A stretch of DNA of 34,541 nt, from the sequence record SRR31156797_4457, one strand, 5' to 3'. Below, piece by piece: positions 1 through 34,541 of this stretch. The translations under genes and the position numbers were made by a program. A model generated the notes under the pieces. The model was not told the origin of the DNA and did not search any database. It worked only from the letters and a program-made list of their open reading frames with translations. Numbering within the stretch: the stretch's first letter is position 1; each line of letters starts with the position of its first letter.

Positions 1-111
1 ATTTCTCTAAAACTTTCGGAGGCTAGTGACTCATTTTATATTTTACTCTTTCTGAAAGTGCATAGATACAAATAGATAGGAGTTTGAAAAAAGACAAAAA
101 TCATATTTAGC

Positions 112-137
112 TTACTTCAAATCTTTACTTCAAATCT
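112..137. repeat. Perfect 13-bp tandem direct repeat (TTACTTCAAATCT x2)
   Basis: 112-124 and 125-137 are identical; upstream of the ALDH gene. Confidence 0.85.
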
Positions 138-206
138 AAAATGTATTAACTTCATCATAATACTGTGTTTTATCGAACTCAGTTTAATACCATTAATATC
201 TTAACT

Positions 207-1793
207 ATGGCTCAATTTTATTTAAAATACAGGTCGCATCATAAGCAGGATTACGATGTGCCAAAAATGCTAAAGGAACTAGGAATACTTGCACTTAATT
301 CAGGACTTTCAAACGGAAAGCAATGGTTAGAAACGCAAGGTGAAAAAATGGTTTCCTATTCCCCTATTGATGGACATCCAATTGCAGAAGTCAAACTAGC
401 AACCGCCTCAGATTATATTAATTTGGTAGATAATGCCACCGTAGCATTTAAATATTGGCGGAATATTCCGGCTCCCAAAAGAGGGGAAATCGTTCGTCAA
501 ATGGGAATGGCTTTGCGTGGGCAGAAAGAAAACCTGGGTAAATTAATTTCATTGGAAATGGGAAAAATTTATCAGGAAGGTCTTGGTGAAGTGCAGGAAA
601 TGATTGATATCTGTGATTTTGCAGTTGGTTTATCTCGTCAGCAATATGGCTTCACCATGAAAAGTGAAAGGCCGGGTCATCGTTTGTTCGATCAATATCA
701 CCCATTGGGAGTCATCGGAATTATTTCAGCATTTAATTTTCCAATGGCTGTTTGGGCCTGGAATGCCATGATTGCTTTAGTATGCGGCGATGTGTGTATT
801 TGGAAGCCAAGCTCCAAAGTACCTCTTTGCGCTATTGCAGTGCACAATGTGTTATCTGAAGTGCTAAATCAGAATGATGTTCCAAAAGGAGTTTTAAATA
901 TGATTATTGCACCTTCTTCCGAAATCGGTGATTTGATGGCTGAGGATAAGAGATTACCTTTAATTTCGATTACCGGATCAACCGGAGTTGGGAAAAAAGT
1001 AAGTGCTAAAGTGGCTGAACGATTGGGAAGAACGATTGCCGAACTAGGAGGAAATAACGCAATTGTTGTAACGCAAACAGCCGATCTTCATTTAACTATT
1101 CCAGCTATTGTTTTTGGGGCAGTGGGAACAAGCGGTCAGCGTTGTACTACAACCCGGCGTTTAATCATTCATAAAGCCATATACGATCAGGTAGTAAAAA
1201 TGCTCATAAATGCATATAAACAGATTGAATTAAAAATTGGTAACCCATTGGATGAGGTAGTACTCGTTGGGCCTCTAATTGATCATGCAGCTGTTGAATT
1301 ATATCAAAATACAATTGATGCAGCCATTAAACAAGGCTGTAAAGTGCTATTCGGAAATAAGGTATTAAAAAGTACGAAGCCGGATAAGGGTCATTATGTT
1401 GTTCCAAGCATAATTGAAGCCGAAAATCAAATGCCGATTGTTCAGCACGAATCTTTTGTACCTGTAGTGTATGTGATGAAATATGAAAGTTTTGAAGAAG
1501 CCATTGAAATGCATAACGATGTGCCACAAGGTTTATCTTCTTCTATCTTTAGTCAGAATATGCACCAATGTGAAGAGTTTATTTCAGCTATTGGAAGTGA
1601 TTGTGGAATTGCGAATGTGAATATTGGAACTTCTGGAGCAGAAATTGGCGGTGCATTTGGCGGTGAAAAAGATACTGGTGGAGGAAGAGAGTCCGGATCA
1701 GATGCCTGGAAAGCCTATGTTCGAAGGCAAACCAATACTATTAACTGGAGTAATGATTTGCCTCTTGCTCAGGGTATAAAGTTTGATCTTTAA
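207..1793 (+). CDS. Aldehyde dehydrogenase, ALDH7/alpha-aminoadipate semialdehyde dehydrogenase-like
   Basis: ISAFNFP, WKPS, ITGSTGVG, ELGGNN (catalytic Glu), SGQRCTT (catalytic Cys), GAEIGGAFGGEKDTGGGRESGSDAWK and C-terminal LPLAQGIKF typical of ALDH7. ATG 207 preferred to GTG 165; true start could be further downstream. Confidence 0.9.
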   Translation: MAQFYLKYRSHHKQDYDVPKMLKELGILALNSGLSNGKQWLETQGEKMVSYSPIDGHPIAEVKLATASDYINLVDNATVAFKYWRNIPAPKRGEIVRQMGMALRGQKENLGKLISLEMGKIYQEGLGEVQEMIDICDFAVGLSRQQYGFTMKSERPGHRLFDQYHPLGVIGIISAFNFPMAVWAWNAMIALVCGDVCIWKPSSKVPLCAIAVHNVLSEVLNQNDVPKGVLNMIIAPSSEIGDLMAEDKRLPLISITGSTGVGKKVSAKVAERLGRTIAELGGNNAIVVTQTADLHLTIPAIVFGAVGTSGQRCTTTRRLIIHKAIYDQVVKMLINAYKQIELKIGNPLDEVVLVGPLIDHAAVELYQNTIDAAIKQGCKVLFGNKVLKSTKPDKGHYVVPSIIEAENQMPIVQHESFVPVVYVMKYESFEEAIEMHNDVPQGLSSSIFSQNMHQCEEFISAIGSDCGIANVNIGTSGAEIGGAFGGEKDTGGGRESGSDAWKAYVRRQTNTINWSNDLPLAQGIKFDL

Positions 1794-1887
1794 AATATTA
1801 AGTATGTAATGGTTTTGAATAATTCCTTTGGTAAGGCTTCTATTCACTGAGTATTCTTATTTTTATGCCTCATTTTATAGTGAACTA

Positions 1888-2616
1888 ATGATTGAGTCGA
1901 CCAGAGGAATTGTATTAACAAGTACAAAATATGCCGAAAGTAGTTTAATTGTTCATATTTATACGGAAAAATATGGACTTCAATCCTATTTGGTTAATCA
2001 GGTTAGAAGTCGTAAAAACAAGGGCAAAACTATTTTTTTACAGGCTTTAGCTTTGGTTGATTTAGAGGTATATCATTCTGATAAAAAAACAATACATCGT
2101 ATAAAAGATTTTAAGGTAAATACGCCTTTTACTCAAATACCTTTTGAACCGGTTCGAAGATCATTAGCCTTTTTTATTGCTGAGTTTTTAAACAAAGCCT
2201 TAAAACAAGAGGATAAAACAGAACCTGATTTATTTGCATTTCTGCATCATGCCATTTCTCTGTTAGATACTGATTTATCTGGGGTTCAGAATTTTCATTT
2301 GTTTCTGCTATTCAAGTTAACTATGCCTTTAGGTTTTTATCCTCATTTTAAAGAGGTGATAAATGCCAGATTTTTCGATCTGAAAACAGGAATGTTTGTA
2401 AGCGCTGAACCTGCACATCCTAACTATTTAAACAATTTTGAAACTCAGATATTACTTCAGTTGGAAGATCTTAGTATTGAACATCTTCAGACTCTTAAAC
2501 TTACCGGAGAACAAAGGACCGCATTTATTTCTAAAATGCTGAATTATTATCATTTACATCTATCCGGATTTTCAAATATTAAATCATTCGAAGTATTAAA
2601 GGAATTGTTTCATTAG
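1888..2616 (+). CDS. recO: DNA repair protein RecO
   Basis: N-terminal OB fold TRGIVL..KYAESSLIVHIYTEKYG, LGFYP, FFDLKTGMF, C-terminal IKSFEVLKELF. ATG 1888 preferred. Confidence 0.92.
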   Translation: MIESTRGIVLTSTKYAESSLIVHIYTEKYGLQSYLVNQVRSRKNKGKTIFLQALALVDLEVYHSDKKTIHRIKDFKVNTPFTQIPFEPVRRSLAFFIAEFLNKALKQEDKTEPDLFAFLHHAISLLDTDLSGVQNFHLFLLFKLTMPLGFYPHFKEVINARFFDLKTGMFVSAEPAHPNYLNNFETQILLQLEDLSIEHLQTLKLTGEQRTAFISKMLNYYHLHLSGFSNIKSFEVLKELFH

Positions 2617-2821
2617 TCGAAAATTGAGATACTTCCAATTTAATTGAACCAAAAACATCTATTCTTTCTTCTATATAAAAAAGTTTCGTAAATTGGTAAA
2701 AGACCTTGTTCTTTTGGATGTGTGTTTAATACGTTGAAATTGAGGGCTGATCCAAAATCAACAAACGAACTTAACAAGCATATAACTTTCTCCAAATCCT
2801 ATTTAACTTTTTATTATTGCT

Positions 2822-3955
2822 ATGATTACACAACAAATAGATAACTTAATATTGCCCAAAAGTATTGTAGAATATGCAAGGGAAGCAGGGCTAACCAATT
2901 TAGCAGAAAATCATTCTTATTTAGGTTGTAGTAAAGCATTAGAAGATCTGCTTCTAAAACATATTCTCCCCAATGCCAATTATTCACCAGAGGAATATGG
3001 ATTGATGGAATTGCGTAAGGCTATTTCTGCAAAAACTTCAAGGTTATACGATTATGATTATAATCCGCTTGAAGAAGTTACGATTACTGCAGGGGTTAAA
3101 CAAAGTGTGTTTGCTTCTATACTTGCTTTATTAAAAGAGGGTGATGAGGTAATTATTTTTGAACCTGCGCACAAAAGTTATGATTCAGCCATAAAAATAA
3201 CCGGAGCCAGAGCTATATATGTAGCTCTAAAAGGACCTGATTTTAAGGTAGACTGGGAGGATGTGCAAAAGGTAATTACCTCCCATACCAGAATGATTAT
3301 TATAAATTCGCCTCATTTTCCTACAGGATCTGTCTTGTCCGAGCTGGATATGATTCGTTTGCAAAAAATCATCAATGGAACCAAGATTATTATTTTAAGC
3401 GATGAATCTTTTGAACATGTGGTTTTCGATGGAGAAATGCATCAAAGTATTGCTTTGTATCCGGCATTAAGGGAGAGAAGTGTTATTATTTCGTCTTTTA
3501 ATGAAACTTTAAATATTCCTCATTGGCATATAGGTTACTGTATGGCTACAGAAAAACTGATGCGTGAAATTAGAAAGGTTTTAGCTATTGTGGGAGAGGG
3601 AATTAACTTGCCATACCAAATGGCTGTGGCAGAGCATTTGTTGCATGATTTTAACTACAATAGTCAATCTACATTTTATCAAAATAAAAGAGATCTGTTT
3701 TTAAAAGTAGTTGAAGATTCCAACATTGAGGCAGTTCCAAGTAAAGGAACCTACTTTCAAATTATTAGTGTAAAAAATGCGACTGAAAAAAATGATGTGG
3801 AATTAGCTCAGCGTTTGATGAGAGAAAATATGTTGGCGACAATCCCAATAAGTGCTTACTATCACGAAAACAGCAAGAAGAAATTTCTGCGCTTAAACCT
3901 GTCAGTTCCGGATGAAGTGATTATGGACGCAGCAACAAAATTGAAAAGTCTTTAG
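2822..3955 (+). CDS. Class I/II aminotransferase homolog (YbdL/methionine aminotransferase-like) with degenerate PLP site
   Basis: Colinear with YbdL family (ELRKAISAKTSRLY, EVTITAG, GDEVIIFEP, F.VDW, LSDE..EH..FDG..H.S, GTYFQ), but SSFGKT reads SSFNET. Confidence 0.85.
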   Translation: MITQQIDNLILPKSIVEYAREAGLTNLAENHSYLGCSKALEDLLLKHILPNANYSPEEYGLMELRKAISAKTSRLYDYDYNPLEEVTITAGVKQSVFASILALLKEGDEVIIFEPAHKSYDSAIKITGARAIYVALKGPDFKVDWEDVQKVITSHTRMIIINSPHFPTGSVLSELDMIRLQKIINGTKIIILSDESFEHVVFDGEMHQSIALYPALRERSVIISSFNETLNIPHWHIGYCMATEKLMREIRKVLAIVGEGINLPYQMAVAEHLLHDFNYNSQSTFYQNKRDLFLKVVEDSNIEAVPSKGTYFQIISVKNATEKNDVELAQRLMRENMLATIPISAYYHENSKKKFLRLNLSVPDEVIMDAATKLKSL

Positions 3956-3974
3956 CGAAGAGCTAAAGACTTTT
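3944..3974. terminator. Bidirectional intrinsic terminator between convergent genes
   Basis: Perfect 13-bp stem AAAAGTCTTTAGC/GCTAAAGACTTTT, 5-nt loop, followed by T-rich tract. Confidence 0.8.
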
Positions 3975-3980
3975 ATTTTT

Positions 3981-5573
3981 TTATCCTAAAGAGGCCAAAA
4001 TCTGAACACAAATAATCAACAATACCATTGCTACCGGATAAACCGTTGCGTAGGCAATAGAAGGCGCATTTGTCTCTGTCATTGGGTCAACAGCAGCAAG
4101 ACCAGGAGTACTTGTCATTGATCCTGTTAAAGCTCCAAGCATCGATAATACATTAACTTTAAACAGCCAGCGTGCAATTGCTGCTCCAAATATCATTGGT
4201 AGAAGAGTTAAAGCACCTCCTATCAGGAATAAAGTAAATCCATATTGGTTGTATGTTTCAACTATTTGTGCACCGGCTTTGGTACCTACTCCTGCTAAAA
4301 AGAACATCAATCCCAAAGTTCTCAATAATTGGTTGGCACCTCCTGACATAGACCAAATTATTGGACCGGTTTTTCCAATTCGGCTTAAAATCATCGAAAC
4401 AGTTAAAACACCTCCAGTAAGTCCCAACGAAAAAGTAAAAGAGTTACCAAAGTTCAATGAAAATTTACCAAGGAAGAAACCTAATACGATACCTGCAGCA
4501 ATAGGAAAGAAATCCGTATCTGAAAGCTTTTTACTATTACCTCCAAATATTTTAGTTACCACTTCCATATGTGCTTTATTACATGAAATTTTAATTTTAT
4601 CACCCATTTGAAGCTTCAAATTAGGAGTAGGGGTAATATCAATTCCTGATCGGCGAACCCTTGTAATAGTAACTCCATAAGTAGCAGTCCATTGGTATAT
4701 TTCTTTTATGGTTTTATTTACAACATTAGCATTGGATACTAAAATAGACTGAATTTCATATCCTTCCTTCAAAGGAATTTCTTCTTTTGTTTCACTACCA
4801 ATTAATAATTGAACCTTTTTTAAGGCTTCTTCTGTACCAACTGCTTTAATGATATCTCCCATATTTAAAATAGTGGTGGATTGGGGAACTAAAGGATTAT
4901 TTCCTGATTTAACTCTTGAAATAACGCTTTGAGTCATAGTTCTAACTCTTAAATCACCTATTGTTTTTCCGGCTACATTTTCGTTTTCAACAACAAAATG
5001 CTTGAATGAAATTTCCGGAAATACTTCATCCGATGACTTTTCGTATTCTTCTTCAGCCTTTTTAATATTAATTCGCGTGAATTTAGGATAAAGACGTACA
5101 AATAATATAACGCCAATTACACCAAAAGGATAAGCGATACCATATCCAATGGATACACCAGTAGAACCTGTGCTCTCAATTGCTGCGGCTAAACCAGGTG
5201 TACTGGTTAAGGCTCCGGTAAGTAAGCCAATGGCAACAGGTACATCTATATTAAATAATTTAATAGCTAAAAATGTAAGCAAAGAAGCTGAGATAATGAC
5301 TACAGTAGCCATAATTACCAAAGTACGTCCTTGTTTTTTAAATGAATCAAAAAATCCGGGCCCTGCCTGTATACCAATAGTGTATACGAATAAAATCAGA
5401 CCAAGTTTTTCAATAATGGAAGGCATTATAATGCCGTAATGTCCAAATACCAGCGCAACAAAAATAATTGCTGAAATATCAAGCGATATTCCTTTAAATT
5501 TTGCATTTCCAATAATGTATCCGAGACAAATAATAACGAATAGTGCGAAGTAACCGTGTTGTAAAAATTCCAT
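3981..5573 (-). CDS. AspT/YidE/YbjL family transporter with TrkA_C domains
   Basis: Duplicated membrane domains with GALTSTPGLAAA/GYGIAYPFG and GSMTSTPGLAA/YATVYP, separated by soluble TrkA_C regions (ITRVRRSG). ATG 5573 preferred. Confidence 0.9.
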   Translation of the reverse strand: MEFLQHGYFALFVIICLGYIIGNAKFKGISLDISAIIFVALVFGHYGIIMPSIIEKLGLILFVYTIGIQAGPGFFDSFKKQGRTLVIMATVVIISASLLTFLAIKLFNIDVPVAIGLLTGALTSTPGLAAAIESTGSTGVSIGYGIAYPFGVIGVILFVRLYPKFTRINIKKAEEEYEKSSDEVFPEISFKHFVVENENVAGKTIGDLRVRTMTQSVISRVKSGNNPLVPQSTTILNMGDIIKAVGTEEALKKVQLLIGSETKEEIPLKEGYEIQSILVSNANVVNKTIKEIYQWTATYGVTITRVRRSGIDITPTPNLKLQMGDKIKISCNKAHMEVVTKIFGGNSKKLSDTDFFPIAAGIVLGFFLGKFSLNFGNSFTFSLGLTGGVLTVSMILSRIGKTGPIIWSMSGGANQLLRTLGLMFFLAGVGTKAGAQIVETYNQYGFTLFLIGGALTLLPMIFGAAIARWLFKVNVLSMLGALTGSMTSTPGLAAVDPMTETNAPSIAYATVYPVAMVLLIICVQILASLG

Positions 5574-5594
5574 GAGCAAATTAGATTAGGCCTG

Positions 5595-5602
5595 CAAAGA
5601 TA
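5595..5602 (-). promoter_or_regulatory. Bacteroidota sigma70 -7 element (TATCTTTG)
   Basis: Matches TAnnTTTG just upstream of the YidE-family gene. Confidence 0.65.
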
Positions 5603-5852
5603 ACTATTTATCAAGGTTTTAATGTTATGAATTGTACTTTAGGGGCGTTTATTAACATTCATTATTACTTAAACAAAAATGTAGGTATCTCTACAATTTT
5701 GTAGTATGATTTTTTTACAGAGTTTTTAATCAGCTTATTATGCAAAAACATGACATTAGTCATAAGCAATTTATACCAAGCTAGTATTACTATTGTTGTA
5801 TTAATATTTGTTAATGAATTATGCTCTAAATAATATGGTAATTAATAAAAAT

Positions 5853-5860
5853 TACATTTG
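5853..5860 (+). promoter_or_regulatory. Bacteroidota -7 element (TACATTTG)
   Basis: Matches TAnnTTTG about 35 nt before ATG 5895. Confidence 0.65.
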
Positions 5861-5894
5861 TGCTTCAAATTAACTCCATTTAAAACAGAATAAA

Positions 5895-6464
5895 ATGAAC
5901 AAGATCAAATTAGCCATTAGCGCTTTATGTTTGATGCTGGTTACTGCTGCAATGGCTCAGCATCATGAAATCCATGAACCAACTCACGAAGAACATGGGA
6001 AACACAAAGTTGCCTTTTATGCTGGATTTACGCACGTTAGTGCAGCTTTTTACGAGCATGAAACACATCAGGAGAGTACTGGAAAATGGATTCCTACCTT
6101 AGGTCTTGAGTACTATTATACTTTAAGTCATAGTTTTGATATTGGTTTAGTTGCTGATATGGAATTAGATGAGTATTATATTCATACAGAGGAGCATAAC
6201 AACTTAATGCGTAATAATATTGTTATTGCTGCTGCAGTGGCACGTTATAAACCAATAAAGCATTTAGGTTTATTTGCAGGACCTGGTTTTGAAACTGAAT
6301 TTGTTGGTGAAGAAGAGTCTAAATCGTTTATGGTATTAAAAGCAGGTATAGACTATGAAGTTGAAATAGAAAATGGTTGGGAACTCACACCAATTTTTTC
6401 ATATGACTTTAAAGAACATTACTCTTCATACTCATTTGGAATCTCACTGGGTAAGCGTTTTTAA
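5895..6464 (+). CDS. Small outer-membrane beta-barrel protein with His-rich N-terminus
   Basis: Signal peptide ending AMA-Q, QHHEIHEPTHEEHGKHK, alternating amphipathic strands (LGLEYYY, LGLFAGPGFE, AGIDYEV), C-terminal GISLGKRF. Confidence 0.7.
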   Translation: MNKIKLAISALCLMLVTAAMAQHHEIHEPTHEEHGKHKVAFYAGFTHVSAAFYEHETHQESTGKWIPTLGLEYYYTLSHSFDIGLVADMELDEYYIHTEEHNNLMRNNIVIAAAVARYKPIKHLGLFAGPGFETEFVGEEESKSFMVLKAGIDYEVEIENGWELTPIFSYDFKEHYSSYSFGISLGKRF

Positions 6465-6483
6465 AGATTGAACAAAGCATAGT

Positions 6484-6527
6484 AAAATAACACAATGGGT
6501 TTAAGAATTAGCCTGTTGTGTTATTTT
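6484..6527. terminator. Bidirectional intrinsic terminator
   Basis: AAAATAACACAATGGGTT pairs with AGCCTGTTGTGTTATTTT (some G-U) between convergent genes. Confidence 0.7.
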
Positions 6528-6961
6528 TTGGAGCGAATAAATTCTTTTACTTCCGAGAGTTCAAATCCAAAACTTTCTATCCATCTAACTGCATCGTCAT
6601 ATTCATAAAAGATGCGTGTTTTTATCCGTATATTTTTAAGATAAAAAGAATAGATAAAGGCGCTTATAATTTCAAAAAATCTTCTTCGAATAATTATTGC
6701 ATTACATCTATAATCTATTTTTAAAGGAATCTTTTTTATAGTTGTATTTATCTTAAGAGCAGTGCGAGGATCTGATAAGATTAAATCCTTAAAGTCGCAA
6801 AGTGATGCAAACTGAAAATGCGGATAGTCATTAATGATATCGTCAACTATGTGGTCGAAAAACTCAGCATCTTCCTCGTTATGTTGCCCTTTTACTTTAA
6901 AGTAGGCCACATCCTTCGGTAGAAATACGGTAAACTTATTATTGTCAATATCGACGATCAT
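6521..6961 (-). CDS. Hypothetical protein, probable SpoIIAA/STAS-SEC14-like fold
   Basis: 146 aa; YFKVKG, LCDFKDL and C-terminal TRIFYEYDDAVRWIESFG resemble the 'F....eA..Wl' end of SpoIIAA-like proteins. Confidence 0.55.
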   Translation of the reverse strand: MIVDIDNNKFTVFLPKDVAYFKVKGQHNEEDAEFFDHIVDDIINDYPHFQFASLCDFKDLILSDPRTALKINTTIKKIPLKIDYRCNAIIIRRRFFEIISAFIYSFYLKNIRIKTRIFYEYDDAVRWIESFGFELSEVKEFIRSKK

Positions 6962-7252
6962 AGCGTAAAGTTTATGCTTGTGCTTAACAAGTTCGTAAAA
7001 AAATGTATTCCTGCGTTATTCTGGATCAATCTTTTTTAGCTTTTATTGGTAACTCGTTGAACGATACGTATAATCGATGAATAAATGTTTGATCCTATTT
7101 TAGCTTTAGGAAATTTATGGTATTACACATATGAGTGGTTTAAGATTTTATACTCAATAGACCGTGTAATAATGTCTGAAATCTTAGTCATTATCGTTCA
7201 ATCTTACGCATAATGTTTCTAAAATCTTGTATAAATGTTAAAATGTTATTAA

Positions 7253-7302
7253 ATATCGCAAGCGATATAAAATAATGTATATATTTGTGTCGTAAACGAT
7301 AT
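7253..7302 (+). promoter_or_regulatory. gpx promoter (-7 TATATTTG, 7280-7287) flanked by two palindromic putative OhrR/MarR operators
   Basis: ATATCGC-AA-GCGATAT (7253-7268) and GTGTCGT-AA-ACGATAT (7287-7302). Confidence 0.65.
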
Positions 7303-7326
7303 ATAGTAATTTTTAAATATGTAGTT

Positions 7327-7809
7327 ATGAAAAGCAATTTTTATGAGTTTGAAGCTAAAAGTCTTCAAGGGAAAAATGTGTCAATGGAAGATTTTAAAGG
7401 TAAAACAGTTTTAGTTGTAAACACGGCTAGTAAATGCGGTTTGACACCTCAATACGAAGGTCTTGAGAAATTATACCAGAATTATAAAGATAAGGGTTTG
7501 ATAATTTTAGGTTTTCCGTGTAACCAATTTGGAAACCAGGAACCGGGTGATGAAAAATCCATATCAGAAGGATGTCTGATTAATTATGGTGTAACGTTTC
7601 CGATGTTTGCCAAAGTAGATGTTAATGGAGATAATGCTCATCCAATTTTTAAATATTTAAAAGAAGAGCTGAACGGTACCTTCGGAAATAAAGTAAAATG
7701 GAATTTTACCAAGTTTTTAATTGATGCAGAAGGAAATCCGAAAAAACGTTTTGCACCAATTGTGAAGCCAGCTAAAATAGAAAAGTATTTACAAGAACAT
7801 TTGGGCTGA
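7327..7809 (+). CDS. gpx: Cys-type glutathione peroxidase family protein
   Basis: [32 protein letters not shown] 7327 preferred because TTG 7285 lies inside the promoter box. Confidence 0.95.
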
Positions 7810-7892
7810 TATAATCCTTGTCTAATAAAAGGATAGATTTTGTTTTATCTTTGAAACAAAATCATCACATCTTGTGATAAAAAAGTAAGAGA

Positions 7893-8339
7893 ATGGGGTA
7901 TGAGCAATTAAAACTACAAAACCAATTATGTTTTCCTGCATACGCAGCATCAAGGTTAATTATAAGAGAATATAAACCAGAATTGGATAAACTCGGAATT
8001 ACTTATCCTCAATACCTGGTTTTAATGATTTTGTGGGAAGAAGATTGCTATTTGGTAAATGATATTGCTAAAAAACTGGTATTAAATACAAATACCGTTA
8101 CCCCATTACTTAAAAGAATGGAGGCTATGGGTTTAATTACCCGTGAAAAATCAAGGGAAGACGAAAGAAAAGTGAATGTTTGTCTTACTCCCAAAGGCAA
8201 AAGTCTCGAAGACAAGGCTGCGCATATCCCGGAAAAATTAAGTGCTAATTTACTAGGTGGTTCCATGGGATTAGATGAACTAATTCAGCTAAAAAAGCTG
8301 TTGGATACACTTGTGTCGGAATTATCGAATAAAAAGTAA
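7893..8339 (+). CDS. ohrR: MarR family regulator, OhrR-like
   Basis: LKLQNQLCFPAYAASR with sensor Cys, LGITYPQYLV, TVTPLLKRME, DERKV. Own -7 box TATCTTTG at 7846-7853. Confidence 0.88.
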   Translation: MGYEQLKLQNQLCFPAYAASRLIIREYKPELDKLGITYPQYLVLMILWEEDCYLVNDIAKKLVLNTNTVTPLLKRMEAMGLITREKSREDERKVNVCLTPKGKSLEDKAAHIPEKLSANLLGGSMGLDELIQLKKLLDTLVSELSNKK

Positions 8340-8451
8340 TAGCCCAAATTGCATTTCAATTTAATAGAATTAAGCACCAAATTCTGACAATATGCAATAG
8401 CAATAGGAAATGAATTAGGTTTTATGCTAAAATAACATTTCCTTTGTTTCC

Positions 8452-9216
8452 ATGATAGAATCCGTAGTAAATCCATTACACACTAGTTGGGAAACTTGGC
8501 TTTTTACAGGTCTTTGTGCTTTAGTTTCTGGTATGAGTAAAAGTGGATTGAAGGGGTTTGCTATGATAAACATTCCAATCTTAGCCTGGCTGTATGGAGG
8601 AATGGCCTCTGTTGGAATATTATTACCATTTCTGATTTTCGGAGATATTTTTGCCATTATTTACTACAAACGAAATGTACAATGGAAGTACATTAAGCGT
8701 CTTTTCCCCTGGGCCTTAGTCGGGGTAATTATCGCTACTTTTTTTGGCAAATACGTTAGTGATGACCAGTTTCGTAATACAATTGGAGTGGCCATCTTAT
8801 TATGTTTGGTCATTATTTTGTATCGCGATTTATCCGGAAAAGATTTCAAATTTAATGAGCAAAGATGGTTTTCAACTTCGCTGGGTTTTATGGGTGGATT
8901 TGCAACCATGATTGGAAATGCGGCTGGTCCAATATTTAATTTGTACCTGATGAGCATGCGTCTTCCTAAAAATTCGTTTATTGCTACGGGAGCATATTTC
9001 TATTTGGTTCTTAACTTTATTAAAGTTCCCATTCATGTTTTTTATTGGAAATCCATCACAGCACAAACCATTCAGTTGAATTTTGTTTTTCTTCCTGTAT
9101 TATTAGTGGGAGCATTTACTGGCAAGTATATCGTAAAATTTATCCCGGAAAGGGCATATCGTATTTTTGTATTAACTGTAATTTCCATCTCAGCTATTTT
9201 ACTCTTTTTTAAATAG
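8452..9216 (+). CDS. Sulfite exporter TauE/SafE family membrane protein
   Basis: Multi-TM; GMSKSGLKG, ASVGILLP...GD, GFATMIGNAAGP, FIAT. Confidence 0.85.
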   Translation: MIESVVNPLHTSWETWLFTGLCALVSGMSKSGLKGFAMINIPILAWLYGGMASVGILLPFLIFGDIFAIIYYKRNVQWKYIKRLFPWALVGVIIATFFGKYVSDDQFRNTIGVAILLCLVIILYRDLSGKDFKFNEQRWFSTSLGFMGGFATMIGNAAGPIFNLYLMSMRLPKNSFIATGAYFYLVLNFIKVPIHVFYWKSITAQTIQLNFVFLPVLLVGAFTGKYIVKFIPERAYRIFVLTVISISAILLFFK

Positions 9217-9296
9217 GCAAGAGATAATCTATTAATATCATTTCCTTTTTTTACTTAGCTTTGTACGTGTATATTGATATGAATAATTCAAAAACT

Positions 9297-10001
9297 ATGT
9301 ATAAAAGAGTACTACTAAAGTTAAGTGGAGAATCCTTAATGGGTGACCAAAACTATGGGATTGATAATGGCAGATTAGAAGAATATGCACAACAAATAAA
9401 GGATATTGCTGATTTAGGTGTTCAGGTTGGAATTGTAATTGGCGGAGGTAATATTTTTCGTGGGTTAAGCGGTGCAGCCAAAGGTTTTGATCGTTATCAA
9501 GGCGATCAAATGGGAATGCTTGCAACAGTCATAAATAGTTTAGCATTAAAATCATCGTTAAATAATGCAGGTGTAAAAGCACGTGTGTTAACAGCAATCA
9601 GAATGGAACCTGTCGGTGAGTTTTATTCACAACCTAAAGCCATTGAAGCACTGGAAAACGGTGAGGTAGTTATATTATCGGCTGGAACAGGAAATCCTTA
9701 TTTTACTACAGATACAGGTTCTTCTTTAAGAGGAATTGAAATTAAAGCTGATGTAATGTTAAAGGGAACCAGGGTAGATGGTGTTTATACTGCAGATCCT
9801 GAAAAAGATCCAACAGCTACTAAATTTGATGAAATTACATTTGATGAAGTGTATAACAGAGGTTTAAAAGTTATGGATTTAACAGCTACAACCATGTGTA
9901 AAGAAAACAATCTTCCAATTGTTGTTTTTGATATGGATACACCAGGTAACCTTTTAAAAGTGATAAAAGGTGAAAAAATAGGAACACTGGTTAAAAACTA
10001 A
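9297..10001 (+). CDS. pyrH: Uridylate kinase
   Basis: YKRVLLKLSGESL, GGGNIFRG, DQMGMLAT, GTGNPYFTTD, DGVYTADP. Start 9297 or 9279; TTG 9261 is part of -7 box TAGCTTTG (9256-9263). Confidence 0.97.
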   Translation: MYKRVLLKLSGESLMGDQNYGIDNGRLEEYAQQIKDIADLGVQVGIVIGGGNIFRGLSGAAKGFDRYQGDQMGMLATVINSLALKSSLNNAGVKARVLTAIRMEPVGEFYSQPKAIEALENGEVVILSAGTGNPYFTTDTGSSLRGIEIKADVMLKGTRVDGVYTADPEKDPTATKFDEITFDEVYNRGLKVMDLTATTMCKENNLPIVVFDMDTPGNLLKVIKGEKIGTLVKN

Positions 10002-10027
10002 ATTATAAAACTACGTTATAACATTAC

Positions 10028-10070
10028 GGGTGTAGCTTTATAAAAAAAAGCTATGCCCTTTTTTATTTTT
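10028..10070 (+). terminator. Intrinsic terminator after pyrH
   Basis: GGGTGTAGCTTT/AAAGCTATGCCC stem followed by T-tract. Confidence 0.8.
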
Positions 10071-10084
10071 AAATAGATAGTATC

Positions 10085-10570
10085 ATGACAGAAGTTAATT
10101 TAAAACCTATTGGAACAATTTATACATCTCATAAAGCATTAGATAATATGCCTATTCAACCGAGCGGTGCAGATGGAGCAGAAGGTTATATATTAATTAA
10201 TGAAGAGCTTAAAGATGGTCTGAAAGATATTGAAGGATTTTCGCATTTGATCCTTATTTATCATTTGAATAAAGTAACAGAGCATCAGCTTTCTGTCGTT
10301 CCTTTTATGGATGATAAGCCACATGGTATATTTGCTACACGTTCTCCTAAGCGACCTAACCCAATTGGACTATCCACGGTTAAATTGCAAAAAGTGGAAG
10401 GAAACAAATTGTTTATTAAAGAAGTGGATATGTTGGATGGAACACCTTTGTTGGATATCAAACCTTTCTTTCGTCAATCGGATAACAGACCGGATGCGAT
10501 TTCTGGTTGGTTAGATGAAAAAGAGCACAATGCTGTTTCGGTTACAAAATCTGATAGAAGATTTATATAA
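10085..10570 (+). CDS. trmO: tRNA m6t6A37 methyltransferase TrmO/TsaA family
   Basis: LKPIGTI, GLKDIEGFSHL, GIFATRSPKRPNPIGLS, DMLDGTPLLDIKP. Confidence 0.9.
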   Translation: MTEVNLKPIGTIYTSHKALDNMPIQPSGADGAEGYILINEELKDGLKDIEGFSHLILIYHLNKVTEHQLSVVPFMDDKPHGIFATRSPKRPNPIGLSTVKLQKVEGNKLFIKEVDMLDGTPLLDIKPFFRQSDNRPDAISGWLDEKEHNAVSVTKSDRRFI

Positions 10571-10648
10571 TTAGAAATATTGTAAGTGCCAATAATACAG
10601 ATATATAAATGGCGAAATCATATTTTTTTCATTTTTTTTATTTTCTGC

Positions 10649-10674
10649 TGTAACTTTCGTTATGCTTGGGCGTC
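10649..10674 (+). promoter_or_regulatory. ECF-type promoter TGTAAC-N16-CGTC
   Basis: AAC (-35) and CGT (-10) cores with 16-nt spacer, 65 nt before the ECF sigma start. Confidence 0.65.
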
Positions 10675-10739
10675 CCACTTTCAGAAGCGCTTTAAAGCTT
10701 CACCTTAATCGAATCATTATTTAATTGCTGTAAGTCTGG

Positions 10740-11225
10740 ATGACAGTAAAAGAGTACAATAAAAGCGTAGAACAGTATGCGGATAATATTTATCGATTTG
10801 TCTTAAAGAATATCAAAGATTCTGACAAAGCGAAAGATATTGTTCAGGATACCTTTGAAAAGGTATGGAAGAATCATGCAGATATCAATTTTGCTAAAGC
10901 AAAAAGTTATTTGTTTTCTACCGCTTATCATACAATGATTGATTCGATTCGAAGGGAAAAGTTTAAAGCCGAGTGGGATAAGGCAGATGAAAATAAATTC
11001 TTTTCTAATGATTCTTATTCCGATGTGAACGAAGTGCTGCATAAAGCATTGGATTTATTACCGGCCGACCAGAAAAATGTGATTCTGTTGCGCGATTATG
11101 AAGGTTATACCTATCAGGAAATAGCTGAAATAACCGGTTTAAGTGAATCACAAGTGAAAGTATACATTTTCAGAGGTCGCCAGTTTTTGAAAAATTATAT
11201 AGGAAAAATTGAAGTTTTAGTTTGA
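10740..11225 (+). CDS. ECF sigma-70 factor
   Basis: Region 2 (AKDIVQDTFEKVW, SYLFSTAYHTMID) and region 4 (LLRDYEGYTYQEIAEITGLSESQVKVYIFRGR); 161 aa. Confidence 0.95.
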   Translation: MTVKEYNKSVEQYADNIYRFVLKNIKDSDKAKDIVQDTFEKVWKNHADINFAKAKSYLFSTAYHTMIDSIRREKFKAEWDKADENKFFSNDSYSDVNEVLHKALDLLPADQKNVILLRDYEGYTYQEIAEITGLSESQVKVYIFRGRQFLKNYIGKIEVLV

Positions 11226-11226
11226 T

Positions 11227-12291
11227 ATGATTTCATTAGATAATTACGAAATATGGATGTTAGATTACCTGGATGGAAATCTTTCTGATTCTGATGAGAA
11301 GTTATTGCTTCAATTTCTGGATGAACATCCTCACCTTAAAAAAGAATTGGAAGGCTTGGATGAGACAATTCTTCAGCCTCAAGATGAAGTATTTGATTTT
11401 AAAGCGAATCTTTTTAAAACAAGTGCTGAAGAATATAATATTCCTCAGGTTGACTTTTTAGCAATTAAACAACTTGAAGATGGTTTAACTGCCGAAGAAG
11501 AAGTAATTAAAGAAAATTATATAAAATTAGATTCGAAGAATAACAACACTTTCGAAAGCTATAAGCAAACAAAGCTAAAAGCCGATTTAAGTATTCGATA
11601 TGCATTCAAGTCGAGTTTAAAACGATGGGTTTTAATGCCATCTCTTAAGGCTAATACTATTCGTAGAATTGGAATAGCTGCAACGATTGCCATTTTATTA
11701 TCAGTATCCACTTTTCCTTTTTTGAAAGAAACGTCGCAGAATTTGCAAACTGTAGCTGTAAATGACACACCATCCTTAATTGGAATGCCTAAAAAAGTAT
11801 CAAAAACAAACAGTGCAATTCAAACTAATACAGCAAAAGAAATTCAAAAAATAAAAGGTGCAAACAGTAGTGCTGAAGAAAGAAAAGTATTTAATGAAAA
11901 TGCAAAGAGCGAAATCACATCTTTTAGAAAATCAGATACACTGAATTTAAAGCCATTGCATATTAAAAATGCAGAACCTATTCATATAAGTTCAATAAAT
12001 GCATATGAAGTAGGTTTAAACCATATGATGCCCATTATTATTGCCAATAATATTGAACAGTCGATGCAGGATAATTTAGCCATGAATTCTCAGATAGAGG
12101 AACAAAGTCAACGATTAAGTCGCAGTTCAAGAGCTATTTTAGGTGGATTAAAGGTGATTAATTTTTTAGCGGGCAATGAAACAACAATGAAGAAATTTTT
12201 AAATGAAGATGGCCAGATGGTTGCCTACCAATTGGAGTCTGATAACATTTGGCTACGTCAGCAAATTAAAAATATATCACTTGAAAATTAA
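11227..12291 (+). CDS. Putative single-pass anti-sigma factor
   Basis: Starts 1 nt after the sigma stop. N-terminal YLDGNLS..E..L..FL anti-sigma-like domain, one TM (IGIAATIAILLSV), low-complexity linker, C-terminal beta-rich tail. Confidence 0.7.
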   Translation: MISLDNYEIWMLDYLDGNLSDSDEKLLLQFLDEHPHLKKELEGLDETILQPQDEVFDFKANLFKTSAEEYNIPQVDFLAIKQLEDGLTAEEEVIKENYIKLDSKNNNTFESYKQTKLKADLSIRYAFKSSLKRWVLMPSLKANTIRRIGIAATIAILLSVSTFPFLKETSQNLQTVAVNDTPSLIGMPKKVSKTNSAIQTNTAKEIQKIKGANSSAEERKVFNENAKSEITSFRKSDTLNLKPLHIKNAEPIHISSINAYEVGLNHMMPIIIANNIEQSMQDNLAMNSQIEEQSQRLSRSSRAILGGLKVINFLAGNETTMKKFLNEDGQMVAYQLESDNIWLRQQIKNISLEN

Positions 12292-12374
12292 GGGTTACTT
12301 GCCACTACTGATACGTCCGGAAGTATGAATTGGCAAATACAATATTCATAATCTATTAATTAAAGCAAATAGTC

Positions 12375-13244
12375 ATGATAAAAATATATACCATAGTCAT
12401 TATTTGTGTCTTGATGATTCCTAAAAGTGTATTAGCACAGGAAAAAAGAAAAGCGACAGACATTATTGTAATCGATGAAAGAAACGATGAGGCAAAAATA
12501 AAAATTGCCGGAGCTACATTAGAGGTAAGTGAACAAAACGATACTGTTGCTAAAATTACTATTGGTCGACGTACCTGGGAGTTCATAGAGCAAGGCGATA
12601 AAACACATGTGCGCATTGTAAAAAATCCGCGAAATTACTTTAAAGGACATTGGGCTGGAGTAAACATGGGTTTCTGTAATTATGCAGTTAGTGATGAATC
12701 AGATTTCATGAATCTGAATGCTGGAAAATCCATGTTTGTTGGTATTAATTTTCTACAGTACAATATTGGATTACAGAAGAACAAAACCAATTTAGGATTA
12801 GTGACAGGAATGGGTTGGACAGTATATAATTACCGATTAGATAATAACTATCTGGTAATGCAAAATGACGATGGGATTACCATTGGTGATCCTCTTATAG
12901 ATAGAGATATTAAAAAAAGCAAGATAGTTAGTTCTTATATTAATATCCCGCTATTATTCGAAGTTCAATCAGTAGATGAGTCAAATAGAAATGCCTTTGT
13001 TTCTGCAGGCGTTTATGGCGGATTTCGTTTAGGATCTCATACCAAGACGGTTTATTATGGTGGAGATAAACAAAAATCAAGACAGGATATTAACATTAAT
13101 CCTATTCAATATGGTTTGATGTTTCAAATAGGATTTGAGTTTATTAAGCTGTATGGTACTTATAATCTATCAACATTATACGAAGCAGATAAAGGACCAG
13201 AAGTAAATCCATATACCATTGGAATAACACTGGCTAATTTTTAA
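12375..13244 (+). CDS. Outer-membrane beta-barrel protein (PorT/OMP_b-brl_2-like)
   Basis: Signal peptide, GHWAG, YINIPLLFE, GGFRLGSHTK, C-terminal Phe. Confidence 0.75.
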   Translation: MIKIYTIVIICVLMIPKSVLAQEKRKATDIIVIDERNDEAKIKIAGATLEVSEQNDTVAKITIGRRTWEFIEQGDKTHVRIVKNPRNYFKGHWAGVNMGFCNYAVSDESDFMNLNAGKSMFVGINFLQYNIGLQKNKTNLGLVTGMGWTVYNYRLDNNYLVMQNDDGITIGDPLIDRDIKKSKIVSSYINIPLLFEVQSVDESNRNAFVSAGVYGGFRLGSHTKTVYYGGDKQKSRQDININPIQYGLMFQIGFEFIKLYGTYNLSTLYEADKGPEVNPYTIGITLANF

Positions 13245-13290
13245 TACAGGATAAGAGATCGGGAGTTTTTAGCATAAATAGATATCAGCA

Positions 13291-14826
13291 ATGAAATATT
13301 TTATATCCATAGTTTTAATCGCATTAAGTATTAACGTTTTTGCTCAGGAAGATTCATCCTTTTTAAGTTCATACGATAAGTATTGGGAAATAGATGACGG
13401 ATTTTACCGGGTAATGTCCGAAGGTAAAATCGGTTTGGTTAACTCAATGGGAGATATCATTATTCCATGCGAGAATGATCAGGTTTGGAACTTGCAGGAC
13501 AACGGTGATATTAAGGTGTTAAAAAACGGAAAATTGGGCATTTACAATACTAATGGCGACCTACTTATTCCCGTTATATACGATATGATTTGGGGATTTG
13601 AAGATGGTAAAGCCCGTGTTATGCGTGATGGAAAAATTGGTTATGTCAATCGTTTCGGAAATGAATTTATTCCATGCAAGTATGATCAAATTTGGAATTT
13701 CGAAGATGGAAAGGCTAAGGTGTTAAAAAACGGAAAGGTAGGCTATGTTAATTTATCCGGATATGAGTTTATACCAGCCGAGTATCAAAAAATATGGGAT
13801 TTTGAAGATGGAAAAGCAAGGGTTCTGAAAAATGGAAAAATGGGTCTCATTAATATTCAGGGAGTTGAAATAATAGCTTGTCAATATCAACATCTGGGTG
13901 AATTTGAAGAAGGAGTTGCCAGGGTGGTTAAGGATGGTAAAATTGCTTATGTGGATATGAATGGAAATCCTGTTGAAAGAAATATCGAAGATGAAGAAAT
14001 AAATTCAGAGACTAATATTCAGGATAACAATAAAGAAGTAGATTCATCTCATGCGGATGAGGATACTACAACCATTAAGCTTTTTGGTTCTAAAGTTGAT
14101 ATTATTGAGGAAAAAGGAGCAACGCGCTTTTCCTTTGATAAAGAAACTAAAAAGGAATGGAGCGACTATAAAAAGAAAAGAATAAGAAGCTTCGATCCAC
14201 ATTATTTTGGTATTGACTTTGGTTTAAATAGTTTTATGAATGCAGAAGGAGACTTTGCTGTTCCCTCAGAGTATGATTATCTTTCTTTACACAATGGTAA
14301 GTCCTTTGAAGTTTCTATTAATCCTTTACAACAAGTTATTTCATTGAGTAGAAGAGGAAATGTAGGTTTTGTAACCGGATTAGGATTAACTTTTAACAAT
14401 TATCGATTCGAAAGACCTTTTATTCCAATATCTGATGAAGAAGGTAATTTAAGCTCGGAAGAGATTTTAGATCCTCTTGAAAAAAATAAACTAACCAGTG
14501 CCTATTTGAATATGCCTCTTTTGTTTGAATTACAATTTAGTCGCAGACGAAATGATGCATTTTATATTTCTGCCGGAGTAATGGGAGAATACCGATTGCA
14601 ATCGCATACAAAAGTGGTGTTTAAAAAGGATGGAGAACGCATTAAAGATAAAAATAGAGACAATTTCGGGTTAAATGACTTTAGATATGGTGCGCAAGTT
14701 AGATTTGGCTTTAAAGAGCTAAATTTCTTCGGAAAATACTATTTGTCGTCTTTATTTGAAGATGGAAAAGGACCGGAATTATACCCTGTTTCTTTTGGTG
14801 TATGTTTTTATCCAGACAATTGGTAG
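13291..14826 (+). CDS. WG-repeat protein fused to a PorT-like outer-membrane beta-barrel
   Basis: Signal peptide, six ~34-aa repeats (W.FEDGKARV.KNGK.G.VN..G.E.IP..Y), acidic linker, C-terminal domain paralogous to 12375-13244. Confidence 0.8.
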   Translation: MKYFISIVLIALSINVFAQEDSSFLSSYDKYWEIDDGFYRVMSEGKIGLVNSMGDIIIPCENDQVWNLQDNGDIKVLKNGKLGIYNTNGDLLIPVIYDMIWGFEDGKARVMRDGKIGYVNRFGNEFIPCKYDQIWNFEDGKAKVLKNGKVGYVNLSGYEFIPAEYQKIWDFEDGKARVLKNGKMGLINIQGVEIIACQYQHLGEFEEGVARVVKDGKIAYVDMNGNPVERNIEDEEINSETNIQDNNKEVDSSHADEDTTTIKLFGSKVDIIEEKGATRFSFDKETKKEWSDYKKKRIRSFDPHYFGIDFGLNSFMNAEGDFAVPSEYDYLSLHNGKSFEVSINPLQQVISLSRRGNVGFVTGLGLTFNNYRFERPFIPISDEEGNLSSEEILDPLEKNKLTSAYLNMPLLFELQFSRRRNDAFYISAGVMGEYRLQSHTKVVFKKDGERIKDKNRDNFGLNDFRYGAQVRFGFKELNFFGKYYLSSLFEDGKGPELYPVSFGVCFYPDNW

Positions 14827-14850
14827 TCTAAATAAAGACCTTGCATAAAG

Positions 14851-14886
14851 AAACGCCGCAAACAATCAACTGTTTGCGGCGTTTTT
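14851..14886. terminator. Bidirectional intrinsic terminator (ECF operon / tRNA)
   Basis: Perfect 14-bp stem AAACGCCGCAAACA/TGTTTGCGGCGTTT. Confidence 0.85.
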
Positions 14887-14889
14887 CTG

Positions 14890-14961
14890 TAGCCACACCA
14901 GGACTCGAACCTGGATCTATTGTTTAGGAAACAACTATTCTATCCCTTGAACTATGCGGCC
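14890..14961 (-). tRNA. tRNA-Arg(CCT)
   Basis: Reverse complement GGCCGCATAGTTCAAGGGATAGAATAGTTGTTTCCTAAACAATAGATCCAGGTTCGAGTCCTGGTGTGGCTA folds as a cloverleaf; anticodon loop TTCCTAA; CCA not encoded; -7 box TATATTTG at 14981-14988. Confidence 0.95.
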
Positions 14962-15094
14962 ATCCCTTGTAAAAGTGATGCAAATATAATATTTAAGCCT
15001 GTTTATACAAAGAATTGATAAGTGAACTAAAATAACTTCACTTTACAACATATAATTTGTTGTACTGCAATTTTACAATGTCATTTCTTAAAAC

Positions 15095-15127
15095 GAAAAA
15101 AAGGGTTGACCTGATGGTCAACCCTTT
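15095..15127 (-). terminator. Intrinsic terminator overlapping the rng stop codon
   Basis: Perfect 12-bp stem AAAGGGTTGACC/GGTCAACCCTTT with U-tract on the minus strand. Confidence 0.85.
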
Positions 15128-16656
15128 GTATTATCTAGGATCTTGAACTCCAAAAAGCTTAATGAGGCGGAAGGTATCAATTTAATTCCAAACCCGTATT
15201 TAAACTTCCATTTTAAGAAAATAGAAGGGAAGCCTTTTGTTAAAAATGCTCCCAGGTATGGGTGAACCTTCAGGGTCAAATTTTTCTTCTTTTGTCCTTT
15301 TACAGCATTAGCAATGCTGTTTTCCAACTTTTCTTCCAGTAGGATAGCTGGTGCAATTTTACCTGTTCCAAAGCAGGTTGGACATGATTCATTGGTTTCA
15401 ATGGTCATTTCCGGGCGAACACGTTGGCGTGTAATCTGCATCAATCCAAACTTACTCAGCGGAAGGATGTTGTGCTTAGTTCTGTCAGCAGTCATCGCTT
15501 CCTTCATCCTTTCATACACTTTTTGCCTGTGCTCTGATTTTTGCATATCAATAAAATCAACCACAATAATACCGCCCATATCTCTTAATCGTAATTGACG
15601 GGCAATTTCATCTGCTGCTGCTAAATTAACTTCAAGTGCGTTGTTTTCCTGATTACTTGCGTTTTTAGCTCTGTTACCGCTGTTAACATCAATAACGTGC
15701 AGCGCTTCTGTGTGCTCAATAATAAGATATGCACCACTTTTGAAGGAAACCGTTTTTCCAAAAAGTGATTTAATCTGTTTTTCAATTCCGAATTGATCAA
15801 ATAAAGGTACGTCACCTTTAAATTCTTTTACAATTCGTTCACGATCCGGGGCTATCAGGCCCACATATTCTTTTACCTCTTTACACACTTCTTTATCGGA
15901 AATGTATACGCTGTTGAATGAAGGGTTCATGATATCCCTTAAAATGGCTGAGGTACGTCCAATTTCTCCAACAACTAATGCTCGTGGCTTAAGATTAAAT
16001 AGTTTTGCAGTGGAATCATCCCATCTGCGAACAAGGGTTTTCAATTCCTTATCCAGTTCGGCAACTCTTTTGCCTTCGGCCACTGTGCGTACAATTACCC
16101 CAAAATTTTTGGGTTTTATACTGATTAGCAACTTTTTCAATCGGTTTCTTTCTTCGCTAGACTTAATTTTCTGGCTTACAGAAACTTTGTCTGAAAAAGG
16201 CATCAGTACTAGGTTACGTCCTGCTATAGACAATTCGGAAGTTAGCCTGGGACCTTTCGTTGAGATAGGTTCTTTGGCTATTTGCACCATTACTTCCTGA
16301 CCTACTGTTAGAACTTCTGATATGGTACCGTTTTTATCGATATCCAGTTCAGCTTTTAACTTGTGTAAGGCAACTCCTCCCTTTTTAACTGTTTTAGCAA
16401 CGTTAAGAAACTTTTTTAAGGTACGAAATTGGGGTCCAAGATCTAAGTAATGCAAAAAAGCATCCTTTTCGTATCCAACATCAACAAAAGCAGCATTCAG
16501 ACCGGGCATTATTTTTTTTACCTTTCCCAAGTAAATATCACCCACAGTAAACTGAATATCACTTTTTTCTTTTCTTAACTCTACCAAACGTTTATCCTCG
16601 AGCAATGCTATCGAAAGCTCATCGGGAGATACATCAACAAATAGTTCTGCACTCAC
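15118..16656 (-). CDS. rng: Ribonuclease Rne/Rng family
   Basis: S1 domain GDIYLGKV..IMPGLNAAFVDVG, KEPISTKGPRLT, TEALHVIDVNSG, RQLRLRDMGGIIVVDFIDM, GLMQITRQR, CPTCFGTG. Confidence 0.93.
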   Translation of the reverse strand: MSAELFVDVSPDELSIALLEDKRLVELRKEKSDIQFTVGDIYLGKVKKIMPGLNAAFVDVGYEKDAFLHYLDLGPQFRTLKKFLNVAKTVKKGGVALHKLKAELDIDKNGTISEVLTVGQEVMVQIAKEPISTKGPRLTSELSIAGRNLVLMPFSDKVSVSQKIKSSEERNRLKKLLISIKPKNFGVIVRTVAEGKRVAELDKELKTLVRRWDDSTAKLFNLKPRALVVGEIGRTSAILRDIMNPSFNSVYISDKEVCKEVKEYVGLIAPDRERIVKEFKGDVPLFDQFGIEKQIKSLFGKTVSFKSGAYLIIEHTEALHVIDVNSGNRAKNASNQENNALEVNLAAADEIARQLRLRDMGGIIVVDFIDMQKSEHRQKVYERMKEAMTADRTKHNILPLSKFGLMQITRQRVRPEMTIETNESCPTCFGTGKIAPAILLEEKLENSIANAVKGQKKKNLTLKVHPYLGAFLTKGFPSIFLKWKFKYGFGIKLIPSASLSFLEFKILDNTKG

Positions 16657-16727
16657 ATTTGTAGGTATTACAATAATTATAAGAACTTTACCTGATAAAT
16701 ACTATCAGGATTTTTTCAATGTGTACA

Positions 16728-16781
16728 TAAAACAAAGAACAAACAAGGAAGCTTTTGGCCTCTAATGTTTGTTCTTTTGTT
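16728..16781 (-). terminator. Hairpin with U-tract between bS22 and rng
   Basis: Minus strand AAAGAACAAACA...TGTTTGTTCTTT followed by GTTTTT. Confidence 0.55.
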
Positions 16782-16808
16782 AATACTTTTGCTATAAAAT
16801 TGCCAAGA

Positions 16809-16898
16809 CTACTTCTTCTTATGTCTGTTTTTTCTTAGTCTCTTCTTACGCTTGTGCGTTGCAATCTTATGTCTTTTTCTTTTTTTACCGCTTGGCAT
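16809..16898 (-). CDS. 30S ribosomal protein bS22 (AURKAIP1/COX24/mS38-like), 29 aa
   Basis: Hand translation MPSGKKRKRHKIATHKRKKRLRKNRHKKK*; matches the basic KKR.R.K...HK.KK.L pattern; lies directly downstream of HU. Confidence 0.88.
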   Translation of the reverse strand: MPSGKKRKRHKIATHKRKKRLRKNRHKKK

Positions 16899-16925
16899 AA
16901 TTTCCAATTTTTAATTAATAACCAA

Positions 16926-17210
16926 TTACTTCACGTTGTTCTTAACCTTAGTTACGAAACTTTTAGAAGGCTTAAATGCCGGAATAAAATGCTTAGGGAT
17001 AATGATAGTAGTGTTTTTAGAAATGTTACGAGCCGTTTTTTCAGCTCTTTCTTTCACGATGAAACTACCAAATCCACGTAAGTAAACATTTTTACCTTTA
17101 ACTAAAGAACCTTTAATAGTTTCCATGAAAGCTTCGATAGTTTTTTGTACAGTAACCTTTTCAATTCCGGTATCTTTTGAAATCTCGTTTACGATATCAG
17201 CCTTTGTCAT
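16926..17210 (-). CDS. HU/IHF family DNA-binding protein
   Basis: MTKADIV, VYLRGFGSF, RAEKTARNI, PAFKPSK; -7 box TATCTTTG at 17270-17277. Confidence 0.95.
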   Translation of the reverse strand: MTKADIVNEISKDTGIEKVTVQKTIEAFMETIKGSLVKGKNVYLRGFGSFIVKERAEKTARNISKNTTIIIPKHFIPAFKPSKSFVTKVKNNVK

Positions 17211-17329
17211 CTCTCTTTAAAATTATTTAATTATCAACTAATTACATTAATTTTTTAAAATTCAGAATGCAAAGATATAACGATTTCGAAAAATAAAAAA
17301 ACAAAAGCTCTATTTTTGACAAAAAAAAG

Positions 17330-18370
17330 ATGATCGGAAAGTTTAGTATTGACTTGATTTTGTGGTATAAAGAGAATAAACGATCCCTTCCGTGGCGCGA
17401 GACTAAGGATGTTTATAAGGTTTGGGTGTCTGAAATTATACTTCAGCAAACACGTGTAAATCAAGGATTGAACTACTATTTACGATTTATTGAATTGTTT
17501 CCTACAGTGCATCATTTGGCCAATGCCAGTGAAGATGCCATTCTAAAGTGCTGGCAAGGATTGGGTTATTATTCCAGAGCCAGAAATATGCATGCTGCTG
17601 CAAAATATGTTGTTCAGGAACTAAACGGGGTTTTTCCATATAACTACAATGACTTATTAAAACTAAAAGGAATTGGAACCTACACAGCAGCTGCTATTAG
17701 TTCCATTTGTTTTAATGAGCATCAAACAGTTGTGGATGGAAATGTTTTCAGGGTGCTAACACGTATATATAATATAGATACTCCTATTAATACGAATGCA
17801 GGCAAAAAACAAATTGAGTAATTAGCACAGCAACTAAATGATGTAAAAGAGCATGGTGATTTTAACCAGGCATTAATGGAGTTTGGTGCTTTACAGTGTA
17901 CACCTAAAAATCCGGATTGTATGCAATGCATTTTTAATGATCGCTGTTTAGCATACCAGAAAAAGAAGGTAGATAGCTTACCGGTAAAAGAAAAAAAACT
18001 GAAAATTAAAAAACGATACCTGAACTTTATATTTATAGTTGATAAGAATAAAAACACCATTATTCAAAAAAGGCTGGATAAAGATATTTGGAATGGTTTG
18101 TATCAGTTTCCTCTTATCGAGACAGAAAAAGAAGAAGATAATATTTTAGGTTCTGATGCTTTTAAAAAAATGATAAATGGTGCTGATATTACAATTCGCT
18201 CCAATCACCAATTAAAACATGTGCTCACGCATCAACGCTTGTTTATTAATATTATAAAGATGGAAGTGAATGATGTAAGCCATCTTAATTGTAATGATTA
18301 CCAAATAACTTCGCTGAAAGAACTATCAAAATATGCATTTCCAAAACCCTTAACATCTTTTATACATTAA
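17330..18370 (+). pseudogene. mutY: A/G-specific adenine glycosylase interrupted by an in-frame TAA at 17819-17821
   Basis: ORFs 17330-17821 and 17876-18370 are in the same frame: ...KQIE*LAQQLNDVKEHGDFNQALMEFGA. LPWR, SEIILQQT, WQGLGYYSRARN, LKGIGTYTA and VDGNV precede the stop; the CX6CX2CX5C Fe-S motif and NUDIX-like domain follow it. Confidence 0.88.
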
Positions 18371-18476
18371 TAAAGAGAAGATTAAACTACAACTGGCGTG
18401 AATATCGGGAATTCAGCTATATTTGTAATCGAATGGAAGTTTTGTATTTTTATCATTCCAACAGTAATAATTAACT

Positions 18477-18959
18477 ATGTCTGTAAATAAAGTAATATTA
18501 ATAGGAAATGTAGGGAAAGATCCCGAAATAAGATATTTTGAAAACGACAGAGCTGTAGCTAATTTTCCTTTAGCAACAACAGAGCGTGGTTTTACAACCA
18601 GTTCTGGTCAGCAAATACCGGAGAGAACCGAATGGCACAATGTAGTGATTTGGGGAGGACTGGCTAAAGTCGCTGAAAACTATGTAAAAAAAGGAACACA
18701 GTTATATATTGAAGGAAAGTTAAGAACCCGTTCATGGGATGATAAAGATGGCAATAAGCGATATACAACCGAAGTGTATGTGGATAACTTACAGTTATTA
18801 GGACGTAAAGCCGATAATCCTGCTGGTCAGGGAGGCGGTGGTTATGCTGCTCCTCAGGGACAATCACAGCAACCGATATCGTCACCGCCACAGCAAAACT
18901 CCACAATGGATAGTAGTATGATGGATGATTCATCAGAACAAGATGATTTACCATTTTAA
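18477..18959 (+). CDS. ssb: Single-stranded DNA-binding protein
   Basis: NKVILIGNVGKDPE, TEWH, YIEGKLRTRSW, C-terminal DDLPF. Confidence 0.97.
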   Translation: MSVNKVILIGNVGKDPEIRYFENDRAVANFPLATTERGFTTSSGQQIPERTEWHNVVIWGGLAKVAENYVKKGTQLYIEGKLRTRSWDDKDGNKRYTTEVYVDNLQLLGRKADNPAGQGGGGYAAPQGQSQQPISSPPQQNSTMDSSMMDDSSEQDDLPF

Positions 18960-18995
18960 TTCTGATGAAGGAAGTATTCACTAAAATTTAAATTC

Positions 18996-20327
18996 TTGGA
19001 CCCAGAACCGATATTCAACTCGATTGTATTTACCGCTATTGAATGGATGCCATTAACAACAGGTGCGTCCATTTCTATTTTTGTGCTTGTTGTTTTACTG
19101 ATTTTCTCTGCATTACTTTCAGGCTCTGAAGTAGCTTTTTTTTCCTTGTCGCCCGGAGATATTCAGGATTTGGAAAATCAGGATAGTAAAAACAGCCGAC
19201 TTATTCTAAAGCACTTAAAATCACCAGAACAATTACTGGCTACCATCTTAATTGGAAATAACTTTGTAAATGTAGGGATTGTTGTAATTTCTGCTTTTAT
19301 AACGAATTCCATAGTTCACTTTTCAGAGGATAACTGGCTTAAGTTTTTGGTTGAAATCATTTGTATTACCGGATTGATTTTGTTCTTCGGAGAAATCATG
19401 CCTAAAGTTTATGCCTCTCGTTTTTCCCGTAGGTTTGCCGAAGTGATGGCTTATCCTATCTTTATTATTAAGGGAATATTTAAACCATTAAGCGCCATTT
19501 TGGTAAGTGCTACCGGATTTGTGAATAAAAGACTTGCGCAAAAATCTGGATCTATTTCATTGGATGATTTATCACATGCACTTGAATTAACAGGAGATGA
19601 AATTACCGATGAAAAGGAATTGCTGGAAGGGATTGTTAAATTCGGAAATATCAGTGTGGCGGAAATTATGACCGCACGTGTTGACGTAATTGACATAGAA
19701 ATAGGTTCCGATTACAATAAAGTGATGTCGGTTATAGTAGAATCAGGCTATAGCCGGATTCCTATTTTTGAGAATACACCAGATAATGTAAAAGGAGTAT
19801 TGTACGTTAAAGATTTACTTTCGCATTTAGATAAGGATAAAGATTTTAAATGGCAGGATTTAATTCGTAATCCATATTTTATTCCGGAAACAAAAAAGAT
19901 TGATGATTTACTGGAAGAATTTCAGCAAAACAAAATACATATGGCTATCGTTGTGGATGAATATGGAGGTACCTCGGGTATTGTAACTTTAGAAGATGTG
20001 CTGGAAGAAATAGTAGGAGAGATTGCCGACGAGAACGACGATGACGAATCTTTTTATATGCTTCAGCCTGATGGTAGCATTATTTTTGAAGGCAAAACAT
20101 TTTTAAATGACTTTTACAAAATAGCCGAAACGGAGGAAGCTGCATTTGATAAAGTAAAAGGCGAGGCTGAAACATTGGCTGGTTTAATGCTGGAATTAAA
20201 AGGTGAAATACCGGATAAGAGTGAGACAATTCAGTATCATAACTATTTATTCACAATTGTATCTGTTGATTCCAGAAGGATTAGAAAGGTTAAGTTTGAG
20301 CTAAAAAAAGCAAAGGGAAAAAGATAA
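18996..20327 (+). CDS. gldE: Gliding motility-associated GldE (CNNM/DUF21-CBS-CorC)
   Basis: MDPEP start, SGSEVAFFSL, LLATILIGNN, FGEIMPK, GYSRIP, VVDEYGGTSGIVTLED; directly upstream of gldD. Confidence 0.9.
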   Translation: MDPEPIFNSIVFTAIEWMPLTTGASISIFVLVVLLIFSALLSGSEVAFFSLSPGDIQDLENQDSKNSRLILKHLKSPEQLLATILIGNNFVNVGIVVISAFITNSIVHFSEDNWLKFLVEIICITGLILFFGEIMPKVYASRFSRRFAEVMAYPIFIIKGIFKPLSAILVSATGFVNKRLAQKSGSISLDDLSHALELTGDEITDEKELLEGIVKFGNISVAEIMTARVDVIDIEIGSDYNKVMSVIVESGYSRIPIFENTPDNVKGVLYVKDLLSHLDKDKDFKWQDLIRNPYFIPETKKIDDLLEEFQQNKIHMAIVVDEYGGTSGIVTLEDVLEEIVGEIADENDDDESFYMLQPDGSIIFEGKTFLNDFYKIAETEEAAFDKVKGEAETLAGLMLELKGEIPDKSETIQYHNYLFTIVSVDSRRIRKVKFELKKAKGKR

Positions 20328-20333
20328 ATAAGC

Positions 20334-20918
20334 ATGGTTAAGAGATTTTCATATTTGATTTTTGTTGTTTTAATAGTGGTTGTTTCGTGTAAACAACATG
20401 GTACACCTAAACCAAGGGCTTATTATCGAATTACGTTTCCGGAGCATGCCTATCAAAAATTAGATAAATCGTGTCCTTATACTTTTGAAATGCCTGTTTA
20501 TACAGTGGCATTTAACGACAGTTCTTACAATGCAGAGAAGTACTGGTATAATCTGATTTATCCTCAATTAAATGGAGTGATTCATATTAGTTATAAGTCT
20601 GTTGACGGTAATTTACACGAGATATTGGAAGATACCAGAAAGCTAGCCTATAAGCACTCTGTTAAAGCAGATGCAATTGGGGAACAAATTTTTATAGCCC
20701 CTGAAAAGAAAGTGTTTGGAACGCTATACGACATAAAAGGAGATGCAGCTTCATCGGTTCAGTTTTTTTTAACAGATAGTGCAAAGCATTTTTTAAGAGG
20801 TTCACTTTATTTTAATACAATACCGAATAAAGACTCTTTGGCTCCGGTGGTTGATTTTGTAAAAGAAGATATAATCCATCTGATGGAAAGCCTGGAGTGG
20901 GTTAATAATAGTAAATAG
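20334..20918 (+). CDS. gldD: Gliding motility lipoprotein GldD
   Basis: Lipobox VVSC, PKPRAYYRI, KHSVKADAI, GDAASSVQFFLTDS..HFLRGSLYF, DSLAP. Confidence 0.93.
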   Translation: MVKRFSYLIFVVLIVVVSCKQHGTPKPRAYYRITFPEHAYQKLDKSCPYTFEMPVYTVAFNDSSYNAEKYWYNLIYPQLNGVIHISYKSVDGNLHEILEDTRKLAYKHSVKADAIGEQIFIAPEKKVFGTLYDIKGDAASSVQFFLTDSAKHFLRGSLYFNTIPNKDSLAPVVDFVKEDIIHLMESLEWVNNSK

Positions 20919-20920
20919 TC

Positions 20921-21544
20921 ATGCCGCAAATACTCAAAAAAGAAACTCAAAAAGGTTTTGTGGTGGTTTGGGAAATGACAGAATCTCTGGAAGAATTATT
21001 AAAAGAGGTTCAGTTAAGTGCAGAAGAGCAAGTTAAAATCAAGTCTTTTAAATTAGATACTCGCAAACTGGAATTTGCTACATCAAGATTTATTATTCAG
21101 AAAACACTCAATATTATACCACAGGTTTCATATTTACCTTCCGGGAAACCGGTATTGTACAATAGTGATTACAAAATAAGCATCAGTCATACCAAAGGAT
21201 ATGTAGCCGTAGCTTTTTCCAAAGGAGAATTTGCAGGTGTAGATATTGAGTTTCCATCTGATAGAGTGAGTCGCGTTTATACTCGTTTTGTTAGCGATGA
21301 AGAGCAGCAATTTATACCTGAAAATCAGAAAAAAGAATACTATACATTACTTTGGTGTTTAAAAGAGGCGATGTATAAAATGTACGATCGAAAGAGTAGT
21401 ATCTTCAATGTAAATTTCGTTTGCCATCCTTTTCAAATTCAAAAAGAAGGCTCTATTAATGCCAGTTTTTGTTTTGAAACAAATGAAACAATGGGTTTCA
21501 ATTATATAGTCGATGAGCATTTTTACCTTGTTTATCATTGCTGA
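20921..21544 (+). CDS. 4'-phosphopantetheinyl transferase (Sfp/ACPS superfamily)
   Basis: SGKP, ISISHT, GVDIE, WCLKEAMYK. Confidence 0.88.
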   Translation: MPQILKKETQKGFVVVWEMTESLEELLKEVQLSAEEQVKIKSFKLDTRKLEFATSRFIIQKTLNIIPQVSYLPSGKPVLYNSDYKISISHTKGYVAVAFSKGEFAGVDIEFPSDRVSRVYTRFVSDEEQQFIPENQKKEYYTLLWCLKEAMYKMYDRKSSIFNVNFVCHPFQIQKEGSINASFCFETNETMGFNYIVDEHFYLVYHC

Positions 21545-21628
21545 TTTGTAAAATAAGTGTTGTAATTTGCGCTTTCAATTGAGCTGAACAATTGATTAAT
21601 TAGCAGATTTCTATATTTAGAATAGATC

Positions 21629-22360
21629 ATGATATTAAACGATATACAATCCAAAATAAAAGAAGGGAAAAAGCTTTTTGCTGTACTAATTGATCCGGAT
21701 AAATTCCCACATCAGAATTTATTAAAGATTATTACAGCTATGGAGACTGCTAATCCTGATATAATTCTGGTAGGCGGTAGTCTGGTAGCTGAAAAAACAG
21801 GCAAAGTAGTTTCTTTACTGAAGGAGCATTTATCTGTTCCGGTATTACTATTTCCTGGAAATCTACTGCAAATTACTTCTAATGCAGATGGCTTGTTGTA
21901 CTTGTCGTTAATTTCAGGTAGAAATTCAGAGTTTTTAATTGGTAATCATGTTGCATCTGCACCTTATCTTAAAAAGAGTGGGATGGAGATTATTTCTACC
22001 GGCTATATGCTGATTGAAGGAGGAGCTACTACCTCAGTTGAATATATGAGCAATACGAGACCTATTCCGGCTGATAAAAATGACATTGCGGTGGCGACTG
22101 CTATGGCTGCAGAGATGCTGGGATTAAAATTGGTTTATCTGGAAGGAGGCAGTGGCGCTATCAATCCTGTTCCTGAGGAAATGATAACAGAAGTAAAAAA
22201 GAATATCTCTATTCCTTTAATTGTAGGTGGGGGATTAAATACAATAGAAAAGGTAGAAAAGGCCTGTAAAGCGGGTGCTGATATTGTTGTTGTGGGTAAT
22301 GCTTTTGAAAAAGACTTATCCTTATTAAAAGATTTTAAAAAGCTGATTGCGTCTTTCTAA
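21629..22360 (+). CDS. Geranylgeranylglyceryl/heptaprenylglyceryl phosphate synthase (PcrB family, group II-like)
   Basis: VLIDPDK, ILVGGS, LFPG, LSLISGRN, YLEGGSGA, LIVGGG, AGADIVVVGN. Confidence 0.92.
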   Translation: MILNDIQSKIKEGKKLFAVLIDPDKFPHQNLLKIITAMETANPDIILVGGSLVAEKTGKVVSLLKEHLSVPVLLFPGNLLQITSNADGLLYLSLISGRNSEFLIGNHVASAPYLKKSGMEIISTGYMLIEGGATTSVEYMSNTRPIPADKNDIAVATAMAAEMLGLKLVYLEGGSGAINPVPEEMITEVKKNISIPLIVGGGLNTIEKVEKACKAGADIVVVGNAFEKDLSLLKDFKKLIASF

Positions 22361-22369
22361 AAGCCTATC

Positions 22370-23962
22370 TTATTTTAATATTTCATTTAAAGGTTTTCCT
22401 ACGCATCCATTAGGTTCTGGTATATGAAGCAGGCTGTTAATGGTTGGTGCAATATTAATCATATTTATAGGATCAAATATTTGCATGCTTTTGGTTTTCC
22501 ATCCGTAAAAAACGACCGGAGCGTAAATATTTTGAGAGAAAAGGACTTTTCTTTTGGAGTTTGACACTTTTTCTTCTGTCCAGCCGGGTTTTAAGGATAT
22601 AAACAAATCTCCGGATCGTCCATAGTAATAATTTTGCTGAATTTCCTGATAACTTCCGTTGGTATATTCATTAACACGAATATGATATGAAGTAATGGTT
22701 TTTTCTATTCCTGAAACTTCCAGTAAAAATTTTGCTGCTTTTTTCTGTACTTCCTCCAATTCAATATTATTTTCTTCAAGTAGTTTATGATTGAAATAAA
22801 ATTGGCGGTCATTATAACCTTTAACCCACTTTCCTTGCCCGTAAATAGCCATTAGGTACAGATTTAATAATGCAGCCGTCTTTTTCCCATTAAAATACCC
22901 AGAATGCAATTTATTTTGATTCAAAGTTTCAGGAAGCCATCCGTTAGAAGGTGTGGATGTAAATACCAGTAAAGTACGTTCTAAACCAACATTATCTTTA
23001 ATTAATTGAATCAATGAAGCAATTTGATCGTCTAAGCGTAGAAGCATGTCTTCAACTTCTGCGTCAAACATCTCGTTTTTATCTTTTGTAAAAGGTTTAC
23101 ATGATAAGTGTAAAGAAAGCAAATCAGGGTATTGATCTTTGCCCAGATTCTCGTTAATAATTAAGGCAGCCACGAAATCACGTAAAAATACATTCCCATA
23201 TGGTGATCCAATCAGCTTTTTGTAGGGTAAATCTTTATTCTCTGACTGAAGATCATACATAAAATGTCGAGCTGTAATTTCTTTTTCAGAGATGTATTCG
23301 TGGTATTTTTTTAAGTCTGTTACAGGTCCCCATTGTCGCTCAATATACATATCGGCAAATTGCATGCTGTTGTATTTCTCCACCCAGGAAAGTTCTGTTG
23401 TATCGGCAGAGGTCATTCTTCCGGTTGACCGATCGAGCCAAAAACTTAGCTTCTCATCTGTATAGCCTTGATAAGCGATGTCTTCTGCGAATACAGAAAC
23501 CGAAGCAATTTTTGATTTCCCTTTATAAAACAAGTTTAACTCATCACTTAATGTAGTAGCTTGTAATTTCGGAAAGCGAATGAAGCCAGAATCAGGATGT
23601 TCGGGATTCTCAGCAATAAATGTAAAAGCGTGTTTTTCTTCTTCTTTTAGCGTTTCGAACCAAGCTTCACCGATTAATCCGTGGTGGTCAGGATATGTAC
23701 CGGTATAAAGGTTAGTAAGTTTTGTTCCTTTGTAAGAAGAGCTGGAGTTGTAATTCCCACGATGAAAAAAGGTACCCTTCTCAATAATCTGATTAAAACC
23801 GTATTTGCCAAATTTATCTCGAAGGTTAAGTAGATGTTCGGTATGTAGCTCATCAATATGAATAAAGCAAACCAATTGAGGCGGTTTGCTATAATCTTCG
23901 GTTTGAGCTGAAATAGGAAGATAAACTATTAAGGAAATTATAATGGCTGTTAATGCTTTCAT
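22370..23962 (-). CDS. PafA-like alkaline phosphatase family protein with degenerate active site
   Basis: Signal peptide, YTGTYPDHHGLIG, TTLSDEL, SPYGN, LGKDQYPDLL, EDMLLRLD, RSGDL, PVVFYG, IAPT; metal ligands and nucleophile substituted. -7 box TATTTTTG at 23996-24003. Confidence 0.85.
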   Translation of the reverse strand: MKALTAIIISLIVYLPISAQTEDYSKPPQLVCFIHIDELHTEHLLNLRDKFGKYGFNQIIEKGTFFHRGNYNSSSSYKGTKLTNLYTGTYPDHHGLIGEAWFETLKEEEKHAFTFIAENPEHPDSGFIRFPKLQATTLSDELNLFYKGKSKIASVSVFAEDIAYQGYTDEKLSFWLDRSTGRMTSADTTELSWVEKYNSMQFADMYIERQWGPVTDLKKYHEYISEKEITARHFMYDLQSENKDLPYKKLIGSPYGNVFLRDFVAALIINENLGKDQYPDLLSLHLSCKPFTKDKNEMFDAEVEDMLLRLDDQIASLIQLIKDNVGLERTLLVFTSTPSNGWLPETLNQNKLHSGYFNGKKTAALLNLYLMAIYGQGKWVKGYNDRQFYFNHKLLEENNIELEEVQKKAAKFLLEVSGIEKTITSYHIRVNEYTNGSYQEIQQNYYYGRSGDLFISLKPGWTEEKVSNSKRKVLFSQNIYAPVVFYGWKTKSMQIFDPINMINIAPTINSLLHIPEPNGCVGKPLNEILK

Positions 23963-24059
23963 TCGGTTTTTCTAATCAGTATACTATTGAAAACCCAAAA
24001 ATAAGCAGCTTATTATATTTCCCCAATAAATTATGTTGATGTTCGCTTATAAAGATGTT

Positions 24060-24428
24060 TTATTTTACAGCAGTCTTAGGTTCTTCACTTTTGCGATAAG
24101 TAACCACATCTACATCTTCAATATAGATAATTCCAGCACCTTCAGCTTTGTCGATCAGCCCGGATACAACTTTTGCAAAATCTTCAATTCTTTCTGCGAG
24201 GTCAATAATTTCAATAATAATAGGAGCTTCATCCGAAATTTCGTAGGTTTTAGAGGAATTACTTAAGCCATTGGCTCCATATCCCATTAAACCACGTGTA
24301 ACTGTAGAACCTGCTAAGGTGTATTTTTTTGCTGCAAAAACAATTGCTTCGTATAGTGAACGTTGATAAACGACTTCAGCCTCCCGGATGATGATCTTTA
24401 GTTTTTTTGCTTTCCCGTCTAAATTCAT
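24060..24428 (-). CDS. DUF190 (PII-like) domain protein
   Basis: KLKIIIRE, LYEAIV, LAGSTVTRGLMGYG, PIIIEIID. Confidence 0.85.
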   Translation of the reverse strand: MNLDGKAKKLKIIIREAEVVYQRSLYEAIVFAAKKYTLAGSTVTRGLMGYGANGLSNSSKTYEISDEAPIIIEIIDLAERIEDFAKVVSGLIDKAEGAGIIYIEDVDVVTYRKSEEPKTAVK

Positions 24429-24601
24429 AATGCCATCTTTTGTTGTGTTGATTAAAGAATTTGTGCTTATTCAAAATACAACTTATATTCCACACTATCA
24501 ACAATTACAATAAATACTTTAGAGGCGAAATTTTTATAAAAAATATGCTCATTTTAGGCCAAGTTTAACCTACGATTACTTGATTGTTATCTAAATATTA
24601 T

Positions 24602-24812
24602 TAATTTTGAAGGAGTCCTTAGAAACTGATTTGTATTTGGTTTAATCCTATCTCAAGTACAGGTTAGTTTCGTAAAATCCCTTAATTACTAACATGGTCA
24701 AAACAGCAAATCAAATATTCATGCAGTTACGGTGATTTAAACGGCCTGAATGTTGGGCTGTGAACGTGTTTGTTTAATTTGATTTGAATATTTGGCCGCA
24801 ATTCTTATGTTT
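24602..24812 (+). promoter_or_regulatory. fusA2 promoter (-7 TAATTTTG) and long structured 5' leader
   Basis: 18-bp stem 24622-24639/24654-24671; second long stem 24695-24716/24777-24798 with inner hairpin 24741-24761; G-U pairs favour a + strand RNA. Confidence 0.6.
24694..24735 (+). CDS. Putative leader peptide MVKTANQIFMQLR
   Basis: ATG with A at -3 in AT-rich context, 13 codons, ends CGG-TGA, overlaps the 5' arm of the second hairpin. Confidence 0.35.
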   Translation: MVKTANQIFMQLR

Positions 24813-26969
24813 ATGAAGGTATATCAAGCAAATCAAATTAAGAACATAGCCCTTCTCGGAAGTTCTGGCTCGGGTAAAACCACCCTCGCCGAGGCTATGT
24901 TATTTGAGGGTGGTGTGATTAACCGGAGAGGAGATATTGAGAATAGGAGTACGGTTTCGGATTATCACAAAGTAGAACATGAATACGGATATTCTGTTTT
25001 TTCATCCGTAATGCACACTGAATGGTTGGGTAAAAAACTCAACTTTATTGACTGTCCGGGTTCTGATGATTTCATAACAGGAGCCATTACATCTTTAAAT
25101 GTTACAGATACTGCACTAATGCTTTTAAACACCACTCAAGGTGTTGAAGTGGGAACACAAAATCTGTTTAGATATACCGAACAATATAAAAAACCGGTGA
25201 TTTTTATCGCCAACCAGCTCGATCATGAAAAATCCAATTTTGATCAAACCATCGATCAGGCTAAAGAAAGTTTTGGAAATAAGGTTGTTATTATTCAATA
25301 TCCTGTTAATGTAGGTGCAGACTTTAATGCATTGGTAGATGTGTTGAAAATGAAAATGTATCAATGGGGACCTGATGGTGGAAAGCCAGAAATACTCGAT
25401 ATCCCTGATGATCAAAAAGCTAAGGCCGACGAATTGCATAATGCCTTGGTTGAAGCTGCTGCTGAAAATGATGAAAACCTAATGGAGTTGTACTTTGATA
25501 AAGGTACTTTGGATGAGGATCAAATGCGTTCAGGAATTAGAAAGGGTTTAATTGCCCGGGATTTATTTCCTGTTTTTTGTGTGTCTGCGATTAAAGATAT
25601 GGGTGTTAGAAGGATGATGGAGTTTTTAGGAAATATTGTTCCGTTTGTTTCTGAAATGCCTAAAGCCATTACTAAAAATGCCGAAGAAGTTGAATGTTCT
25701 GCAGATGGGCCATCATCTATATTTGTATTTAAAACAAGCATTGAACCACATTTAGGAGAAGTTTCATTCTTTAAAGTTATGTCGGGCAAGGTGAGTGAGG
25801 GAATGGATCTGGTTAATATGACAAAAGACGCCAAGGAAAGACTTTCGCAATTATATTGTGTAGCCGGAAATACAAGAGATAAAGTTTCAGAACTGGTTGC
25901 AGGTGACATTGGTGCTACGGTTAAACTAAAGGAAACAAAAACAGGAGATACCCTTAACATTAAGGGATGTAATTATAATTTTGAGCCTATTCATTACCCA
26001 GAATATAAGTTTAGAACTGCCGTTAAGCCTGTAAATGAACATGATGATGAAAAATTAGGAGAAGTATTACAACGTATGCACGAGGAAGACCCCACACTCG
26101 TAGTTGAATATTCCAAAGAATTAAAACAAATCATTGTTTATGGTCAGGGAGAATTTCATTTGAATACAATGAAATGGCGAATTGAGCACAACGATAAGGT
26201 AGATATTGAGTTTCTTCGTCCAAAGATTCCATACCGTGAAACCATTACTAAAGCGGCGCGTGCAGATTACAGACATAAAAAACAGTCAGGAGGAGCAGGT
26301 CAGTTTGGTGAAGTGCATATGGTAATAGAACCTTATGAAGAAGGTATGTCGGAGCCAACAGGTTACCGTTTCGATGGACAGGAATTTAAAATGAATGTGC
26401 GAGGAAAAGAAGAAGTGAAGTTGCCTTGGGGAGGAAAACTCGTATTTTATAATTGTATTGTTGGAGGAGCGATTGATGCCCGTTTTTTACCAGCCATTTT
26501 AAAAGGCATTATGGAAAAAATGGAAGAAGGTCCGCTAACGGGTTCATATGCAAGGGATATTCGGGTTTGTGTGTATGATGGAAAAATGCATACAGTTGAT
26601 TCTAACGAAATATCTTTTAAATTAGCAGGCCGAAATGCATTTAGTCAGGCATTTAAAATTGCAGGACCTAAAATTTTAGAACCTGTGTATGAAGTTGAAG
26701 TGAAAGTACCTTCTGAAAAGATGGGTGATGTAATGAGTGATTTACAAGGTAGAAGAGCGCTAATTGAAGGAATGAGTAGTGAGAAAGGTTTTGAGGTGAT
26801 TAAAGCTAAAGTACCTTTGAAGGAATTGGATAAGTATTCCACTTCGTTGAGTTCAATAACGGGTGGAAGAGCTATGTTTACTTTAAAGTTTTCTAAGTAC
26901 GACATCGTTCCACATGACGTACAAGGTGAGTTACTAAGCGCTTACGAAAAGGAGCTGGAAGAAGTTTAA
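24813..26969 (+). CDS. fusA2: Elongation factor G paralog EF-G2
   Basis: EF-G domains (HKKQSGGAGQFG, DGKMHTVDSNEISF, LEPVYEVEV, GDVMSDLQGRR) with G1 GSSGSGKT, YGYSV for RGITI, DCPGS for DTPGH, NQLD for NKMD, and a domain IV insert. Start MKVY (24813) or 24807. Confidence 0.92.
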   Translation: MKVYQANQIKNIALLGSSGSGKTTLAEAMLFEGGVINRRGDIENRSTVSDYHKVEHEYGYSVFSSVMHTEWLGKKLNFIDCPGSDDFITGAITSLNVTDTALMLLNTTQGVEVGTQNLFRYTEQYKKPVIFIANQLDHEKSNFDQTIDQAKESFGNKVVIIQYPVNVGADFNALVDVLKMKMYQWGPDGGKPEILDIPDDQKAKADELHNALVEAAAENDENLMELYFDKGTLDEDQMRSGIRKGLIARDLFPVFCVSAIKDMGVRRMMEFLGNIVPFVSEMPKAITKNAEEVECSADGPSSIFVFKTSIEPHLGEVSFFKVMSGKVSEGMDLVNMTKDAKERLSQLYCVAGNTRDKVSELVAGDIGATVKLKETKTGDTLNIKGCNYNFEPIHYPEYKFRTAVKPVNEHDDEKLGEVLQRMHEEDPTLVVEYSKELKQIIVYGQGEFHLNTMKWRIEHNDKVDIEFLRPKIPYRETITKAARADYRHKKQSGGAGQFGEVHMVIEPYEEGMSEPTGYRFDGQEFKMNVRGKEEVKLPWGGKLVFYNCIVGGAIDARFLPAILKGIMEKMEEGPLTGSYARDIRVCVYDGKMHTVDSNEISFKLAGRNAFSQAFKIAGPKILEPVYEVEVKVPSEKMGDVMSDLQGRRALIEGMSSEKGFEVIKAKVPLKELDKYSTSLSSITGGRAMFTLKFSKYDIVPHDVQGELLSAYEKELEEV

Positions 26970-27039
26970 TGATGAATATTTTTAGGGTGTTATGGAGAAT
27001 TGCATCCAATAAATAGGTTTGGTTTAATTGTTGAGAATG

Positions 27040-27072
27040 AACATCCGGTACATTTTGTATCGGATGTTTTTT
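27040..27072 (+). terminator. Intrinsic terminator after fusA2
   Basis: AACATCCGGTACA/TGTATCGGATGTT stem plus T-tract. Confidence 0.85.
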
Positions 27073-27403
27073 GTTTAAGCGAGAGTTTAAGCTATAATTA
27101 GCGTTTAAAGAAAATTTGTAACTTATTAAAATTAGTATAAGATGTTATTAGGGTATCTGTCCAAATATGTCTTTAAAAAGTATCAATTAGCTGTCATGAT
27201 TTGAGGTATCATTCTAATAATTTGAAAAAAAATACAGTTTGCAATCACCTTAAAGTCGTTTTTAGGTGTCTTTAATATATAAGCTCATTTTTAATAAAAT
27301 ATTCCGTTATCTATATTTATAGATGTAAATCATATTTTAGGTAGAAACATTTTACTAGACTTGTTTAATTTTTTAAATTGATCAAAAACAAAAACATATA
27401 GCA

Positions 27404-29536
27404 ATGATTAAAAGAATATCATTATTCATTTTACTACTTACAACAGTATTTACAGTAAGTAGTTATGGACAGATTGAAGTTCCGACAACATGGAAAGTGA
27501 AGTTTTCGAAAGACAAAGTAGCTGTAGGAGATAAGATTGATGTGGTTTTTGAAGGAACTATAAAACCGGATTGGTATGTTTATTCTAATGACTTTGATCC
27601 GGATTTAGGACCTATTCAAATTAATTTTCAATTTACAGAGGATGCTTCTTACGCCTTGGTAGGAAAAGCCAAATCTATTAATTCGCACAAAAAGTATGAT
27701 GAGATCTGGGATGGTGAAATAGGTTACTTTACACACACTGCAGAAGTTCGTCAAACCGTAGAAGTAAAGAAATTGCCATTGAAAGTTTCTGGAACATTTG
27801 AATTTCAAACTTGCTCCAATGTGACGGGAATGTGCGTAATGGGTGATGACAGCTTTGATTTAACACTAAAAGGAGTAAAAGCTGCCCCTAAGAAAGAAGT
27901 GAAAAAAGAAAGCATTCAGGATACAGCTCAAAAGCTGGCAACAAAAGCCGACGCAACAGAAATGCCGGTTGCTGCAAAAGCTGAAATGGAGGAAAAAGTA
28001 AGCGAAAAAGAAGAGGCAGTTGTTGTTGAAAAAACATCAGAATCAACAGTAGAAGTTTCAACACCTGAAGAAAAGGAAGAATCAGAAAGTTATTGGGCTA
28101 TTTTCTTTATAGCTTTGGGGGCAGGCCTTGTGGCACTATTAACACCATGTGTGTTTCCTATGATGCCAATGACAGTAAGTTTTTTTACGAAACAGAGCCC
28201 AACAAAAGCTAAGGGAATAAGAAATGCTATCTTCTATGGTCTTTTTATAGTTTTAATATATGTATTAATTGGACTAATAATTAGTTTGATTCCAGGTATT
28301 CAGGCAGATGACTTAAATTCGTTCTCGACAGATGCTTATTTCAATCTGTTTTTGTTTATAATTCTTGTAGTATTTGCTATATCATTCCTTGGTGCATTTG
28401 AACTTACTTTACCATCTTCTTGGGTTAATAAAGCTGATAGGGGGGTTGATAAAGGAGGTATTATAGGTGCATTTTTTATGGCCTTAACATTAGCCTTAGT
28501 ATCTTTTTCTTGTACAGGACCTATTGTTGGTGGGGTTTTAGTACAAGCAGTGACTGAAGGAGGAATTGCTCCAATTATTGGAATGGCAGGATTCGGTTTA
28601 GGTTTAGCCTTACCATTTACATTTTTTGCCATGTTTCCGGGGTATTTAAATTCTTTACCAAAATCTGGTGGTTGGTTAAACTCGGTAAAAGTAGTGTTAG
28701 GGTTTTTAGAGTTGGCATTGGCATTTAAATTTTTATCGAATGCCGATTTGGTACTAGATCTTCATTTATTAGAAAGAGAAGTGTTTATTGCTATTTGGAT
28801 AGCTATTTTTGGTGCGTTAGGCTTTTATTTGTTTGGAAAACTTAGGTTACCGCACGATTCACCTATGGACTTTTTACCTGTTCCACGCTTATTGCTTGGA
28901 TTGTTAGTTATCTCTTTTACCATTTATATGATACCGGGTTTATGGGGTGCTCCATTAAAATTGATTAGTGCTTTCCCTCCTCCAATGGAATATGCCGAAT
29001 CGCCGCAGGGTGTTGGTAATCGTTCTCAGCAGGCAATTCATGTAAGTAGTGAACCTGTAAGTGAGAAACAGCGCAAGTTGGAGGAAAAAATGCATGTAGG
29101 TCCTCAGGGATTATCGGTATTCCATGATTATGATGAGGCAATGGAGTATGCCAAGTTGGTAAATAAGCCTTTGTTTATAGATTTTACTGGTAAAGCTTGC
29201 GTTAACTGTCGTCAAATGGAAATTAATGTATGGAGCGATCCTGAGGTGAATTCTTTAATGAAGAATGACTTTGTTGTGGTGGCATTGTATGTTGACTTCA
29301 AAAAGGATTTACCTAAAGAAGAGCAGTATGTATCAGAAACAACGGGTAAAAAAATTAAAACGATTGGTAATAAATGGAGTGATTTCCAAATTAGTCGTTA
29401 TCAAATAAACAGTCAACCTTATTATGTGATTTTAGATCATAACGAAGATGAACTTGTAAAACCTAAAGCTTATGAGCCAGATACAAAAGCCTATGCTGAA
29501 TGGCTACAAAAGGCAAAAGAAGGTTTTAAAGAATAA
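27404..29536 (+). CDS. dsbD: Thiol:disulfide interchange protein DsbD
   Basis: N-terminal Ig-like domain with CSNVTGMC, TM domain LLTPCVFPM and SFSCTGP, LPKSGGW, C-terminal thioredoxin DFTGKACVNCR. Confidence 0.93.
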   Translation: MIKRISLFILLLTTVFTVSSYGQIEVPTTWKVKFSKDKVAVGDKIDVVFEGTIKPDWYVYSNDFDPDLGPIQINFQFTEDASYALVGKAKSINSHKKYDEIWDGEIGYFTHTAEVRQTVEVKKLPLKVSGTFEFQTCSNVTGMCVMGDDSFDLTLKGVKAAPKKEVKKESIQDTAQKLATKADATEMPVAAKAEMEEKVSEKEEAVVVEKTSESTVEVSTPEEKEESESYWAIFFIALGAGLVALLTPCVFPMMPMTVSFFTKQSPTKAKGIRNAIFYGLFIVLIYVLIGLIISLIPGIQADDLNSFSTDAYFNLFLFIILVVFAISFLGAFELTLPSSWVNKADRGVDKGGIIGAFFMALTLALVSFSCTGPIVGGVLVQAVTEGGIAPIIGMAGFGLGLALPFTFFAMFPGYLNSLPKSGGWLNSVKVVLGFLELALAFKFLSNADLVLDLHLLEREVFIAIWIAIFGALGFYLFGKLRLPHDSPMDFLPVPRLLLGLLVISFTIYMIPGLWGAPLKLISAFPPPMEYAESPQGVGNRSQQAIHVSSEPVSEKQRKLEEKMHVGPQGLSVFHDYDEAMEYAKLVNKPLFIDFTGKACVNCRQMEINVWSDPEVNSLMKNDFVVVALYVDFKKDLPKEEQYVSETTGKKIKTIGNKWSDFQISRYQINSQPYYVILDHNEDELVKPKAYEPDTKAYAEWLQKAKEGFKE

Positions 29537-29559
29537 ATAAATATAGTTTTTCCTGTGTT

Positions 29560-29598
29560 AAGGCTGTTCCTGTTTAGGGGAACGGCCTTTCTTTTTTT
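29560..29598 (+). terminator. Intrinsic terminator after dsbD
   Basis: AAGGCTGTTCC/GGAACGGCCTT stem plus T-tract. Confidence 0.8.
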
Positions 29599-29858
29599 AA
29601 TAAGGTTCTATGCTACTATAATGATAAAATTTCGGTCACAATTGAATTGATAAAAGGTTAAAATAAAATAAAAACAATTCGCTAGTCAATAAAAAACGTC
29701 AAACCATTAAATAAATATCAACAGCCTGTTCATAACAAATCTACGTATTTGGAAACTTAGATATTCTTGATGCGTACTAACTTGAATATTTTTTTTGAAT
29801 AATAATTGCTGTCAATTGACAGATATCCACTATAACGTAAGACAGGTAAAATAAAGAT

Positions 29859-31757
29859 ATGTGTATGAAAAAATTTTACGACATTAAAATTGGAATGAGG
29901 TTAGGTATAATGATTACCGGAATGGTAATCGTTATTTTAGGGATATTAGGTTTTTATATTATTCGTGAAGAGATGAATGCGAGTGAATCCTTAGCCAATG
30001 AAAGGATGCGAGAACATGTAAAAGATTTGAATCTCCTGATTTCGCAGAATGTCAATTCTAATCAGCAAAATGTTAGTATTGGGATTAATACTGCAGAGCA
30101 ATTCGTTAAAACGCTGGGAAAGATAAAAGTATCTTCTAATCAGCTTAATTTGTATGCTGTTAATCAGGTGACAAAAGAATCTAAAAAGGTAAAGGTTAAT
30201 GAGTGGAAAGTAAATGAAACTACTGTTCAGAACAGTACAAGATTTGTAGATGAAATTCAAAATTTGGTGGGAGGAACTGCTACTATTTTTCAAAAAATAG
30301 ATGATGGTTTTTTACGTATTTCTACCAATGTATTAGATAAAAATGGGGAAAGAGCAGTTGGAACATACATTCCTAATTCTTCACCGGTTGCAGAGGCAAT
30401 ATTGGAGGGAAGAACATTTACCGGTAGAGCTTTTGTTGTGGATGATTGGTATTTAACTGCTTATAGACCTTTAATCATTAATGGTTCCGTTGAGGGGATT
30501 CTTTATGTGGGAATAAAAGAGAAGAATCTAGATCAATTGAAGGATATTTTTTATGATAAAACCTTTTTCGCTTCTGGATATCCATATATTGTTGATAATG
30601 ATGGAACTCTAATCGTTCATCCTAAAGATGAAGGTAAAAGTATTGCAAATGAGGATTTCTTTGTAAATATGAAAGATTCAGAAACAGAAATTGGTCACAT
30701 TACTTATGAGTGGGATGGAAGAAAAAAATATCAATATTACAGGTATCTGGATAGTATTAAGTCTTATGTAGCTGTAACGGTTTATGAAGATGAGTTATTT
30801 GCGGGTGCTTATCATACACGCAATATCATTATTATAGCTTTATTTGCTAGTATTCTTATTTTAGCTGTTATTATATATTTTATAGCAAAAGATATATCTA
30901 AGAACCTGCAAAAGGCAGTGGATATTTCTGAATCCATTGCTTCAGGTAATTTAACCGAGAAATTGGATTTGGATCAGAAAGATGAAATTGGTCAATTGGC
31001 CAAAGCTCTAAATAAAATGGTGGATAGTTTAAGAGATATTGTGCTAAATATTAAAGAAGGAGCTGATAAAATTGGGGTTGCCAGTCAATACCTAAGTGGA
31101 TCTTCTCAGCAGTTATCTCAGGGTGCGAATGAGCAAGCGAGTTCCATTGAAGAGGTAAGTTCTACGATGGAAGAGATTTCTGCAAGTATTCAACAAAATA
31201 CAGAAAATGCCATTCAAACATCGGAAGATTCTGAAGAAGTTAGTAAAGATGCTTTAACAGTACATGAGTACTCCCAAGAAACAATTTCGGCGAATGAAGA
31301 AATTGCACAAAAAGTATCCATCATCAATGAAATTGCTGTTCAAACAAATATTTTAGCTCTTAATGCTTCGGTTGAAGCGGCCAGAGCCGGGCAGCATGGT
31401 AAAGGTTTTGCAGTGGTTGCAGCTGAAGTCCGCAAATTAGCAGAGCAAAGTAAAATAGCAGCACAGGAAATTAATGCAATTACTAAAAGAGGCCATGAGC
31501 TTTCTCATATGGCAGGTCAATTAATGGACGATATCATGCCTAAGATTGCAAATACTAGCATGCTGGTACAGGAAATTGCAGCTGCCAGTAAGGAGCAAAA
31601 TAATGGCTCCATTCAAGTGAATAGTGCTATTCAGCAATTAAATGATATTACCCAACAAAATGCAGCCGCAAGTGAAGAATTAGCTGGTAGTGCAGATGGC
31701 TTAGCTGAGCAGGCAGAATACTTAAAACAATCGATAAATTATTTCAAGTTGAATTAG
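29859..31757 (+). CDS. Methyl-accepting chemotaxis protein (Cache sensor, HAMP, MCP signal)
   Basis: Two TMs, Cache3-Cache2-like [86 protein letters not shown]. Alternative start 29865. Confidence 0.93.
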
Positions 31758-31784
31758 ATTGTTTTTAAGATTAAAAATATATTG

Positions 31785-31819
31785 AAAAGGCTGTTCCTTC
31801 AAAAAGGAATGGCCTTTTT
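31785..31819 (+). terminator. Intrinsic terminator after MCP
   Basis: AAAAGGCTGTTCCTT/AAGGAATGGCCTTTT stem. Confidence 0.8.
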
Positions 31820-31916
31820 CAATTTTTTAATAGAAATAAGTAACATACGTCAATAAAAATAAACCGAAAGTTCAGTTATTTTGTTTTTTATAGAATACAA
31901 CAATAAAAAGTATAGC

Positions 31917-33179
31917 ATGAGCAATATACAATCCACATATTTTCCCCAGATAAAAGATATTGAAGTGGCTGCTGAGCGTTTAAAAGGAATTATCAGAAGA
32001 ACACCTTTGGAATACAATCAAACTTATTCAGAGAAGTACAAAGCTGATATTTATTTTAAGCGGGAAGACTTGCAATTAGTGCGATCATATAAAATTAGGG
32101 GTGCCTATAATAAGATGGCCTCTTTACCTAAGGAAAAACTAAATCAGGGTGTGGTATGTGCCAGTGCTGGAAATCATGCGCAAGGGGTTGCATCATCTTG
32201 TCTAAAGCTTGGTGTAAAAGGTGTGATTTTTATGCCGACTACCACACCTCAGCAAAAAATTAAGCGGGTAAAAACGCTTGGTAAAGAATGGGTGGAAGTT
32301 GTATTGGAGGGAGATACTTTTGATGATGCCAATAACAAAGCTTTAATATATGGCGAAGAGAACAAGCTTATTTATATCCATCCTTTCGATGATCCTAAAG
32401 TAATTGAAGGGCAGGGAACCATTGGCATCGAGATTATGAACGACTTACCCGATGCTGATTTTGTTTTTATTCCGGTTGGGGGTGGTGGCCTGACGGCAGG
32501 CTTGACTACTTACATGAAAAATAAGCGTAAGGAAGCTAAACTAATTGGGGTTGAACCTGAAGGAGCTCCGGCTATGTTTGAGTCCATAAAGCAAAATAAA
32601 GTAATTCGTCTGGAGACGATAGATAAGTTTGTGGATGGAGCTGCAGTGCAAAGTGTAGGAGCGTATACTTTTCCGGTGTGTAAGCAAAATCTGGATGATA
32701 TGTTGTTGGTGCCCGAAGGTAAAATTTGCACCAAAATTTTAGAGTTGTATAACAACGATGCCATTGTGGCTGAACCTGCAGGTGCTTTATCCATTGCTGC
32801 CTTAGAGCAATATAAAGATGAGATTAAGGGTAAGAAAGTAGTTTGCATTATTAGTGGTGGAAATAACGATATTACCCGAACTGAGGAGATTAAAGAAAGA
32901 TCTTTATTATACGAAGGCTTAAAGCACTATTTTATCGTACGTTTTCCGCAACGTTCTGGAGCTTTAAAGGAATTTGTAAACGATATTCTGGGTCCTGATG
33001 ATAATATTGTATTGTTTGAATATGCCAAAAAGGTAAATCGCGAAAGAGGTCCTGCTTTAGTTGGAATTGAACTAAAGGATAAAGATGATTTTGAACCGCT
33101 CATGGCACGCATGAAAGCCAAAAACTTTTTTGGTGAATATGTCAACGATAATCGGGATTTCTTTTCGTATTTGATTTAA
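31917..33179 (+). CDS. ilvA: Threonine ammonia-lyase, short form with one regulatory domain
   Basis: KREDLQLVRSYKIRGA (PLP Lys), CASAGNHAQGVA, VGGGGL, EPAGAL, SGGNND, FPQRSGALKEF. ATG 31917 preferred. Confidence 0.95.
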   Translation: MSNIQSTYFPQIKDIEVAAERLKGIIRRTPLEYNQTYSEKYKADIYFKREDLQLVRSYKIRGAYNKMASLPKEKLNQGVVCASAGNHAQGVASSCLKLGVKGVIFMPTTTPQQKIKRVKTLGKEWVEVVLEGDTFDDANNKALIYGEENKLIYIHPFDDPKVIEGQGTIGIEIMNDLPDADFVFIPVGGGGLTAGLTTYMKNKRKEAKLIGVEPEGAPAMFESIKQNKVIRLETIDKFVDGAAVQSVGAYTFPVCKQNLDDMLLVPEGKICTKILELYNNDAIVAEPAGALSIAALEQYKDEIKGKKVVCIISGGNNDITRTEEIKERSLLYEGLKHYFIVRFPQRSGALKEFVNDILGPDDNIVLFEYAKKVNRERGPALVGIELKDKDDFEPLMARMKAKNFFGEYVNDNRDFFSYLI

Positions 33180-34039
33180 TTCTTTTCAAGCCAGGCAAGT
33201 AAATCGGGGAGTGCTTTCTCTGCCGTTTGCATGGCTTCGAAATAGGCTTTTTCTGTTTTATCAGGCTTGTTTTCAAGTCGACCAACAGTAATGTCCTTTT
33301 CAGGACGGATAACGAATAATTGGCCTTCTTTTTCCAGTTTTTCCAACAGCGCTACAGAACGGTTGTATTTATCTGCTCTGTTTAATATCAAATTCAGCAT
33401 TTGTGGATCTTTTCGGTAATACCATTTTAAAAAGGCTGATTTTTTAATGGGTGTTTTAGTATAGCCTTTGGGACGGGTTAATATGACTACACCTCTTTTA
33501 TTTCCAGCGTTTAAAGCATGTTCAAATGGAATAGAATCAGACAGTCCTCCATCCATATACCATTGGTTTTTGTAAGCTACTTTGGGTGCAATAAAAGGAA
33601 GCGAACAACTGGCGGATAAGATGCTTACAAAATCCTTCTTATCTGTAGAGTTTAATTCAAAAAACTCACTTTGGGCAGTTTGACAATTAGTTGTTCCAAC
33701 CCAAAACTGAGTAGGGGAATTCTGTAGTTTCTCATAATCAAGACTCACCATAGTATTGGGAATTACATTAAATATAAAATCCCACGAAAAGTAAGAACCA
33801 TCTCGAAGCCAGTTTCTAAATCCGGCATAGCGTTTATCAGAGATAAAGCGGTTAACCTCCAGGTTTCTGTTGGGTTGCTGTGTTACATACGAAACGCCAT
33901 ATGATGCTCCGGCCGAAACGCCAATAGCATAGTCAAAATACAATTGATACTTTAAGAAAACCTCTAACACACCGGCTGTAAAAATCCCTCTAAATCCACC
34001 TCCTTCAATTACCAAAGCCGTTTCTTTAATTATTTTCAT
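33176..34039 (-). CDS. Patatin-like phospholipase family protein
   Basis: GGGFRG, GVSAG nucleophile, DGG; stop codon overlaps the ilvA stop at TTAA 33176-33179; -7 box TAATTTTG at 34090-34097. Confidence 0.9.
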   Translation of the reverse strand: MKIIKETALVIEGGGFRGIFTAGVLEVFLKYQLYFDYAIGVSAGASYGVSYVTQQPNRNLEVNRFISDKRYAGFRNWLRDGSYFSWDFIFNVIPNTMVSLDYEKLQNSPTQFWVGTTNCQTAQSEFFELNSTDKKDFVSILSASCSLPFIAPKVAYKNQWYMDGGLSDSIPFEHALNAGNKRGVVILTRPKGYTKTPIKKSAFLKWYYRKDPQMLNLILNRADKYNRSVALLEKLEKEGQLFVIRPEKDITVGRLENKPDKTEKAYFEAMQTAEKALPDLLAWLEKN

Positions 34040-34286
34040 AGGTATAAATATTGTATTTTGCTTATTCGAAATGTAAAATGATATGGTCGCAAAATTAACT
34101 TTTTTATGAACATCCCTTTTAAAACATTACTATCTATTCTTAATACGTGATAAATATCATAAGAGCCCTGTTAATTTCGATGTTTTTATTAAAAAATAGA
34201 CTTTTAGATCACCCTAAACAGGTAATAAAGTGTCTTATTATAAACATGATTACAAAAACTTGTAGAGTAATAAAATTATAAAGTAT

Positions 34287-34541
34287 ATGAAAATGATTAA
34301 AAAGCTTATCGTATTCTTGTTTTGTGCATATAGCTTCGTGCTTCAGGCTCAAAATACAACCACTATTCCTTTAGATTCGAGAGTGAAATATGGAAAACTG
34401 GATAATGGTTTAACGTATTACGTAATGCACAATACTGAACCAAAGGAAAGAGCCAGCCTTTATTTTGTGCAAAATGTAGGTGCTATTTTAGAGGAAGATT
34501 CTCAAAATGGTTTGGCTCACTTTTTAGAGCATATGGCTTTT
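34287..34541 (+). CDS. M16 family zinc peptidase (PqqL-like), 3' truncated by window end
   Basis: Hand translation [23 protein letters not shown]...[19 protein letters not shown]...[22 protein letters not shown]; inverted HXXEH motif. Not in the ORF track. Confidence 0.92.

Follow-up and report, generated by a model that had tools for sequence, protein, structure and literature searches.

The window analysed here, that is, the whole stretch of 34,541 nucleotides from sequence record SRR31156797_4457, contains an open reading frame at 24813-26969 on the plus strand that encodes a protein of 718 amino acids. Residues 1-716 of this protein match the NCBIfam model NF058620.1 (EFG2_Bacteroid, elongation factor G2 of Bacteroidota) with a score of 1361.7 bits against a cutoff of 1000, which bears out the assignment of the gene as fusA2 (EF-G2) in a first-pass annotation of this DNA. 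EF-G2 is a GTPase-deficient elongation factor, and it is reportedly needed for gut colonisation by Bacteroides and said to sustain slow, GTP-sparing translation. The closest named EF-G2 genes come from Saccharicrinis sp. (88-90% identity) and the next closest from other Marinilabiliaceae (74-80%). Judging by the 88-90% identity, the window is most likely derived from a Saccharicrinis species, and its genus is probably this marine member of the order Bacteroidales, family Marinilabiliaceae. A gene for a DUF190 protein (24060-24428, minus strand) lies upstream of the fusA2 leader in the divergent orientation, and the strand opposite the leader contains no open reading frame of 60 or more amino acids.

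Conservation of the intergenic DNA starts at a promoter block (24562-24609, plus strand, as are all features of the leader given below), which ends in a −7 box, TAATTTTG (24602-24609), with an identity of 0.99 over 19 sequences. The block is common to other genera of Marinilabiliaceae, and transcription probably starts a few bases past the −7 box, at about 24613-24617. Near the 5′ end lies P1, a hairpin of 19 bp (24622-24640 with 24653-24671) that is found in the minimum free energy (MFE) fold and in all 19 leaders folded singly. It consists of 18 pairs that had been listed at the outset, with four G-U pairs and no mismatches, and a nineteenth pair, also G-U, that is present in the MFE structure. 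The four G-U pairs of P1 would turn into A-C mismatches in the opposite strand, which assigns the fold to RNA of the plus strand. P1 is followed by an A/U-rich linker (24672-24693; mean identity 0.71) that provides the candidate initiation region, with A at −3 and −6, of a short upstream open reading frame (uORF). The uORF runs from ATG to TGA at 24694-24735 and comprises 13 codons and a stop codon, with the predicted peptide MVKTANQIFMQLR.

The first eight codons of the uORF overlap the 5′ strands of a long-range helix. P2 pairs TGGTCAAA (24695-24702, in uORF codons 1-3) with TTTGGCCG (24791-24798), which corresponds to −22 to −15 of fusA2, and P3 pairs CAAATCAAAT (24707-24716, in uORF codons 5-8, designated X) with ATTTGATTTG (24777-24786). 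Enclosed by this helix is P4, a G+C-rich hairpin that starts 5 nt past the uORF stop codon and pairs ACGGCCTGA (24741-24749) with TTGGGCTGT (24753-24761). The 3′ strand of P3 forms part of a segment designated Y (24773-24786), in which ATTTGAT has an identity of 0.92 and which is also complementary to fusA2 codons 6-10. Taken as a whole, the 3′ side of the long helix spans −36 to −15 of fusA2, to which −8 to −3 is added in most species. The ATG at 24813 is 14 nt past the end of P2, and the start codon is outside the stem. The interval 24799-24812 is the fusA2 initiation region, which has A at −6, −12 and −13 and U at −3, is conserved, and is common to sister genera. Within the gene, the coding interval 24829-24852, made up of Z (24829-24842) and CATAGCCC (24845-24852), could base-pair both to Y and to the 3′ arm of P4 in a second structure, referred to here as conformation B. 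The −7 box, the hairpins, the long stem and the uORF were thus all found in the places where the first-pass annotation had put them. It had also proposed an alternative register that pairs CAAATATTC (24712-24720) with GAATATTTG (24786-24794); this pairing is present in the window, but GAATATTTG is not kept in the other leaders of the alignment.

The leader is more stably folded than expected from its composition. The MFE of 24602-24830 is −59.2 kcal/mol (RNAfold) for a structure that includes P1, P2, P3 and P4, as compared with −44.3 ± 4.2 kcal/mol for 200 dinucleotide shuffles of the same interval (z = −3.5; one shuffle was equally good), and P1, the long stem and the hairpin past the stop codon are predicted in 19 of 19 leaders of the genus when each is folded singly. 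In a model-guided alignment of 20 leaders, which had been fitted to the structure and so favours it, standard pairs occupy 92.9% of pair cells and double-sided changes occur at 23 of 46 pairs. Six slid controls, in which the 3′ partner was moved by 1-3 columns, gave 6-9 double-change pairs and covariation scores of 0.028-0.089, as against an actual score of 0.309; column shuffles gave 13.5 ± 1.9 such pairs, and none of 500 matched the alignment in any of five measures. Conserved pairing, whose absence would have told against the element according to the first-pass annotation, is thus present, and the hairpins and long stem that it described are kept across the genus with compensatory changes. 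The covariation of P2 persists on a plain MAFFT alignment, where seven sequences carry double changes at each of two pairs.

The evidence is distributed over the individual helices as follows. P1 has double changes at eight of its ten model pairs and 93.1% of cells paired, its sequence being variable and its structure kept, and double changes are found at four of eight pairs in P2 and at six of seven in P4. The core of P3 (CAAAU/AUUUG) is nearly invariant. In a further extension, six pairs connect AAUUUA, which precedes the uORF, with UAAGUU at −8 to −3 of fusA2; 97.3% of its cells are paired and two of its pairs have double changes. Those pairs of P2 that involve the UG of the uORF AUG and the following G are invariant or changed on one side, whereas the pairs just 3′ of them covary. 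The spacer between the uORF stop codon and the P4 stem is 1-9 nt long across the alignments, which would place P4 within reach of a terminating ribosome. Three helices (P1, P2 and P4) thus covary; the structured leader is a genuine, conserved element.

The element is confined to one genus. Leader DNA (24560-24830) finds matches in 19 of 23 genus genomes at 68-80% identity, and at 100% in the nearest genome, G001; a twentieth genome, G003 (locus L071), carries a diverged version of the leader. Among the remaining three, two have contigs that begin 13 nt before the ATG and one gave no match. A pattern scan of metagenomes added a single contig, with leader L152. In all, 21 distinct leaders were available. 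A covariance model built from nine leaders recovered all 20 genus loci supplied to it. It had no hit among 20 loci from outside the genus, to which other Marinilabiliaceae genera contributed 13, nor among the EF-G2 loci examined in other families of the order (29 loci) and in other orders of the class (20 loci). When whole genomes of the family were searched with the model, the element was found in 16 of 16 genus genomes and in none of 85 genomes from 24 other genera, and a DNA query with the leader likewise matched none of 18 genomes outside the genus. The conservation anticipated in the first-pass annotation therefore holds throughout the genus, but the leader is genus-specific and not a general feature of Bacteroidia. 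Sister genera have the promoter block and the final ~15 nt before the ATG in common with the window, and their leaders, which have no uORF, measure only ~55-75 nt. This suggests that hairpin P1 and the domain with the uORF were added specifically in this genus. Both the covariance model and BLAST detect a single copy per genome (G001, G007 and G017), which rules out a present-day repeated mobile element in these three genomes.

An intact frame of exactly 13 codons is found in 18 of the 21 distinct leaders. The exceptions are L071, with 15 codons, L008, with a 1-nt deletion, and L011, with TAA at codon 7. The last two, in which the uORF is broken, are draft assemblies, so that sequencing error and real loss both fit. 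The uORF noted in the first-pass annotation is thus widely intact, though not in every leader. In the 19 leaders that can be aligned the stop codon is TGA in 16 and TAG in three. Codons 3-6, in the covarying strand of P2, vary almost freely without the gain or loss of a base, whereas codons 7-13 read Q-I-F/L-M-Q/H-L-R/Q. Identity to the window is 0.88 in codons 7-13 and 0.89 in the stop codon, and falls to 0.65 just past the stop, 0.59 in P4 and 0.32 in the 3′ junction; the conserved block ends at the end of the frame and is placed in a loop, outside any supported helix. Comparison of reading frames gives no indication of peptide selection (synonymous to nonsynonymous changes 7:35 with one stop in frame 0, 6:35 with two stops in frame 2). 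The last codon is CGG in eight of the 19 alignable leaders, CAG in ten and CGC in one, and the earlier suggestion that a rare CGG codon serves as a pause site must consequently be abandoned. The AUG of the uORF has A at −3 and −6, and A at these positions is a positive determinant of initiation in Bacteroidia (PMC6847099); according to the same source, initiation in Flavobacterium johnsoniae is tuned by positions −3, −6, −12 and −13 and by weak folding near the start codon. The leader thus has a short open reading frame with a usable start that is kept among relatives, and its translation is predicted.

Three further resemblances in and around the uORF were considered and set aside. A 12-mer, AGCAAATCAAAT, is common to the uORF and fusA2 codons 5-9 in the window, as if the uORF were a duplicated fusA2 start. 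The case is weak: of 20 species, just the window (p = 0.000) and L005 (p = 0.010) give a local alignment of the uORF with the fusA2 start that is better than shuffles. Pairing of UUCAU in the uORF loop with AUGAA of fusA2 is, by eye, disrupted in L002 and L003 and incomplete in L010 and L017. Finally, GAGAGGACCG in L014 and L018 was compared with the familiar sarcin-ricin loop sequence; it lies in the variable, covarying strand of P2 and differs in other species, and the likeness is ascribed to chance.

The effect of the long helix on access to the fusA2 start depends on the interval that is opened. Averaged over 20 species, the cost of opening −18 to +12 is 11.4 kcal/mol if the helix is imposed (state A) and 7.4 kcal/mol if the uORF is masked, as by a ribosome; for −25 to +12 the corresponding values are 14.1 and 8.2 kcal/mol. 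The order is reversed for −15 to +20, with 5.1 kcal/mol in state A and 11.6 kcal/mol in state B, in which the downstream side of the start is closed. The proposal that opening of the stem frees the fusA2 start agrees with the lower cost for −18 to +12, but it is qualified by the position of the start codon outside the stem and by the reversal for −15 to +20. Because the two intervals give opposite signs, the energies do not fix which state is "on". If the helix is not enforced, masking of the uORF cuts the cost markedly only in some species (e.g., L007, L014, L018 and L019, from 11-12 to 5-7 kcal/mol) and leaves that of the window unchanged at 6.8 kcal/mol; the lack of an effect in the window is attributable to the second conformation, in which Y pairs with the fusA2 coding region.

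Once the fold is extended by 60 nt into the gene, the MFE structures of the window, L002, L006 and L071 pair Y (24773-24786) with Z (24829-24842), over 14 bp in the window, and conformation B also joins the 3′ arm of P4 to CATAGCCC. States A and B both lie within 1-5 kcal/mol of the free ensemble. Over 21 leaders, 81.5% of the cells of conformation B are paired as against 28-45% in slid controls, the coding side being almost invariant; there is one double-change pair (A-U in 11, G-U in three and G-C in two), and shuffles are not exceeded. The duplex energy averages −22.1 kcal/mol, compared with −12.2 kcal/mol for shuffled leaders and −19.9 kcal/mol for a control coding window at +50 to +90. 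In view of the near-invariant coding side and the single double-change pair, conformation B is put forward only as a hypothetical alternative state of the leader. The fraction of minor synonymous codons in fusA2 is 0.045 in codons 2-12, 0.115 in codons 15-40 and 0.32 in codons 15-400, and only six of 331 windows of equal length have an equally low fraction. This low fraction at the start of the gene is consistent with an RNA-level constraint that reaches into fusA2.

The element corresponds to no RNA described in the sources searched. An Rfam search of both strands of 24000-25200 at E-values up to 10, a check that the first-pass annotation had called for, matched no family to the element, and the sole match in the interval, to snoZ169, has 17.9 bits against a gathering score of 55 and lies on the minus strand outside the element. 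No terminator-like site was found in 24300-25000, and P4 is followed by GAACGTG, with no run of U. The literature searched contains no description of a fusA2 leader, and a full-text search returned no paper that joins fusA2 with a uORF, or Saccharicrinis with elongation factor G; the structured leader is thus so far undescribed, as had been supposed from the start.

The combination of a short frame with a good start, a covarying helix strand within it, a partner strand beside the fusA2 start, a hairpin within reach of the stop codon and the absence of a terminator follows the logic of ribosome-mediated translational attenuation. The reading that is tentatively favoured here, with confidence that falls a little below even, is that the leader would act as a ribosome-dependent translational attenuator of the EF-G2 mRNA. 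Transcription would begin just past the −7 box, with P1 capping the 5′ end, and the unstructured A/U-rich linker would offer the AUG of the 13-codon uORF, on which a ribosome could load during transcription. Because uORF codons 1-8 supply the 5′ strands of P2 and P3, and the 3′ strand is made only ~80-100 nt later, the fate of the helix would depend on whether a ribosome occupies the uORF by the time that strand appears. With no ribosome on the uORF, P2, P3 and P4 would close, in most species together with the pairing of −8 to −3 of fusA2 to the region upstream of the uORF, and would bury the start of the uORF as well as the upstream half of the initiation region of fusA2, giving an "off" state that locks itself. 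If a ribosome is still on the uORF, owing to slow elongation, termination or recycling, the helix would be blocked, and a terminating ribosome would also melt P4, 1-9 nt past the stop. The freed 3′ strand could then stay single or pair with fusA2 codons 6-14, and −25 to +12 would be open for Shine-Dalgarno-independent initiation, giving the "on" state. In this scheme we infer the transcription start, the translation of the uORF, the active state and the signal alike, and for the signal a reduced capacity for translocation or recycling is our guess.

Several observations bear on the attenuator in opposite directions. In its favour, the frame is fixed at 13 codons despite the freedom of codons 3-6, the stop codon is kept as TGA or TAG, the pairs of the AUG do not covary, identity drops past the stop codon, the helices covary and, with the uORF masked, −18 to +12 and −25 to +12 are computed to open more cheaply. 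Against it, the uORF is broken in L008 and L011, the frame statistics are flat, 14 nt separate the helix from the start codon, and the window, L002, L006 and L071 are predicted to favour the alternative state already at equilibrium when coding sequence is included, masking of the uORF having no effect in them. The alternative state is also the more closed one for −15 to +20, and its pairing lacks significant covariation. A more specific form of the attenuator, in which the leader gauges the cell's own capacity for translocation and recycling and switches on EF-G2 when canonical EF-G or GTP limits, is considered distinctly unlikely as it stands. According to this form, a ribosome lingering on the decoy frame, or at its stop codon, would flip an RNA with two nearly isoenergetic states, in one of which the 3′ strand pairs with the uORF and in the other with fusA2 codons 6-14.

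Other explanations account for parts of the same evidence. The folded leader may act without any translation of the uORF, as a stabiliser or processing element of the mRNA or as a brake relieved by a small RNA, a protein or temperature, the short frame persisting merely since its bases are held by pairing. Such a role, which is thought possible but on balance unlikely, would suit the lack of any codon-level sign of peptide selection, the two broken frames, the fact that half of the uORF is a helix strand, and the location of P1 at the 5′ end, the usual place for a stabilising hairpin. In B. thetaiotaomicron, moreover, fusA2 mRNA was co-purified with the small RNA MasB, which provides a precedent for control of this mRNA by an RNA acting in trans (PMC10994844). 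Pairing does not, however, account for the best-kept stretch, codons 7-13 and the stop, which lies in a loop without a supported helix and whose conservation halts at the stop codon; nor does it account for a length fixed at 13 codons with variable codons and no indels, for a stop that is swapped from TGA to TAG but not lost, or for invariant AUG pairs next to covarying neighbours. The conserved C-terminal half of the peptide and its fixed stop resemble leader peptides that act at termination, of which tnaC is an example, and raise the question of whether the uORF controls transcription elongation instead, a ribosome blocking or permitting the loading of Rho on the ~75-nt untranslated stretch. 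In the absence of an intrinsic terminator any transcriptional control would need Rho, and in the toiL system translational repression is joined to Rho termination (PMC12121999). Control of this kind is nevertheless judged quite improbable in the present leader, where the stop codon is followed by the G+C-rich P4 and not by a C-rich unstructured stretch, and it would leave the covarying long-range helix beside the fusA2 initiation region unexplained.

The covarying stems around conserved unpaired nucleotides are also the usual signature of a riboswitch, and 24694-24798 could be the aptamer for a metabolite or nucleotide, for example the guanine-nucleotide or alarmone pool, with the open reading frame being coincidental. 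Sensing of guanine nucleotides would presumably suit an EF-G paralog. The conserved unpaired bases, however, are found only on the 5′ (ORF) side, the opposite junction being variable in length with an identity of 0.32, no Rfam family is matched even at E-values up to 10, and the element is confined to one genus, and a riboswitch is therefore held to be very improbable. Still more doubtful, and indeed hardly to be expected, is a neutral relic without a regulatory role, left by insertions into a leader that was ancestrally ~60 nt long; an inverted duplication or a short palindromic element are examples of such insertions. The shared promoter and last ~15 nt of the short, uORF-less leaders in sister genera point in this direction, as do the inverted repeat formed by the ends of the inserted domain (GGTC...GACC) and the TCCCTTA-like motif that flanks P1. 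Compensatory changes that hold P1, P2 and P4 paired over 20 species are unlike neutral decay, however, and both the single copy per genome and the 68-80% identity of non-coding DNA across the genus also speak against a relic.

If the leader is a ribosome-dependent attenuator, its nearest formal counterparts are the leaders of cat-86, cmlA and ermC, in which a leader ORF overlaps one strand of a helix, the partner strand occludes downstream initiation and a held ribosome opens the helix. As in these leaders, the uORF overlaps the 5′ strand of the helix and the partner lies beside the initiation region, here that of fusA2. Unlike them, the present leader contains no Shine-Dalgarno element, 14 nt separate its helix from the start codon, the AUG of the uORF is itself inside the helix and the gene controlled would be that of a chromosomal translation factor; no homology in sequence or structure is seen. 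Attenuators composed of a leader peptide and a terminator are found upstream of genes for EF-G-family or ribosome-rescue factors, namely tet(M) of Tn916, hflXr and ABC-F genes. These share with fusA2 a short leader ORF ahead of the gene for a factor whose targets are stalled or slow ribosomes, and differ in depending on an intrinsic terminator, which this leader lacks. In tetQ the leader peptide is much shorter than the 13-codon uORF. The nearest counterpart within Bacteroidales is the leader of the tetQ-rteA-rteB operon of CTnDOT, an example of translational attenuation in Bacteroides, in which the operon is transcribed constitutively and, as reported, translated only on a translation-related signal (PMC3809561). 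It belongs to the same bacterial order and likewise precedes a gene of the EF-G GTPase superfamily, that of TetQ, which is a ribosomal protection protein; as described there, however, it is tetracycline-inducible and located on a mobile element (PMC3809561), whereas the fusA2 leader is chromosomal, restricted to one genus and without sequence similarity to it.

Sensing of general translation stress through stalling on a uORF, with remodelling of the structure at a downstream ribosome binding site, has been proposed for toiL of the E. coli topAI-yjhQ transcript, which also ranks among the nearest mechanisms (PMC12121999). As presented in that report, toiL is experimentally shown, coupled to Rho termination and located in a Shine-Dalgarno-using proteobacterium (PMC12121999); it controls another gene and is unrelated in sequence. 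If ribosome sensing by the fusA2 leader is true, it would be a compact natural case of structure-based, Shine-Dalgarno-independent translational attenuation and a sensor of translation capacity tied to an alternative elongation factor. Should the less likely gauge of translocation and recycling capacity also apply, a feedback loop would exist by which lack of a translation factor is sensed by the ribosome itself, in a phylum whose initiation dispenses with Shine-Dalgarno pairing. As the element is confined to a single marine genus that is no model system, the immediate impact of these possibilities is limited; the element is small enough for direct reporter work.

Induction data for EF-G2 (PMC6989115; PMC10994844) provide the background for such control. 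In B. thetaiotaomicron, BT4338/Cur activates fusA2 under carbon limitation at the level of transcription, and induction by carbon starvation is, as far as that account extends, documented only for Bacteroides (PMC6989115). Cur is, within the same account, the sole described control of fusA2 in Bacteroidales, and its 22-bp box is located upstream of the −7 element; it thus concerns the same gene family but is transcriptional, and the paper uses neither the word "leader" nor the word "UTR" (PMC6989115). A Cur box resembling TATGTTnTAnAACATA was sought in the window, and its exact core, TGTTN4AACA, is absent from the 350 nt upstream. The folded leader suggests that at least one lineage of Bacteroidales has added a post-transcriptional layer to the control of EF-G2, and it is this lineage that was found to be without the Cur box: the exact core occurs upstream of EF-G2 in 17 of 29 loci from other families, in none of 13 loci from other Marinilabiliaceae genera and in one of the 20 genus leaders.

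The end of the uORF (13 codons, 24694-24735) stands out as the conserved core of the fusA2 leader. When the region 24300-24839 was aligned with the corresponding part of record 4 of sequencing run X2, which derives from a second, more distant relative, only three stretches matched, namely 24300-24368, 24711-24736 and 24810-24839, and these are separated by dissimilar sequences of similar length. The second of these, 24711-24736, comprises the 3′-half of the uORF including its stop codon, and this comparison again marks the uORF end as the conserved core. In 6 of the 21 distinct leaders (L007, L009, L014, L015, L018 and L019), a second in-frame stop codon lies immediately 3′ of the uORF stop, and the tandem stops read TGA TAA, TGA TAG or TGA TGA.

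Conservation is also unusually strong at synonymous sites of fusA2 codons 2-40 (24816-24932) among 20 species. The fraction of minor synonymous codons is 0.045 over codons 2-12, where codons 2-8 do not vary at all, and 0.115 over codons 15-40, against a reference of 0.32 over codons 15-400 in the same 20 species. Judging from this pattern, approximately 100 nt of the fusA2 coding region seem to be under constraint at the RNA level. At the start itself, an additional in-frame ATG is located two codons upstream of the conserved one (24807-24812; ATGTTTATG), which among the genus leaders is common only to the window and its nearest genome, G001; the remaining leaders carry AAGTTTTATG or TGTTTTATG at this site. 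In two draft genomes of the genus, the contigs bearing L069 (G023) and L070 (G015) start 13 nt 5′ of the fusA2 ATG, and both open with the same bases (CGCAAACTTAAG...; first 20 bases). Since the long helix ends with its 3′-strand at 24798, immediately upstream of this point, the assemblies broke within the leader.

Upstream of the leader, the promoter block CTTGnnTGTTATCTAAATATTAnTAATTTT (24562-24609) is conserved and common to Marinilabiliaceae, as judged from the window and loci L077-L086, L107, L116 and L123. The core TGTTN4AACA of the box for Cur/BT4338, the transcriptional activator of Bacteroides fusA2, was not found in these promoters. Of 29 EF-G2 loci from other Bacteroidales families, 17 carry this core, approximately 100-130 nt (range 99-231) ahead of the gene. 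The divergent neighbor on the minus strand (24060-24428) encodes a PII-like protein of the DUF190 type (PF02641; score, 78 bits), and the upstream sequences of the sister genera suggest that it is present there as well.

The G3 motif of EF-G in its canonical form is D-T-P-G-H. That of the window EF-G2 is D-C-P-G-S (25050-25064), in which serine replaces the catalytic histidine, and this replacement is in line with a GTPase-deficient paralog.

Hairpin P1 (24622-24671) is flanked on each side by a TCC(C)TTA-like motif (24614-24621 and 24677-24685). Leaders of sister genera have a single such motif directly 3′ of the -7 box, as ACCCTTATT or ACCCATA. Insertion of P1 accompanied by a short duplication is one possible origin of this arrangement; alternatively, the motif may represent an element conserved at the 5′-end of the fusA2 mRNA in this family.
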